Source: Nitrosarchaeum sp. (lineage in GTDB: Archaea; Thermoproteota; Nitrososphaeria; Nitrososphaerales; Nitrosopumilaceae). From it: a stretch of 64,000 nucleotides of DNA. Within the stretch, counting starts at the first letter, position 1. Every line of letters begins with the position of its first letter. Below, one piece after another: positions 1 to 64,000 of the stretch. The position numbers and the translations under genes were made by a program. The notes below the pieces were generated by a model. The model made no database searches. It was not told where the DNA came from and was given only the letters and a program-made list of their open reading frames with translations. The stretch spans positions 1,824,001 through 1,888,000 of the forward strand of contig OZ245020.1 in the NCBI GenBank assembly GCA_965223865.1, in the 5' to 3' direction.

Positions 1-1184
1 ATTTCCATGTAAGGATAGGTATCAGTTTTTGAGGTGTCATCCAGTAATAATGCATCACATCGTACAGTAGATTTTACATTTGTTGCACCCTTTGCTACAT
101 TAAGTAATCCTCTGTATGTGGAGCGGCCATCAAGTCTGCTAACTGACTTTGATGTAATCTTTGATGTTGTATTTGGAGCTAAATGAACCATCTTTGCACC
201 AGTATCTTGGTGTTGGCCTTTGCCTGCAAATGCAATAGATAACGTTTCACCATAAGCTCTCTCACCCATAAGGTAAACTCCAGGATACTTCATTGTTAGT
301 TTACTTCCAATATTTCCATCAATCCATTCTACTGTTGCGCCTTCATATGCATATGCTCTCTTTGTTACAAGATTGTACACATCATTACTCCAGTTTTGAA
401 TTGTAGTGTATCTTAGCTTTGCATCTTTGTGTGCAACTAATTCTACTACTGCAGAGTGTAATGACTCTGAAGAGTAAACTGGAGCAGTACATCCTTCAAT
501 ATAGTGAACTTCGGCACCTTCATCAACTACAATCAGAGTTCTCTCAAACTGACCTATGTTTTCCGCATTAATTCTAAAGTATGCTTGCAGAGGCATGTCA
601 ACTTTAACACCTGGGGGAACATAGATGAAAGAACCACCACTCCATACGGCACTATTTAGTGCAGCAAATTTGTTATCTTCAGGCGGAATTACTTTACCAA
701 AATATTTCTTGAAAATCTCTGGTTGTTCCTTTAGAGCAGAGTCAGTATCCAAGAATAAAACACCTTGTTTTTGCAAATCTTCTCGTAGATTGTGGTATAC
801 TACTTCGGACTCATACTGTGCACCAACGCCTGCAAGGAATTTCTTTTCTGCTTCAGGAATCCCTAACTTATCAAAAGTATTTTTGACATCAGCTGGAACA
901 TCATCCCAATTTTTCTCTGTTTTCTCTGATGCTTTAGCATAATAGTAAATATTTTGAAAATCAATGACACTAAGATCTCCACCCCAGGTTGGCATTGGTT
1001 TTTTCATAAAAGTTTCAAATGCACGTAATCTGAAATCAAGCATCCATTGTGGCTCATCTTTCATTTTGCTAATGCCAATTACTGTATCCTTAGTCAGGCC
1101 TTTCTTGCTAAGGTGAACATACATTTCTGTAGAATCTTTAAAATCATATTTTGAATAATCCATGTCAAGATTTTCAGTTGCCAT
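1..1184 (-). CDS. sufB: Fe-S cluster assembly protein SufB (3' end outside window)
   Basis: Manual translation from ATG at 1184: [17 protein letters not shown]...[26 protein letters not shown]...[12 protein letters not shown]...[20 protein letters not shown]...GQFERTLI, all SufB motifs. Missing from the ORF track because it runs off the edge. Confidence 0.95.
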
Positions 1185-1276
1185 GCACGAAATAACTCCG
1201 TTATATTATAAATACATGAGGAAAAGTAGGTACAGCTAAATAGCTTTAGCTAAATATTTGCATTAAAATAAAAATT

Positions 1277-1774
1277 TCAGAATATAAGAATTTCTTTAAA
1301 CTCATTAAGATGTCTTATCTCATGAAAATCAACATCGTATTTTGCTTGTTCTTTGTAAGAAGGATCTTTTTTTACAACGGTTGTTAGAATTTTTAATCCC
1401 TCATCAGTTTTGCCAAGTTGAACTAAGCTTGATGATTTGTTGTATAGAGTAGTCAAATTATCAGGTTTGGATTTCAAAACCATATCAAAGCACTCTATGG
1501 CACTTTGATAATTTTTTAGAAAGTGTAATGCCAATCCTTTGTTTAGCAAAGCAAGTAAATCATTAGGATCTTGTTTTAACGCATTATCATAAAATGTAAT
1601 AGCCTGCCTATATTTTCCAAGTTTTCCTAATACATTTCCTTTTTTTATCAAACTTTTCTTGTGATTAGGATCTATACTCAAAGCTTTGGTGAAATACTGT
1701 AATGCCTCTTTTGGATTTCCGAGATTCATACATCTCTGACCCAGATCAAATAACTGTTCAACTTTTTCAACCAT
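1277..1774 (-). CDS. TPR-repeat protein
   Basis: Repeated KGNVLGKLGKY / NKGLALHFLKNY TPR helices. Likely start is ATG at 1774 (MVEKVEQ); the track extends it to 1822. Confidence 0.85.
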   Translation of the reverse strand: MVEKVEQLFDLGQRCMNLGNPKEALQYFTKALSIDPNHKKSLIKKGNVLGKLGKYRQAITFYDNALKQDPNDLLALLNKGLALHFLKNYQSAIECFDMVLKSKPDNLTTLYNKSSSLVQLGKTDEGLKILTTVVKKDPSYKEQAKYDVDFHEIRHLNEFKEILIF

Positions 1775-1894
1775 GATTTCAATTATGCAATTGCAAATAG
1801 ATGAATTTTTTGAAATTAACACATTAATAATTCACACAAATGAATGCTAGAAAGAATCAAAGATAATAAAATTAGTCATCCCAGTATTCTAAGA

Positions 1895-4000
1895 TTAGGA
1901 TTGTCTTGCAGAGGCAGTTGCTTCTGGTGGAGCATTAACTGGGTCTACAGTAATCATTACAGTGTCAGTATCTTCTCTTCCATTATCATCGTATACTCTG
2001 AGCTCAAATGTGAGTACCTTAATTTCGTTATTGGCAACAGTTGGACTGGTAAATGATGGAGTGATTGATGTTGTCGAAGATAATGTCACTTGTTCTCCGC
2101 CAACCTGAGTCCACATGTATGATAGTGGTTGGTTCTCTGGATCATAGCTATTGTTTCCATCTAAACCGACTCTAACATTTTCGTTTACAATTCTGTCAGG
2201 TCCTGCATCTGCTACAATATCAAGATTCAAGACATTTCTTACAGTAAGTGTCATGCTGTCTGAAGATGACAATCTGCCATCAGAAACAGTACAAGTCATC
2301 ACCATTGTTGTGTCTGTTACAACACTTGGAATCTGAACTGATGTCATTGGAGTTACGGGACTAGCAATGACAACACCAGAATCTGATGACCACATAAAGT
2401 CGATTATATCGCCATCAGGATCACTACCGGTACACATCAAATCTAACATTGCATTTTCATCTACAATTCTATCTGGACCAGCATTAGCGATTGGTGCGCT
2501 ATTTTCTGGAACTACAAAGACTACAACTTGATCAGAGTCACTTTGGTTTTCAGTGTCTGTTACTGTTAATTGGAAGGCCAAACGCTTTGTCTCTGCAGGA
2601 GATACTTCAGGTGCAGTAAATGAGAATGTTGGGTTTGATGTATCAATGCTTATAGTATCGCCATAGATCTGTTTCCATTTGTATGTGAGCTCATCACCGT
2701 CTGGATCAACTCCAGTTCCTACAATAGTTACGTCAGTTCCACCAACTACTCTCTTATCTGGACCAGCTGAGGCTCTTGGTGGGAAGTTAATGGTATTAAT
2801 GTTGACACTTACATCGTCAGTATCATAGTTACCATGCGTATCAGTTACAGTAAGTTCAAAGGTTAATTGCTCAGAAGCAGTAGAAATCTGAGGTGTCATA
2901 AAGTAAATTGAAAATGATGCTCTCTCAAAGACTTCCATTTCCATTCCAGATGTTTGAGCCCAAGAATATTTCAGTCTATCACCATCTGGATCAGTACCAG
3001 TGCCTTCTAGTTTCACAAGAACACCTTCAAGGACATTTTGATCTAAACCTGCATCAGCAATAGGAGGTCCATTGGATGGAGTTACTTTAACTAGTGCCAA
3101 GTCATTTGCCCAACCATTTCCAGGAGAATAACCGGTTACTAAGAATGATAAGAGTTCTTCATTATCACCTACTTTAGGTGCGATAAATGTTACTTGATCA
3201 CCATTAAATGAACTAAGTTCAACTGATGTTCCAAGAATCTGAGCCCAAATATAGGTAATTGGTTTACCATCAAGTGTCTCACCAGTTACATTTAAGGTAA
3301 CTTTGGTTCCTTCAGGAACTGTTTGAAGTGGACCGGCATCAATTGAAATTCGTTTATTATCAAGAAGACCAGTAAATGGGAATACGTTTACGGTGTCGCT
3401 TGCAACACCACCAAAGCCATCATCAACTGTAATTTTAAAGGTAATTGGATCAATTTGGTCAAAATCTAGATACATCGGCAAAAATGTAAGGTATTTTTCA
3501 TTGGTAGATTGAACATCCACTTCCTGTCCTGCAAGTTGTTCCCATTTGTAAGTTAGGATATCTCCATCTGAGTCAGAGGTAGTTGGAATGATAGTCATTG
3601 CATTAACAGAAGGTAAAGCAACTTGATCTTTTCCTGCATCAACAAAAGGAGTATGGTTTACAGGGTTTACAATAATTTCAACAATATCAGAACTACTTGC
3701 ACCTTGAGGATCAGTGACTGTCAATTCAAAGGTCAAAACCTTGATTTCACCATTTGGGACTTCAGGTGCCATAAATGTGGGTTCTGGAATCACATAAGAG
3801 GAAAGAGTTACAGACTCACCATAAATTTGAACCCACTTAAAGGTGAGATCATCTTGGTCAGGATCAAATCCTTCACCAATCAAAGTTACGAGTTTATTTT
3901 CAACAACATCAACTGATTCGATTGTTTGAGCAAAAGAACCTGAAACATTACCAATGATTAAGACTCCAAGAATCAATGGGAGTAATAGATAATACTTCAC
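1895..4000 (-). CDS. Secreted protein with 7 tandem PKD/Ig-like repeats
   Basis: N-terminal signal peptide; repeats of ADAGPDxxV...DPDGDxLTYxWxQ...LTFELTVTD. Confidence 0.85.
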   Translation of the reverse strand: MKYYLLLPLILGVLIIGNVSGSFAQTIESVDVVENKLVTLIGEGFDPDQDDLTFKWVQIYGESVTLSSYVIPEPTFMAPEVPNGEIKVLTFELTVTDPQGASSSDIVEIIVNPVNHTPFVDAGKDQVALPSVNAMTIIPTTSDSDGDILTYKWEQLAGQEVDVQSTNEKYLTFLPMYLDFDQIDPITFKITVDDGFGGVASDTVNVFPFTGLLDNKRISIDAGPLQTVPEGTKVTLNVTGETLDGKPITYIWAQILGTSVELSSFNGDQVTFIAPKVGDNEELLSFLVTGYSPGNGWANDLALVKVTPSNGPPIADAGLDQNVLEGVLVKLEGTGTDPDGDRLKYSWAQTSGMEMEVFERASFSIYFMTPQISTASEQLTFELTVTDTHGNYDTDDVSVNINTINFPPRASAGPDKRVVGGTDVTIVGTGVDPDGDELTYKWKQIYGDTISIDTSNPTFSFTAPEVSPAETKRLAFQLTVTDTENQSDSDQVVVFVVPENSAPIANAGPDRIVDENAMLDLMCTGSDPDGDIIDFMWSSDSGVVIASPVTPMTSVQIPSVVTDTTMVMTCTVSDGRLSSSDSMTLTVRNVLNLDIVADAGPDRIVNENVRVGLDGNNSYDPENQPLSYMWTQVGGEQVTLSSTTSITPSFTSPTVANNEIKVLTFELRVYDDNGREDTDTVMITVDPVNAPPEATASARQS

Positions 4001-4267
4001 TGAAAGTCTGATAAATTAGGGGTATATTAAACATTTATTCAAAAAAGAAAAGACCGAATTTTACAATTTATGAAAGTTAATTGCAATAATTGATCGATTC
4101 AATTTAATTCAAAATTCTTAGAATTATCCAGAGTAATCACAAATCAGACATAAAATCAAATAATTCAGGCAAATCTGTTTTCAACATCTTTTCATTTTGG
4201 ACAATTAGACAAATTTGATCTTAATAATCAAAAGGTTCTACACTAGAGAAATATGTATATGCTAATT

Positions 4268-5065
4268 TTAAGTTGAGAAGATTTCTTTGATTGTATCAAA
4301 AGATCCTGATACGGTATGAACCTGCGATACCGTATTTTGGACTTTGAGTTTTTTTAGTTCATCAGCTGTGAATGGTCCAATTGCAACAACTTGGGTTTTT
4401 TTGAGATTATCCAAGAGTCGGTCCTCATCATAATCTTTTAACATTATCTCAAAAAATCCACGGACTGATGATGCACTAGTGAAAACTACTCCATCTATCT
4501 TATCCTTAGAAAAGAGTTCCCGAAATTCGTTCCATTGAGTAGTGTCTCGAAATGCACAAACATCATACAGATGAATCTCCAAGACATCAATTCCAATCTT
4601 GTTTAGAAGTTCCTTCAAAAACGGAGTTGAGGCACCACTTCGTGGGACAATAACCTTTTTTCCTACTGCATGAATTTGGGTAAATTCCTCACCTACACCT
4701 ACTGAGGAATACGTACTAGGTTGATAATTTACCTTGATTCCCTCATTTTCAAGTGCTATGGTGGTTTTTGGACCAACTGACATTACCATAGTATTTGCAA
4801 CTGCTAGTTGCAGTTTTTCAAATTTTCCTACTTGTTTTGCAGTATCAAAGAGTAGTTTTACTGCCTTTGAGCTCATAAAAACGGAATAGTCAGGATTGTA
4901 TTGTTTAATTGATTCTAGAAATTCATCAACAATTTTTTCTCCTTTGCTTACAAGTTCAATTGTTGGCAATGGAATTGGTCTTACATTATTTTTTTGTGCA
5001 AGTTCAATAAATTCTGTAGCATCTTCTTTTGAGCGAGTGATTGCTATATTTTTTCTATCAAACAT
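4268..5065 (-). CDS. hemD: Uroporphyrinogen-III synthase
   Basis: ITRS, VGPKT, FTSASSV and AIGPFTA motifs; position in hem operon. Confidence 0.9.
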   Translation of the reverse strand: MFDRKNIAITRSKEDATEFIELAQKNNVRPIPLPTIELVSKGEKIVDEFLESIKQYNPDYSVFMSSKAVKLLFDTAKQVGKFEKLQLAVANTMVMSVGPKTTIALENEGIKVNYQPSTYSSVGVGEEFTQIHAVGKKVIVPRSGASTPFLKELLNKIGIDVLEIHLYDVCAFRDTTQWNEFRELFSKDKIDGVVFTSASSVRGFFEIMLKDYDEDRLLDNLKKTQVVAIGPFTADELKKLKVQNTVSQVHTVSGSFDTIKEIFST

Positions 5066-5066
5066 T

Positions 5067-5807
5067 TTACTTCCATCCTGTTGTTTTTGACAAATCCACT
5101 ACTTTTCCTATTATAATATTAGTTGGGGGGACAATCTTGTTTTGTTTTACAAGTTTTGCAATGTTTGAAACAGTTCCTGTAATCATTTTTTGTTTCGGAG
5201 TAGTTCCATTTTGGATAACTGCAACAGGGGTTTTTTTATCCATACCTCCTGCAATTAGTTGTTTACAAATTATATCAATTCTGGATAAACCCATCATAAT
5301 TACAATAGTATCAACTGACTTTGCAAGTCTTTTCCATTTTACAACTTCGTTTTTCTTTTGAGGATCTTCATGTCCTGTTACAAAGACAACAGAAGATGCA
5401 TGTTTTCTATGAGTTAGAGGAATTCCAGCATATGTTGCAGAGCCAATTCCAGAGGTAATTCCTGGAACAATTTCATATTTTACTTTGTGAGATTTTAGAA
5501 ACTCGGCTTCCTCACCGCCTCTACCAAAGATTATTGGATCTCCACCTTTCAGTCGGACAACAATTTTTTTAGATTTGGCATAATTTACCATCAAGTCATT
5601 TGTTGTATTTTGGTGAGTAGTATCATCTCCTACTGCACGGCCAACATAGACTTTGTCAGTTTTTTTGGGAATCATAGAAATTATCTTCTTGCTAACCAAT
5701 CTATCGTAAAGTACCACATCAGCTTTTTGAAGTAATTCTACAGCGCGTAAGGTGATTAGCTTACTGTCTCCAGGACCGGCTCCTACCAGATAGACTTTAC
5801 CTGTCAT
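5067..5807 (-). CDS. cobA: Uroporphyrinogen-III C-methyltransferase
   Basis: VYLVGAGPGD, RLKGGDPIIFGRGGEE and VPGITS motifs. Confidence 0.95.
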   Translation of the reverse strand: MTGKVYLVGAGPGDSKLITLRAVELLQKADVVLYDRLVSKKIISMIPKKTDKVYVGRAVGDDTTHQNTTNDLMVNYAKSKKIVVRLKGGDPIIFGRGGEEAEFLKSHKVKYEIVPGITSGIGSATYAGIPLTHRKHASSVVFVTGHEDPQKKNEVVKWKRLAKSVDTIVIMMGLSRIDIICKQLIAGGMDKKTPVAVIQNGTTPKQKMITGTVSNIAKLVKQNKIVPPTNIIIGKVVDLSKTTGWK

Positions 5808-6739
5808 TTCTTATTCCATTCCTCCACTTTTTCTCTCCAATTTAACGCAAGGTCATTTACGCCTTTCTGGCGTAGTTCCTCGCCAGCATTTCTGCCAAGT
5901 ATACTTGGGTCATTTTTACTTCCAGCTTTAGTAACAAAAAGGGATTGTTTACCATCTACTGAAAAGGCACTTACTGTGATACTCATCTGTTCACCATTGG
6001 ATTTGGCATACGCTCCAACTGGAAATCTACATCCAGAATCAACAAAGTCAGAAAGTGCGCGTTCTGCCTCTACTTCAAGTCTAGAATCAGGATCTTCGAT
6101 TTTTTTTAGCATTTTAATTGTTGAATTATCATCTTTTCTAGCTACAATAGCTAACGCCCCCTGTCCAGGTGAAGGAGAAAAATCCTCAACAGACAATGGA
6201 GTATATGAAACATCAATTCCCAATCTAGTAATTCCAGCTTGAGCCAATACTATTGCATCATAGTTTTCACCAGATGCTTTTCTTATTCTAGTTTCTATAT
6301 TTCCACGAATTGGTTTTACTATAACATCAGGTCTCTTTCGAGAGATTTGTACTGCTCTTCGAAGGGAGCTGGTACCAATTACAGATCCTGGTTTAATTGT
6401 ATCGAGGGTAGCATTGTCTGATGAAATAAACACATCATTTACCATCTCTCGTTTTGGAATGCAAGCAATAACAAGAGTCTCATCTAGTTGTGATGGAACA
6501 TCTTTTAGACTGTGTACTGCAAAGTCTACTTGTTTTTGTACAACTGCACGGTCTATCTCTTTTTCAAAAATTCCTTTTTGATCAATTGTGAATAATGGTC
6601 TTGCATCAGTATCACCTTGTGTTTTGATTGGTTTGATTTCAAATTCTATGTCAAGATATACTTTTTTTAATTCCTCAATTACCCAGTTTGTTTGTGCAAG
6701 AGATAGTTGACTTCCTCTTGCGCCAATCAAATACTTCAA
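5804..6739 (-). CDS. hemC: Porphobilinogen deaminase
   Basis: GARGSQLSLAQT, AVHSLKDVP, GTSSLRR and RGNIETR motifs. Confidence 0.97.
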   Translation of the reverse strand: MKYLIGARGSQLSLAQTNWVIEELKKVYLDIEFEIKPIKTQGDTDARPLFTIDQKGIFEKEIDRAVVQKQVDFAVHSLKDVPSQLDETLVIACIPKREMVNDVFISSDNATLDTIKPGSVIGTSSLRRAVQISRKRPDVIVKPIRGNIETRIRKASGENYDAIVLAQAGITRLGIDVSYTPLSVEDFSPSPGQGALAIVARKDDNSTIKMLKKIEDPDSRLEVEAERALSDFVDSGCRFPVGAYAKSNGEQMSITVSAFSVDGKQSLFVTKAGSKNDPSILGRNAGEELRQKGVNDLALNWREKVEEWNKK

Positions 6740-8010
6740 TTCTTCACCGACTTTAGGGCACCATGATATGCATCAAGTGCTCTGTTAAGATCAGTTTTAG
6801 TATGAGCATCAGACAAAAAGACTACTTCAAATTGAGAGGGTGCAATGAATATTCCCTTCTTTAAAAGAACATTGAACATTTTTTGGAATTTTTTTGCATC
6901 AGCATTTTTTGAGGTTTGGTAATCTAATACAGGTTTTTTTGTAAAGAAAATCTGAAACATAGAAGATGCAGAATTAATTTGATGAGGGATTTTCATATCT
7001 GTTGCCATATCATCTAGTGCTTTGGTAAATCGAAGATTATATTTTTCAAGTTTAGAGTAGAGTTTGTTTTTAATTTTGTTTATTGTTCTGATTGAGCTAA
7101 TTGCAGCACTGACTGATATTGGATTTCCAGCAAAAGTACTTGCCTGATATACCTTTCCTTCAGGAGATAACAAGTCCATTATCTCTTTTTTACCACCAAC
7201 TGCGGCAATTGTAAATCCATTGCCTAATGCTTTTCCAAGAGTAGTGATGTCAGGTTTTATTCCAAAGTGTTTTTGTGCACCACCAGTCGACACCCTAAAT
7301 CCAGTTACTACTTCATCAAAAATTAACGGAATGTTGTTTTCTTTGGTTATTTTTCTAATGTCTGAGAGAAAATTATTCTCAGGTAGAATCAATCCCATGT
7401 TTGCAAGAATGGGTTCAACAATTACACCTGCAATATCTTTATTTTTAGAAATAGTCTTTTCAAGATCTTCAGCATTGTTGTACTGAACAACCAAAGTGTT
7501 TTTTGATACTTCATCTAGTCCTCCATCAGATACAGATATTCCAATGTGTGCAGAACCAGAACCTGCCTTTACAAGTACAGAGTCATGTGCACCATGATAA
7601 CACCCTTCAAATTTTATGATCTTTTTCTTTTTTGTAAAACCTCGAGCTAGACGAATTGCAGTCATTGTAGCCTCACCACCAGTATTAACAAGACGGACTT
7701 TGTCAATTGAAGGAAAATTACCAATTATTAGCTTTGATAGTTCAATTTCTGATTGCGTAGGAGTACAATAAAGCGATCCTCGGGTTAGCTGTTTTGTTAC
7801 TGCTTGTAAGATCTCTTTTCTTCTGTGTCCTAAGAGCAGTGCACCATAACCATTGCAAAAATCAATATACTTTTTTTTCTCTTCATCCCAAATGTATGAC
7901 CCATCAGATTTTTTTGTAAAGAATGGATATGGTTCAAAATATCTTACAGGACTGTTTACGCCTGATGGAATGATCTTCTTTGAATCTGAGAATAATTTTG
8001 AATTTTTCAA
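6736..8010 (-). CDS. hemL: Glutamate-1-semialdehyde 2,1-aminomutase
   Basis: PSGVNSPVR, FEGCYHG, FDEVVTGFR and PSQFE motifs. Confidence 0.97.
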   Translation of the reverse strand: MKNSKLFSDSKKIIPSGVNSPVRYFEPYPFFTKKSDGSYIWDEEKKKYIDFCNGYGALLLGHRRKEILQAVTKQLTRGSLYCTPTQSEIELSKLIIGNFPSIDKVRLVNTGGEATMTAIRLARGFTKKKKIIKFEGCYHGAHDSVLVKAGSGSAHIGISVSDGGLDEVSKNTLVVQYNNAEDLEKTISKNKDIAGVIVEPILANMGLILPENNFLSDIRKITKENNIPLIFDEVVTGFRVSTGGAQKHFGIKPDITTLGKALGNGFTIAAVGGKKEIMDLLSPEGKVYQASTFAGNPISVSAAISSIRTINKIKNKLYSKLEKYNLRFTKALDDMATDMKIPHQINSASSMFQIFFTKKPVLDYQTSKNADAKKFQKMFNVLLKKGIFIAPSQFEVVFLSDAHTKTDLNRALDAYHGALKSVKN

Positions 8011-8154
8011 TATACTATTCTAAACTAGGTCATTATTATTCGTAAAAGAAAAATTTATTGAAAAATGCATAAAACTATGAATAGAGATATTCACCAGATT
8101 TTTCCTTTTTGCACCAACAATTTGGACTGCATTGGGATTTTTCATTATCAGACA

Positions 8155-8313
8155 TCATAAATTCTCCTTTGGATTCTCCCTATCATTGCGTTTTGGATGA
8201 ATGGCCTGATTAGATTCGTGCATTACCTGCTTTATGATCTCTGCTACTTCTTTTGACAATAAGAGTTTTGAAAATGAGGAATTGTCATGCTCAAGGAAGG
8301 CTGTAGCATTCAT
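8155..8313 (-). CDS. Small hypothetical protein (uncertain)
   Basis: ORF MNATAFLEHDNSSF... from ATG at 8313 (track starts at 8370); a CTATATAG palindrome lies about 72 bp upstream. Confidence 0.35.
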   Translation of the reverse strand: MNATAFLEHDNSSFSKLLLSKEVAEIIKQVMHESNQAIHPKRNDRENPKENL

Positions 8314-8384
8314 TGAATATAGTATGAGGGAATCAGATAAATTAGAATTGTAATTATTTTCTGTAATCAACTAAAACTTTGTAA

Positions 8385-8394
8385 TCTATATAGA
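8385..8394. promoter_or_regulatory. Palindrome TCTATATAGA (candidate Pho-box site)
   Basis: Perfect 10-bp palindrome, intergenic, shared with sites upstream of phosphate genes. Confidence 0.4.
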
Positions 8395-8410
8395 AATCTT
8401 GATTTAGGAC

Positions 8411-8863
8411 TTAACTCGTAAATCCATCATCGGAATCATTTTTTGGAAAATCAATTTTTTTCTCAATTTTTTCAAATCTCAAAATAGCAAAAACCGCAAT
8501 TCCACTAATTATTGCAATATAATACTCTCCAATTCCTACCGCAAGACCTATTCCTGCAACTACCCATAGAGTAGCTGCACTTGTAATACCTTTAACCTGT
8601 CCTTTGTGGGCAATAATTGAACCAGCACCAAGAAATCCAATTCCTGCGACAATTCCCGCTGCAATCCTAGCAGGTTCGATATCAAAGGTTAAGGAAGTTA
8701 CAGCAAAGATAGCAGATCCTAATGAAACTAGCATGTGAGTTCGAAGACCTGCGGGTCTATGTTTTAGCTCCCGCTCAAAGCCAACTAGTGCACCCAATCC
8801 AATAGCAAGTAATATTCTGAACAAGATTTCTACGTCAAAATTTTCAAATCCTTCAAATGCCAC
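8411..8863 (-). CDS. MgtC/SapB family membrane protein
   Basis: GFERE...AGLRTHMLVSLGS...RIAAGIVAGIGFLGAG...GITSAATLW. Confidence 0.92.
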   Translation of the reverse strand: MAFEGFENFDVEILFRILLAIGLGALVGFERELKHRPAGLRTHMLVSLGSAIFAVTSLTFDIEPARIAAGIVAGIGFLGAGSIIAHKGQVKGITSAATLWVVAGIGLAVGIGEYYIAIISGIAVFAILRFEKIEKKIDFPKNDSDDGFTS

Positions 8864-8997
8864 ATTAACAATTTAATCTAAATCAAGTAAATAATAACAA
8901 CTTAAATCTCAATTATGAAAGTAAAGAAAAATAGAAAATAGTTTAAACTCAGAAAAAAATTAAACAAATTTTTAAGTGAATACTTGTAAAAAAAATC

Positions 8998-9339
8998 GTG
9001 TCAACTGAATCACTAGCTCAGATAAAAAAACAAGAAAATGATAAAGTCAAAGCTGCTCAAATTAAGGTTAAGCAAGCAAAGACAGAGCTAAAAAAGATAC
9101 GAGATGAAGCAAAAAAATCAATTAAAGCAGCAAGAGATATTGCTCAAAAAAAGGCCAAAGAGGAAAGAAAGAGAGCAAAAATTGAGGCAAAGAAAAAACA
9201 GCTTGAGGCCAAAAAGAAAATCAAGGAAACAAAACAACAACTAAAACAAACAAAAAAATCCGCAAAAAAAGAAGCAAAATCAAAGGTAAATGCAGTAAAG
9301 AAAATATTAAAACAAGTTAGAAAAGAATCGAAATCCTAA
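8998..9339 (+). CDS. Lysine-rich coiled-coil basic protein
   Basis: About one third Lys, low-complexity K/A/E/Q sequence. Confidence 0.65.
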   Translation: MSTESLAQIKKQENDKVKAAQIKVKQAKTELKKIRDEAKKSIKAARDIAQKKAKEERKRAKIEAKKKQLEAKKKIKETKQQLKQTKKSAKKEAKSKVNAVKKILKQVRKESKS

Positions 9340-9354
9340 TTCCTTTTTTTAAAT

Positions 9355-10119
9355 TTATTTTTTATTAGATAGATTAGATGCGAGTTTTTTGAAAATTTGG
9401 CTCCTGAGATCTTGTTCTTTTGTTATTAGAGGTTTTAATTCAGGAAATTTTTTAGAATTTTTCTTAAGAAAATCAACAGTAATATCACAATCATGAATTT
9501 TTCCTAGCAACTCCTGAAGGGATTTCATGCTAACAATTACATGTTGATAAGAATTTTTTGGATCTGTTTCCAGAACATAACGAAGTCTCTTTGCCAATTT
9601 TCTCAAATAATGTAATTTTGCAATTTTAGATTCATCAGAAATCACTATTGGAATTAGATTTTGAATTTCTTCAATTAATGAGAATATTTTTTTTTCATAT
9701 TTTGCCAAAATTCTTTTAGAATCGATTTCTTTGAGTTTTGTTTTATTTAGTTTTGATAATTTTTTAGTGTCTTTAAAAACATCTTTTATTTTTTTTTCTT
9801 TTCGCTTTGTCAAATAATGTATGACATCAGAATTTTCTAGTAACCCGTTTTTCAAAAGTCTATCATGTATTACATCAAAATCTCTAATAGAACTATTTTT
9901 TTTGAATAATTTTTTATAACTTGCAACAAAGTTGTCTGTCTTTTTTGTTTTGCATGATTTTGGGAAGATAAAATATGCAGCTTCTAATCTGCGGATTGAC
10001 GTACGAAGATCATGAATTTGTTTATTTCCCTGTTTTTGAATATATTCTTCTAATCTATTTTTTGATTTATCTTGTTTTTCTTGAAAAATATCTAGAAAAG
10101 GATCAGGTTCAGTAATCAT
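9355..10119 (-). CDS. CHAD domain protein (polyphosphate-binding)
   Basis: IHDLRTSIRRLEA, LHYLRKLAKRLRY and LQELLGKIHDCD CHAD motifs. Confidence 0.9.
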   Translation of the reverse strand: MITEPDPFLDIFQEKQDKSKNRLEEYIQKQGNKQIHDLRTSIRRLEAAYFIFPKSCKTKKTDNFVASYKKLFKKNSSIRDFDVIHDRLLKNGLLENSDVIHYLTKRKEKKIKDVFKDTKKLSKLNKTKLKEIDSKRILAKYEKKIFSLIEEIQNLIPIVISDESKIAKLHYLRKLAKRLRYVLETDPKNSYQHVIVSMKSLQELLGKIHDCDITVDFLKKNSKKFPELKPLITKEQDLRSQIFKKLASNLSNKK

Positions 10120-10850
10120 GGTACTTTGGAAAGATACCTGTTAATTTGTTTTTCAATAGATGTAGTTACTTGCTCAACACTGCGGTTTCCATTAATTAGC
10201 GTCAAACCATATCTCTTTTTTAAAACCTCAAACTCCATAGCAAGTTTTTTCTGATATAAGATAAAGGATTCAAACATATCATCTGAAATGCCCATATCAG
10301 AGCCTGATTCATAATAGTCAAGACTCTGTCTTTTTTCAAATACTCTGTGAACTAACACAAAAGGATCAACATCAATGTAAAAGGTCAAGTCTGGAACCAT
10401 TGCAAAACTATACAGGTCACTTGACCATTTACGTTTGATTCCTCGCACAGTATTTCTTGCCATTAATGTATAGATATAACGATCCGCTAAAACCACATAA
10501 CCTGCCTGTAAGGCAGGAATTATTTTATGTTCTAATTGGTCGGCAAAATCTGCTGCATAAAACAGTGCAAGAGTCCGCTTTCCTAATGAGATATTTTGTT
10601 TTGCGTCTAATATCCCCTCGCCAATAATATCAGAACGTTTCAGACCGGTATTTAGAACCGCATATCCGTCAGCTTCAAGTTTTGCAGTAAGCAATTCAAT
10701 TTGAGTACTTCGACCTGAGGCATCAGGACCTTCAATAACAATTAGTCTTCCAGAGATTTCCAAATCATCAAGATATGGAATACCTCCAAATTTTTTGCTA
10801 CCATACCATTTTGGTTTTCTTTTCTTTCCTGATTGCGCCAAATCTTGCAT
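10116..10850 (-). CDS. Thymidylate-kinase-like protein with degenerate P-loop (putative non-catalytic PPK3 subunit)
   Basis: IEGPDASGRST (Arg in place of the Walker A Lys), LADRY. Confidence 0.75.
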   Translation of the reverse strand: MQDLAQSGKKRKPKWYGSKKFGGIPYLDDLEISGRLIVIEGPDASGRSTQIELLTAKLEADGYAVLNTGLKRSDIIGEGILDAKQNISLGKRTLALFYAADFADQLEHKIIPALQAGYVVLADRYIYTLMARNTVRGIKRKWSSDLYSFAMVPDLTFYIDVDPFVLVHRVFEKRQSLDYYESGSDMGISDDMFESFILYQKKLAMEFEVLKKRYGLTLINGNRSVEQVTTSIEKQINRYLSKVP

Positions 10851-11557
10851 TATGGAACCTCCATCACAGTTTTCTTTTTCAATTTTTTTGGAAATAGTTT
10901 TTTTACTCTTTCTCTCATAATTTTTTGTTGTTCTTTAATTCCAGCTGTAGCATCAATTACAAAAAAATTTTCACGTTTGCTCATTGCTTCATATTGATCT
11001 ATTATTTTACTTTGAAAAATCCTAAAACTCTCATAGATGTCCTTTGAAAAATTAAGATCCATTCCAGCTTCATAATATTTCAATTTTGGACGACCAGAAA
11101 GAATTCTATCCATCGATATGTCAAGTGGGACTCTAAAATAAAATGCAATATCGGGTTTTATTGCAAAGTCATATACTTTTCTTACCCATGCAGGATTACA
11201 CCTGCGAGTGACATCACGCGAATAAGCTGTATACACGTATCGATCTGCCAATACAAAATAACCTGCTCTCAACAATGGCAAAATATTTCTCTCAAATCTG
11301 TCTGCAAAATCGGTGGCGTGAAGAAGACTAAATGTTGTAGGTGTAAGGTTGGCTTTCTTTTTTCCCTTAGATGTAATAGATTTTACCATTTCAGATGAGT
11401 TCCAATCGGTTCTAAAAACTTCAAACTGGTTATAGCGGAGCCATTTTTCTAGTAAACTAAGTTGTGTTGACTTTCCAGAACCATCAATCCCTTCTACAAC
11501 TATTAATTTTCCAGGGATACCACGATTTTTTAGGAGTTTTTTAGGAGAAATAGACAA
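10850..11557 (-). CDS. Thymidylate-kinase-like protein (putative catalytic PPK3 subunit)
   Basis: VEGIDGSGKST canonical P-loop, LADRY; in an operon with ppx and CHAD. Confidence 0.8.
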   Translation of the reverse strand: MSISPKKLLKNRGIPGKLIVVEGIDGSGKSTQLSLLEKWLRYNQFEVFRTDWNSSEMVKSITSKGKKKANLTPTTFSLLHATDFADRFERNILPLLRAGYFVLADRYVYTAYSRDVTRRCNPAWVRKVYDFAIKPDIAFYFRVPLDISMDRILSGRPKLKYYEAGMDLNFSKDIYESFRIFQSKIIDQYEAMSKRENFFVIDATAGIKEQQKIMRERVKKLFPKKLKKKTVMEVP

Positions 11558-11621
11558 GTATGGAATTAATTAGTTAAAACTATCTATAAATTTTCTATAG
11601 ATTTTATGTAATTTTTATTTT

Positions 11622-13220
11622 TTATACGAATCCTATGTGATCCGATGTGGGTAACGAAGTTTGATAATATATACTGGAATTAATCGAAAGTCCAAGAGTA
11701 TTTTCCAATCTTTCACATGCTTGATGCAATAAAACCTCAGGAAAAATGTTTGATTTAGGATAGATGGATAGAGAAATTAGTTTTGGAGAATCAGAAGTTG
11801 CTTTAATCTTTACATCAGTTTTATGGAAAATATCACATAAGGAAACTATTGAAGATATTTTTTTGATTAGTTTTTTGTCATTGATTTCTAAAATGTTTTC
11901 AAATTTTAAGATTAGAGAGTCTACTTTCTTTTTCTTTTTTGAGTAAATTAAAGCTAAAGCCACAATCAATTGTTCTCTATGATTTAATGAGCTGTCATCG
12001 TCCAATATAGAATACAAAACATTGTCAACATCTCTAAATGACCACAGTTTATCTATTTGTGATATAGTATAGGATAATAATACACGTTCTTGCTCATCCA
12101 ACAAATTCATCATATATAGTAACCTAACAAAATCTTCAACATATTCAGATAATGATTCCATTTGGGAAGATAGGTAAATTATCTCTTTGACCTTTTCATA
12201 ATCAATATTCTGATTTGCAAATTCATTTGGATATTGTAATGATAATGCCAAGGTTCCTTCACGTAGACCATGAGCACTTACTGTTAATTCGTTAAATCTT
12301 AAATTTTTCATTAATTGTGTTATTACAAGAGTTCCTGCACGTACAGTGTCAGCACGACCACTTCCAATTGATTGTATCTTGGAGATTTTTTCTACTGGTA
12401 ATGAGCGAATTCTTTTGAATATGGTCTCAAGTGAGGTATATGATAGCTTATAGTTATGCAGTTTTGATAGTGGATAAGTTCTTAATTGTTGATCATACTT
12501 TGCAAGGGCTCGTAGAACACCACCAACACCCACCAAAACTAGATCATCAGAGTCAGAAATTCCCAAGTTTTCTCGGGTAGGAAGGATTTTGTTGATATGT
12601 TTTTCCATTTTATAAAAATCAGAGATCTCAGATTTTGGATCTTCTGAAAACATTTGTGTCAATCTAAGGGAACCAAGTGGAAGGGATATGACTTTTTTTA
12701 TTTCAAAGTCTTTGGATAATACAATCTCAAGACTTCCTCCTCCAATATCAAAAAATAAAACATTAGGAATTCTAAGAGAACGAATAGCACCAGTATATGA
12801 GTAAATAGCCTCATCATGGTCAGACAAAATTTTAAAATCAAAATTTGTCTCTTTACGAATTCTATCTAATATATCAAATCGATTTTCTGCATCTCTGATG
12901 GCACTGGTGGCAACCGAAATAACATAGTTTACTTTTTCAAAGTCGACAATATTTCTAAACAGCTTCAAAGTTTCAACAGTGTTATCTATGTAATTTTCTT
13001 GAATTACACCATTTTCCAATCCTTCTGAAAGTTTTAAACGCGTTGATTCTTGATGATATGGTTTGTAATCATTGTATGAGTTTATTATGTAATTTACAAG
13101 TTTTACAGAATTTGATCCAAGGTCCAACACAGAAGCTTTTCCTAATTTCTCAACATCTGAAGCTCTTCTCATCTGATCTTTTTTTTCTACTGTATGCTTC
13201 AATTTATCCACCTGTAACAA
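11622..13220 (-). CDS. ppx: Ppx/GppA exopolyphosphatase
   Basis: DLGSNSVKL, ATSAIRDA, DIGGGSLE and GLREG motifs. Confidence 0.92.
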   Translation of the reverse strand: MLQVDKLKHTVEKKDQMRRASDVEKLGKASVLDLGSNSVKLVNYIINSYNDYKPYHQESTRLKLSEGLENGVIQENYIDNTVETLKLFRNIVDFEKVNYVISVATSAIRDAENRFDILDRIRKETNFDFKILSDHDEAIYSYTGAIRSLRIPNVLFFDIGGGSLEIVLSKDFEIKKVISLPLGSLRLTQMFSEDPKSEISDFYKMEKHINKILPTRENLGISDSDDLVLVGVGGVLRALAKYDQQLRTYPLSKLHNYKLSYTSLETIFKRIRSLPVEKISKIQSIGSGRADTVRAGTLVITQLMKNLRFNELTVSAHGLREGTLALSLQYPNEFANQNIDYEKVKEIIYLSSQMESLSEYVEDFVRLLYMMNLLDEQERVLLSYTISQIDKLWSFRDVDNVLYSILDDDSSLNHREQLIVALALIYSKKKKKVDSLILKFENILEINDKKLIKKISSIVSLCDIFHKTDVKIKATSDSPKLISLSIYPKSNIFPEVLLHQACERLENTLGLSINSSIYYQTSLPTSDHIGFV

Positions 13221-13231
13221 AACAATTTTGT

Positions 13232-13732
13232 CTACTTACATAATTTCAATTGTTTTGGAGTTAAAAGACTTCGTAGTGATCCATCAATTTTAGATTTAGA
13301 GGCATTTCCTCGAATATGAGCAAATCCTCCTTTCTTCAAGAATATGTTTGCATCTAAATTATTGGATATTATCGACGTAATCAAATTACTAAGATGTGGT
13401 TCATGACCAACTAAAAGAATTTTGGCAGTCACACTAAAATTTGTAATTTTTTTTTGTGTTTCTAATACAGAAGATTCAGGTTTTAGTTCATCCCAAATTA
13501 TAATTTTCTTTTTATTGTCGAAAAGATATTTTGCAACAATTTCTGCTGTTTCAATTGCCCTAACAAGAGGACTAGAAATTACAAAGTCAAATGAAATATC
13601 AAAATTTTTTATTCCTCTAACAATTTCTTCAAGTTCTTTTTTGCCAGTAACTGTCAGTTTTCTTTTAGCATCACTTTTTATATTAGATGAACGTTCTTCA
13701 GCTTTTCCATGTCTTAGAATATAGATATCCAT
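13232..13732 (-). CDS. sixA: Phosphohistidine phosphatase SixA
   Basis: LRHGKAE, SSPLVRAIETA and VGHEP motifs. Confidence 0.9.
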   Translation of the reverse strand: MDIYILRHGKAEERSSNIKSDAKRKLTVTGKKELEEIVRGIKNFDISFDFVISSPLVRAIETAEIVAKYLFDNKKKIIIWDELKPESSVLETQKKITNFSVTAKILLVGHEPHLSNLITSIISNNLDANIFLKKGGFAHIRGNASKSKIDGSLRSLLTPKQLKLCK

Positions 13733-13789
13733 TATTCTAAATTTAAAATTAATTTGTAATTAAAATAGGTTCATCTATTTTTTCATATT

Positions 13790-13799
13790 TCTATATAGA
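13790..13799. promoter_or_regulatory. Palindrome TCTATATAGA upstream of the sixA-ppx operon
   Basis: Perfect palindrome about 58 bp upstream of the sixA start. Confidence 0.55.
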
Positions 13800-13918
13800 C
13801 TAGAATTCAACTTCAATAATTTTCTTAAACTGAAGAAATGTTGTATTTGATTGTAAATTCCACCACAAAAACCTAATATCAACAGTGTATGAGAATAGTT
13901 AAAAAATTTTGATGGTTT

Positions 13919-14596
13919 TTATGATATGTTATTTCTTTGAATTGCAAATTTCTTTTTAAACAAAAATGCAACAATAATTGTACCAACATACGGTGCACTC
14001 CAATAGAGCCATAGATTTTCTATTGCTCCAGATAATAAGGCAGGTGCAAGTGCTCTTGCAGGATTCATCGAAGCACCAGAGACAAAAGCTAAAAAGAAAA
14101 TATCCAAGCCTACAATTCCACCTATTGCAATTCCACTAAAACCTTTCAAACCCTTTGTGTATACCACAATAAATATTACTGCCATGAGTAATGCAGATGC
14201 TAAAACTTCTATTGAAAATATCAAAAATAATGAGTAATCATAGTTTGGTGCATTTGCTCCAAGGTCAGCTTCTTTTCCAATAAAGCTCATAACAAACAAA
14301 GAACCAAGAATTGCGCCAATAATTTCAGCTGTAAAATACCAAAGGATTTGAATTTTTGAAATATGCCCTGTAATGTAATAACCGATTGTGACTGCAGGAT
14401 TGAAATGTGCAAGTGAAATTTTTCCAAAAGAATAAACACCAATTATCAATGCAATAAATGGAGTTACTGCTGCAAACCATATTCCATATGGTCCACCGAG
14501 TTGAGCATCATACACAATCGAACCTGTTGCAAATATTACAAGAATAAACGTTCCAATGAGCTCTACGGTAAAGATTTGGAGATTTGAATAAGTCAT
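13919..14596 (-). CDS. MIP family aquaporin (probable arsenite channel)
   Basis: Two NPA motifs (HFNPAVT, SMNPARA); overlaps arsC. Confidence 0.9.
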   Translation of the reverse strand: MTYSNLQIFTVELIGTFILVIFATGSIVYDAQLGGPYGIWFAAVTPFIALIIGVYSFGKISLAHFNPAVTIGYYITGHISKIQILWYFTAEIIGAILGSLFVMSFIGKEADLGANAPNYDYSLFLIFSIEVLASALLMAVIFIVVYTKGLKGFSGIAIGGIVGLDIFFLAFVSGASMNPARALAPALLSGAIENLWLYWSAPYVGTIIVAFLFKKKFAIQRNNIS

Positions 14597-15000
14597 TATT
14601 TTTTCTCTAAACTTTTGATAAGATCTAAAACTCGATTTTTTATTATATCACGAATCTCTCGTACCTGTACAATATCCTTATTTTTAGGATCTGAAATATT
14701 CCAATCAATCAAATCTTTTACAAATAGTGCAGGGCAAGATTCTCTATTCATACATCCCATGTTAACTGAGATTGATTGTTCAATCATTTCCTTTGTCAGT
14801 TCTTTTGGCTTTTGTTTTGTAATGTCAATTCCAATCTCTTTCATCGCTTGGACTACAATTGGATTTAGATGTGAGCTGGGTTGGGTCCCAGCGCTGATAG
14901 CATCAAATTGAGGTGCATATTTGCGAAAAAATCCTTCAGCCATCTGACTACGACCTGCATTTTCTACGCACACAAAAAGGATTTTTTTTGGTTCAGCCAC
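14596..15000 (-). CDS. arsC: Arsenate reductase (LMW-PTP family)
   Basis: CVENAGRSQMAE, MGC...CP and WNISDP motifs. Confidence 0.88.
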   Translation of the reverse strand: MAEPKKILFVCVENAGRSQMAEGFFRKYAPQFDAISAGTQPSSHLNPIVVQAMKEIGIDITKQKPKELTKEMIEQSISVNMGCMNRESCPALFVKDLIDWNISDPKNKDIVQVREIRDIIKNRVLDLIKSLEKK

Positions 15001-15040
15001 ACTATCACATAAATATTAGTTTATATAAATTTAAATTGAT

Positions 15041-15340
15041 ATGAATGGAGTTAGTCTGTTAAAGTGTATATGTGATGACACAAGATTCGAGATTCTAGAT
15101 ATGCTTCAAAAAAACAAAGAGTTGTGTGTAAATGATTTTGTAGATAAAATAAAGAAAGATCAGCCATTAATATCGCATCATCTAAAGATTTTGAAAAAGT
15201 GTGGAATAGTTAAATCAAGAGATGAAGGAAAAAAATCAATGTACAGGATCTCAAATCAACAGCTTTCTGAACTAATTTCAGATATTACAAAAACAAGCAA
15301 AAAAATTCCTGTCTTGTGTAATGAGGAAACTTGTTGTTAG
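15041..15340 (+). CDS. arsR: ArsR family regulator
   Basis: ELCVND...SHHLKILKKCG and C-terminal CC; divergent from arsC. Confidence 0.88.
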   Translation: MNGVSLLKCICDDTRFEILDMLQKNKELCVNDFVDKIKKDQPLISHHLKILKKCGIVKSRDEGKKSMYRISNQQLSELISDITKTSKKIPVLCNEETCC

Positions 15341-15642
15341 ACAAATTTTTCAGATCTAAGGACACCAACATCACTTACATACAAAACTATTGCAAAGTTT
15401 GTAAACAAGGTTCTTGCAATTTCTTCTACAACATCTTGTAGTTTTTCTTCTTGCATTAAAACTTCAACTTTAACATTCTTTTCATTTTCTAGTCCCTGGC
15501 CACGTAAACCTCGTGCACCATTTCCTTCAACTTCATAAGTAGTATAGCCTGTAATCTTATGTTTGGTCAAAATATCAAGTACATTTTTCTGAGCCAAAAT
15601 CTCACATGTTACAGTCAAGAGTTTTATGTTATAGAATTTCAT
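15337..15642 (-). CDS. sbtB: PII-like protein SbtB
   Basis: TGYT...GNGARG...NVKVEV...VLRSEKF; directly downstream of sbtA. Confidence 0.82.
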   Translation of the reverse strand: MKFYNIKLLTVTCEILAQKNVLDILTKHKITGYTTYEVEGNGARGLRGQGLENEKNVKVEVLMQEEKLQDVVEEIARTLFTNFAIVLYVSDVGVLRSEKFV

Positions 15643-16724
15643 ATCAAGCTCTTTGTAATGTAATTGAATAAGTCTATCGTTCCTTCATTGTGCACTATGG
15701 AGGAGACCATAAACATAATTGGCAATAATACAATAATGTTGTAGGGAAATGTAATTCCCAAAGCTGATGTAATGTAGAGACTTGGTTTTGCCTGAGGAAT
15801 TGCATGACGTAGAACAGCTGGTGCTGCAATAAATGATGCACTTGCTAGCAACAATCCAAACATTACGGCACCACCAAGACTTAATCCAAGCGCCGTTGCT
15901 ACCAAAACACCTACAATTCCATTAAATGTGGGCATAATAATTGCGAATGCAGTCAGAAACACTCCAACCTTTTTGATATCATCTAGTCTTTGTCCTGCAA
16001 TAATTCCCATTTCTATTAAGAAGATCACTATAGCACCTGTGAACAATTCATCAAAAACTATGCTAATTGAGCTAAAGCCTTCTTTGCCTATTACATAGCC
16101 TATAATGATGCTCCCAAGAAGTATGACTATGGCTTTACCCGTAATGGACTCATGTAATACTTGTTTTAGGTTTGTTTTAGTTTCAGTAATACCCATCTCA
16201 AATTCAGATTCAGTCTCAATTTTTCCTAGAGATTCTTTTTTGGTTTTGATTTGTTTTGATACTGCGATGTTTGTCAGAAAAATTGCCAAGATAAATGCTA
16301 CTGGTTCTAGTACTGCAAGTATTGCAGCAAGATATCCTTCTGAGGTTACTCCTTGATTTTTGAGAAATGATAATCCAACTGAAAATGTTACAGCACCAAC
16401 TGCTCCATAAGTGGAAGCAAGGGCATACGAATCAAACAGATTGAATTTTCCAAGACGTCTTAAAATTTGATAATGATTTAAAGTAAATAACAAAGATAAC
16501 CCAATAGCAACAAGCATAGGGACTAACATTACCTCAAAGCCGGTATTTCTCATCTCTATTCCACCATGCAATCCAATTGCTGCAAGTAAGTATATTGGAA
16601 GAAATTCAGAAATTGCATCTGGAATTTTTAGGTCGGATTTTATTCTAGCAGCAATGATTCCAAATAGAAAAAACAACACGATTGGTGTTAAAAGATTTGA
16701 TTGAATTAATTCTAAAATATCCAT
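15639..16724 (-). CDS. sbtA: Sodium-dependent bicarbonate transporter SbtA
   Basis: KSDLKIP, YLLAAIGLHGG, ASASFIAAPA and LGITFPYNI motifs. Confidence 0.9.
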   Translation of the reverse strand: MDILELIQSNLLTPIVLFFLFGIIAARIKSDLKIPDAISEFLPIYLLAAIGLHGGIEMRNTGFEVMLVPMLVAIGLSLLFTLNHYQILRRLGKFNLFDSYALASTYGAVGAVTFSVGLSFLKNQGVTSEGYLAAILAVLEPVAFILAIFLTNIAVSKQIKTKKESLGKIETESEFEMGITETKTNLKQVLHESITGKAIVILLGSIIIGYVIGKEGFSSISIVFDELFTGAIVIFLIEMGIIAGQRLDDIKKVGVFLTAFAIIMPTFNGIVGVLVATALGLSLGGAVMFGLLLASASFIAAPAVLRHAIPQAKPSLYITSALGITFPYNIIVLLPIMFMVSSIVHNEGTIDLFNYITKSLI

Positions 16725-16849
16725 TTTATAACAACACTAATCAAAATTTTGTAAAACTTATCAAACCATCATTTATTTGATGACAAATGAATTTATTTGA
16801 TTTTATCATAACGAATTTTCAGATTTTGTTTCGGTTATAAATACAAAGA

Positions 16850-17509
16850 CTAGTCTGTTTTTGTGTGAGAAGCGATTCTCTCTTCACTAGGTCTATGTTT
16901 TCCAGTAACAATGTAATTAATTGCATCAGTCATAAATACGGCATGATCACCTATTCTTTCTAAATATCTTAAAAGTAAAGCTTCAGCGAGTGCACATTTA
17001 GTATCTTTTGATTCAATTAATTTAGGAAGTCTGTCTTTGTAAATTCTATCAATAAAGCGCTCATCTTCTCGTATTTTTGCTGCCTTTCGAACATCTAGTT
17101 CAGCAAACGACATTATTGATTCTCTTATCATATGTTTTACTTTTTTTGAAGATTCAACTAGAGATGCGTTTTTACACTCAGAGATGTCTCCGAACAAATC
17201 TCTAACCAAAGTGATATCATATGCATATCTACCAAATCTTGAAAAAGCGTAAGAGATTTCAGTAGATGAGCGGATAAATCTAAAGTCATCTGCAACAGGT
17301 TGATACTTTAGTAACATATCAAACGTCAAATCTTCAACTTCAAAGTACTTGTTACGTATCGCATCAGATAACTGTAGTACTTTGGCTTTCGTGTTTGTTC
17401 CATCAAGGTAAGAATCAATGGCAAGAGAAACTGATTCTATTACCATATCACCCATCTCAGCCATGATAAATGAGAGTTTTTGTAACGATGGGTCTATTAG
17501 ACGAGTCAT
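16850..17509 (-). CDS. phoU: Phosphate transport regulator PhoU
   Basis: YQPVADDFR and LERIGDHA motifs; downstream of pstB. Confidence 0.9.
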   Translation of the reverse strand: MTRLIDPSLQKLSFIMAEMGDMVIESVSLAIDSYLDGTNTKAKVLQLSDAIRNKYFEVEDLTFDMLLKYQPVADDFRFIRSSTEISYAFSRFGRYAYDITLVRDLFGDISECKNASLVESSKKVKHMIRESIMSFAELDVRKAAKIREDERFIDRIYKDRLPKLIESKDTKCALAEALLLRYLERIGDHAVFMTDAINYIVTGKHRPSEERIASHTKTD

Positions 17510-18349
17510 TTATCCAAATTGACCTTGAACATATTTTGCAGTCAATTCATTTTTTGGATCTGTAAAGAGTTTCTTTGTCTCTCGAAATTCAATCAAATCA
17601 CCAAGGTACATAAATCCAGTATAATCAGACACTCTTACTGCTTGTTGCATGTTATGAGTCACAATGATGATTGTATACTCTTTTTTTAATTCTGTAATTG
17701 TTTCTTCAATTTTTTGAGTAGCTATTGGGTCTAGTGCTGATGCAGGTTCATCCATGAGTAACACTTCAGGTTGAATTGCCAATGCTCTTGCAATGCATAA
17801 TCTTTGTTGCTGACCTCCAGACAATTCTATTGCAGATTTTTTCAGATCCCCCTTCACTTCATCCCAAAGATATGCCATCTTTAGTGAATCCTCTACAATT
17901 TCATCTAGAATTTTTTTATCTCTTACACCGTTTAGTTTTAGACCTGCAGTGACGTTATCATAAATAGACATGGTTGGAAATGGATTTGGTTTTTGAAATA
18001 CCATTCCAACTTTTCTTCTGTGATAAATAGGATCAATAGACTTGTCATAAAGATCAATGTTATCAATCATTACTTTTCCTTCAACTTTGGCATTTTTTGT
18101 CATGTCATGCATTCTGTTTAGGCATCTAAGAAATGTAGTTTTTCCACATCCAGAGGGACCAATTAAAGCAGTAACAGATTTTTCAGGAAATTTCATTGTG
18201 ATGTTTTTAACAGCAGCAATATCACCATAACTTATTGTAACATTTTCTGCGATCATTTTGTATTTTTTTTCTATTTCAGGTGGTGAAGTGGGAGGTTCTG
18301 AAACAGAAGAACTATCCAAAGTGGGAGGATTAATGGTCAACGCTGTCAT
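17510..18349 (-). CDS. pstB: Phosphate ABC transporter ATPase
   Basis: [17 protein letters not shown] and [14 protein letters not shown] motifs. Confidence 0.97.
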
Positions 18350-19272
18350 TTTGTGTTAGACGCTCCTCGTTTAATTAATCGTCCTAATATTCCATTTCCT
18401 TTTCTGCTTGCAAAGTAGTAACGGACTCCAAGATTAATGCCAAGAATTATTATTATCAAAACCAAAGCAGCCCCCCAACCTTGAAGTTGTGCACTATCAT
18501 AAGGCAATAATGACAATCTCCAGATCCTCAGTGGAAGTGCATCCATTGGTACATCCATGCTGCTAAAGAATTGACTGCTTCCAAGAATTGTCATTATTAG
18601 TGGAGCAGTCTCACCACCAATCCTAGAAACTGAAAGTAGTATTCCAGTAATCATACCACTTTTTGCAGCAGAAATCACAATTCTAAGAGTAATGACCCAT
18701 TTTTTGAGACCCAAAGCGGTACCGGCCTCACGATAAGTTACAGGAACCATCTTCAAAGATTCCTCTGTAGTTCTAGCAACAATTGGGAACATAATCAAAG
18801 ATAATGCAAATGCACCTGCCCATACAGAGAAATGGCCCAGTATCAAGACAATCATCAGAAATGCAAAGATGCCCATAACAATTGAAGGAAATTCCATAAA
18901 GACATCGTTAAAGAATCGAATACTCTTTGCTAGTTTATTATCACCATACTCTGAAAGAAAAATTCCAGACATTACTCCTACTGGAACTCCAATAAGACTA
19001 GATAATCCAATGATTATCAGAGTACCTTGAATAGCAGGACCAATACCTCCTTCACCAGAGCCAATTGAACCAGGTACTGCAGTTAAAAATTCGTAATTTA
19101 TAGCTACTGCACCATTTTTGAAAACCTCAACTAAGATACTACCAAGTGGAATAATAGCAATTATCACACATGCAAAAACTACGATTCGCACTGCCTTGTC
19201 AACAACTAGTCGCTTCTCAACATTTTGTTTGAAAAGAGATCTGTATTCCTGTCTTCTTTGTTGTGTAGTCAG
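18346..19272 (-). CDS. pstA: Phosphate ABC transporter permease PstA
   Basis: PSIVMGIF and RIGGETAPL motifs; frame is open up to a CTG overlapping the pstC stop (track start 19191). Confidence 0.93.
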
Positions 19273-20240
19273 TTGTTAATTGCACCTTCCTTTACTTTAA
19301 GCATTCTAGTTACCAGTATGTGAGCTACAACGTTGATTCCAATTGCTATTAAAAGCAGAGTCACAGCTACACCCATCAAAGCTGCTAAATGAAGTTCCGA
19401 CGAGGCATCATTAAACTGATTGGCAATAATACTAGACATTGTTTGAGATGGATGAAATAAAGATGGAGCGATTGCTTTAATTCCAGTAGTATTTCCAATT
19501 AACATTGTAACTGCCATTGTTTCACCAACAGCTCTTCCTAATCCAAGAATTGAAGCTCCTATCAAACCAGTTTTAGAGTATGGAAATACAGCCAGTTTGA
19601 ACATTTCCCATTTTGTTGCTCCAAGCATATATGCTGCTTCTTTTTGTTGTTGAGGAACTGCTTTCATCACTTCACGCGATACAGCCGAAACAGTAGGAAT
19701 AATCATAATTGCTAGAATCACACTAGCGGTAAGAATATCTAATCCAAAAGGGGTTCCTGAAAAAAGCCAAATATTATCTCCAAATGTATTATGTAACGGC
19801 TTTTCAATCCAGTCTACAAAATATACTCTAAAAACAAAAAGTCCCCATAGTCCATAAATTACACTTGGAACCGCGGCTAATAATTCAACAAGAAATCCTA
19901 ATGGACCTCCAATTTTTGCTGGAGCATCAGAAATGAACATTGCAATTCCAATGCTGAGTGGAACACCAATAGCCATAGCTATTGCAGAGGTAGCAAGAGT
20001 TCCAAATACATATGGAAGTGCACCAAAGGCTTCACGACCCTCAACTTCATTCCATTCAGTGCTTGTGATAAAAGACAATCCATTTTCTTCCCATATAGGA
20101 TAAGATTCTGAAATGAGCTGAAATGCCAAAAGAGCAATTATCAATATAACATAAATGCCAGCTACAGTTGCACCAATCTTGAAAATTTTATCTGAAATTG
20201 GTCGTCTTCCAATTTTTGTAGTTAGATTTACTTTTCTCAC
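19269..20240 (-). CDS. pstC: Phosphate ABC transporter permease PstC
   Basis: ELLAAVPSVIYGLWG and GRAVGETMAV motifs. Confidence 0.95.
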   Translation of the reverse strand: MRKVNLTTKIGRRPISDKIFKIGATVAGIYVILIIALLAFQLISESYPIWEENGLSFITSTEWNEVEGREAFGALPYVFGTLATSAIAMAIGVPLSIGIAMFISDAPAKIGGPLGFLVELLAAVPSVIYGLWGLFVFRVYFVDWIEKPLHNTFGDNIWLFSGTPFGLDILTASVILAIMIIPTVSAVSREVMKAVPQQQKEAAYMLGATKWEMFKLAVFPYSKTGLIGASILGLGRAVGETMAVTMLIGNTTGIKAIAPSLFHPSQTMSSIIANQFNDASSELHLAALMGVAVTLLLIAIGINVVAHILVTRMLKVKEGAINN

Positions 20241-20303
20241 AGTTTGTCGGCGTGAAAATGGACATATCTAAGATCTCACTATATTTTATGAGATGATCAT
20301 AGT

Positions 20304-20313
20304 TCTATATAGA
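20304..20313. promoter_or_regulatory. Palindrome TCTATATAGA between divergent pstC and the AbrB-PhoU regulator
   Basis: Perfect palindrome about 64 bp from the pstC start and 46 bp from the regulator start. Confidence 0.6.
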
Positions 20314-20358
20314 TCCTAAAGATATTGTAAATAACGAATTCAAATCAATACTGGATAA

Positions 20359-21402
20359 TTGGAATTAATTGAAAATACTAAACAAACAAGAAAAATGCAA
20401 CTGAGTGGTGGTTCTACATACATTGTTTCATTACCAAAAAACTGGATTGATGATTTAAAGATAAAAGTTGGAGAAAATGTTACCATTGTAAAAAATTCTA
20501 ATCAGTCACTAACATTATACCCAAGAGAAAAAAAGGATCCAAACAAAAAAAGAATTGCAGTAATTCCATTAAGTCAAAAAGACTCAGGAGACTCAATTAA
20601 ACGAAAAATCATTGCAGCTTATCTTGCAGGTTACAAAACAATTAAAATAAAAACAAAAGGAGTGAGAATTCAAGCAGTACAATCTAGAAGCATAAGAGAT
20701 TTGGTTCGCTCAACAATGATAGGTACTGAAATTGTAGAATCAAGTTCGGAAGTTATGGTAATTCAAATTCTTACAAGACTTCCAGAATTATCATTTGTTA
20801 CAGCTCTGAAGAGAATGTATTTGATGGCACATAATATGATTATAGAAGCAATAGAATCTTTAGAAGAAGTAGACATAGATCATGCAGATGAAGTAGTAAA
20901 CATGGATGATGAGGTAGATAGATTTGGTCTCTATATGAGGCGGAATTTGGTATTAGCAATAGAAAATGAGAATATTTTGCAAGATATGCAATTACGAAAA
21001 CCATCTGATTGTCTTGGATATAGAGCAATTGTGACTAGAATTGAAAGGATTGCAGATCATGCACGTCTAATTGCAAAACGAACAAAATTCATTGAAGAAA
21101 AAATTGAAGAAAAAATTCTTATAAAAATAAAAAATCTCTCTGAGAAATCTATCAATGTGTTTGAAAAATCAATTACAGCAGTACAAGAACATGATTTTGA
21201 GAAAGGAGAAAAGGTTGCAGAAGAAGTCAGTCAAATAATTGAAGAAGAAAAACAGATCATGAATAAAATTAAAGAAACTGAAAAAAATATCACCATCATA
21301 AGATTTGTCTTAGAAGATTTGAGAAGAATTGCAGAATATTCAAGCGATATTGCCGAAGTTGCAATTGATGAAAATATTCAAAAAATTATTTCTGAAGAAT
21401 AG
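20359..21402 (+). CDS. Archaeal phosphate uptake regulator (N-terminal AbrB/SpoVT domain plus two PhoU domains)
   Basis: RKMQLSGGSTYIVSLPKNW AbrB motif; ERIADHA and RRIAEY PhoU repeats. Confidence 0.9.
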   Translation: MELIENTKQTRKMQLSGGSTYIVSLPKNWIDDLKIKVGENVTIVKNSNQSLTLYPREKKDPNKKRIAVIPLSQKDSGDSIKRKIIAAYLAGYKTIKIKTKGVRIQAVQSRSIRDLVRSTMIGTEIVESSSEVMVIQILTRLPELSFVTALKRMYLMAHNMIIEAIESLEEVDIDHADEVVNMDDEVDRFGLYMRRNLVLAIENENILQDMQLRKPSDCLGYRAIVTRIERIADHARLIAKRTKFIEEKIEEKILIKIKNLSEKSINVFEKSITAVQEHDFEKGEKVAEEVSQIIEEEKQIMNKIKETEKNITIIRFVLEDLRRIAEYSSDIAEVAIDENIQKIISEE

Positions 21403-21439
21403 ACATTTTTAGTTTTTAAAAAATAAAAAGAAAAAAGAT

Positions 21440-23059
21440 CTACTGTACGTAGAATCCTGGACCCCAATCATCTGTGCTTAGTAGGTCCATACTACTTGAT
21501 GTGTTTGCTTTTTCGTATGAATTAAACATTGCATCATAGACTGGACTATATGGATGATATCCTTGGCATTCAAGATGAAATTCATTTGTCAAGGCAAATC
21601 CTTTAAAGAAACTCTCATCTTTGTCATGCTGGGTTTTTATGACATAGTCAACACTTCTGCAATTTGAATAGTTGAATTCTCGTATAGAATCTTCTCCGTA
21701 TACCAGTTGAACATCTACATCAAACAAGTCAGAAAGTGCATTTACTCCACTCACTTTTTGTCCAAGCTTTTGTGCATCATCAACATGCTTGTACAGTAAT
21801 GGATATTCCCCTGGAACTGCTACAAATTCAATAGTTGGGTAAGACCTATCCAACAAATTTCCTTGTTCAAATATTGGAAAATTAATTGTTTCTTGTCCAT
21901 CACTGAAAGTCAAAGTAGCTACAGCATGAGGACCTTGTCCCATATTGTATGAATTTACCATGTATTCATTTGATACTTTGGTAGTAGACCAAACAGGTGC
22001 ATTTCCTTTAACTTTATCATAGGTTGGATTAAGAGGAGTCATTCCAGCACATGTAAAGTCAACTTTTTCGATTAATGCAAAGCCACGTTTACCAGTGTAT
22101 CCTTCTTCCTTATCTTGATAGGTATCAATGAAAAAGGAAGATACTCTACAATCTGTAAAATCAAGGCCCCGTACCACTTTACCATTATTGGTAAATTCGA
22201 CAAGTGCCTCAAAATCAGTGTTAAAGGTACTTGACAATCCCTTGGTATTTCGTGCCTGGTTTATTGCATTATCCAATAGTGGATGGTTTATCACAGTTCC
22301 TTCTACATGAAAACTAGGACCAGAATCATCTTCTTCTTCAAAACCAGTCGTTAACTCAAAAATTGGAAACTCTATTTTTTCAGTTCCTTCATCAAATTTG
22401 AAAGTTACAAAGGTTCTTGCATCACTGGCAAATTTGAATGGAGTTTGACCATAGTCATATACTATCTGGTTTGTAGTGGAGCGTGGCTCTGATGGAATTT
22501 CATCATTTGACATTACACCACCGCATCTAAAGTCGATGTCATCTACAATTGCAAATCCTACTTTCTCATAGAATCCCCAGCTTTCATAATCATCTTTCAT
22601 TGTCTTAATTTTGTAGTCCAGAACTTCACAGTTGTAATAGTTTACATTACGTATGATTTCAGTATCATTTGAAATAACTACATTTACGTCAAAAAATCTG
22701 TAATCATATTCTAAACTACTTGATCCAGTAGACACCATTAATCTATACTTAAAAGATTCATCTAATGCCTTATGCAAATGAGGAGCCTCTTTTACTACAC
22801 CTTGAACATTAAATGTTGTTCCAACATTTGAAACAAGATCAGAGGTCATCTTAAAGACTGGAAACTCATGTGTTTCAACACCGTCTCTGAATGTGAATGT
22901 CAAAGTTGCACTAACATCATCAGCCATTTTGTATCCGGAATTTTCTTCTGCAAATGCGGAAGGAGCATTCAACAAAATAACAGACATTACTGCAAACAAA
23001 CTTAGAGTAGTCGTTATGGTTGTGTTTTTTGTAATCATTGATCTGTTCAACTGTTTCAT
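21440..23059 (-). CDS. Secreted protein with three ~150-aa internal repeats
   Basis: Signal peptide ending AFA; three copies of TFxFxDGxExxxFPxF...PLL...RxxxYxNCxVxDY...GFA...FxCxG. Confidence 0.85.
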   Translation of the reverse strand: MKQLNRSMITKNTTITTTLSLFAVMSVILLNAPSAFAEENSGYKMADDVSATLTFTFRDGVETHEFPVFKMTSDLVSNVGTTFNVQGVVKEAPHLHKALDESFKYRLMVSTGSSSLEYDYRFFDVNVVISNDTEIIRNVNYYNCEVLDYKIKTMKDDYESWGFYEKVGFAIVDDIDFRCGGVMSNDEIPSEPRSTTNQIVYDYGQTPFKFASDARTFVTFKFDEGTEKIEFPIFELTTGFEEEDDSGPSFHVEGTVINHPLLDNAINQARNTKGLSSTFNTDFEALVEFTNNGKVVRGLDFTDCRVSSFFIDTYQDKEEGYTGKRGFALIEKVDFTCAGMTPLNPTYDKVKGNAPVWSTTKVSNEYMVNSYNMGQGPHAVATLTFSDGQETINFPIFEQGNLLDRSYPTIEFVAVPGEYPLLYKHVDDAQKLGQKVSGVNALSDLFDVDVQLVYGEDSIREFNYSNCRSVDYVIKTQHDKDESFFKGFALTNEFHLECQGYHPYSPVYDAMFNSYEKANTSSSMDLLSTDDWGPGFYVQ

Positions 23060-23120
23060 TACTATAAGATAGATCTTTATTCTCTCCGGATAGAATATGT
23101 TGGTAGATAGTTCTCGTAAG

Positions 23121-23130
23121 GCTATATAGA
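23121..23130. promoter_or_regulatory. GCTATATAGA site upstream of the triple-repeat gene
   Basis: Core CTATATAG palindrome about 62 bp upstream of the start. Confidence 0.5.
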
Positions 23131-23329
23131 AAAAATTGTTATTTTAAAAATCTAAAATAAAAATTTAGAAAAGATCATTATGAGAATAAATCTAATCTAT
23201 ATCCAACACATAGATCTGCATCACTAAAAGCAATGGAAGAACTATCATTGTAAGAGTTTAACAATTGCAAAGATAGAAAATAATTCAAATATTGAAATAA
23301 ATTATTCGGAAAAAATAAAAAGAAAAAAA

Positions 23330-24583
23330 TTAGACTTGGAGAATACCCTGTGAAATAAGATACTGCAATCCGTTGATATAGTCTTGATCAGTTATCAATC
23401 CTTCTGCCCACCATCCTGCATTATCTCGAATCCATTGAGGGATTTCATATTCTGCTGTTTCTACAGCTCCTGAATATTCCCAAAGAACTTCACCATCATA
23501 GGTTACCTTTGACAAGCCTTGTTTTCCAAGTTCTACCACATTATCTGCAAGTGGAACATAAAGTAAACTTGGAGAGAATTCCTGACCATCAGTAATCATC
23601 CAATAAATTATGTGAATTACTGCTTTGGCTTGTTCTTTGTCTTTTGTTACTGATTTTAAGTCATCATACACAAGAAGGTACGTAAAACTAGCGATTGGAT
23701 ATGAATCTGAGCCTGGAGCATTTACAAGAGACACAGAAACCCAGCTTTCTTCTGCTTTAGGAAGGTTATCTCCAACTCCGCTTGAGGCAGCTGAAATGCT
23801 TTCCAAAGTAGGTTCAATGAATGCAGTTCCATCACCGTTTTGAACGTAGGCATAACTCATGCCAGTTTGAAATGCATATGCCAATTCAATATAGCCAATG
23901 GAGTATTCTGTGGATTTTACAATTCCTGCAACACCTTCATTTCCTGCAGCAGCTAATCCCAAAGGCCAAGGAACAGATTTTCCTTTGCCTATCTTTTCAT
24001 CCCATTCAGGACTAATTGCTACTAAATAATCAGTAAAGACAAAAGTAGTTCCAGAGCCATCAGAACGATGTGCAACAACAATCTCTTTGTCAGGAAGATT
24101 CAATTCTGGATTGTGTGCAGTAATTCTAGAATCGTTCCATTTTGTAATCTTTCCTAAAAAGATATCAGCAATTTCATTTCCTGTTAATTTCAATCCTTTG
24201 TTTGGAACTTCTGGTATATTGTATACAACTACAACACCTCCAATAGATTCAGGGATATGAAGTGTACCAGGTGCTGATTCTCTTTCAGATTCACTCATTG
24301 GTTTATCTGAAGCTGCAAAGTTTACGGTTTTTTCAATGTGTTGTTTTACTCCACCGCCACTTCCAATCGATTGATAGTTTAGGTTGACGTTAGAATATTC
24401 TTTGTTGTATTCCACTCTCCATAAATCAATTAGAGGAAATGGAAATGTTGCACCTGCCCCATTCAAATTAAATTCTGAATTTGGATCTGGAAGATCAGGC
24501 ATTGATTCGGCATTTGCACTAATTGGCGGTAGGATTGCAACAAGAGTTGCGATCATCAGTATTGATGTTATCTTTGTTCTCAT
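23330..24583 (-). CDS. pstS: Phosphate-binding protein PstS with thaumarchaeal C-terminal IPxWIxxNAGWW domain
   Basis: GAGATFPFP, YQSIGSGGG, HRSDGSGTT and YPIASFTY motifs. Confidence 0.96.
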   Translation of the reverse strand: MRTKITSILMIATLVAILPPISANAESMPDLPDPNSEFNLNGAGATFPFPLIDLWRVEYNKEYSNVNLNYQSIGSGGGVKQHIEKTVNFAASDKPMSESERESAPGTLHIPESIGGVVVVYNIPEVPNKGLKLTGNEIADIFLGKITKWNDSRITAHNPELNLPDKEIVVAHRSDGSGTTFVFTDYLVAISPEWDEKIGKGKSVPWPLGLAAAGNEGVAGIVKSTEYSIGYIELAYAFQTGMSYAYVQNGDGTAFIEPTLESISAASSGVGDNLPKAEESWVSVSLVNAPGSDSYPIASFTYLLVYDDLKSVTKDKEQAKAVIHIIYWMITDGQEFSPSLLYVPLADNVVELGKQGLSKVTYDGEVLWEYSGAVETAEYEIPQWIRDNAGWWAEGLITDQDYINGLQYLISQGILQV

Positions 24584-24655
24584 TGAGGAAACATCTTTTA
24601 CAATTTATTTACAAATAACAATCATAGATTACGGAAAAACAGTATCACCCTATTT

Positions 24656-24665
24656 ACTATATAGA
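24656..24665. promoter_or_regulatory. ACTATATAGA site upstream of pstS
   Basis: Core palindrome about 73 bp upstream of the pstS start. Confidence 0.55.
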
Positions 24666-24715
24666 AATCAATTTATCATTTACAACTAATTGTCAGAACA
24701 TTTTTGTAATAACTG

Positions 24716-25501
24716 TCAAAATGGTTTGTTTACCTCACGAGTAAACACATAGCTTGCAAGTCCAACCATTACCAACACAAATATGCATATTATGCCAATG
24801 CTTAGAATTTCAGATATTCCACCCTCAGTTACGCCTGTCATCATACCTCTTACAAGTAAAACAGTATAGGTTACAGGGTTGAGTTTAGCTATTGCTGCAA
24901 GCCAGTCAGGCAATAATTCCAAAGGAAATAATGCAGGACTTAACATGAATAATGGCATTCCAAGAAAATTAATAATTCCCCAAAAAGTTTCCTGAGATTT
25001 TGCAGTAGCAGCTACCATTACAGATATTCCAGAAAAACCAAGAGAAAATAAAATAACGATTGCCATGATTGGTGCAATCATCCAGAGATTTGGAAAAGAG
25101 ACACCTATTGCAAGTGCAATTCCTAAAATCAAGCTTGCTTGAAGTGCAGATATTAGTGAGATTGCAAGCATCTTCCCAAGAGCAATTGATGAGCGGGAAA
25201 TAGGAGAAGTTAGTGCTTTGTTCATAAATCCATAGCGTCTATCCCAAAGAGTATTAACACCTCCAAAAATACTAGTAAAGATTGCAGTTAGAATAATTAC
25301 TCCAGGTGCCATAAACTCTATGTACTGGCCTTCAAATCCAACTGATTGAATTAATGGTTGAGTTCCTGCAAAGGTATTTCCTATTACTATAATCCAAATT
25401 GCAGGTTGTATCAGTCTAATTAAAACACCACTACGAGATTTCTTGTATCTTTTTAGCTCACGCCAAAAAATTGTATATGTATCAGATACCAAAGAACTCA
25501 T
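24716..25501 (-). CDS. ABC-2 type permease
   Basis: FMAPGVI...LPDWLAAIAKLNPVTY. Confidence 0.9.
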   Translation of the reverse strand: MSSLVSDTYTIFWRELKRYKKSRSGVLIRLIQPAIWIIVIGNTFAGTQPLIQSVGFEGQYIEFMAPGVIILTAIFTSIFGGVNTLWDRRYGFMNKALTSPISRSSIALGKMLAISLISALQASLILGIALAIGVSFPNLWMIAPIMAIVILFSLGFSGISVMVAATAKSQETFWGIINFLGMPLFMLSPALFPLELLPDWLAAIAKLNPVTYTVLLVRGMMTGVTEGGISEILSIGIICIFVLVMVGLASYVFTREVNKPF

Positions 25502-26517
25502 GCACGTAACCTCTTTAATTTTGCGTGTTCTCGTTTTCTATTAAATCCAGAGTCATCGTCTCTGATTTCATGTCCAGTGTATGAGATAAAGACATCATCT
25601 AATGTTGGCTGTGTTAAAGAAATAGAATTAATTTTAATATCAAGTTTTGATGAAATTTGAAAAATTTTGGGAATTACTTCTGTTCCTTTTGATGCAAAAA
25701 GGGTGAGTTTGTCATCATCTTCTTTAATATTGTTTATTGTTTCAATAGTGTTTAATTCTGAAAGAAATGATCCTATTGAATCTCTATTATCAGTAGTTAG
25801 TGTAATGACTTCATTTCCCATTGCACTTTTCATGTTTTGAGGAGAATCAATAACCTGAATCTTACCTGAATCTATTATTCCTACTCTATCACAAAGTTGA
25901 TCAGCCTCCTCCATATAGTGAGTTGTAAGGAATATGGTCATCTCAAATTCAGTGTGGATTTTTTTGATATACTGCCAAATTTTACGACGGGTTTGAATAT
26001 CCAAACCCACAGTGGGTTCATCTAGGAACAAAACTTTAGGATGATGAAGTAAACCACCTGCAATGTCAAGACGTTTTCGCATTCCACCTGAATATGTGAC
26101 AACAGGATCGTTTTGTTTATCAGATAATTCTATTAATTCTAAAACCTCGTCAATTCTTTGGTTGATTTGATCCTTAGGTATGTGATTAAGGCGAGCTTGT
26201 AAAAGAAGATTTTCACGACCTGTTAGATATTCATCAACTGTTGTTTCCTGCTGTACATAGCCAATGCTTTGACGAACTTTTTTTGACTGAGTTACAACAT
26301 TGTACCCGTTCACCAAAGCTTGTCCAGATGTTGGTTTAAGAAGAGTTGTGAGAATCATCATGGTTGTACTTTTTCCAGCACCATTTGGTCCCAAAAATCC
26401 AAAGATCTCACCATTCTCTACTGAAAAAGAAACATCATCAACTGCAGTGACAGTTCCAAATAATTTTGAAAGAGATTTTGTTTCTATAGAATACAATATT
26501 TTGATCGCTTTAATCAA
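25498..26517 (-). CDS. ABC transporter ATP-binding protein (DrrA-like)
   Basis: GPNGAGKST, YSGGMRKRL, LDEPTVGLD and TTHYMEEA motifs. Confidence 0.92.
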   Translation of the reverse strand: MIKAIKILYSIETKSLSKLFGTVTAVDDVSFSVENGEIFGFLGPNGAGKSTTMMILTTLLKPTSGQALVNGYNVVTQSKKVRQSIGYVQQETTVDEYLTGRENLLLQARLNHIPKDQINQRIDEVLELIELSDKQNDPVVTYSGGMRKRLDIAGGLLHHPKVLFLDEPTVGLDIQTRRKIWQYIKKIHTEFEMTIFLTTHYMEEADQLCDRVGIIDSGKIQVIDSPQNMKSAMGNEVITLTTDNRDSIGSFLSELNTIETINNIKEDDDKLTLFASKGTEVIPKIFQISSKLDIKINSISLTQPTLDDVFISYTGHEIRDDDSGFNRKREHAKLKRLRA

Positions 26518-26588
26518 TTATAAATTGCTAAGCGTTTTGCATAATCTATTCTCATAAAAAATTTAAAGACCAAACATAGAATGCAAAC

Positions 26589-26684
26589 ATGAAAGGGCTT
26601 TGTCAAAAGTGTCATTCATCAAATGTAGAAATTACAATTCAAGAAGGATTTCCAATATGTGAACAATGTAATAAAAAAAATTAA
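26589..26684 (+). CDS. 31-aa Zn-ribbon microprotein
   Basis: Manual translation MKGLCQKCHSSNVEITIQEGFPICEQCNKKN; two paralogs at 43441-43665. Confidence 0.65.
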   Translation: MKGLCQKCHSSNVEITIQEGFPICEQCNKKN

Positions 26685-26695
26685 TTTTTATAAAA

Positions 26696-27148
26696 TTATT
26701 CTAGTTTTTTGAATTCTTCTTTTGTAATGCCAAGAATTACTTTTTCTCCAATTCCCCAAATCTCCGATTTTGAGAGAATTTTTGAATGCATTAATCCATC
26801 ATTGATTTCGATTGATTCAAGTTCATTTGTGCGAGGATTTCTGTGAAGTCGTTTTATTTTGCCAATTTTATTACGATCAATATCGACTACTGGAATTCCA
26901 GTTCTAACAGGAGGTCTGCTGAGCAATAGAGTCTTTTCTGTGAATCTATCAATATAATCATCTGATAAGAAATAGTCTTTTTTGAATCCCTGATGGACTG
27001 TAACTCCTGAAACAAGAAGCGTATTCTGATTAATGTGAATATGTTTTACCTTACCATATTCAATTCCTTCTCTATCAATGACCTTTTTTCCAGTAAAGGT
27101 ATCTGCAGTGGCAATGTTTGAAGGCATACCTTCTAATTTTACTGACAT
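26696..27148 (-). CDS. Tandem PRC-barrel protein
   Basis: GKKVIDREGIEYGKV and GIPVVDIDRNKIGKI repeats. Confidence 0.8.
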   Translation of the reverse strand: MSVKLEGMPSNIATADTFTGKKVIDREGIEYGKVKHIHINQNTLLVSGVTVHQGFKKDYFLSDDYIDRFTEKTLLLSRPPVRTGIPVVDIDRNKIGKIKRLHRNPRTNELESIEINDGLMHSKILSKSEIWGIGEKVILGITKEEFKKLE

Positions 27149-27236
27149 GGCACCTAATGGACAGATTTACTTATCATACCAGATATCAGAAATTTCTATC
27201 AATGAGGTTAAATTACTTGACAGAAGGTAGATTTCC

Positions 27237-27563
27237 ATGGGAATTGAGAAGAATCTTTTTCGTGCCCTACTTACTACAAAAGGTAGAAAAACAGGCAAGC
27301 ATCACTCTGTCATGCTTCGAGCAGTAAAATATAATGATAAAATCTATTTTTCAAGGCATAGACCTGATGGCGACTGGTTCAGAAATGCAATTGCAAATTC
27401 AGATGTGAAAATAGAATACCAAGGTGAAACATATTTGGGAAGGGCAAATCTAGTTACGGATGAAAATTTAGAGAAGAAAATTTCCCAATTAAAATATCCA
27501 GGTGAAAAAAGAGCCGATGAAAAACGAGTTGCAATAGAAATTACACTATATGAACAACAGTAG
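27237..27563 (+). CDS. Deazaflavin(F420)-dependent nitroreductase-like split-barrel protein
   Basis: LLTTKGRKTGK...DWFRNAIANSDV motif. Confidence 0.75.
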   Translation: MGIEKNLFRALLTTKGRKTGKHHSVMLRAVKYNDKIYFSRHRPDGDWFRNAIANSDVKIEYQGETYLGRANLVTDENLEKKISQLKYPGEKRADEKRVAIEITLYEQQ

Positions 27564-28185
27564 TCAGACCCCTACGATCATACTCTATATCATTTTCAGT
27601 TTCAATCACAGTAACGGTAAATGAAATAACATCTCTTTGTTTTGCTTTTTCTGCATGAAGTTTTAGATGAAGGTCCATCAAATCAAATTGTTCTGTGGGA
27701 AGATTGGTCTCATCAAGATATGCACCACATGTTGACTCTATTCGAAATCTATCATCTTTAAAATGAAATCCAAGTTTTGTTTTTCTATTTTCTCTACCAT
27801 TTGCCTTTACATTAACATCTATTATTCCAGATTTTGCCTTGGTATAGCTTGATGTTCCATTGATAAAAACTCCAATTGGAAATGGCTTTCCAGCAGTTGA
27901 TTCAGCCATTTTTTGGATTCCATCATTCATTACAACATCAACTGCTTTGATTGATTGAGGAACTTTGGCAATCCATTCATTTGTTCTTTTGATGGTTGCA
28001 TGAATTCCAGCTCGTCTTTTTTTATCCTCATCCTCAGGTAGCTTGTAGTAATCAACCCATGCTTCATAATCATGTGAAATATCTTCGATAAAATCCATAC
28101 ATGTTCTTTTGTAATCATTAACATTATCAGTTCTCTCAGATGCATCATCTGTTCTGAGACCATCATAATCCATCGGAAGTGCCAA
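27541..28185 (-). CDS. Hypothetical protein
   Basis: 214-aa ORF with normal composition. Confidence 0.7.
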   Translation of the reverse strand: MALPMDYDGLRTDDASERTDNVNDYKRTCMDFIEDISHDYEAWVDYYKLPEDEDKKRRAGIHATIKRTNEWIAKVPQSIKAVDVVMNDGIQKMAESTAGKPFPIGVFINGTSSYTKAKSGIIDVNVKANGRENRKTKLGFHFKDDRFRIESTCGAYLDETNLPTEQFDLMDLHLKLHAEKAKQRDVISFTVTVIETENDIEYDRRGLTTVVHIV

Positions 28186-28269
28186 TAGAAAGGGTCAGTT
28201 TTTACATCTAAAAAACCAATCTTGTTCAAAAATTAATGAATATAATGGGAAGTTTAGAGAGACCATAGT

Positions 28270-28746
28270 ATGATATTTTCCGAACTAATACAAGATTTAC
28301 AAAAAGAGCTCAAAGTAAACTTGGCTCAGATCAGATTTTTGCTTAAGAAAAATCCAGGAATGGGTTATACAAGAATTGTTGAAATTGGAAAAGAAGTCGG
28401 GAAAAAGTACAACATCAAACTTGTTGTCAATTTTCCTAAGGAAGGAAGAATTGAAGAATTTGAAATGTATGGAAAACGAGATCTAAGCTTGATTATTGAT
28501 TATGAGAGAAAAAGATTTCCAATGGATAGAACCATCATAAAAGAAAAAGCAAATGAAATTCTAGGAGATATACAAACGGAGGATGCATACATGTATGAAA
28601 ATAAAGAAGGAGTCAGGGTATTTTCAAAAGGCTGGAAGATAGATATTTTGCCTCATTCTTTGCACATATGGACCGAATTTGACGAGAAAGTCACTAGGTT
28701 TTGTGATTGGTTATTAGATGAAGTTTATTTGGTAAAACACAAATAA
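28270..28746 (+). CDS. Hypothetical protein
   Basis: 158-aa ORF. Confidence 0.75.
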   Translation: MIFSELIQDLQKELKVNLAQIRFLLKKNPGMGYTRIVEIGKEVGKKYNIKLVVNFPKEGRIEEFEMYGKRDLSLIIDYERKRFPMDRTIIKEKANEILGDIQTEDAYMYENKEGVRVFSKGWKIDILPHSLHIWTEFDEKVTRFCDWLLDEVYLVKHK

Positions 28747-28751
28747 AAAAC

Positions 28752-29111
28752 TTAGATATTTTCTAATTTTTCAAGCAATCCCTCTGCCTCATGGTTATCT
28801 GGCTGTAATTTTAGAATTTTTTTACAACATTCAATTGCCTCATCTTTTTGTTGCAATGCAAGATGTGCGTTTGTTTTTAGTGTGAGGGTTTCAACATCAT
28901 CAGGGTTGAGATTATGCGCTTTATCAAAATAAGGAATTGCTTTTTTACTATCCTCTAAGATGTAGTAAGTGCTCCCCATAATAAACATAAAATCAGAGTC
29001 TTCAGAAAATTGTGATTCAAGACTTTTTCCAAACTCAAGTGCTTCAATATATTCACCATCTTTGATGAGTTTTTTGAGTTTTCTTTTTGGATAGCTAAAC
29101 AGACCAACCAT
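28752..29111 (-). CDS. TPR protein
   Basis: AIPYFDKAHNLNPDD / AIECCKKILKLQPDN. Confidence 0.8.
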   Translation of the reverse strand: MVGLFSYPKRKLKKLIKDGEYIEALEFGKSLESQFSEDSDFMFIMGSTYYILEDSKKAIPYFDKAHNLNPDDVETLTLKTNAHLALQQKDEAIECCKKILKLQPDNHEAEGLLEKLENI

Positions 29112-29172
29112 TACAAATCAACTGAATCATTACTAAATTTTAACAATTTGAATGTAACAATAATTCAAATTA

Positions 29173-30681
29173 CTATGAGGGAATTGTCATGATTCCCTCT
29201 TTGATCAAGAATTGTATTCCCTGAACAAAAGAGTTATCATCAATGTCACCATTTGCCCACCAGCCTGCGTTGTTCTTAATCCATGCAGGAATTTCATTAG
29301 AACCAGTACCTTCACCTTGAGCAGTTGGAGGAATTTCCATGATTCCCTCTTTGATCAAGAATTGTATTCCCTGAACAAAAGAGTTATCATCAATGTCACC
29401 ATTTGCCCACCAGCCTGCGTTGTTCTTAATCCATGTAGGGATATTGCTTATTGGTTCTGGAATTTCTTCCGGAGTAGGTTCTGGTGAAACACCTCCTGGA
29501 CCTGGAGATATGGGAACTTCGATTAGTAAATAATCATCTGGTGTTGATGGAACAATTCCCTGTGGTGCTAGACCATATACCCAAACAACATACTTGGCAA
29601 TACCAGGTTCAGATTCCACTGTAAAATCAAGCAAGGATTGCCCTGATGGAGAGTAGATAAATGGTCTTCCTTCATCTTGTGCAAGAGATCTTAATGGTGT
29701 TAAGTTGTCATCTACACGAAAGAAATCATACTGAACTTGATTTAAAAATTCAGTATCATCAAATTTGCTGATAAATTTGATTAGCCAATTCATTTCACAG
29801 CCTTGAGTTGGATTTTCAGGACCGTAAAATGCGTGAATTTGATAGCTAAAGTTTTTTGTTGGTTTTTTTATGCTAACTGTTTTCTCAAAATCTGTTTGAC
29901 AACCCATTGCGGCTGCAGTGTCTGCAGTAGAAACAATTCCTTCAAATGGATTCTGCTGAACATTTTCTCGATATTCTAATAATTCAAATTGATATTCAGG
30001 AGGAGGAATTCCTTCAGAAACATGTGTAAAAGTTGATGCCTTGATAGGAAAAGGAAAGTCATCAACAATCCAAATACTACTTGATTGTCCACCAGTATGC
30101 CATCCAACTATAACTGTATCCCAAGTTCCAGATTCAACTGTGATTGTTTCAAGATCAAGAGGAGCTACTTGCTCGCCACCAATGTTTCCAATCTTACCCC
30201 AAGATTGAGCAGTAAATTCCTTTGGTCCTTTTCCACCAGAACTATCATCAGCGGTTGCAAAAGCTGAAAGCCATGCAACTGAAGATTTGAATGCACCTCT
30301 GTAAAGGCCGAGTTCCTCACTTCCTCCTGTGGGTTCTGGTGCAACTTTACCTAATTCTAATTCTCCAACAACTACTTTGTTACCATCATAAACAACAACT
30401 TCTGCAAGCCATTTTGATTCACTACCTACCTGTTTATCTCCTTTAATCCACAAATCTAATTCAAAATTAGCACATTCCTTATAGTCAACATGACACATTG
30501 AATAACTAAAATAATCTCCTTGTTTGAGACCTTCACCAGCATACCAAGATCCTTCTTTGTCTACCCCTCCAGAGGGGATTTGTGCAGATGCTAATGGTAT
30601 TGAAAATGATCCTAGGACCAAAATTGCAATTAATGATATGGCCATAAATGCTGCCTTCAAATCAACGAAAATTAACGCCAC
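29173..30681 (-). CDS. Secreted protein with two C-terminal IPxWIKNNAGWW domains
   Basis: Signal peptide, Pro-rich linker, duplicated C-terminal thaumarchaeal domain. Confidence 0.88.
   Translation of the reverse strand: MALIFVDLKAAFMAISLIAILVLGSFSIPLASAQIPSGGVDKEGSWYAGEGLKQGDYFSYSMCHVDYKECANFELDLWIKGDKQVGSESKWLAEVVVYDGNKVVVGELELGKVAPEPTGGSEELGLYRGAFKSSVAWLSAFATADDSSGGKGPKEFTAQSWGKIGNIGGEQVAPLDLETITVESGTWDTVIVGWHTGGQSSSIWIVDDFPFPIKASTFTHVSEGIPPPEYQFELLEYRENVQQNPFEGIVSTADTAAAMGCQTDFEKTVSIKKPTKNFSYQIHAFYGPENPTQGCEMNWLIKFISKFDDTEFLNQVQYDFFRVDDNLTPLRSLAQDEGRPFIYSPSGQSLLDFTVESEPGIAKYVVWVYGLAPQGIVPSTPDDYLLIEVPISPGPGGVSPEPTPEEIPEPISNIPTWIKNNAGWWANGDIDDNSFVQGIQFLIKEGIMEIPPTAQGEGTGSNEIPAWIKNNAGWWANGDIDDNSFVQGIQFLIKEGIMTIPS
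29188..29435. repeat. Exact direct repeat of about 97 bp with 150-bp period
   Basis: catgattccctctttgatcaaga...ttcttaatccatg at about 29188-29285 and 29338-29435. Confidence 0.9.
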
Positions 30682-30740
30682 GGATAGTTAAAGGTTATTC
30701 AAATAAGCAAATATAGAGGAAAATTACAGAATTTTCAGAC

Positions 30741-30911
30741 ATGTGTGAATGTTCTAAAGTTCATCTTTTTGAAGTTGAATTCAAACTTGATGGTATGACA
30801 GTAGTTCCTACGCACAAGAATTGTGGTTTTGCTCTTGATGAAAAACAGGCCGATAAATTCCAAAAAGAATTGGTAAAATCATGGGGCATAGAAGAAGAGG
30901 AAGAAGAATAA
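30741..30911 (+). CDS. Small hypothetical protein (56 aa)
   Basis: Manual translation MCECSKVHLFEVEFKLDGMTVVPTHKNCGFALDEKQADKFQKELVKSWGIEEEEEE. Confidence 0.75.
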   Translation: MCECSKVHLFEVEFKLDGMTVVPTHKNCGFALDEKQADKFQKELVKSWGIEEEEEE

Positions 30912-30951
30912 TTTTTAAAAATAAAAAATAAGATTGTAATAAACTATCGAA

Positions 30952-31095
30952 TCACATTTGTCCGACAGCTTCTTTACAAACATCGGTTGTACATTTGCAA
31001 TCTGCACTGCATATACAATGACCTTGCATTGCACAATCGCATGAGTAATCAGGATCGCCGCTATCTGCTTCGCATCCACATGCTTGATCTGCCAT
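30952..31095 (-). CDS. Metallothionein-like Cys-rich microprotein (47 aa)
   Basis: Manual translation MADQACGCEADSGDPDYSCDCAMQGHCICSADCKCTTDVCKEAVGQM; four CxC motifs; GGAG RBS-like sequence upstream. Confidence 0.75.
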   Translation of the reverse strand: MADQACGCEADSGDPDYSCDCAMQGHCICSADCKCTTDVCKEAVGQM

Positions 31096-31151
31096 GTTAA
31101 GTCAGTATTCCTCCTTGTTTTAAAAGGTTAGTATAAAAAACTAGACTTACT

Positions 31152-32027
31152 TTACACGATCTTAAATATCTCATTACATGATTTCTTTACAAGATTTGCT
31201 TGTTGTAATAATAGGTTAGAGTCAGCCTCAACATCAAAGGCGACCTTTAGGATATGAATCAGATCTGGTTGTTTCTCTATAGTGTTTTTGATTTTAACAA
31301 AGTTTTCTTTGTTGATATATCCCAAGAAAAAGTAGCAATCAGACAACATGGAGTTTTTTACAAAAAAGTCATGTTTTTGTTTGATGATTTGAGAATGATT
31401 GTTTTTCTCAACTATATCTGAAAAGCCCATTGTTGATTTCAACATTCTTTCTAAAAGAGTAGGGATAGCACGCTCTATTCCTACCGTTTCATTAATTGTT
31501 GAGATTTTTTTGTTGACAGGATTTTTTTCAAATTTTCTCATCATATCTAACATGTGGGAAGGAGATGACTTTTTCTGATTTAATGCACAAATTGCTTCAG
31601 CCAAATAAAATGAAGCACATTTTTGCCAGCAAGATGCAAAAACATTTGAAGAATTTATCCCACTCTTACATTTTTCACAGCAAAAAAGAGAATCAATCAA
31701 ACAGTTTTTTGCATAGTCATTAAACAGATTCATTCTTTTTTCTTTTATTTTTGATAAGAACATTCTAAGATCCCAGGAATCATCTTGAATTATTTTCATT
31801 TGGTCATATTGAACCAAAATTTTTGATTGATTTTCTTTTAATGAACCATGATGAATATGAATAAGATTATTTTCAAATAAAATAAAGGTGTCAGGTTCTA
31901 ACTTTTCATCAAATATTGTAATATCATAATCACACAAATCAAAATTAATACCAGATGTTCTGCAACCACTCAATCCAACTGGAAAATTTGTAAGACCTTG
32001 TTGCTCAATTAGTTTTTTAAAATCCAC
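31152..32027 (-). CDS. Hypothetical protein, possible nucleotidyltransferase-like N-terminus
   Basis: 291-aa ORF with GLSGC...CDYDITIFD. Confidence 0.7.
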   Translation of the reverse strand: MDFKKLIEQQGLTNFPVGLSGCRTSGINFDLCDYDITIFDEKLEPDTFILFENNLIHIHHGSLKENQSKILVQYDQMKIIQDDSWDLRMFLSKIKEKRMNLFNDYAKNCLIDSLFCCEKCKSGINSSNVFASCWQKCASFYLAEAICALNQKKSSPSHMLDMMRKFEKNPVNKKISTINETVGIERAIPTLLERMLKSTMGFSDIVEKNNHSQIIKQKHDFFVKNSMLSDCYFFLGYINKENFVKIKNTIEKQPDLIHILKVAFDVEADSNLLLQQANLVKKSCNEIFKIV

Positions 32028-32139
32028 AAGGATAATTTGTTTTAAATTTTGTATAAATGAACCAACTTACTAATTTTTACCAATCGATTCAATGTCAAAA
32101 CATTTCCTTTAAATTGAGATTGAAATTGTTTTTCAACAA

Positions 32140-32215
32140 GCTCCTGTGGTGTAGTCCGGCTAAGCATACTGCCCTCTCAAGGCAGTGATCTCGGGTTCAA
32201 ATCCCGACGGGAGCA
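32140..32215 (+). tRNA. tRNA-Glu(CTC)
   Basis: GCTCC...GGAGC acceptor stem, CTGCC-CTCTCAA-GGCAG anticodon arm, GGTTCAAATCC T arm. Confidence 0.96.
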
Positions 32216-32285
32216 TCCTAACACTTGCGCCCATGCCCTGTCAAATTTGGGGCTTAAAAGAAAATCGTATTTGGAGGAATAGGAA

Positions 32286-33484
32286 ATGAATCTCACAGAT
32301 ACGCAAGAAAAATTCCCAGAAGTCAAAAATCAAGGAATACACAACTACTCAAGGCAAGTGGTATGCTACAAAAAAGACTGGAAAAGACAAATCAAGGAGA
32401 TGTAGGAATTGCATTTCTCGAGAAACTTCACTTGAACGGCCTGGAAGACGGACGCATCATAGTTTATGGTGCACGGTTGCAGCTGATCTTAAAGCTGTTC
32501 AACAAAAACAGAGTCAGACTGGCAGATGCTACAAAGTCAGACTGTGAGCGGGTTCTTTTTGCCATATTAAACACAAAGACAAACAAGGGAAGGTATTACA
32601 GCGGAGAAAGCAAGGCAGCATATGCACTTGCTCTGTTGCGCCTTATTCACTATGCAAAGACAGGCGAAATTGGCAACAAGGATGAGGGCTATGTTGAGGA
32701 AGTATCGTGGATTAGGCCAAGCAGATACAGAAACAAAGACGATGATGTATCCATTCTTCCTGAAGATCTTCTAACACCAGAAGAACTCTACTCTATTATC
32801 GGCAAGACAAGAAACGAAAAGGAAAGAGCAATGCTGTGGGTTATGTTTGAAGGAGCGTTCAGGCCCGGTGAGCTGCTAAACCTTCGTGTGGGAGGAATCG
32901 AGTTTAAGAGCAAATACATACTTGTCAGCACAATAGGGAAGACAGGAAAGAAGCGAGTTCCACTGGTATATTCTTTCAAGCCTTTGCTGGAGTGGCTCTC
33001 AAAGCATCCCCAAAGAAACGAGCCAAAGTCATACCTTTGGTATTCAGAGACATCAACACAAAAAAGAACGTCATACAGGTACCTGAGAAAGATACTGAAG
33101 CGATGTGCAACAGATGCACAGATCAAAAAAAGAGTATGGAACTACCTGATAAGGCACACACAGCTTACCATGCTTGCAAAGAAACTATCAGACCAGACAC
33201 TGTGCGTCTTTGGAAACTGGTCCAAGGGATCAAAGATGCCAGCAAGGTATGTTCATTTGTCAGGCAAAGACGTTGAAAATGCATTGCTTGAGCTTCACGG
33301 GATAAAAAATGAAGACGAAAATAAAACCAAAGTAATGTTTAGGGATTGTCCCAGATGTGCAGAGAAGAACACGCCAGATTCGCAGAGATGCTCAAAGTGC
33401 GGATTCATACTAGATGAGCAACTACTTTCAGTTGTAGCAGATTCAGAGCAAGAAATATTGCAAGATATGCATACGACAGTGTAG
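32286..33484 (+). pseudogene. Tyrosine recombinase/integrase with C-terminal Zn ribbon; apparent 5' frameshift and truncated 3' end
   Basis: FRPGEL, GKTG, YLIRH, GNW, RYVHL catalytic residues; CPRC/CSKC. The upstream ATG at 32286 gives ...GIHNYSRQV out of frame with MLQKRLEK (32363). Confidence 0.85.
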
Positions 33485-33965
33485 ATGGCACTGCATGCAA
33501 AGTAAAACATTTGGCGTATTCTATTGGAATTTCTGCTGAGACTGCAGATTCATCAAAGTTTTCCTTAAAGTCATGAATGGTTTGAATTTCTAGTTTGTTT
33601 AGATGTTCTCTGATAATTTTGTAGTGTGGAGGTCTGCTGTTGTCAAGGTATTCGAGTTTTAGCCGTTCTAACATATCTCCTAGCGGCTCATTTGATTCCA
33701 GATGAACCTGCATTACAGGCATAACCATCTGATGTCCTTCCACCGTAACTGTTACTCCTCTTCGCGATAGCGTAATCTTGATTTTGTCTTGTATTACCCT
33801 CAAAATATCAAAGAATTTTCCAAGTTTTTCAGCCTGGTTTGTCTCAGACAGATTGGCAAAGTTGGTTGGAATTATGCTATAGCTGAATTGAAATTGTGGT
33901 TTTGGCTTTGATTTTACCTTAGGATTTTGTTTTTTGAGATTTTGTCCCAATAGATGCAGTTTCAC
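33468..33965 (-). pseudogene. N-terminal fragment of a probable VirB4-like conjugation ATPase
   Basis: YSIIPTNFANLSETNQAEKLGKF resembles VirB4 N-termini; collides tail-to-tail with the integrase; no ATPase domain. Confidence 0.5.
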
Positions 33966-34173
33966 ATCATATTAGAATCAATTATGATAAAAGCGGAGAA
34001 AAAATAAGCAGACAAAAAGAGATTAAGATCATTAGGAGTATTTGTGTTCTGGGGTTGGCACAGTAACACCTCATCATATTTGCAATAGCAATAATATCAA
34101 CAATTGCATTGTCTGCAAAGTCGACTCAACATTATGTCAAGAATGTAGTATTATTATACAATCCATTCATTTC

Positions 34174-34383
34174 TCATTTTTCTTTTGTAATTTCCAAAAC
34201 GCGTCTTTGCTGTTCGTCTAAAATCTTTTCAAATTCTTTTCTTAGAACATTCAGTTTTGATTCCTTGGATGGTTCATCAAGTGTTGAAAACTTTATTGCC
34301 TTTAGCTCTTCTGCAATTGCACCTAGTTTTTCGCTTGTCTCATATATGAGATCATCAATCAGCTTTTGTTTTTCTGGTTCCAA
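34174..34383 (-). CDS. Small coiled-coil hypothetical protein
   Basis: 69-aa ORF. Confidence 0.6.
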   Translation of the reverse strand: MEPEKQKLIDDLIYETSEKLGAIAEELKAIKFSTLDEPSKESKLNVLRKEFEKILDEQQRRVLEITKEK

Positions 34384-34449
34384 GTCAGGTATAGTATGGC
34401 AAAGGTTGTAGTTATCTTTTGAGGATGTGTTATACTATATGATTTCTTT

Positions 34450-34890
34450 TTATTTTTCTAGTGTTCTTATTGTCTTTTTGTTGTGATGCCACGCAGTAAA
34501 ATGTAGGACAGCAATAATTGCAGCAATCAAGCTACTTGCCTGAACATCTATAGCTAAGTCATTCTTGTCAAACAAAAATGGCATAAACAAGACAAATGAA
34601 CTCTCTATTGACATTTGAATAGATACGGCAGCTACAGCATGAAATTTTGCATAAAGACTTTGAAACACAATATTTGACTCGTATTGCTTTATGAGATGTC
34701 TGTTTTGCAGTGTTATTCCCATGTCAAAAACAAAGGAGAGCACCCAAACTGCATACAGTAATGCCACAACCAACAGAGGAACGTCAAAATCAAACCAATA
34801 GTAAAAAAATAGAGGAGATGACAGAGCAGAAAGAAGCAGAATCAAGAACATGATTCTTTTGTGGAATCTCTTCTTGATACTAGGATTCAT
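34450..34890 (-). CDS. Membrane protein
   Basis: About four hydrophobic segments. Confidence 0.7.
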   Translation of the reverse strand: MNPSIKKRFHKRIMFLILLLSALSSPLFFYYWFDFDVPLLVVALLYAVWVLSFVFDMGITLQNRHLIKQYESNIVFQSLYAKFHAVAAVSIQMSIESSFVLFMPFLFDKNDLAIDVQASSLIAAIIAVLHFTAWHHNKKTIRTLEK

Positions 34891-34902
34891 TTCTACTGCT
34901 GC

Positions 34903-35256
34903 CTATTGTTTTCTGCTGGCAATCTCAATTGGTTCAATTCTGTATTGCACCGACTTTACAGCACCATATGCGATAAGGCCTACAGCGACTGCAATCAGAA
35001 TAAAGTTGTATCCGTCTGCAAAGATGTCCTTTACAGTATCAGTAAGTATGGCCGAACCATCACCGCAATGCTTTGCAGTTGTGCCTGACAATAGTCCAGT
35101 ATCCTTGATACAAAGGGATGCAACGTCTACACCAAGCACGTCAGGCACAACAGTAACCAGAATTATGATTCCTATCAGTGCAACTACGATCTTGATGAGA
35201 AATCCACCAATGGATTCTCCTTCCTTGAGATCACCACTTCTACTTTTCAGCATCAA
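34903..35256 (-). CDS. Two-TM pilin-like protein (VirB2-like?)
   Basis: Short leader, two hydrophobic helices flanking a two-Cys loop; conjugation gene context. Confidence 0.5.
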   Translation of the reverse strand: MMLKSRSGDLKEGESIGGFLIKIVVALIGIIILVTVVPDVLGVDVASLCIKDTGLLSGTTAKHCGDGSAILTDTVKDIFADGYNFILIAVAVGLIAYGAVKSVQYRIEPIEIASRKQ

Positions 35257-35393
35257 TGTATAATGTGTAATTTGATAAAAGCCAGGAAAAAGTTCAAGTA
35301 ATTTGCTGCATAAATTACAGTCAACAATTTAGCAATATGATCAATTAATTTTCATAAGCCCTGTTGAAATGAAATTGTCTTTTGTAGATTTCA

Positions 35394-35531
35394 ATGGCAG
35401 CTGCCTCAAAAAAGAAAACAGCAACAACCACTGCAAAAAAATCTACAAGAAAAGCAACAACTGCAAAAAGAAAAACTGCAACAAAGAAAGCAACTACAAA
35501 ATCAATCACAACTAAAAAGACAAGAAAATAA
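35394..35531 (+). CDS. Histone-H1-tail-like basic microprotein (45 aa)
   Basis: Manual translation MAAASKKKTATTTAKKSTRKATTAKRKTATKKATTKSITTKKTRK. Confidence 0.65.
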   Translation: MAAASKKKTATTTAKKSTRKATTAKRKTATKKATTKSITTKKTRK

Positions 35532-35552
35532 GAATAATAGCAGTAGATTAAA

Positions 35553-35849
35553 CTAAACCAACTTTTCTTTTTTCTTTTTGCTTAGTTCAATTCCAACCTG
35601 AATTAATGTTTGATAATTTTCATCATGAAGTTCATTTAGTTTTTGTAATTCCTTGTGATATTTTTTGTTTGTTTGCAAGTCTTTGTCAGAGAGTTTGGGC
35701 AAGTAAACATCACCGAATATCTTATGTGAATTTTTATTCACTCTTTCCTTTTGTTCTTTTATTTTTCTAATCTTTTCTGTTTGTTTTTCAAATATTTGCT
35801 CTAGTTCATTTATAGAATAATTAGCATAGTTGTTCTTCAATTCCTTCAT
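35553..35849 (-). CDS. Hypothetical coiled-coil protein
   Basis: 98-aa ORF overlapping the upstream gene. Confidence 0.6.
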   Translation of the reverse strand: MKELKNNYANYSINELEQIFEKQTEKIRKIKEQKERVNKNSHKIFGDVYLPKLSDKDLQTNKKYHKELQKLNELHDENYQTLIQVGIELSKKKKEKLV

Positions 35850-36525
35850 CTACAATTATAGAAACATTACAATTTGAACATTTATCCAATGGAACTATCA
35901 TTATGTCTTTATCATTTACTGTAACAAAGTCTCTGCTAATTTCTTTACCGTCTGATAATATGCTGATCTGATTTTGCAGTAAGTCAACATCATAGATTTT
36001 CTCTAGTGGAGTAATTTTTAGTCTGTTGTTTGTTACTTCAATCTTTATGGGATTACTTTTCTCGTTTTGCCTCATCGATTTACCTTGGTTAATTTTTGCA
36101 AACAAACTTGTAATGAGATCAGTTATTGGCTTGCTGAAAAATTTCTTTTGAGGTTTTGCAATTACTATTTTTTTAGATGCTTGCCTCTTTGTTTGTTTCT
36201 TATTGACTGCAGTCTTTTTCATTTTCAGGTTTTCAGGCTTGTCTCTGCTTAGTGATGTTCCTCTTATCAGAAACATTAGATTTGCTTTTATCATCTGGTC
36301 AGGAGTCATTATCTTGGTGTTGACTAGCCCCAGTCCCAAAAACATGGTCAAAATCACGCCTGGAGCAATGAAATCCTTGGTAACAAAGTAGGCAACCATT
36401 GCGGCAAGCATTCCTGCAAGTATCATACCAAGCTGTCTAAACGACACTTTTCCAATTGGAAGTGGTAGCGCCTTCTCATGCATTATAGAATCATTTTCAA
36501 ATATTACTAGTTCAACATGTCTCAA
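35821..36525 (-). CDS. PrgI/VirB3-like membrane protein
   Basis: EKALPLPIGKVSFRQLGMI followed by two TM helices, the PrgI pattern. Confidence 0.6.
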   Translation of the reverse strand: MRHVELVIFENDSIMHEKALPLPIGKVSFRQLGMILAGMLAAMVAYFVTKDFIAPGVILTMFLGLGLVNTKIMTPDQMIKANLMFLIRGTSLSRDKPENLKMKKTAVNKKQTKRQASKKIVIAKPQKKFFSKPITDLITSLFAKINQGKSMRQNEKSNPIKIEVTNNRLKITPLEKIYDVDLLQNQISILSDGKEISRDFVTVNDKDIMIVPLDKCSNCNVSIIVDEGIEEQLC

Positions 36526-37961
36526 TATTCTGTATCCTCCAAAGAATTGTTGGGATTAGCTTTGTTAATTTTGATTGTAACCTTGTTTTTGAAATGAATT
36601 GTCTTGCTAAATGACTTTCTTTGTTGTTTTTGCAAATAATGATTTTTTATCACGTGTATTAATGAAATCTTTTTGAACTTGATGTATGTGAATAATCCAG
36701 CAACAATTATCAAGATAAAAATTCCAAATAGTGAGAAATTAAAAATCTCATTTTCCTTACTCGTGGTAGCATCAACGAGATTTGTAACAGTATCTAATTT
36801 ATCTACACCATCATCAAAATTATTATCAATAATGCCTTCTATCATGTCATCATTTGACATGACAGTGTCTTGTGCATTGACATTGTTATCTGTTACAGAC
36901 CCTTTTTGATTAGAAATATCATCTGTTGTATCCTTGAAATTAGAAATTACATCATTAGTATTATCACTAAGGTTTGAGTCAGCTGTAAAATCACTGACTG
37001 CCAAATCAGTGTCTAGAAGATTGTTTTCGTCAGCATTATTCTCAACAATATCTACTGTTGACATGGCGTTGTCTTTTTCTATATTGTCTGGTTCATCTTG
37101 TGATACGTATGAAAGCAATTCAAATTCAAACACTTTGAATGGTTTTGTTACATGAACTGGACTATACTTTACACCAGATAATGGAAAAGGAATGTCGGGA
37201 GTTACCAAATATGATGTTGTAACATCATCATGCGTATTGGTAATGTCTACATCATATCCTATCTTGTAAACATTAGAAAATATTTTTTCAGTAGATGTTA
37301 TTGAATTATCATTATAATCTACCATATTCAGTGTTGCAGAGTATTCCAAACTGTCATCAAATACTTTCATGTGGGGGTTTGAATCAAAATCCAAGGATTC
37401 AGTAACTGTTCCCCATATCGAGCCTGCTTTGAGCAGTTTAGGCGCCTCTGCATACTTGAAAATTGAGAATATTGTGTTCTCTATGGATTGAGCATATTGT
37501 ATGGTGTCTGGATGAATTGCACTAGCTGACTTTACGTCAAAATTCTCAGGGTTTATGTGAAATATTGAACGCTTAATTGAATTGTCTGAGATGTTACTAA
37601 TTGAGACATTTGCCACCCAAATGTGGTTATCAATCTGATCACCAGTATCAGAAGACAGAAAATTGACAAAATCTAATTTTATTACATAGCATAGACTAGA
37701 ATTGTGGTCCAGGTTTTTGGTAAAGTAATGATAATTTTCAGAGGAATAATCAGGAATGTGATGAGGATCACAAATTTTGTATGTGTAAGAATCACCGACA
37801 GACAAATTCTTTCCCAGATGCCACATTCCATCTTGATATAGAACAGCAATCTGTTTGTTATAGTTAATTGAGTACGCTTGTGGAATTATGACATTGTATG
37901 AAATACCAAATATTGTGATAATTACAATAGACAGCGATAGATAAATCCTGAATTTTTTCAC
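36522..37961 (-). CDS. Membrane-anchored surface protein, module copy A
   Basis: Signal peptide, WHLGKNLSVGDSYTYKICDP domain, acidic stalk, C-terminal TM; paralog at 62666. Confidence 0.85.
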   Translation of the reverse strand: MKKFRIYLSLSIVIITIFGISYNVIIPQAYSINYNKQIAVLYQDGMWHLGKNLSVGDSYTYKICDPHHIPDYSSENYHYFTKNLDHNSSLCYVIKLDFVNFLSSDTGDQIDNHIWVANVSISNISDNSIKRSIFHINPENFDVKSASAIHPDTIQYAQSIENTIFSIFKYAEAPKLLKAGSIWGTVTESLDFDSNPHMKVFDDSLEYSATLNMVDYNDNSITSTEKIFSNVYKIGYDVDITNTHDDVTTSYLVTPDIPFPLSGVKYSPVHVTKPFKVFEFELLSYVSQDEPDNIEKDNAMSTVDIVENNADENNLLDTDLAVSDFTADSNLSDNTNDVISNFKDTTDDISNQKGSVTDNNVNAQDTVMSNDDMIEGIIDNNFDDGVDKLDTVTNLVDATTSKENEIFNFSLFGIFILIIVAGLFTYIKFKKISLIHVIKNHYLQKQQRKSFSKTIHFKNKVTIKINKANPNNSLEDTEY

Positions 37962-38014
37962 AAAAAAATTATCTGGATTTCTTTAAAAGTAAAAAAAAGA
38001 AAAAGTGGAAATTA

Positions 38015-38143
38015 TTAGTTAAGAATTGAGGTCTCTATCTTTTGTATTGGATGATTGAATATGTCGTGATGGGTGGCAGCTATCTGTTCTTTGTTAAAAG
38101 TAAGGGCACATCTGTAGCATCTCCAAGAGGTAGCAGTCTGCAT
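38015..38143 (-). CDS. C2H2-type Zn-finger microprotein, module copy A
   Basis: MQTATSWRCYRCALTFNKEQIAATHHDIFNHPIQKIETSILN; conserved paralog at 60303. Confidence 0.85.
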   Translation of the reverse strand: MQTATSWRCYRCALTFNKEQIAATHHDIFNHPIQKIETSILN

Positions 38144-38635
38144 CGATTTGGTATCGAGTTTCACAATATAACATTGACGTATGATTTATCGTTGATTTAA
38201 GGACAATACGTAGTCTCTATAGATTTTGATTGGAAATTATTCGTTATCGTCAATGAAAATCCAAGATAATCCTTGTACTTCTTCCCAGGATGACGAGTTT
38301 GATTGGTTCATGGTACCTTTTTGCAAAATTTGTATAAAAGATTCAAGAATGATTCATTCATATCGATAAACAGCATTATCTAAATAGTATTGTCACGTTA
38401 TTAGATGTACCAAGATGTGGAGCTGTCATCAAAATTCCTGATCGGTTTTGGTCTTAAGCTCCAGTAATCATTGTAAAATCGAGTCATTTTTCGTTTTTTA
38501 ATTCTGTTTGGCAATCATCATCGAACCTCTACAGTTACTTTTGCTGAAATTTTCACGAATACAGAATGTAATTCACACGCCTAAAAATACCACTATTGAA
38601 TCAATCCTATGTTTGGTGCGATGTGTCACCAGTCA

Positions 38636-38791
38636 TCATGCAGGCCAGTCATCTCGACCGACTGCATATGATTTTCTGACATTTTTGATAATTTCTGCCA
38701 ACCTATTGTTAATCTCGTTATGATCGTGGTCGTCCATCTCTAGAATTTCCCTAAACTCCTGGATTAGCTCTTCCTTGTTTTCTTGAATCAT
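38636..38791 (-). CDS. Small helical protein, module copy A
   Basis: MIQENKEELIQEFREILEMDDHDHNEINNRLAEIIKNVRKSYAVGRDDWPA; paralog at 59498. Confidence 0.8.
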   Translation of the reverse strand: MIQENKEELIQEFREILEMDDHDHNEINNRLAEIIKNVRKSYAVGRDDWPA

Positions 38792-38864
38792 CAAGTCCTA
38801 CAAACTATAATTTGAGTTATTGATAAGCGTTTAGTGTTTTCTTTTATTTTAACAGATGTCAATA

Positions 38865-41462
38865 TTATTGATCCCGATATTTTCTATAAACAATAAATCC
38901 AATCAATAAAATCAGCGAAAGCCCCAACAAGACTGCAATCCATTGCGCAAAAACTCCTTGAAACAACAGGCTTTCAGCTTTTCTTTGTGGTGGACTAATC
39001 TTAACATCATCAAGTTCAGGCAATGTAGTTTTTGCAATGCCACCCCAAATGTTCTCGGCAGAAATGTTCAACTCATCATCAAGATAATCTGAAGGCACTG
39101 GCATGAAGCATATGTTATCATCATCATTTGATTTTGTTTTAAAACATTCTGAAAGAGTCGAACCAGAAAATATTTTATCGTTGATCTTTAATGATTCAAT
39201 TTCTCCAAAATTAGGATCAAAAGCATACAGTAACACTCTAGGATTTGCAGGATCCCTTTTCATGTCAAGTGCGTTATCATCATCCATGTTTACCAGATAT
39301 TCATATTTAACAGAAAAGTCATGCCAAGTATTATCAAAGACATGAGTAATCTCGTTGGTTCCATCACTTGCGGTAATTGAAACATAAAATGGCGACAGTG
39401 CATGCAAACCAGTTGTTAATGGTATTGAAAGTCTTGCATTTTCAGAGTCTAACAAATATTTTTCAGAAATGTCAATGACATCGTTATCTGAGAATGATTG
39501 CGAAGATATTACATCATACTGCGTAAATAATGACGCAATCCTTCTTGTTTTATCCAAAGTTATAGAACCAAATCCAGAAACGTGATTCTCATCCATGGGA
39601 TAAATGTCATCATCATTGACCACAACAATTGGATTACCATCAATATCAAGACCAGTAATTATCTGTGAGAACCCGTCATCGCCAGTATCGTAGAATATCT
39701 TGTCATACATGTACTGGTCCAGATGTTCCGTGCCTGAAATGTCAAACCTAGGCGCAACATTCAAGTATAATTCAACAGAATTGTCCTGGTTGCCATCTGA
39801 ATCAACTGCCTTGACTCTTAGAGTATTGTGAAAAAATGCTTCAGGATACATGTATTCGGTAAATGCCAAGTGTGTCACGTCATGTCCTGCAAAGTGACTG
39901 GACTGTAATGTATCAAACACCGTAGCATTTTCAAATCTTGGAATCTTTTTTGCATCATCATATACAACATCTAAAATTCCAGGATAGTCAAAGAAAATTT
40001 TACCGTATCCAGACTTTACAAAGTTTGAAGTTGTGTGTCGTTCAACTTGAAAAGGTATTTCATCAGGAAACTCGGTTGCAATTAGCTTGTCAGAAATCTC
40101 ATCGCTCTTTTTGATGTTAGTCTGATTGATTATGATTCCAACATCGTGAGCTTCATCCCATGTTAGATCAATGTCATCAGAATACTCAGTGCTAGCTACC
40201 GTACCATCCAGTAGTTCAAACTTCCACGGGTCAGCACCCCATGTAGAATAAAAATAATCATTTGCCTTGCTTCGTCTGTCTTCATGAATTCCAATCACAT
40301 CATCAGGGTTTGCATCTGTGCTTTCAGAGCCAAAATAATGCAATGCGATTCCCATCCTGTCATCAAAGGCAAGTCTTTGGTCGTCTCGCAAAACTGGATA
40401 AACATATGCATCATAGATTGGCTCATACTCTACAACTAGAGCCGAAGTCGAGTTGTCATTCTGATCAATCTGCGGTACGATGTTGAACAGTTTTGTGTTG
40501 TATGATATTGTGTGGTTTCCAATTAGATCAAGTGATGTTGAATTATACACCGTGTTTCCACCACCATAATCAAATGTTCCAGCCCATGGCTCAAATCCAG
40601 AAATGATCATTGTGTTAGTGCAGCTTGCAAGCTCGCACTGAAACTCGTCTTCCAAGGTCAAAGGGGAATAGTCTTTTGTTATCTCAACAAAGATTGTTCC
40701 AACCCTGTCGTTTTTCCACTTGTAGATTGGGTTGTGAATGACATTGATTGCATCCCAGACATAGTATGACTTGTCAAGATTTCTTGAAATGTATCCATCG
40801 TCTTCTGTGAATTCAAATGAATCTTTTTCCATGGCGACCTCAAGGTATGGCAAAATCACAGATGGAAAGTAACTGGCCAAAGCACTAACAGTGGGCCATC
40901 CGCAATGCCATGTACTGCCTGACTTGTGACACACATACTGCTCAGCTGATGCCCTCTTAGAGATTGACACAGGTTCAGATTCCCCAATTACAGGAGATAT
41001 GATGGCAGTTCCAGCATCTGATGCAGAACCATATGTGCCACCTGTTGGATCATCCTCAGAATCATGACCATGAATAACACAATCAGGGCCGTGCGAGACT
41101 CCAATCAGATTTGCAGTGGATTGCAATGGACAAGGTTGAAAATGTCTGCATCCTTCAGTCCATGTGTTAATTTCATACACAAACGCATCTCCAGGATAAA
41201 ACGTCTTGTCAGGATTGTTTCTGTGGTAGATACCATGGTGTGCAGATTTGATTGTTATTTGCACATGGACAAAGCATCGCTCCTTGTACAACGTGTCAGT
41301 GGATACAGCATCACTCCCAGACACAGAATGAAACTCGGCAATTACTATTTCATCAGCATATGCGATGAATGTTTTGCTGTCATTATCATTATACATAATG
41401 GTCACATTCCCAAAGATTAGCAAAATAATCAGAAATACTCGTGGTTCCACAAAATTTAACAC
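38865..41462 (-). CDS. Large Cys-containing membrane-anchored surface protein, module copy A
   Basis: Signal peptide, Cys-rich N-terminus, C-terminal TM plus basic tail; paralog at 56890. Confidence 0.88.
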   Translation of the reverse strand: MLNFVEPRVFLIILLIFGNVTIMYNDNDSKTFIAYADEIVIAEFHSVSGSDAVSTDTLYKERCFVHVQITIKSAHHGIYHRNNPDKTFYPGDAFVYEINTWTEGCRHFQPCPLQSTANLIGVSHGPDCVIHGHDSEDDPTGGTYGSASDAGTAIISPVIGESEPVSISKRASAEQYVCHKSGSTWHCGWPTVSALASYFPSVILPYLEVAMEKDSFEFTEDDGYISRNLDKSYYVWDAINVIHNPIYKWKNDRVGTIFVEITKDYSPLTLEDEFQCELASCTNTMIISGFEPWAGTFDYGGGNTVYNSTSLDLIGNHTISYNTKLFNIVPQIDQNDNSTSALVVEYEPIYDAYVYPVLRDDQRLAFDDRMGIALHYFGSESTDANPDDVIGIHEDRRSKANDYFYSTWGADPWKFELLDGTVASTEYSDDIDLTWDEAHDVGIIINQTNIKKSDEISDKLIATEFPDEIPFQVERHTTSNFVKSGYGKIFFDYPGILDVVYDDAKKIPRFENATVFDTLQSSHFAGHDVTHLAFTEYMYPEAFFHNTLRVKAVDSDGNQDNSVELYLNVAPRFDISGTEHLDQYMYDKIFYDTGDDGFSQIITGLDIDGNPIVVVNDDDIYPMDENHVSGFGSITLDKTRRIASLFTQYDVISSQSFSDNDVIDISEKYLLDSENARLSIPLTTGLHALSPFYVSITASDGTNEITHVFDNTWHDFSVKYEYLVNMDDDNALDMKRDPANPRVLLYAFDPNFGEIESLKINDKIFSGSTLSECFKTKSNDDDNICFMPVPSDYLDDELNISAENIWGGIAKTTLPELDDVKISPPQRKAESLLFQGVFAQWIAVLLGLSLILLIGFIVYRKYRDQ

Positions 41463-41606
41463 ATTATTTTTTAAAAAGCAAAAACAATCGGCATCACATT
41501 GACTGCAATGAAATGTTGAATGGATGTTTGCTTTTTGTTTTATTCATTTAACATTTTCTATGCATTGTGGAATCAGATCTTATAAATCTCAAAATCAATC
41601 AATGTC

Positions 41607-41777
41607 ATGAATCAAAATCTTTCTTTTAGAAGGGAAAAACTCTACTGTAAGTACTGCAAAGGGACACCCACTATTGACATTCCAGATAATGTAGATCTCA
41701 CATCTCCATCAAGTGTCGAGTTTGTAGAAAATGTGAGATGTACCATCTGCAAGAATATTGGTTATGTAAGACGGTAA
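41607..41777 (+). CDS. C4 Zn-ribbon microprotein
   Basis: MNQNLSFRREKLYCKYCKGTP...VRCTICKNIGYVRR. Confidence 0.7.
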   Translation: MNQNLSFRREKLYCKYCKGTPTIDIPDNVDLTSPSSVEFVENVRCTICKNIGYVRR

Positions 41778-42285
41778 ACTCTTTTCACACATTATGATAT
41801 GTTGTTATGTCTTGACAGTCAGCAATATTTCATATTGGACCAACAAAATAAGATAATTTTACAGACAAGCATTCAAAGACATCACATGTACGGTAAAGAT
41901 AAAGCATTACGGTCGTTCCAATTATCGCATCCAAAGTAACAAGACTAGCAATGCTGTAATCAGTTGTTTTGAGTAATGGCTTAGTTCGGTGCTCATTTGA
42001 TGCTATTACTGTGACAAATCAGAGATTTTAGTTTGCTTTTTATTTTCTTTAAAAAAATACCAATTTTTATCTGAAAAATAAATGAATGTTAACTAGCTGG
42101 AAAAATCAATTTTTATTTTATGAAATCATACAAATTATCGATAGCAATTGATTGAATAGAAACATCAACTCGATGAAAAAGAGCTGGTGGGTGACGAATC
42201 AAAGGATTCCAAGCCTGGTTTTCAAGATATTGCTATCAAGCTTATTTTACAATGAGTGTATCCGGAAAATTTTTGAAGACGTCAA

Positions 42286-42633
42286 TTACAGTAACTTTAA
42301 TGCTTCATCAATTATTTTTGTATGATCAGCTTTGACATCAGTCGTTAGGTAGATCAGGTGTTCTGTTCCCATAGGAATTGTAATACGCTTAACCTTGGCA
42401 TATTCTGCCAAGACGTATTTGCCTTCCCCAATCTTGTCTGAAAGCTCATTACGTGCATTCCAAGAATTTATTGCTTGTTGAAGTGATTTTTTGCTTTCTT
42501 CTGGAGTCAGAACGTTTGTTACACCTTCACTATGTCCAGTGTGTTCAATTTTTCCATCTTTGTTTGCAATTGTAGCAAATCGAATCTGAGGATCAATGGC
42601 CAAGATTTTGTCATACAATGCCTTGTAGTCCAT
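42286..42633 (-). CDS. Roadblock/profilin-like thaumarchaeal protein (DUF6659-like)
   Basis: ILAIDPQIRFATI...IGEGKYVLAEYAKVKRITIP; paralog at 49105. Confidence 0.75.
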   Translation of the reverse strand: MDYKALYDKILAIDPQIRFATIANKDGKIEHTGHSEGVTNVLTPEESKKSLQQAINSWNARNELSDKIGEGKYVLAEYAKVKRITIPMGTEHLIYLTTDVKADHTKIIDEALKLL

Positions 42634-42715
42634 AATAGATAATGTACGTTATTTGATGAAAAGTTTTCTTTCCAGATGATTGATCAGAAAATCATGAATA
42701 GTGACAAAATAACCA

Positions 42716-42970
42716 TTATGCAGGGACGGATAATTTTTTCATGTAATCGTAATGGGTTCTCAAAAAATCCATGATCTTTCTGTCTTCTTTTTTGTCAATT
42801 GGAGCTCCGTTTGCAAGAATGCTAAGATACCTCAAGTTAGATTCTAGTTGATGAAGCGATTTCTTAATTCCCTCATCATAGTTTAACCTCAAAAATTCTA
42901 TAATATTATCTTCTGTCTGCAAAATATCCTTTTCCAACTTTTTGATGTCTTGACGAACATCAGCTTGCAT
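42716..42970 (-). CDS. Hypothetical protein
   Basis: 84-aa ORF. Confidence 0.65.
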   Translation of the reverse strand: MQADVRQDIKKLEKDILQTEDNIIEFLRLNYDEGIKKSLHQLESNLRYLSILANGAPIDKKEDRKIMDFLRTHYDYMKKLSVPA

Positions 42971-43183
42971 CAGAATCTTATCAACAAAATAAAAAATAAC
43001 TTTGATTCTCGAATTTCTTTATCATTGTAAAGATTATTGAAAAAAAGTAAACAAATTTTGGAACCAAATCAGACACAAGTTATAATACTGCATATTCTTA
43101 GTTGAGACAGTCAAAACCAGGACTGCATTACAAACTATACAATTTGTAGAATTTCTTATATTAGATAAAACTGGATGCACCTC

Positions 43184-43333
43184 ATGGGGGACAGGTGCCA
43201 GAACTGCAACAAAAAGATGGACTATCAGTGGCTCACGCACTGTTCTGATGAGTGCCTCTTAGATGCCATAAAGGACAGCAAGTCAATAAGCAACACTCCC
43301 ATAGAGGACTGGGACTCTAATCCTTGGGTATAG
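43184..43333 (+). CDS. Treble-clef (TRASH-like) Zn-finger microprotein
   Basis: MGDRCQNCNKKMDYQWLTHCSDECLLDAIKDSKSISNTPIEDWDSNPWV. Confidence 0.7.
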   Translation: MGDRCQNCNKKMDYQWLTHCSDECLLDAIKDSKSISNTPIEDWDSNPWV

Positions 43334-43440
43334 GACCAAGTGTTCAAATCCACAATATAGCATGACTTGTAGTGGTTCGTGAAAAGATATTTCAAGAATC
43401 ATTTTTCGCACCCTTCGTCTAGATCCTGTTGAGACATAAC

Positions 43441-43539
43441 TCAGATCTTTCTGCATATGTCACATACTGCCTCAAACGTATCCTCATCTAATGCAACGGA
43501 TACTCCTGATGAATAACATCTGCGACAAAGTCCTATCAT
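43441..43539 (-). CDS. Zn-ribbon microprotein (32 aa)
   Basis: MIGLCRRCYSSGVSVALDEDTFEAVCDICRKI. Confidence 0.7.
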   Translation of the reverse strand: MIGLCRRCYSSGVSVALDEDTFEAVCDICRKI

Positions 43540-43548
43540 GCCTGGTAG

Positions 43549-43665
43549 TTACCTCCTGCATTTTTCGCACAGAGGAATTGTAGTCACGCCTATCTCATTT
43601 AATAACACTTCAGTGAGAAACGTCTCTACTTGTCCAACTTTACATTTATGGCATGTGCCTATCAT
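43549..43665 (-). CDS. Zn-ribbon microprotein (38 aa)
   Basis: MIGTCHKCKVGQVETFLTEVLLNEIGVTTIPLCEKCRR. Confidence 0.7.
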   Translation of the reverse strand: MIGTCHKCKVGQVETFLTEVLLNEIGVTTIPLCEKCRR

Positions 43666-43830
43666 GAAAATACCGACTAGTCTTAGATAATTTCAACCAA
43701 GCGATTTAATTTTGATTCGATCAGAGTCAATTTTTGCTCATTTAGCCGTTTACAGTAATATCATCATGTTGGCAGATTTGATTATAGATTGACAGATTGT
43801 TATCTTACAACGATTGACAGATGCAAGTCG

Positions 43831-43983
43831 TCACTTGAATTTTTTTAGACCTTCAGATAGTACTTGGTTTATCACGTTAGAAAAACTGACAGAGCCTTCG
43901 GATTTTTTCAGTTGTTGTGCCTGAATGCCTCTAAGCTTTGCAGCAATTTCGTCATCAAGCATTATTGTTATTCTTTTTGACAT
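43831..43983 (-). CDS. Ribbon-helix-helix DNA-binding protein
   Basis: MSKRITIMLDDEIAAKLRGIQAQQLKKSEGSVSFSNVINQVLSEGLKKFK. Confidence 0.8.
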   Translation of the reverse strand: MSKRITIMLDDEIAAKLRGIQAQQLKKSEGSVSFSNVINQVLSEGLKKFK

Positions 43984-44356
43984 GAGTATCATGCCAGAAT
44001 TCAAAACTTTGTTTCATAGCATCTATAACGTCGTTATTAGCAAACAGTATTTTGGATTGTGAAGATCCTTTCTCTTTTTTTGTAGTTACAGTCATAAGTC
44101 TTAAAAGGGATTTAAAAAATTAAAGGTTGTTTTGTTTTTGATTTACAGTTATTCAAATTATTGTAAAAAAGAAGACAAATTTTCAAAAAGGTTAGTAACT
44201 TGTCCATTTAACTTGATAAAGAATTACAATCAGAGATTTATAGGTAATAGATCTAACTGAGGAACCTAAATCTAACATTAAAACCACAATACATAATATT
44301 TGCATTTTTTGCTCTGTTAAAAAATATGTTATTAATGAAAAGGACCCAAGTAATGT

Positions 44357-45286
44357 GTGGAAGAATATCTTGAAGAGGTTTTCAATAAATGTTCACAAGA
44401 TACATGTAACAAGGGTCCGCTAGTTACAGATACAGAATCAGGTGAAGTGATGTGTGCAGCCTGCGGAATAGTACTAGAAGAAAAGATTGAAGAAAGAGGT
44501 TACGAAAATAGCATATTTACAAAAGGAGATAATATCTCAAACAGCAGAGTTGGTCCAAGACTGAAGCTGTCATTATATGATATGGGCTTGTCAACAATAA
44601 TCCATTCACGAAATGCTGACTCATCAGGTAAACGACTATCAGGTAAGATTAGAGAGGAATTTTATCGTTTGAGAAAATGGGATATGTATTCCAAATCAAA
44701 ACGAAACAAAAAGTATACTGAGCCTTTTATAATGCTTGATGCAATAAGAGCCAAGCTTAACCTGTCAGAATCAGTAGTAGAAAAAGCTGCACAGATGTAT
44801 AGAAAAGCTGTATCTCACAATCTCACAAACGGTAGAAGCAAGCCAGTACTTATTTCAGCTGCCATTTATGCTGCATGCAGGTCCACCAATACTCCAAGGA
44901 CTCTAAAAGACGTTGCAGATGCTGCCAATGTGAAAAGAAAAAATCTTCAGAAAACATACAGAATTTTAGCTAATGGTTTAGAACTGACTTTGGATACTTA
45001 TGATCCAATCGATTTTATCACAAGACTCGCATCCTCTGTTGGAGTGAAAGAAAAGACTAGACTGGATGCAATAGAGTTGCTTCTAAGAGCAAGAGAAATG
45101 GAGATCACTTCTGGAAAAAATCCCATAGGAGTGGCATCTGCTGCTTTGTACTTGTCATGTGTTTATAACAGAGAAAATATCACTCAAATGCAAATTGCAG
45201 AAGCTGCTGGAGTAACCAATGTTACTGTAAGGGCTAGATACCACGATCTACTAAAGGAGGTAAAAGATAATACCATTTTGTTTTAA
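44357..45286 (+). CDS. tfb: Transcription initiation factor IIB paralog
   Basis: Zn ribbon (TDTESGEVMCAACG), two cyclin repeats, SGKNPIGVASAALY, TQMQIAEAAGVTNVTVR. Confidence 0.95.
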   Translation: MEEYLEEVFNKCSQDTCNKGPLVTDTESGEVMCAACGIVLEEKIEERGYENSIFTKGDNISNSRVGPRLKLSLYDMGLSTIIHSRNADSSGKRLSGKIREEFYRLRKWDMYSKSKRNKKYTEPFIMLDAIRAKLNLSESVVEKAAQMYRKAVSHNLTNGRSKPVLISAAIYAACRSTNTPRTLKDVADAANVKRKNLQKTYRILANGLELTLDTYDPIDFITRLASSVGVKEKTRLDAIELLLRAREMEITSGKNPIGVASAALYLSCVYNRENITQMQIAEAAGVTNVTVRARYHDLLKEVKDNTILF

Positions 45287-45526
45287 ATATTTTTGAGATT
45301 AAAAGAAATTATATAAACACATTTTCAGGTATCAAATCAAGTAGTTTTTATTTTTGAGATTGCTGATATACAAAACAAGCGACTTGAGTTATTACAAGCA
45401 AAAACCATGTATTGATTGTAAGAGAATAAAATGCGAGATAAACTGTAACTGTGATTGTCATTATAATTTTAGAAATGGATAATAATACCAGTTTTCACAA
45501 TAAAATAGATTCAATAGTCTTATGTA

Positions 45527-45712
45527 TTGATTGAAATTTGTAAAATGTTGTTTGATACTGATAATTTCAATTTGTGTCCTTTGTGTTTAAGTGATGGGCA
45601 TTCCATTAAATTGGAATTAACGGAATCCATGTTGTTAGTATGCAAGAGATGTTCTCATGCATTTGAAGTAAAACAAAATGAAAATAGAATGCTTTCTAGT
45701 ACCATGAATTAA
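45527..45712 (+). CDS. Zn-ribbon protein
   Basis: CPLC...CKRC. Confidence 0.55.
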   Translation: MIEICKMLFDTDNFNLCPLCLSDGHSIKLELTESMLLVCKRCSHAFEVKQNENRMLSSTMN

Positions 45713-46034
45713 TTTTCAAAGAAGCAAGCATTAACTATATTTTTAATCTGACAGCTTTATTTTGGCATATTTGCTATGTTAGTATTGCAATAATGGAAAC
45801 AATTGCTTCTTTAGGTTCAACATTTAGGAACAAATGTCAAAAAATTGAATTAGATTTACATTTCTGGGTGATCTAAAGAAAATCTGTATAAATCAAATAT
45901 TTTAAAAATTATTGCAAATAGATAATATTGGTCAAAATTTATTTAATTTTTATTGTGTTTACATCAAAAATATACGGATTTCTCAGTTTACTTATTGCAC
46001 AATATAATGAGTGATTATGAGGTTTTGATGATAA

Positions 46035-46124
46035 TTGAGAAAGGCATTTGTACTAATCAACTGTGATTTGGGAAAAGAAGCAGATAAGATGTCTTCTCAT
46101 CATGAGGTATTTTGGATAAAATAA
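46035..46124 (+). pseudogene. Lrp/AsnC ligand-binding-domain remnant
   Basis: MRKAFVLINCDLGKE matches the N-terminus of thaumarchaeal Lrp/AsnC proteins, then similarity is lost. Confidence 0.55.
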
Positions 46125-46241
46125 TATTTTAGTAGATTTGCAGGATTTGTTAATAGATTTTAAGATATATTTGAAAAAACCAAATAAATATTAGTGAAAA
46201 TAATCTAATCTTTAATTTTTAATTTGACGTAGTTATGTCAT

Positions 46242-46450
46242 ATGATTGAAGATTTCAATACTCAGATCATGGAACAAGAGACATCAGCTACAAATTATGT
46301 AGTGGTTTTTTCTGACCAAACAGAAAATTATTGTATAGGAATGGTAGATATGGTAAATTCTACAAAAATGGCAGCTGAATTGGGAGGCCCAAAAATGTCC
46401 ATCTATTATCAAATTTTTCTAAATTTCATGTCTAAGATTTTGAGTCATTT
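46242..46450 (+). pseudogene. Class III adenylate/guanylate cyclase N-terminal fragment
   Basis: YCIGMVDMVNSTK...YYQIFLNFMSKILSHFG, truncated before the GD motif. Confidence 0.7.
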
Positions 46451-47899
46451 TGGGAACAAAATACTGGAGCCTATCAAACATTCAAAAACAGAGAGGACAG
46501 ATGGACAAAACTTGGGAATTTCTTGGAATTTTAGATAAATCAACAATCTCGTGCTGTATGGTTATAGTTCCAATAACAACGGATGTGAAACAGGCCATAC
46601 TTGCAGCATCAAACATTTCAGGACAGTCATCCAAAAACCCATACAACAATCCAATCCGCTCCTTTGAGGTTTGGTGGGACAAATCACAAAAACAACTGCA
46701 GATAGTACTGTGTTCGCATACAAGAGAAGATCTAGAAAAATTCAAGATGTCATTTAATGTAATGTATCCCAATACATCATTTGTAAATTTGAATAGAATA
46801 ACACCAAAGTGGTATCATCCTACCAAGATACAATACCAAACATTTGATGTTTCTACATATCATGGCCATTATTCTACTGCTCTTGATAAAACAAATTCTC
46901 ATCATATCATAACTAGAATTGCAAATACGATACAACTATCTGACAAAGCCTGGATACAGTTTGTATTTGCACCATACAACTTTACACCATATCTCAAGTT
47001 ACATCTAAGCAGACTAAATCAAAAGATCAAGACAGTAACTACTAAAAAATACAGAACATGGATTGAAGAACTACAAAACAAAAAACCATATGAGAATCCT
47101 GAAAACGGTTTGGACTTTTACAATCATTACAAGGAATTGCAATCGAACACATCACAAAAGATGCAAGACTCTCACGTCATGATGAGCATAAGAGGATTGG
47201 TACAATCAGAAAACAACAACAATTTACCAGAATCAATCTCATCATTTGAAGATATAAAATCAAACCATGATCATCTTACCACATACAACTATAACTATTC
47301 TAAATTTTACAACATCAAATCAAATAGAGCTGGTTGTCCAATCAGGATAAACAACACAAAGAAGAGATTTCAGAGAATCTCCATATTTGAATTAAGATTG
47401 CTGCCATCTCCTAGAAAATATCTAGAAAGAGCAATCAAGGACTATTTTGAGCAGTCCATAATTTTTGGAGAGTACAAAACAAGAAAACCTCTTCCATTTT
47501 TGATTTTAAATCCATCAGAATTATCATTATTCATTCACCTACCAAATCCTACCATCACTAAAAATCTTCAAATCACAAGAAATGTATCACTACCATCAAA
47601 ACAGACTAGTAAAATTGGTCTCAATATTGGATATTTCAACAAGATTGAGGCTAAAAATCAGGAAATTTACGGTGATTTGGTCAAATCAACTGATAATGAC
47701 TGTGCAGTAATCTCTCCTGAAGATTTCTCTAGACACATCTATTGTGTTGGAGGATCCAGAACATGCCATATACAACATGAAGAAATGGTCCAAGATGGGA
47801 TTTGACATGTGTCATGTGTGGTCTACTAGCAAGAAACTACAAGAGATTTATGACAAACAGATTGATGATACTGAAAATGTCAAGGTGTTTGTTGTTTAA
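46450..47899 (+). pseudogene. VirD4/TraD-like (HerA/FtsK superfamily) coupling protein with the ATPase domain deleted
   Basis: Long N-terminal domain ends at EDFSRHIYCVGG, the Walker A entry; an out-of-frame tail DPEHAIYNMKKW...VKVFVV ends at 47899. Confidence 0.6.
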
Positions 47900-47921
47900 C
47901 ATTGTGTTTACAAAGTTATGT

Positions 47922-48221
47922 TTACAGTTCAAGATCTTTTAATGGGTTTACAAACGGTTCTTCTGGTTCTTTTTTCTCTTCGTTTGTAATTGGTTTCTTA
48001 CTTGTATTGTCTTGATGTGATATTACTCTATTGATTTCAGCTTTTGTAAACTGTGGATCATGTTTTTTCATTACAATGACAGAATCATCAATAAGTTCAA
48101 CTAACAAGTAGCTGTTATGATCAAGATTCATCTTTTTGACTATTTCAGCTGGAATCCCAAAGCATAATGTGTTGTTTCCTTCCATCCAGACATTTTTGAC
48201 ATATCGTAGTGTTTCACCCAT
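47922..48221 (-). CDS. AbrB/SpoVT-like DNA-binding protein
   Basis: GNNTLCFGIPAEIVKKMNLDHNSYL. Confidence 0.7.
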   Translation of the reverse strand: MGETLRYVKNVWMEGNNTLCFGIPAEIVKKMNLDHNSYLLVELIDDSVIVMKKHDPQFTKAEINRVISHQDNTSKKPITNEEKKEPEEPFVNPLKDLEL

Positions 48222-48254
48222 AAAATATTCTAATAAAATCTGATTTAACCAGGA

Positions 48255-48297
48255 TCAGGAAGTTCCTGACCGTCAGTCAATTACTGACCATCAGTAA
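48255..48297. promoter_or_regulatory. Cluster of three closely spaced inverted repeats
   Basis: TCAGGAA-G-TTCCTGA, CTGAC-C-GTCAG, TTACTGA-CCA-TCAGTAA. Confidence 0.55.
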
Positions 48298-48466
48298 ACT
48301 CAGGATCCATTTTCAGAATAATTTATTTAACAAAAGGGCCTATCTAGGCACGAATTTGGCCCAAAATTATGATTCTTTGGTTCAGTGGTGTGGTTCACAG
48401 AAAAGTTCGCAATTATACTATAACCTAATTTCTAATCCTTTTTTTCTTTTATTGTTGTTATTTCTG

Positions 48467-48727
48467 TCATTTCGTATCTGTATTATTTCTAAAGTTTGTA
48501 GAGAATTCCTTCAAAAACTTGTTGTATGATTCCATCATCGATAATCTCATGTTAAGATATCCCTTAAAGAATTCATTTGACATATCAATTTGAAATGTGT
48601 AAAATTTTGAGTATGATTCCAGATAATTATCCAATACACTGATGGAGTTTTCATCCATACCAAAATTCCCAAACATCTTGTTTTCTATAGTATAACCAAT
48701 GTCATAGATTTCCTCTAATAATTTCAT
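48467..48727 (-). CDS. Hypothetical protein
   Basis: 86-aa ORF. Confidence 0.5.
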   Translation of the reverse strand: MKLLEEIYDIGYTIENKMFGNFGMDENSISVLDNYLESYSKFYTFQIDMSNEFFKGYLNMRLSMMESYNKFLKEFSTNFRNNTDTK

Positions 48728-48894
48728 GTATTCTCTGGAATAATCAGAAAATGATTTGATGTAGGGGCATTTGGGATTCTAATCTCTTTATCATCTTCAA
48801 GGTGTGTTTTTCCATGGTTTCAGATACTGAAAGTGATGATGATTGTGGTCTTGTTTCAGACAATACATTAGAATTGAATTTTAGGTATTTTAAT

Positions 48895-49101
48895 CTAGAT
48901 TCTAGATTTTTCTGTTTTTTTCCTGTACTGGTTACCTTTTGGTTTACTTCTTAACATGTATCCACAACATGGACACCACAATCCTTCCCATTTTATGTAA
49001 ATTGAACATATGGTACATCTTTTGGCACCTTTCTTGTACCAGGAATCATCTTGTTTTCCTTTGGTGATTTTATACCTGTGACATGTACCTTGGCAGACCA
49101 T
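48895..49101 (-). CDS. Cys-rich Zn-binding small protein
   Basis: CQGTC...RCTIC...WCPCCG. Confidence 0.8.
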   Translation of the reverse strand: MVCQGTCHRYKITKGKQDDSWYKKGAKRCTICSIYIKWEGLWCPCCGYMLRSKPKGNQYRKKTEKSRI

Positions 49102-49104
49102 GAT

Positions 49105-49470
49105 CTAGTTATCAGAAATATTATTGATCAAATCCAGTATTTCATTAATGATTTTCTGGTGATCATTTTTCATTTCGGTGTGAACCATCAAAAGATAGTT
49201 GTCATTTATGGGAAACGACATTCTTTTCATCTTTTCGTATTCACCCATGGAATATCTGTTCTTTCCGATTCTGTATTCGATGTTTTTTCTTGTATCCCAT
49301 CTTTGTACGGCATAAAAGTGGACCATCTTCAATTCGTCTTCTGTAAGTATAGGAGTCATTCCTTTTCTGTATCCTCCACATATCTTCTCGCCATTTTTGG
49401 CCATAATTATGGCATACTGGATTGACTCGTCTATGTTCATTATTTTTTCATAAAATTTCTCAAAGTCCAT
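49105..49470 (-). CDS. Roadblock/profilin-like protein (DUF6659-like)
   Basis: Paralog of 42286-42633. Confidence 0.75.
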   Translation of the reverse strand: MDFEKFYEKIMNIDESIQYAIIMAKNGEKICGGYRKGMTPILTEDELKMVHFYAVQRWDTRKNIEYRIGKNRYSMGEYEKMKRMSFPINDNYLLMVHTEMKNDHQKIINEILDLINNISDN

Positions 49471-49550
49471 AGGAAAGTTTCAATAAAGTTGTTAAAATAA
49501 GATCTTATCAAGATAACTTTTGACAAAATCATAGTGAATTAATTTTTGGA

Positions 49551-49700
49551 TTAAATCCCACCAACATGATCAGTCCAATACTCTGAAGGATTAGTAAATT
49601 TTCTCTTCTTTGGATGAGCCTTAGTGTAGTGTCTATCTAATCTTTCTTGATTGGCAAATTTCATCTTACATTCTTTACAAATATGACTACTAGAATCCAT
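49551..49700 (-). CDS. C2H2 Zn-finger microprotein
   Basis: MDSSSHICKECKMKFANQERLDRHYTKAHPKKRKF... Confidence 0.75.
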   Translation of the reverse strand: MDSSSHICKECKMKFANQERLDRHYTKAHPKKRKFTNPSEYWTDHVGGI

Positions 49701-49828
49701 TAGATGGTAACAGTTGTCATAATTTGTTAAAAGTTTGTTCCTAGTTTAAGAAAATTCATGAGAGAATCTGTCAAAGTCCAAATGATTAGCCCTATTGTCT
49801 TATAATCAATAACACAACAACCACCACT

Positions 49829-50344
49829 ATGAAAAAGATCATATTGTACATAGCCTCAAGTCTGGATGGATATATCGCAAGAAAGAACGGAGATATAGAT
49901 TGGCTTCCAGAAAGTGGCACATCTTGATACAATGAATTTTACAAAACCATAGATACAGTGGTTATGGGCAAAACAACATACAATCAGGTACTAACATTTG
50001 GAGAGTACCCTTACAAAGACAAGAAATCTTTTGTATTTACTAGAAAAAACAACGACAAAACAAAAGAAGATGAAAACGTAGAGTTTGTATCTGATGTTGA
50101 TAAATTTGTAAAATATATTCTTCCTGATTTGGATGGAAACATTTGGTTAGTTGGAGGTGGGAAAATCATCTCGTCTTTTGTTAATCATGGAATAGTAAAT
50201 GAAATAATACTATCTATTATCCCAGTAGTTCTTGGAAATGGAATACCATTGTTCAAGAACATACAAAAAGAAACAAATCTTGAATTAGTAAAAACCATAT
50301 CATATGATAAACTAGTTGAATTACACTACAGAGTCTTAAGATAA
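49829..50344 (+). pseudogene. Dihydrofolate reductase-like (RibD C-terminal) gene with in-frame TGA
   Basis: MKKIILYIASSLDGYIA...TS*YNEF...VMGKTTY...WLVGGG; stop at 49925-49927. Confidence 0.85.
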
Positions 50345-50564
50345 CAAAAAAACTATTGTTAGTTTGATTTTCTCAGGAGAAATCCCCACTCTCTGTCAAG
50401 AGGAAAATGTCATAATATGACTTCCAATAATATGAATCACGCAGTAAATTATTCTGAAGAAGGAGAATATGATTTGACTAATTCAGTAATGAGTGATACC
50501 GTAAAAAAGTAGAATTCTTTATGAATTTATTTGATTGATGGTTAGATACACAAGGGAAAATAAA

Positions 50565-50696
50565 ATGACTAATAATAGATACGAAAAACTAATCAGATTT
50601 GCAAATGAAGAAATCCTGGAGAAAGGCAATCTAGATGTCATTGACGAGGCCTTTGATACCAGTTACATTTTGCATGCAGTACGGTCAACGCTGTAA
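50565..50696 (+). pseudogene. SnoaL/ester-cyclase N-terminal remnant
   Basis: EEILEKGNLDVIDEAFDTSYILH, then truncated. Confidence 0.55.
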
Positions 50697-50790
50697 GTTT
50701 TGAATCAAATTTTGTTGGTTGTTCTTGAGTTTTTATCATAAGCGAGAATCATAATCCTTACTTAAATTAAAAAAATTTGGTAAAGGAACA

Positions 50791-51216
50791 ATGGCTGGTT
50801 CAATTAACAAAATACTGGTTCCTATGGATGGTTCAAGAAATTCCTACAGAGGTCTAGATCAAGCAATCCGTTTGGCAGATTCAGTTAATGCCTCAATAAC
50901 TGGATTGTATGTAACACCCTCAAGCATTCCAAGTGCCTCTCCAATGACTGCAGGCATTCGAGATAACATCAAAAAAGAGGCAGACTCCATCATGGAGAGC
51001 GCAAGAAGAAAGGCAGTTAGTCAAGGAGTAGAGTTTCAAGAAAGAATAACTAGCGGCAATGTGGGTTCTGCAATATCTACATATGCAGACCATAACAAGT
51101 TTGATGTAGTTGTTATAGGAAGCAGAGGTCTATCAGGAGTAAAACAATCACTACTTGGCAGCGTAGCAAACCACGTAGTTCATGCCGCAAAAGCATCGGT
51201 ACTGGTTGTAAAATAA
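50791..51216 (+). CDS. Universal stress protein
   Basis: KILVPMDGS...VIGSRGLSG...LGSVANHVVH. Confidence 0.93.
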   Translation: MAGSINKILVPMDGSRNSYRGLDQAIRLADSVNASITGLYVTPSSIPSASPMTAGIRDNIKKEADSIMESARRKAVSQGVEFQERITSGNVGSAISTYADHNKFDVVVIGSRGLSGVKQSLLGSVANHVVHAAKASVLVVK

Positions 51217-51309
51217 AAAATCCAGTATTCCTTTTTTTGATTATATTATTTCAGAATATTAAAAGGACAAATGTATGCTATTTTCCCACATCATCATCAT
51301 GTTTTTTGC

Positions 51310-52170
51310 TTATTTGTCCAGGTAAATTGCCTTTAGCACATCTGTCTTGCTTACAACTCCACCAAGTTTACCATTGATGTTTACGCCCAACCCGTTGATG
51401 TTGTTTTCAATCATGATTTTGCATGCCTGGGCCAAATCCTCTTCAAAGTCAATGCTAATGACATTCCTGCTCATTACATCTTTTGCCTGAATGGTCTTTC
51501 CAAAGCCAGAGTCAGAGAGAAATCCCTTTCTTGTAAAGAATACAGAAATTGCAGGATCAGAGTTATCTAGTACGCTGTCAGAGTTTCCCTGCTCTAATGC
51601 GACATTAAATAAATCTCGAAATGTCAGTATGCCCTCAAGATCATTACTGCTGTTGTTTTTCAGAAATAATCTTGAAATTTTTTCATCAACCATCTTTGAT
51701 ACTATATCCTTGAGATGGTCTTCTGAGTTCATTGAAACATAGGATATTGTCATGACATCACCAACACTGTGTTGGCCTTTGTAATTTTGGATATAATGGG
51801 CAACAAGATCAGTCTTTGTAATTATCCCCTCCAGTCTCTTGCGGTTTGAAACAACTCCCAATGAACCAATTTTCTTATCAAGCATCATCTCAACACAACT
51901 CTCTATATTCATCGAATCGTGCACAGACATGAGATTATTCATAATTTGGGAAACTGGAATGTCATCAAGGTTCTTTTCAGTATCATCGTTTAACAAAAAC
52001 AACCCGATGTTTTTTTCTGTGATTATCCCAACAGGAGAATCCTCTTCTTCTGTAATTACCAGTCTGCTGATGTTATTCTTTGAAAGCTCAGAAATCACAT
52101 GAGACAACGAAGAGTTTTTGTCAGTTGTTATTGGTTCTTTTGAAATGGAATGCAAGTACGACATTATCAC
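51310..52170 (-). CDS. Four-CBS-domain protein
   Basis: GIITEKN, GIITKTD, GILTFRD, GVVSKTD. Confidence 0.9.
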   Translation of the reverse strand: MIMSYLHSISKEPITTDKNSSLSHVISELSKNNISRLVITEEEDSPVGIITEKNIGLFLLNDDTEKNLDDIPVSQIMNNLMSVHDSMNIESCVEMMLDKKIGSLGVVSNRKRLEGIITKTDLVAHYIQNYKGQHSVGDVMTISYVSMNSEDHLKDIVSKMVDEKISRLFLKNNSSNDLEGILTFRDLFNVALEQGNSDSVLDNSDPAISVFFTRKGFLSDSGFGKTIQAKDVMSRNVISIDFEEDLAQACKIMIENNINGLGVNINGKLGGVVSKTDVLKAIYLDK

Positions 52171-52175
52171 TCACG

Positions 52176-52591
52176 TTATTTGATCAAGTATACTGGAATC
52201 TTGGATTTGTGAAGGACATGGTTTGAGACACTTCCAATCATGTCCCCTTTTGCAGTTCCTGATCCAGTGGTACTCATTACAATGTGGTCAAACTTGCCAT
52301 TTCTTGCAACATTTAGGGTTACGTGGCTTGGGGAACCCCTAAGTAATTTTGTGGCAAACTTGACGTTTTTGTTTCCTGCACGTTTTGTTGCCTTTTTGAG
52401 CAGTGCTTCTCCGTCATCTTGTAATTGCTTATCAAATGCTTTTGTTCTGGGACACCTTCTGGAACATGTGGTATCACATGGATGCATGTTACTTGCCCAT
52501 GGGTAAAGCCTGCAAGAGTTATTGCCCTGTCTAGCGCCTCGAAGGATTTTTTTGAGCCATCAACAGGAACCAAAATTCTGTTAAGATCCAT
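52176..52591 (-). pseudogene. Universal stress protein, frameshifted near 52455
   Basis: RILVPVDGS in one frame, IGSVSNHVLHKSKIPV in another. Confidence 0.85.
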
Positions 52592-52734
52592 AACAATTCA
52601 GCTCAAAAAGGGTTCAATATTAACAGTGATATCCAATTCCATTGCTGGAAAATAATTTGTGTTTTGAAAAGCCATGAACGATTTATTAGTTATTCTTGTT
52701 CCTTTTATTGATATTTTGACGTTATCTATAACAT

Positions 52735-52906
52735 ATGAAGATAGACATTCCAATTTCATGTCCAAAGTGTGATGGAAACATGTACTGTGTTAGTTATGAT
52801 GATAGTACACTACTAAACATACTCAAAAAGAGAAGCTGGCAGTTGTGTAAGAGCTGTGACTGAGATTAGTACTGATGATTTTAAGAAATTGATTTGTTGT
52901 GTATGA
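52735..52906 (+). pseudogene. Zn-ribbon microprotein, probably frameshifted
   Basis: MKIDIPISCPKC...CKSCD* followed by out-of-frame EISTDDFKKLICCV. Confidence 0.5.
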
Positions 52907-52993
52907 ATCTGATTTTATGTGATAACAGTTCTAGGACTGATTGGTTTTCTTGAAGAAGATTATTGTTTCTTAGAAAAACAAAATATGTTTTAG

Positions 52994-53386
52994 CTATTTT
53001 GCAATGTGGTTAACTATATCAGTGGAAGTGACTATTCCAGTAATTTTACCATTCTCAGATACGGCAAGTTTTCTAATTTTTTTGCTACTCATTATTTTTA
53101 CTGCAGAAGATATTGATTCGTCATGATTAATCGTAATTAGTGGAGAAGACATTATTTTTTCAACTGGAGTATCAAATGGAAGACTGTTTGTGGCAACTTT
53201 TGTTGCAAAATCCCTATCAGTAATAATTCCAACAGGAATTTCATTTTCTTTGACAATAATTGCGCCTATTTCTCCTTGTTCCATCATCTTTGCTATTTGA
53301 AGTGCAGTAGTTGCAGGACTTACAGAGATTAATGGAGTACTCATAATATCGGTGACTAGAATTGAAGAAAAATCTCCACTACTCAT
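52994..53386 (-). CDS. CBS-pair protein
   Basis: VGIITDRD and GIVTSTD motifs. Confidence 0.9.
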   Translation of the reverse strand: MSSGDFSSILVTDIMSTPLISVSPATTALQIAKMMEQGEIGAIIVKENEIPVGIITDRDFATKVATNSLPFDTPVEKIMSSPLITINHDESISSAVKIMSSKKIRKLAVSENGKITGIVTSTDIVNHIAK

Positions 53387-53702
53387 TACTGTTGTTATAA
53401 ATAATGATATTTTAAGATATTCATAAATTTTTTAATTTATCGATAAATCTCAAAACAAATCTTTGATTCTTGAGAATATTGAGTCTGAGAGTTGTTATCT
53501 CAGTTTTATTATTTTCAAATATATCATTCTATGAAACTAAAATGTTCTCGCTGTTCTAAAACAACTGATGTTACCATAGATAAACTAGTTTTCGAAAACG
53601 AAGATGAGGAAAATTTTGTAACATATTTGGCAGCAGAACTGTCAAAACCCAAATTGACAAATTGAGTTTTGTCGCTTTTATTGATTTGAGTCATATCATT
53701 TC

Positions 53703-53861
53703 ATGAGAATAAGATGTCCAAGCTGTTCCCACAAGTTCACACCATCTGAAGACGAATTGTACCTGGACTATGAGATGAACTATGACAATGATGAGAGGTT
53801 TGTCCGGGAGAGACTGCCAATACTAAAGTCGTCTTTTGTCATTTCTGAAAACAGGGGATAA
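53703..53861 (+). CDS. Small CxxC protein
   Basis: MRIRCPSCSHKFTPSEDELY... Confidence 0.4.
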   Translation: MRIRCPSCSHKFTPSEDELYLDYEMNYDNDERFVRERLPILKSSFVISENRG

Positions 53862-53884
53862 TAATCAGCAATAATGGTATTTTT

Positions 53885-54208
53885 TTATTCGGATATATCA
53901 TCTACAAACTTCTTTCTGGCTTTTACTGAGCGATAAAACCTTGCCCAAAATACAAGAGCAATTCCTGCCATCGATATGACATGAATGGATGAACCCAAAT
54001 TCTCCAACAACGGATTTTCAATATATTCAAAATCAAACATTACGTCAATTATTTCTGAAATTATCAGTATTGTTAATACCATGGAAATCTGAAATTGGAA
54101 ACTTTTGATTTTTCTGTGCTGTATTGCAAGTATGCCAAATATTGTCAATGTCGCCAAAAGAAGCAAAAAGGTGACATTGCTAAATATCAAAACTAGAAAG
54201 TCAATCAT
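53885..54208 (-). CDS. Small 3-TM membrane protein
   Basis: Hydrophobic; in an operon with the wHTH gene. Confidence 0.7.
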   Translation of the reverse strand: MIDFLVLIFSNVTFLLLLATLTIFGILAIQHRKIKSFQFQISMVLTILIISEIIDVMFDFEYIENPLLENLGSSIHVISMAGIALVFWARFYRSVKARKKFVDDISE

Positions 54209-54489
54209 GCATCAACACTTCTTTTTGCATTAATTCGTGTTTTTAGGTACGCCAATCCAAAAACAATCAAAACAGCATAAGACAGTGGCTCCACAATTGT
54301 TTCAGCTGCAATTTCATAGTGTAAAACCTCCAAAACATGGTAGAGTCCGTGAATTACGGCAAATACCGATAGTGCACCCATCGGAATCCTGAGATCATTG
54401 TTTTTGAGCCTGATACTGAAATAGATGGGCACAATGGCTGCGGCAAAAATCAAAATTCCACTTGCCAGATCAAAACCTGATGATGTCAT
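54205..54489 (-). CDS. Small 3-TM membrane protein with HGLYH motif
   Basis: Hydrophobic, with an intramembrane His pair. Confidence 0.7.
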   Translation of the reverse strand: MTSSGFDLASGILIFAAAIVPIYFSIRLKNNDLRIPMGALSVFAVIHGLYHVLEVLHYEIAAETIVEPLSYAVLIVFGLAYLKTRINAKRSVDA

Positions 54490-54495
54490 CTGTTT

Positions 54496-54858
54496 TTATT
54501 CCTCCATGGAAAAAAATTCCCTTGCCGCAAGATCCAGCCTGGTTGTGTTCTCTTCAACTTCAACAGAAACGTTGTCATCCTCATAGTTTACCTTGATGGA
54601 TTTTATCGTACTCTTAAACAAGCTGAATTTCTTGCCATCCTCTCTTATCTCGATCCTGTCAGTTACCAGCAGGTTGTTCTCTAGCATCCACTTTATCTTC
54701 CTGTAGACTGTGCTGTGAGAAATGTTGTGTAGTTTCATCAATGCCGGTACAGATTTTGAGTTTTGTTTGGTGGAATTGAATATTCTGACAATGTCTTCAT
54801 CAGACAATGCAGTCAACAAAACCTGTTTGAATTTTTCATTTGTAATAATCAAATACAA
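54496..54858 (-). CDS. Winged-HTH transcriptional regulator
   Basis: ALSDE...ISHSTVYRKIKWMLENNLL...DGKKFSLFKS. Confidence 0.85.
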   Translation of the reverse strand: MYLIITNEKFKQVLLTALSDEDIVRIFNSTKQNSKSVPALMKLHNISHSTVYRKIKWMLENNLLVTDRIEIREDGKKFSLFKSTIKSIKVNYEDDNVSVEVEENTTRLDLAAREFFSMEE

Positions 54859-54942
54859 TCACTTTAGATGCCGATATGATTAGTAGATGGCAAATTGGCT
54901 TTAAGGGTTAAACACAAATTCTACTTTATAGTTTATGTAGAT

Positions 54943-54970
54943 CTCACTATGTGAGTCCTACATTGTGGGA
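54943..54970. promoter_or_regulatory. Two adjacent inverted repeats in a divergent promoter
   Basis: CTCAC-TAT-GTGAG and TCCTAC-ATT-GTGGGA. Confidence 0.5.
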
Positions 54971-54997
54971 TTTGTCTTTTCGTTTTAATCTTGATCA

Positions 54998-56848
54998 TTG
55001 GTACCTACTCCAATGACTTTAACAAAGAAGACAAAATCGATGTACTTTACTACAACGATACTATCTGTACTGACTATAGCACTGTTCACAATTAGTCCAA
55101 TTAATAATGCAGAGGCAGGCGGAGGAGATGATCGCATAGAGTTTGATGTTACTGATACCCCAGGACACTGGTTTGACACTGGCAATGATATTGCAGGAAC
55201 TCGTTCCCTTGCAGTGGCAAGTCCTGACGTAGAGGTAAAGTTTAGAGGAGAGTCAAACACGGTTCACACATACACCAGCTTGCTGTATCCTACAGGTGCT
55301 GCAAACATGCCTTTTGAAACCGAAGCCCAAAAGGGAAGTGAAGAGGTGGATTTGGAGACTCCTGGCCTTTACGTGTTTACATGCCAGATTCATCCATACA
55401 TGTTTGGCGCTGTAATAGTTGATGATCCTTCAACTGCAGGACTTGATCTTGGAGAGGAGATAACTACAATCAATGGAATTACGGTTCCTACAAGCAGTGA
55501 TCTTGCAACAAGACTGTTGAGGACATTCTTTATTGCGACAAACCCTGACAACTGGCAGGACTATACATCACCTGCACCATGGCATGTGACATACCCAGAT
55601 GTGGATGTCCGAATAACTGGCGGAGCAGTGGTTAATCTGCCTGCGGTATTGGATGCAAGGTATGGAAATGACATTGCCCTAGAAGGCTTGTTTAATCCTT
55701 CAACTCCTGGAGTTGGTGAGGTATGGGTAAATACTCAGTTTGAGTTAACATCAGGAAAAGACAAACCTGGTACTGCTACTGTAATTAATGCACAGACATG
55801 GGAGCCAGAAAGAAAGGTATCGCTGCCACAGATTGAGATGAACAATCCTCACAACATGTGGACTGACAGAGACCAGAACCTGATATACCAAACACAGTGG
55901 TTTGATTCCAAGCTTACGGTGTTTGACAGGGAAACTGGAAAGCTTGTCAAAAACATCAGCGTTGGAGAGTCTCCTGCTCATGTCATGACCAGGGTTGACA
56001 CTGACCATATTCACGTTACACTAAACGGTGAGGAGGACAGCAGGTCTGTAGTTGAGCTAAAACCTTTGGCAAAAGGAGTTGAAAGAGAGATTGACATCGG
56101 ACGAGGACATCCGCATGCTCATTGGATGAGCCATGACGGACAAACAATGGTAACACCCAATGTGCTTGACTCTGATTCAACAATCTATGACTTTGATTCA
56201 GACTCTGTTACTGCAATAACTGATGCAGGTTCTCATCCCATTGCAACTGGTATGATGCCTGATTCAAGCAAATACTATGTAGCAAACCTACTTGACAGCA
56301 CCATGACAGTAATTGAGACCTCTTCTGGAGATGTACTTGGTACAGTCAACCTGATTGCAGACTATGACCCAATCAGCGGTACAATAACCGGCCCGGTGGG
56401 TGCATTGCCAATACAGACCCCAGTGAGCCCTGATGGCAACTATATGGTTACTGCAAATACGTTAACTGGAACCATCACCATATTAGACACTGACACAGAT
56501 CAGTTAGTTGCAATGCTTCCATGTGATCCTGGATGCCACGGAGTCCAGTTTGGAGCAAAGGAAGGTGGAGGATACTATGCATATGTCTCAAGCAAGTTCT
56601 CAAATGAGTTAATTGTGGTAGATGCAGATCCTGACAACAACGGTGATGCATCAGATGCACAGATTGCGGGTCGTGTAGCGTTGGTCTCATTGCCAAGTAC
56701 TGCCATTGATGATACAATAATAGGAAGTGATGGCATGGGAGGACAAGGAGTGTTAACGATTCCATTGCCCTATAATGGCTGGGTTCAAAACCTTCCAGAT
56801 TCTTGGAAGAGCCAACTAACTGCAGAACAGCAAAACCCAATCCAATAA
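54998..56848 (+). CDS. Secreted type-1 copper (cupredoxin) plus YVTN-like beta-propeller protein
   Basis: Signal peptide; H...PGLYVFTCQIHPYM; propeller repeats with His motifs. Start is probably ATG at 55013 or 55040. Confidence 0.88.
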   Translation: MVPTPMTLTKKTKSMYFTTTILSVLTIALFTISPINNAEAGGGDDRIEFDVTDTPGHWFDTGNDIAGTRSLAVASPDVEVKFRGESNTVHTYTSLLYPTGAANMPFETEAQKGSEEVDLETPGLYVFTCQIHPYMFGAVIVDDPSTAGLDLGEEITTINGITVPTSSDLATRLLRTFFIATNPDNWQDYTSPAPWHVTYPDVDVRITGGAVVNLPAVLDARYGNDIALEGLFNPSTPGVGEVWVNTQFELTSGKDKPGTATVINAQTWEPERKVSLPQIEMNNPHNMWTDRDQNLIYQTQWFDSKLTVFDRETGKLVKNISVGESPAHVMTRVDTDHIHVTLNGEEDSRSVVELKPLAKGVEREIDIGRGHPHAHWMSHDGQTMVTPNVLDSDSTIYDFDSDSVTAITDAGSHPIATGMMPDSSKYYVANLLDSTMTVIETSSGDVLGTVNLIADYDPISGTITGPVGALPIQTPVSPDGNYMVTANTLTGTITILDTDTDQLVAMLPCDPGCHGVQFGAKEGGGYYAYVSSKFSNELIVVDADPDNNGDASDAQIAGRVALVSLPSTAIDDTIIGSDGMGGQGVLTIPLPYNGWVQNLPDSWKSQLTAEQQNPIQ

Positions 56849-56889
56849 CTTTTTTCTTTTTATTTTTTAAGAAATGCTTATTCTATTTT

Positions 56890-59447
56890 GTGGAATCCAG
56901 AATATTTCTAGCTACATTATTGATATTTGGCAATGTGACCATATTGTACAATAGTACAGCGTATGCTGATGAAATAATTTTGTTTGAAACTCTTCGCAGA
57001 TCAGGAAGTGATGAAGTATCAACTGACAACCTGTACAAAGAAAGATGCTGGGTAAATGTACAAATTACAATAAAATCATCACATCACAACATCTACCACA
57101 GAAACAATCCAGACAAGACATTTTATCCTGCTGATGCCTTTGATTACGAAATTAATACTTGGATTGAAGGATGCCGTCACTTCCAACCCTGTCCTTTACA
57201 ATCTACTACCTTGATTGATGTTCCAAACGGGCCTGCATGTGAGATACATGGACATGATTCTGAAGATGACACAGTTGGTGGGACATATGGTGCTGCATCA
57301 AACTCTGGCACTGCAGTAATTCCAGCTGATTTTGACGATTTAGATTCAGCATCAATATCAAAGAGAGCTTCAGCTGAACAATACGTCTGCAACAAGGCAG
57401 GAACAAAGTGGGTTTGTGGATGGCCTACAAGGACTGCATCTGCAAGCTATTCTCCAAATGTAATACAGCCAAACATGGAAGTCACAATGGAGACCGTCGG
57501 ATACGAGTTCACAGAAGAAGATGGTCACATATCTAGAAATCTTGATGAATCCTATTACGTTTGGGATGCAATCAATGTTGTTCACAGTCCATTATACAAG
57601 TGGAAAAATGATAGAGTTGGAACCTTGTTTGTAGAGATTGAAAAGAGTCATGATCCTCTAGTCTTAGAAGATGAATTCTTTTGTGAATCTGCAAGCTGCA
57701 TCAACACAATGGAGATTCCAGGATTCAAACCATGGACTTGGGAGTTTGATTATGGCGATGGTAACACAGTGTACAATGCAACATCCCTTGCTGACATTGG
57801 AGAGCATGAAATTGAATATACCACAACGCTTTACAACATTGTACCGCAGATTGATCAGAACATCAACTCAACAAATGTTCTAGTTGTGGAATACGAGCCA
57901 ATCTATGACGCATATGTGTATCCTGTATTGTCCGATGACCAAAGACTAGCCATTCATGATAGGATGGGTGTTGCACTACACTATTTTGGCTCTGAGAGTA
58001 CAGATGCAAATCCTGATGATGAAATAGGTATTCATGAGGACAGACGTTCTAAAATTAATGATTATTTCTATTCAACTTGGGGCGAGGACCCTTGGAAATA
58101 CGAACTGCTAGATGGCACTGTAGCTGATACAGATTACTCTGATAGTATGGATTTGATATGGGATGAGGCACATGATGTTGGAATTGTAACTAACGAATTA
58201 CCTGTAAAAATATCTGAAGATATTACAGATAAATTGATTCCAACTGAATTTCCAAACGTAGTACCTTTTGAAGTTGTACAGCATGAGACTGCAAACTTTC
58301 TCAAAGCAGGTTACGGCAAAATCAAATTTGAGTATCCAGGTCTATATGATGTTCTAGTGGATCCGGTACTGAACATTCCAAAGTTTGAGAATGCCACCGT
58401 ATATGATACATTGCAATCATCATACTTTGCAGGACATGAAGTTACTCATCTGACAAACACAGAATACATGTATCCAGAATCATTTTTTCACAATACCTTG
58501 AGTGTAACAGCATTTGATGCAGACACAAATCAAGATGATTCAGTTGAAATCAAATTGGAACTCATACCTAGATTAGATATTCCAGGTACACAATATATTG
58601 ACGGATATATGCATGACAAGATTCTGTTTGATACCCAAGATGACGGATTATCCCAAATAATAACCGGTCTAGACATTGACAAAAATTCTATTGCCATAGT
58701 CAATGGACATGATATCTACGTTTTAGATGATCTTGAAAATTCTGGTTTTGGTTCTGTATCAATAGACAAAACTAGACGAATCCTGTCATCATTTACACAA
58801 TATGATACGATAGTAGATCAAACGTTTGCAAACGATGATGTGACTGATATTTCAGACAAGTATCTATTGGATACTGAAGATGCAATATTGCCTATTCCGT
58901 TGACAACTGGTCTGGATGCACTGTCACCATTTACCATATCCATCACTGCAAATAATGGAATCGATGAAATTACAAACACGTTTGATCAGACATGGTATGA
59001 TTTTTCAATTGACTACTCTTATGAGATAAACATGAATGATGATAACATATTAGACATCAAAAGAGACGAGGCAAATCCCAGAGTTTTGCTGTATCAGTAT
59101 GATGATAACTTTGGAGAAATAGAGTCATTGAAGATAAATGACGTTACAATTAGTGATGAAGATTTACTAGAATGCTTCAATATAAAATCTCTAAACACTT
59201 GTGTAGTTTCAGTACCACAAAAACATCAATTAGATGAGCTAAACATTACTGCAACTAACATTTGGAATGGGAAAGCATCTGCAACATTACCTGAAATTGA
59301 TGAAAATATTTTGAATCCGAAACCACCTGATGCAGAACATCTGATATTTGATGGAATTTTAGAATCATGGATAGTCATACTTTGGTGTTTTTGCTGATGA
59401 TACTTACAGTATTTTGGATTGTCAAAAAATACCAATCAGACAAGTAA
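56890..59447 (+). CDS. Large Cys-containing surface protein, module copy B; frameshift in the C-terminal TM anchor
   Basis: Colinear paralog of 38865-41462. Stops at 59397; the TM plus KKYQSDK tail continues in another frame to 59447. Confidence 0.85.
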
Positions 59448-59497
59448 ATCTGAAAATTATCAAGACTTATCAATCCCTTCTGATTTATTGTGACATC

Positions 59498-59647
59498 TTG
59501 ACAATTCAAGATAAGGAAAAATTCGTTCAGGAATTTCGATCTATTCTAGACATGAATAACTATGATTATGATGAGATGAACGCAAGACTGGCAGAAATTA
59601 TCAAGAATGTGAGAAAATCATATCCTGCTGGCAGAGATGATTATTGA
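59498..59647 (+). CDS. Small helical protein, module copy B
   Basis: ...EFRSILDMNNYDYDEMNARLAEIIKNVRKSYPAGRDDY, paralog of 38636. Confidence 0.8.
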   Translation: MTIQDKEKFVQEFRSILDMNNYDYDEMNARLAEIIKNVRKSYPAGRDDY

Positions 59648-59745
59648 TTAAACTATATAGATTTAGGTTAAATTCGTACTCATACTAGGCATATGGTATA
59701 TTGTATAGTGATGTTTTTAGGTATGAATTCAGATCTATAGTTTTG

Positions 59746-59886
59746 ATGAATACATCGACAAAAGACGAGATCATAAATGATTTTGTAGGTGTGATTAACC
59801 AGATTGACCACAAGCCATCTGATGAGATAGAATCCAGCCTGCAAAAAATAGTACATAAGGTCAGACCTCATATTCATAAAGTCTAA
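59746..59886 (+). CDS. Small protein, possibly a distant paralog of the preceding gene
   Basis: MNTSTKDEIINDFVGVINQIDHKPSDEIESSLQKIVHKVR resembles KEELIQEFREIL...EINNRLAEIIKNVR. Confidence 0.55.
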   Translation: MNTSTKDEIINDFVGVINQIDHKPSDEIESSLQKIVHKVRPHIHKV

Positions 59887-59934
59887 CCTGTGGATTTCTC
59901 ATCTACTTATGTTTTGGCCTTTTTAAAATAATTA

Positions 59935-60135
59935 ATGTTTTACTGTGTGAAATCAGTCAAACTGCAACACAGAACATACCTTGGAAAAGACAACAAAACA
60001 AAATATCTTCAACACAGAATCAACATTCCTCATGAAATAATCAGAAAATTAAACTGGACAGAAGAGAATCAAATCATTCTAAAGATAAACATAAAGAAGA
60101 AAATCATAATTTTGGAGCTTAAGACCAAAAACTAG
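59935..60135 (+). CDS. AbrB-like small protein
   Basis: RINIPHEIIRKLNWTEENQI. Confidence 0.6.
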   Translation: MFYCVKSVKLQHRTYLGKDNKTKYLQHRINIPHEIIRKLNWTEENQIILKINIKKKIIILELKTKN

Positions 60136-60302
60136 CGCTAGTATCTTGGTGACAGCTCTGATAAATATCACTCTGTAAAATATTTACATATGTACTATAT
60201 GCTATATGTAATTCATCATAATAATATGAGCTCTATGTACTGTCCTTGAATCAACGATAATTCATACGTCAGCATTATATCCTAAAATGTCATCTACATT
60301 TT

Positions 60303-60431
60303 ATGCAGACTGCTACAACCTGGAAATGCTACAGATGTAACCTAATATTTAACAAAGAACAGATAGCTGCTACACATCATGATATATTCAAACACCCTGT
60401 ACAAAAGATAGAGCTCTCAATTCTAAACTAA
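60303..60431 (+). CDS. C2H2-type Zn-finger microprotein, module copy B
   Basis: MQTATTWKCYRCNLIFNKEQIAATHHDIFKHPVQKIELSILN. Confidence 0.85.
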   Translation: MQTATTWKCYRCNLIFNKEQIAATHHDIFKHPVQKIELSILN

Positions 60432-60620
60432 TCTTTTCTTTTTTTAAATTAATTAAGATGCACTTTGATGAAAAATTCTACATATGATGTTTGTTGTTGT
60501 TAATGATACAGTAATTGTTTATTATTGTCATTTAATGTGTCATGAAATAGCTCCTGATACAATAAATCAAATTCTGCAAAAAATACAATTCAAGACACAA
60601 TTTCTAGCTACTTTTCTACT

Positions 60621-60630
60621 ACTATATAGA
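60621..60630. promoter_or_regulatory. ACTATATAGA site upstream of the alkaline-phosphatase-like gene
   Basis: Core palindrome about 70 bp upstream of the start. Confidence 0.55.
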
Positions 60631-60699
60631 TTACAAACAATACAGAATCTATAATGTGATTGCACATGTAGTGATGCACATAACTTGTCTTAACAGAGA

Positions 60700-62317
60700 T
60701 TGAAACTTCACTCATTTGTCATTACGACGTTTATCTTTTTTTCATTGGGTTCTATGTCACTGATATTCACAAATATGTCATTTGCAGAAAGTGAGAAAAA
60801 AAGCATGATTGTGACGCCTCTTGGCACCTACGAATCAGGCATATACGACAAAGCCGGTGCAGAAATAGTGACACATGATCATACAACTCAACGTCTGTTT
60901 GTCACAAATGATCATTCTCAAACTATAGATGTACTTGATATTAGTAATCCAAAAAACCCCATACTGGAATTCTCCATAGATGTTACACCATATGGTAATT
61001 TGGTCAACAGCATTGATGTGCATAACCAAATCATTGCAGCTGCAATAGAACCTGAATCACACGACCATCTTGGCAAAGTAGTTTTTTTTTGATATACACG
61101 GAAATTACTTGAATGGTGTTCAAGTAGGTTTTCTTCCAGATATGTTGACCTTCACTCCTGTAGGTGACAAGATACTGGTTGCAAATGAGGGAGAACCCAA
61201 ATCTTATTGTAATGATAGCCAAAATGATCCTGAAGGCTCAATAAGCATAATTGACATATCAAACAACAAAATACAAAATCCTATCGTTACTGCTATAGGT
61301 TTTGATCAGTTTAATGGACAAGAAGAAAAACTGCAAGAAAAAGGAATCAGAATATTTGGTCCAGGTGCCACATCTGCACAAGATTTAGAACCAGAATACA
61401 TTACGATTTTACCTGATGGCAAAACAGCAGCAATAAGCCTGCAAGAAAATAATGCAGTAGCAATCCTGGATATTGATTCAGCACAAATAACAGAACTACT
61501 GCCTATGGGATACGTAGATCATAGCATCTTAAAAAACAAGATTGATGCAAGCGATGAGGATGGTAAAATCAACATTTCAAACTGGCCAGTCAAGGGAATG
61601 AGACAGCCTGACGGGATTGACTCTTTTGTTGTAAATAATGACATATTTTTGATCACTGCAAATGAGGGAGATCCTCGAAATTATGGTTGTATAGTCAATT
61701 ATGAGGATACAGAAGAGGAAAAGGTATCAGATATTTTATTGGACTCTGATTCATTTCCAGACAAACATATACTGCAAAAAGATGAAAATCTGGGACGTCT
61801 GAAGGTAAGCTTGCTAGAAGGCGATACTGACAACGATGGCGATTACGATGAACTCTTCACATTTGGCAGCAGGTCATTTTCCATATGGACTGTTGATGGC
61901 CAGCTAGGGTATGATAGTGGAGATGACTTTGAACAGATTATTGCATCCAAGTTTCCAGACAACTTTAATGCAAATCACTACTACAACGAATTTGACAAAC
62001 GAAGTAACAACAGGGGCCCTGAACCTGAAGGAGTGATTGTTGAAAGAATAGGTGCAAAACAGTTTGCATTTATTGGTCTTGAGAGAATGGGTGGAATGAT
62101 GATATATGACGTAACTAATCCATATAATCCAGAATTTGTTGATTACATAAACAACAGAAACTTTGCAGTAGATCCTTCAAAAGAATTGTCTGGTGCAGGG
62201 GACCTTGGACCAGAAGAACTCTTGTTTATACCCAAATATCACAGTGCTATAGACAATCCTCTACTAGTAGTTGCAAATGAGGTAAGTGGAACTATAACCA
62301 TTTACAAAATTGAATGA
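60700..62317 (+). pseudogene. Alkaline-phosphatase-associated (choice-of-anchor I type) beta-propeller, split by +1 frameshift in T9 tract
   Basis: AEIV, LPDMLTFTP, VANEGEP, DLEPEYI, QPDGI, TANEGD, GPEPEG, GLER, DLGPE and VANEVSGT motifs; T9 at 61082-61090 where T8 would keep the frame. Confidence 0.85.
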
Positions 62318-62665
62318 ATCAATCATTCAATTTTCTTTTATACTATTTCACATATTGTAGTTTGGAATTCACACGGTGGAGTCATTCAGCCGTTTAACCG
62401 ACCATATACCTACTAGGGTTGGGCAATATTGGCCCAATTCTAAATTATTGTTATTCTATGATCAAAGAATATGGTTTTATTTTTTCATACTTTTCACTGA
62501 TGATTTGTATGAACAAATTATTTTTGAATCTTTTATACAAACTTTGTAAAGAGATGTCATGAATCAATCTAATCTAACTTGGGAAAAAGTGCAAGGATTA
62601 TTGTGGATATTTGTTGAAGATAACGAATAATCTCGTTACTTTTAAAGAAATTCAGATAGTCTTTT

Positions 62666-64000
62666 GTGAAAAAGATAAAGATCTACCTTCCTTTACTTGT
62701 AATTATAGTAACAACAATTGGACTGACATTTGATATTATAATTCCAAATGTTTATTCGTTGACTCCGCCATCATACAATGAACAGATTTCTGCATTATAT
62801 CAGAACAATATGTGGCAACTAGGCAAAAACCTGTCTATTGGCAATTCATACACCTACAAAATTTGTGATCCTTCTGCAATACTGAATTATTCAGCTGAGA
62901 GTTACCATTACTTTACAAAAGATCTGGAGCACAACTCTAGTCTGTGTTATATCATAAAACTGGACTTTGTCAACCTACTAAATTCAGATGAAAACCAGAT
63001 TAATAGTGACATTTGGGTGGTTCAAGCCTCAATAAGTGATGTTTTCGGTACAGATAATCCCATAAGACGCTCAGTTTTCCATGTTGATTCTGATACTTTT
63101 GAGGTCAGATCAGCTGATACTATTCATCCAGATACTATAAGATACACTCAATCCTTGGAAAACACGATATTTTCAATTGTAAAATACACTACATCTGAGC
63201 CCAAATTTCTGCAACAAGGAATCAAGTGGGGTGAAGTCACTGAATATTTGGATAAAATGCAAATCAATCCATACATGGAAGTGTTGCAAGATGACTTAGA
63301 ATTTTCTACAATTCAAAATGCTGTGGATTATTCTCAAAATAAACTAATCAAAACAGAAAAGACGTTTGATGTATACAAGGTAGGATATGAAATTGACATC
63401 ATTGATGCTGATCTACGAGAAGAAAATACAAACAATGTAATTAACTATTATCTCATTCACTCACAATTTCCATTTCCATTATCAGGAACCTTATACAGCC
63501 CAGCTCATGTAGTAGAGCCATTCAAAGAATATGAGTTTGAATTGATTTCGTTTATTTCATTTAATGTAATTGAAGAAGATAATTCAATTGAAGAAACTTA
63601 TAATCTAATTGATGATGTCATAGATGAGTCTATTGATAACAATATTATCGATCCAGTGATTGAAGATATTGTAATTGATAACACAGTAGAAGACAATATT
63701 GTTGATGATGTCATTGATGATGATCCTGTGCTGATTGACGATACAACAGATGAAGTTGTTCCAGAAAATGTAGATGCCGATGACATAGTTGATGAGATAA
63801 TAGACGATGACGATATTATAGTTGAAAATATTGTTGAATCTGCGATTGATGATAGTAAAAACAACAATCCATCCGTTACTAATGTGATTGGTCTTGTATT
63901 GTTATTGGCGGTTACAATTGGTGGATTTGTATATTACAAGAAATTCAAAGACAAGAATTTAAAATCAACTAAGAATAATAATTTCAAATCTGATTCAATA
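62666..64000 (+). CDS. Membrane-anchored surface protein, module copy B (runs off window)
   Basis: Manual translation MKKIKIYLPLL...MWQLGKNLSIGNSYTYKICDP; paralog of 36522-37961; Asp/Glu-rich stalk and TM near 63890. Confidence 0.85.
   Translation, partial: MKKIKIYLPLLVIIVTTIGLTFDIIIPNVYSLTPPSYNEQISALYQNNMWQLGKNLSIGNSYTYKICDPSAILNYSAESYHYFTKDLEHNSSLCYIIKLDFVNLLNSDENQINSDIWVVQASISDVFGTDNPIRRSVFHVDSDTFEVRSADTIHPDTIRYTQSLENTIFSIVKYTTSEPKFLQQGIKWGEVTEYLDKMQINPYMEVLQDDLEFSTIQNAVDYSQNKLIKTEKTFDVYKVGYEIDIIDADLREENTNNVINYYLIHSQFPFPLSGTLYSPAHVVEPFKEYEFELISFISFNVIEEDNSIEETYNLIDDVIDESIDNNIIDPVIEDIVIDNTVEDNIVDDVIDDDPVLIDDTTDEVVPENVDADDIVDEIIDDDDIIVENIVESAIDDSKNNNPSVTNVIGLVLLLAVTIGGFVYYKKFKDKNLKSTKNNNFKSDSI

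Follow-up and report, generated by a model that had tools for sequence, protein, structure and literature searches.

Tube-fold proteins are familiar as components of phage tails and contractile tails. The closest known systems are Hcp/TssD (PF05638, PF17642), whose rings carry effectors in the lumen, and the tubes of eCIS and myophages (Afp1/Afp5, Pvc1/Pvc5, AlgoCIS and T4 gp19-like proteins; PF06841). In T5 pb6 and T4 gp27/VgrG two tube domains are fused and the chains form trimers, with fewer chains per pseudo-hexameric ring as a result. Phosphate passage is the business of an unrelated group of proteins: PhoE, OprP and OprO are anion channels that phosphate starvation induces in the outer membranes of Gram-negative bacteria.

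The window analyzed here, 64,000 nt of a Nitrosarchaeum genome, encodes a protein that resembles each of these systems in part. Like Hcp/TssD, its family is built of ~140-150-aa domains with the same predicted fold, and its dimer model fits a ring of six domains; unlike Hcp/TssD, the protein carries a putative Sec signal peptide, a Cys pair per domain, three fused domains and a C-terminal tail, has no HMM match, and belongs to an archaeal host without detectable T6SS genes, in which its genomic partners are phosphate/phosphonate transporters. The eCIS and myophage tubes give the best Foldseek matches, together with models of viral tail tubes, yet the window protein has no sequence match to them, would leave the cytoplasm by way of its signal peptide and stay anchored at the envelope, and comes from a genome without detectable genes for a sheath, baseplate or spike. 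With pb6 and gp27/VgrG it shares the principle of fused domains, but their arrangement is two domains by three chains, whereas the present family would combine three by two and also one by six and six by one, with no tail context. For PhoE, OprP and OprO, membrane β-barrel trimers of unrelated fold, only a functional analogy is possible: an extra-membrane phosphate passage encoded or regulated with Pst.

The gene lies on the minus strand. Its longest open reading frame (21440..23059, 539 aa) is present as the original prediction gave it, but translation likely begins at M8, the ATG at 23038: homologue alignments begin at query residues 7-10, and M8 is the conserved ATG in an upstream alignment of 16 loci, which together place the start there and define a probable coding sequence of 532 aa (21440-23038). 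From M8, the N-terminus (MITKN...) reads as a signal peptide (22949..23038, residues 8-37), with a basic n-region, a hydrophobic stretch of ~20 residues and a putative cleavage site between ...APSAFA and EE; A37 and E39 are conserved in at least 90% of 39 homologues, and the AlphaFold2 (AF2) model has a low-confidence helix at residues 6-30.

What follows is a set of three ~140-aa repeats with 29-35% mutual identity (E 1e-16 to 1e-22) in pairwise BLASTP of the segments: 29.6% over 142 aa (E 1e-22), 35.5% over 141 aa (E 2.6e-20) and 29.0% over 155 aa (E 2.3e-16). Whole-protein self-BLAST returns the diagonal alone, and the repeats become visible only when segments are compared in pairs. Domain 1 (22505..22933, residues 43-185) contains Cys144/Cys179; domain 2 (22025..22447, residues 205-345) contains Cys304/Cys337 and a DKEEGYTGK loop; domain 3 (21545..21952, residues 370-505) contains Cys467/Cys498. 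All six cysteines are invariant across the 39 homologues. The original observation of a signal peptide and three repeats with a Cys pair each is borne out. The chain ends in a conserved tail (21443..21544, residues 506-539; ...SSxDL...W..GFY) that is modelled as disordered (pLDDT <50) and retains D525, L526, T529, W532 and F536; it probably serves for docking or anchoring. With a pI of 4.5 and a net charge of -39 the mature protein is strongly acidic, and PstS is equally so (pI 4.4). This acidity has no obvious fit with a path for anions.

Structure prediction supports well a fold common to these domains, Hcp/TssD, eCIS tubes and phage tail tubes. An AF2 model of the window protein (pLDDT 75.8, pTM 0.73), with an identical order of secondary-structure elements in the three repeats, was compared with the PDB using Foldseek, and nine of the top ten matches are phage-tail or CIS components; the top matches of the full-length model include 5ngj_A, 1k28_D, 2z6b_D, 7b5h_AJ and 8v3w_H, with low overall TM by query (0.13-0.19). 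A single-domain relative, P0160, is modelled at pLDDT 79 (core 90-97). Among the matches listed for it, all 36 have probability 1.00, and 34 bear names of Hcp, T6SS, eCIS or phage tube/baseplate proteins; for single-domain targets, TM by target is 0.41-0.69. The best are eCIS tube proteins (6rap_A, 9qgl, 6rao_F, 6j0n and 6j0b; E 1.5e-5 to 6e-5), and the Hcp-type matches (8z7k, 3he1, 4hkh, 9qpe and 7yw0) also reach probability 1.00 and TM by target up to 0.69. Foldseek matches fall between E 1e-5 and 2e-3 at 8-17% identity. Both AF2 models thus show the predicted β-sandwich with a flanking helix that defines the Hcp/tube fold. The phage side is matched in the BFVD too, where 94 matches are found at E≤1e-3, the named ones being tail-tube or tail proteins, among them the tail-tube protein R4TME6 of an archaeal tailed virus. 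An independent ESM model from the Atlas lies near the Phage_T4_gp19, TssD and T6SS_HCP clusters (TM 0.46-0.53); PF17642 is a minority label only of the nearby Atlas clusters.

Sequence searches return no such link. At E≤1 no Pfam family matches the window protein, and single repeats at E≤10 find none of T6SS_HCP (PF05638), TssD (PF17642) or the tail-tube family (PF06841). No NCBIfam model matches the protein; PHROGs give no structural-protein match, only weak ones (E 0.0055-0.18) to families without an assigned function. Sequence-profile searches of the PDB yield two chance-level matches with one profile (A1; E 0.65 and 1.3) and none with another (A3), and a search with A3 for a bridge to Hcp collects 105 proteins, all source-named 'hypothetical protein' and none with a precomputed Pfam domain. 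Common ancestry with Hcp and tube families therefore rests on the fold. The original prediction had read the repeats as Hcp/tail-tube domains from a consensus motif: the fold stands, on two AF2 models and the ESM model, while the motif is matched by no sequence model. Literature searches found no paper on the family. Among the listed papers pairing 'Nitrosopumilus' with 'Hcp', the subject by title and abstract is nitrogen cycling or microbial community ecology, with no type VI secretion or tube protein; 'hcp' in Nitrosopumilus papers presumably stands for the hybrid cluster protein. The pairing of 'Nitrosopumilus' with 'tail tube' leads to work on archaeal viruses.

A ring of six such domains could be made from two chains, as had been proposed from the repeat number, and modelling of the complex, with its controls cleared, supports this arrangement. 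The homodimer of residues 42-515 scores an ipSAE of 0.58 (runs of 0.58, 0.60 and 0.26; best control 0.01); of 30 solved homo-pairs, 20 attain the mark used with this tool, against 1 of 23 proteins whose solved structure is a single chain. The runs have at least 60% of contacts in common, and partner pLDDT is at least 76. The modelled interface is reciprocal, with a loop and strand of D1 (residues 146-171) facing 371-404 and 477-491 of D3', and D2 contributes only residues 209, 211-212, 318 and 321-323; such reciprocal D1-D3' contacts fit a closed six-domain ring, and two copies probably close into one. The dimer score may owe something to solved Hcp rings that the predictor has memorized.

Domain numbers across the family are in keeping with six domains per ring. 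We collected 601 homologues at E≤1e-3 (146 cluster representatives); among 265 proteins, complete members have one domain (n=50), three (n=118) or six (n=1, P0122), and none has two, four or five, all two-domain matches being truncated. P0032 is a second six-domain example, truncated at its N-terminus. In a quick tree D1, D2 and D3 each form a cluster of their own, which points to a single triplication with positions fixed since, and the split between single- and triple-domain subfamilies is strongly supported. Members share a signal peptide or TM anchor, one, three or six ~140-aa domains marked by a PLL helix, R-x3-Y-x2-C, a T-x2-DKEEG loop and F-x-C-x-G, and a C-terminal tail or anchor. The tail is found in one-, three- and six-domain members, and other anchors replace it in some: P0013 and P0015 have TM anchors with Pro-rich linkers, P0168 has a C-terminal TM helix, and P0212 and P0229 carry the 42-aa C-terminal module that also ends PstS and has 43 matches in the genome. 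The 875-aa P0015 was considered as a PstS-tube fusion and rejected, its N-terminal part consisting of low-complexity repeats and a TM helix.

In a class-level scan with a domain profile the family is found in 70 of 114 genomes of its own archaeal family and, as weak matches (E about 1e-7), in both genomes of a sister family; the 84 genomes scanned from a further 12 families yielded no match. The family has no name, and it is proposed here as a secreted tube-fold family of one archaeal family. Source names of its members are Nitrosopumilus, Nitrosarchaeum and Nitrosopumilaceae, and one match, P0350, is source-labelled Kariarchaeaceae.

Around the gene lie pst genes, a regulator gene and one for an ABC-2 exporter. 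Its position between pstS and the regulator, part of the original prediction, is borne out. The phosphate-binding protein PstS is encoded at 23330..24583 on the minus strand (PBP_like_2, E 4e-38; TIGR00975, 352.9 bits against a cut-off of 205), the 42-aa module occupying 23333-23458, and a regulator with an AbrB/MazE-type DNA-binding domain and a PhoU domain (20359..21402, plus strand) is convergent with the tube-fold gene. This regulator adjoins the family gene in 15 of 31 distinct loci. Beyond it, on the minus strand, 16850..20240 holds pstC (19269-20240), pstA (18346-19191), pstB (17510-18349) and phoU (16850-17509), pstA and pstB being named by sequence and gene order.

Linkage to pst had been expected of the homologues, and it was found in a wider but non-obligatory form. 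Among 81 sampled genomes of the archaeal family, 33 have the tube family and 56 have PstS; 20 have the two together, and in each of these 20 the distance between pstS and a member is 180-2626 nt. Presence of one does not predict the other across the 81: 13 of the 33 lack a PstS match, 36 of the 56 lack the family, and 12 genomes have neither. Three genomes without pstS (G003, G073 and G015) keep the gene at the same syntenic locus, where it adjoins genes for PhoU_div (E 3.7e-27) and a PHO4/PiT transporter (E 7.8e-87). Paralogs lie near further importers: one in G030 is 1.5 kb from phnD, phnC and phnE (TIGR01098 and TIGR01097 above their cut-offs), and one in G054 abuts an ABC importer whose best matches, all below cut-off, are PhnS2/PhnU2 of 2-aminoethylphosphonate uptake. 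The second copy in the window's genome sits among biotin genes, and further copies stand beside unrelated genes (PKD/GT2, TFIIB, hydantoinase, agmatine deiminase). The phosphorus link is thus strong but positional.

Since members lie beside PstSCAB, beside PhoU_div and PiT, or near PhnDCE, an extracytoplasmic accessory of phosphorus acquisition is the most likely role, and we give about an even chance to the full reading: a Sec-exported protein of three tube domains that pairs into a ring and serves as such an accessory. Its signal peptide, the invariant Cys pair of each domain and the anchors of its relatives all speak for an extracellular location, where the protein would be stabilized by disulfides and tethered to the envelope after cleavage. 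Two copies would meet head to tail, with D3 facing D1', and so complete a six-domain ring of two-fold symmetry, on the building principle of Hcp hexamers and of the pb6 and gp27/VgrG trimers; single-domain relatives would need six chains per ring and six-domain relatives one. The ring would work without contractile machinery and ahead of the membrane transporter, whichever transporter the cell uses. In its most concrete form it would sit in the S-layer or the pseudoperiplasm, where it would collect anionic phosphorus compounds or let them through, and as such might act as the pore or conduit first suggested for phosphate starvation. A bolder version, in which ammonia-oxidizing archaea turned a viral tail-tube/Hcp domain into a stand-alone, Sec-exported ring (1x6, 3x2 or 6x1), placed it in or under the strongly anionic, cation-sieving S-layer and use it to route phosphate and phosphonate to whichever transporter they have, as an archaeal counterpart of PhoE/OprP, is improbable as a whole.

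The main competitor is an envelope or S-layer structural protein of the same fold, with no direct part in phosphorus uptake and with its pst/pit adjacency an old, inert gene order. It would account for the lack of co-occurrence (13 genomes with the family and no PstS match, 36 with the reverse), for paralogs in biotin and other contexts, for promoter motifs that are not common to the pst genes, and for a gene that keeps its locus where pst is absent, as a neutral resident might. Yet the replacement at the pst-less locus is another phosphate transporter, PiT with PhoU_div; the paralogs elsewhere include those near phnDCE and the PhnS2/U2-like importer; and the single- and triple-domain subfamilies are both pst-linked despite the strongly supported split between them. 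We regard the structural role as a serious contender, though on the unlikely side. Adjacency to pstS in 20 of 20 genomes and to the binding-protein genes of two other ABC importers can also be read in terms of a dock or chaperone that, by analogy with Hcp rings and their effectors, would keep the solute-binding proteins PstS and PhnD in place outside the membrane, within the pseudoperiplasm, and the 42-aa module common to PstS and some family members suits this idea; three PiT-linked loci with no adjoining binding-protein gene do not, and the dock is distinctly unlikely.

Two further explanations concern what the domain is and where it came from. The tube fold could be a modelling artefact and the domain an unrelated β-sandwich with a helix: Foldseek E values are modest (best 1.5e-5), RMSD is often 5-10 Å, and the full-length search also gave low-probability matches to otoferlin, rotavirus VP5*, TbpB and PilZ proteins. 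Convergence of both AF2 models on one set of families, to which the ESM model leads independently, probability 1.00 for all 36 PDB matches listed for the single domain, and the same order of elements in three repeats make this very unlikely. Least probable of all is an origin in a tailed virus or contractile injection system with no tie to cell physiology, the gene being a remnant (a provirus tube gene, for example) or a decoy against viruses. The fold does match phage tail-tube proteins, including R4TME6, but the signal peptide and the Cys pairs argue against it, as do the 601 homologues, strongly conserved from genus to genus, and a locus that stays fixed on the chromosome. So does the rest of the genome, which is 99.98% complete: T6SS_HCP (PF05638), Phage_sheath_1 and Phage_T4_gp19 (PF06841) have no match anywhere in it at E≤1, GPW_gp25 reaches only E 0.3, and PHROGs gave no structural match. 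The claim that no T6SS or phage partner is adjacent thereby extends from the locus to the whole genome for these four marker families. Hcp proper is encoded and exported with a T6SS and lacks a signal peptide, and a tail tube has sheath, baseplate, tape-measure and spike genes as neighbors; the window protein has a signal peptide, no sheath or gp25 gene is detectable in its genome, and its locus has none of those neighbors.

An exported, disulfide-bonded and envelope-tethered tube protein would put the fold to a new use in archaea that have no injection machinery, the more so given its recurrent siting beside phosphorus importers of three kinds. The S-layer of N. maritimus is described as having ~5 Å pores lined by acidic residues that act as cation channels (PMC11153153). 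The words 'anion' and 'phosphate' are absent from the main text of that paper, which thus does not address the passage of anionic nutrients across the S-layer, and the tube-fold family is a concrete, testable candidate for it. The hosts are globally abundant nitrifiers, and a lineage-specific component of phosphorus acquisition would therefore matter for marine and sediment ecology.

Upstream of the gene, 23062..23131 (minus strand) is conserved in the 16-locus alignment of Pst- and PiT-linked genes and has the features of a promoter region. A proximal TATA-like CTTATAG (23062-23068) lies about 27 nt before the M8 ATG, followed outward by a palindromic motif (23076-23100), the motif TTACGAGAACTATCTACC (23101-23121) and a putative distal TATA element, TTCTATATAG (23122-23131). 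The last has 17 matches against 6.2 expected, at many promoters, and looks like a general TATA element. A Pho box shared with the pst genes did not hold up: the candidate ATAGTTCT has 6 matches against 3.03 expected, which is not significant because 7 of 100 shuffles reach 6, and a PWM made from the promoter of the tube gene picks up nothing ahead of pstS or pstC. Within the window the PWM motifs are confined to the gene's own promoter; the genome holds a single further strong site (C1:852248-852267), which precedes the gene for an uncharacterized secreted protein of 142 aa.

The tube gene, an ORF on the minus strand of the window (21440-23059, 539 aa, the translation that sets the residue numbers), encodes a protein with a basic N-terminal stretch, a hydrophobic core of ~20 residues and AFA|EE, followed by three segments of ~140 aa (D1, D2 and D3) and a 34-aa tail. 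Self-BLAST of the whole protein returns the diagonal only; compared pairwise, the segments share 29-35% identity across 141-155 residues (E 1e-22, 2.6e-20 and 2.3e-16). Each carries two cysteines (144/179, 304/337 and 467/498). Across 39 aligned homologues none of the six varies, and the start of the PLL helix, an Arg three residues ahead of Y-x-x-C, a T-x-x-DKEEG loop and an F-x-C-x-G strand are likewise invariant. The pairwise E-values and the invariant cysteines uphold the three alignable repeats, each with two Cys, of the original prediction. Homologue alignments begin at residue 7-10, and the ATG conserved among 16 aligned upstream regions is M8 (23038), 7 codons downstream of the annotated-length ORF start (23059), which argues that the true start is probably 23038, giving a 532-aa product.

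No Pfam or NCBIfam model matches the tube protein, PHROGs returns only weak matches, all to families of unknown function, and profile searches against PDB sequences yield nothing meaningful. AlphaFold2, run with 39 homologues, gives a model with a mean pLDDT of 75.8 and a pTM of 0.73, in which strands and helices follow an identical order in all three repeats. Foldseek finds 18 PDB matches to this full-length model at E<=1e-3: nine of the best ten come from phage tails or contractile-injection systems (complexes that contain T4 gp27, VgrG-like baseplate chains, T5 pb6 and tail tip), and the tenth is otoferlin, at a probability of 0.08. Overall TM-scores are low because the three-domain query is matched by single or double domains; against the single-domain tube proteins 6rao_F, 9qgl_5A, 6rap_A and 8fuv_A, the probability is 1.00 and the TM by target 0.45-0.57. 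The model of a single-domain relative, P0160 (28 sequences; pLDDT 79, core 90-97), has 38 PDB matches at E<=1e-3; in the 36 listed, the probability is always 1.00, the TM by target 0.41-0.69 (single-domain targets) and the identity 8-17%. Thirty-four of these 36 are named as Hcp, T6SS, eCIS (AFP, PVC, AlgoCIS, Anabaena, Streptomyces) or myophage tube/baseplate proteins; the remaining two are a protein from Burkholderia, uncharacterised, and an entry for a GspE hexamer, which we take to be an Hcp1 fusion construct. Among the viral models of BFVD, there are 94 matches at E<=1e-3, the named ones being tail-tube and tail proteins, one of them from an archaeal tailed virus. The ESM Atlas model of P0160 reaches TM 0.46-0.53 to clusters carrying Phage_T4_gp19, TssD and T6SS_HCP, with feature-based scores of 0.82-0.84 that serve as leads only. 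These matches therefore support, at the level of predicted structure, the Hcp/tail-tube fold first proposed from the sequence, and there is little doubt that the tube protein adopts it.

Two copies of the tube protein were also predicted to close a pseudo-hexameric ring, and modeling agrees. A homodimer of residues 42-515, modeled with the alignment, has an ipSAE of 0.58 (runs 0.58, 0.60 and 0.26) versus 0.01 for the best control, with at least 60% of contacts common to the runs and a partner pLDDT of at least 76; among solved structures, 20 of 30 homo-pairs attain the tool's mark, compared with 1 of 23 single-chain proteins. The modeled interface is reciprocal, involving identical residues from both copies: most of it pairs the hairpin and DKEEG-type loop of D1 (146-171) with the partner's D3 (371-404, 477-491). 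D2 contributes only seven residues, and its nearest contacts go to the D1 loop of the other copy, not to its D2. This pattern suggests a closed A1-A2-A3-B1-B2-B3 ring rather than a face-to-face stack, and an interface role would explain the strong conservation of the loop and of a short N-terminal extension in each domain. Hcp rings abound among solved structures, so the passing dimer may reflect likeness to them; on balance, the models tilt moderately toward a ring.

The domain counts are consistent with a six-position assembly. A 141-position domain HMM run over 265 proteins finds one domain in 50 complete proteins, three in 118 and six in one (P0122, 1016 aa), and two, four or five in none; P0032 is an independent, N-truncated six-domain example, and all two-domain matches are truncated fragments. 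In a quick tree, D1, D2 and D3 from 14 triple-domain proteins each group by position, which fits one triplication with the three positions probably distinct ever since; across a split with 99% support fall 34 of 40 rows labeled single-domain, and of the six that do not, three are pieces of triple-domain proteins. Certain genomes carry two or three tandem single-domain genes that flank or follow pstS (G062:C132, G070:C88, G026:C14), an arrangement that would allow hetero-oligomeric rings.

At E<=1e-3 the family counts 601 homologues, and its cluster representatives at 50% identity number 146; among the 120 homologues listed, from Nitrosopumilus, Nitrosarchaeum and Nitrosopumilaceae records, every source-given name is "hypothetical protein". 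No description of the family turned up in literature searches, and no curated model covers it. Across 201 genomes of the class, a domain-profile scan detects the tube family in 70 of the 114 that belong to the same archaeal family as the window and, weakly (E about 1e-7), in 2 of 2 from a sister family, but in none of 84 from 12 other families. A single-domain protein of 237 aa (P0350, E 3.8e-40 to the profile) bears the label of a Kariarchaeaceae MAG, outside the class, which could reflect mis-binning or transfer. P0013 and P0015 have a low-complexity cytoplasmic stretch, a TM helix and a Pro-rich linker in place of the signal peptide, P0168 has an extra C-terminal TM helix, and the single-domain P0212 and P0229 end in the same 42-aa module as the window's PstS; these anchors suggest that tube domains lie outside the membrane, tethered to the envelope. 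In PstS, the module (23333-23458, minus strand, IPQWIRDNAGWWAEGLITDQDYINGLQYLISQGIL...) forms the C-terminus and lacks a Pfam match; it recurs at 29185-29445 and has 43 matches in the genome, frequently paired in tandem at the C-termini of proteins, and probably serves these archaea as a general anchor to the envelope.

The reported lack of adjacent T6SS or phage genes extends genome-wide: in this 99.98% complete genome, T6SS_HCP, Phage_sheath_1 and Phage_T4_gp19 have no match at E<=1, and GPW_gp25 reaches E 0.3 at best. The tube family would share with tube/Hcp proteins the fold and probably the ring principle, and differs in its export route, disulfide chemistry, fusion of 1, 3 or 6 domains, an archaeal host that lacks an injection system, and nutrient importers as neighbors.

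As originally placed, the tube gene lies between pstS, upstream (PBP_like_2 E 4e-38; TIGR00975 352.9 bits vs a cut-off of 205), and a convergent downstream regulator gene (20359-21402, plus strand), past which follow pstC, pstA, pstB and phoU. The regulator fuses an AbrB/MazE-type DNA-binding domain to PhoU domains, and in 15 of 31 loci it is conserved as a neighbor of the tube gene. Downstream of the pstS stop codon lies a T-run, and the tube gene has TATA elements of its own. Its upstream region is conserved between genera, at both Pst- and PiT-linked loci; 16 aligned regions delimit a promoter (23062-23131, minus strand) with, in order, a distal TATA, the motif TTACGAGAACTATCTACC, the palindrome ATrTTCTATC-N3-AGAGAAT and a proximal TATA-like CTTATAG. 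The latter lies ~27 nt ahead of M8, a spacing that would fit a leaderless transcript. The motifs have no second occurrence within the window, and no motif common to the tube gene and pstS/pstC promoters was found; elsewhere in the genome the palindrome has only one strong match (G000:C1:852248-852267), which precedes an uncharacterised 142-aa secreted protein (C1:852307-852735). The sequence TTCTATATAG occurs 17 times in the window at <=1 mismatch versus 6.2 expected (0 of 100 shuffles reach 17); with sites window-wide, e.g., 8386, 13789, 20303, 23122 and 24657, it is likely the strong TATA/BRE consensus of the organism and not a Pho box.

Among 81 sampled genomes of the archaeal family, with PstS called at E<=1e-20, the tube family is found in 33 and PstS in 56: both in 20, the tube family only in 13, PstS only in 36 (including the unpublished G077) and neither in 12; the cross-tabulation thus reveals no co-occurrence. 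The predicted pst linkage holds as adjacency, given here without a statistic because kin genomes are not independent: in 20 of 20 genomes with both, a tube family member lies 180-2626 nt from pstS. PstS and/or the regulator falls inside the fetched flanks of 16 of 31 distinct loci, and in a seventeenth (L028) pstS adjoins just outside. In three genomes where PstS was not found (G003, G073 and G015), the tube gene occupies the same syntenic locus, between Sbt-type transporter and ABC-2 exporter genes; the next genes on that strand encode PhoU_div/DUF47 (E 3.7e-27) and a phosphate transporter of the PHO4/PiT type (E 7.8e-87). Immediately upstream of the tube gene, PiT-linked loci (L036 9004-10563 in G003; also L011 and L041) encode a secreted 519-aa NHL beta-propeller, HYR and RTX-repeat protein with a faint, sub-threshold "Phytase-like" Pfam match (E 8.5e-5). 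In G030, a second copy is found 1.5 kb downstream of phnD (TIGR01098 139.5 vs 112), phnC and phnE (TIGR01097 241 vs 217). A copy in G054 sits immediately before the genes of an ABC importer; the best models for its binding protein and fused permease are 2-aminoethylphosphonate PhnS2/PhnU2, far below cut-off, then molybdate, tungstate and sulfate. Other copies occupy unrelated settings (PKD/GT2, TFIIB, hydantoinase, agmatine deiminase and, in the window's genome, a biotin cluster). Inert gene order would hardly account for members that sit beside three different phosphorus importers, at separate loci and in both subfamilies.

Most likely, the tube protein would be exported, tethered and ring-forming, serving phosphorus acquisition ahead of the membrane transporter; its presence beside both binding-protein-dependent importers and PiT argues against a role limited to PstS docking. 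One attractive possibility is a conduit or collector located in the pseudoperiplasm or S-layer. The N. maritimus S-layer is described as having ~5 A pores with an acidic lining that act as cation channels and a two-fold symmetric central pore per hexamer; anions and phosphate go unmentioned in that description (PMC11153153). The mature tube protein is very acidic (pI 4.5, net -39), as is PstS, and its acidity counts against a simple anion channel. We see an even chance that the protein is a phosphorus-uptake accessory and regard a conduit as unlikely.

The biotin-cluster copy (G000:C1:1404653-1406251) is 99.8% identical to the window copy across 1544 nt (L003, the second-copy locus, 8738-10281 vs window 21414-22957), in the mature part only; its signal peptide and promoter are unlike those of the window copy, which points to recent gene conversion. 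It is set between bioD/bioA on one side and a secreted beta-propeller, then bioB/bioF, on the other. Within 6 kb (L003 3492-4277, 14032-15871) lie genes for a DsbA-like thioredoxin, a DsbD-type membrane protein and thioredoxin-like proteins, whose proximity may have to do with the conserved Cys pairs or be coincidental. In its upstream region, this copy is similar to the one near phnDCE in G030.
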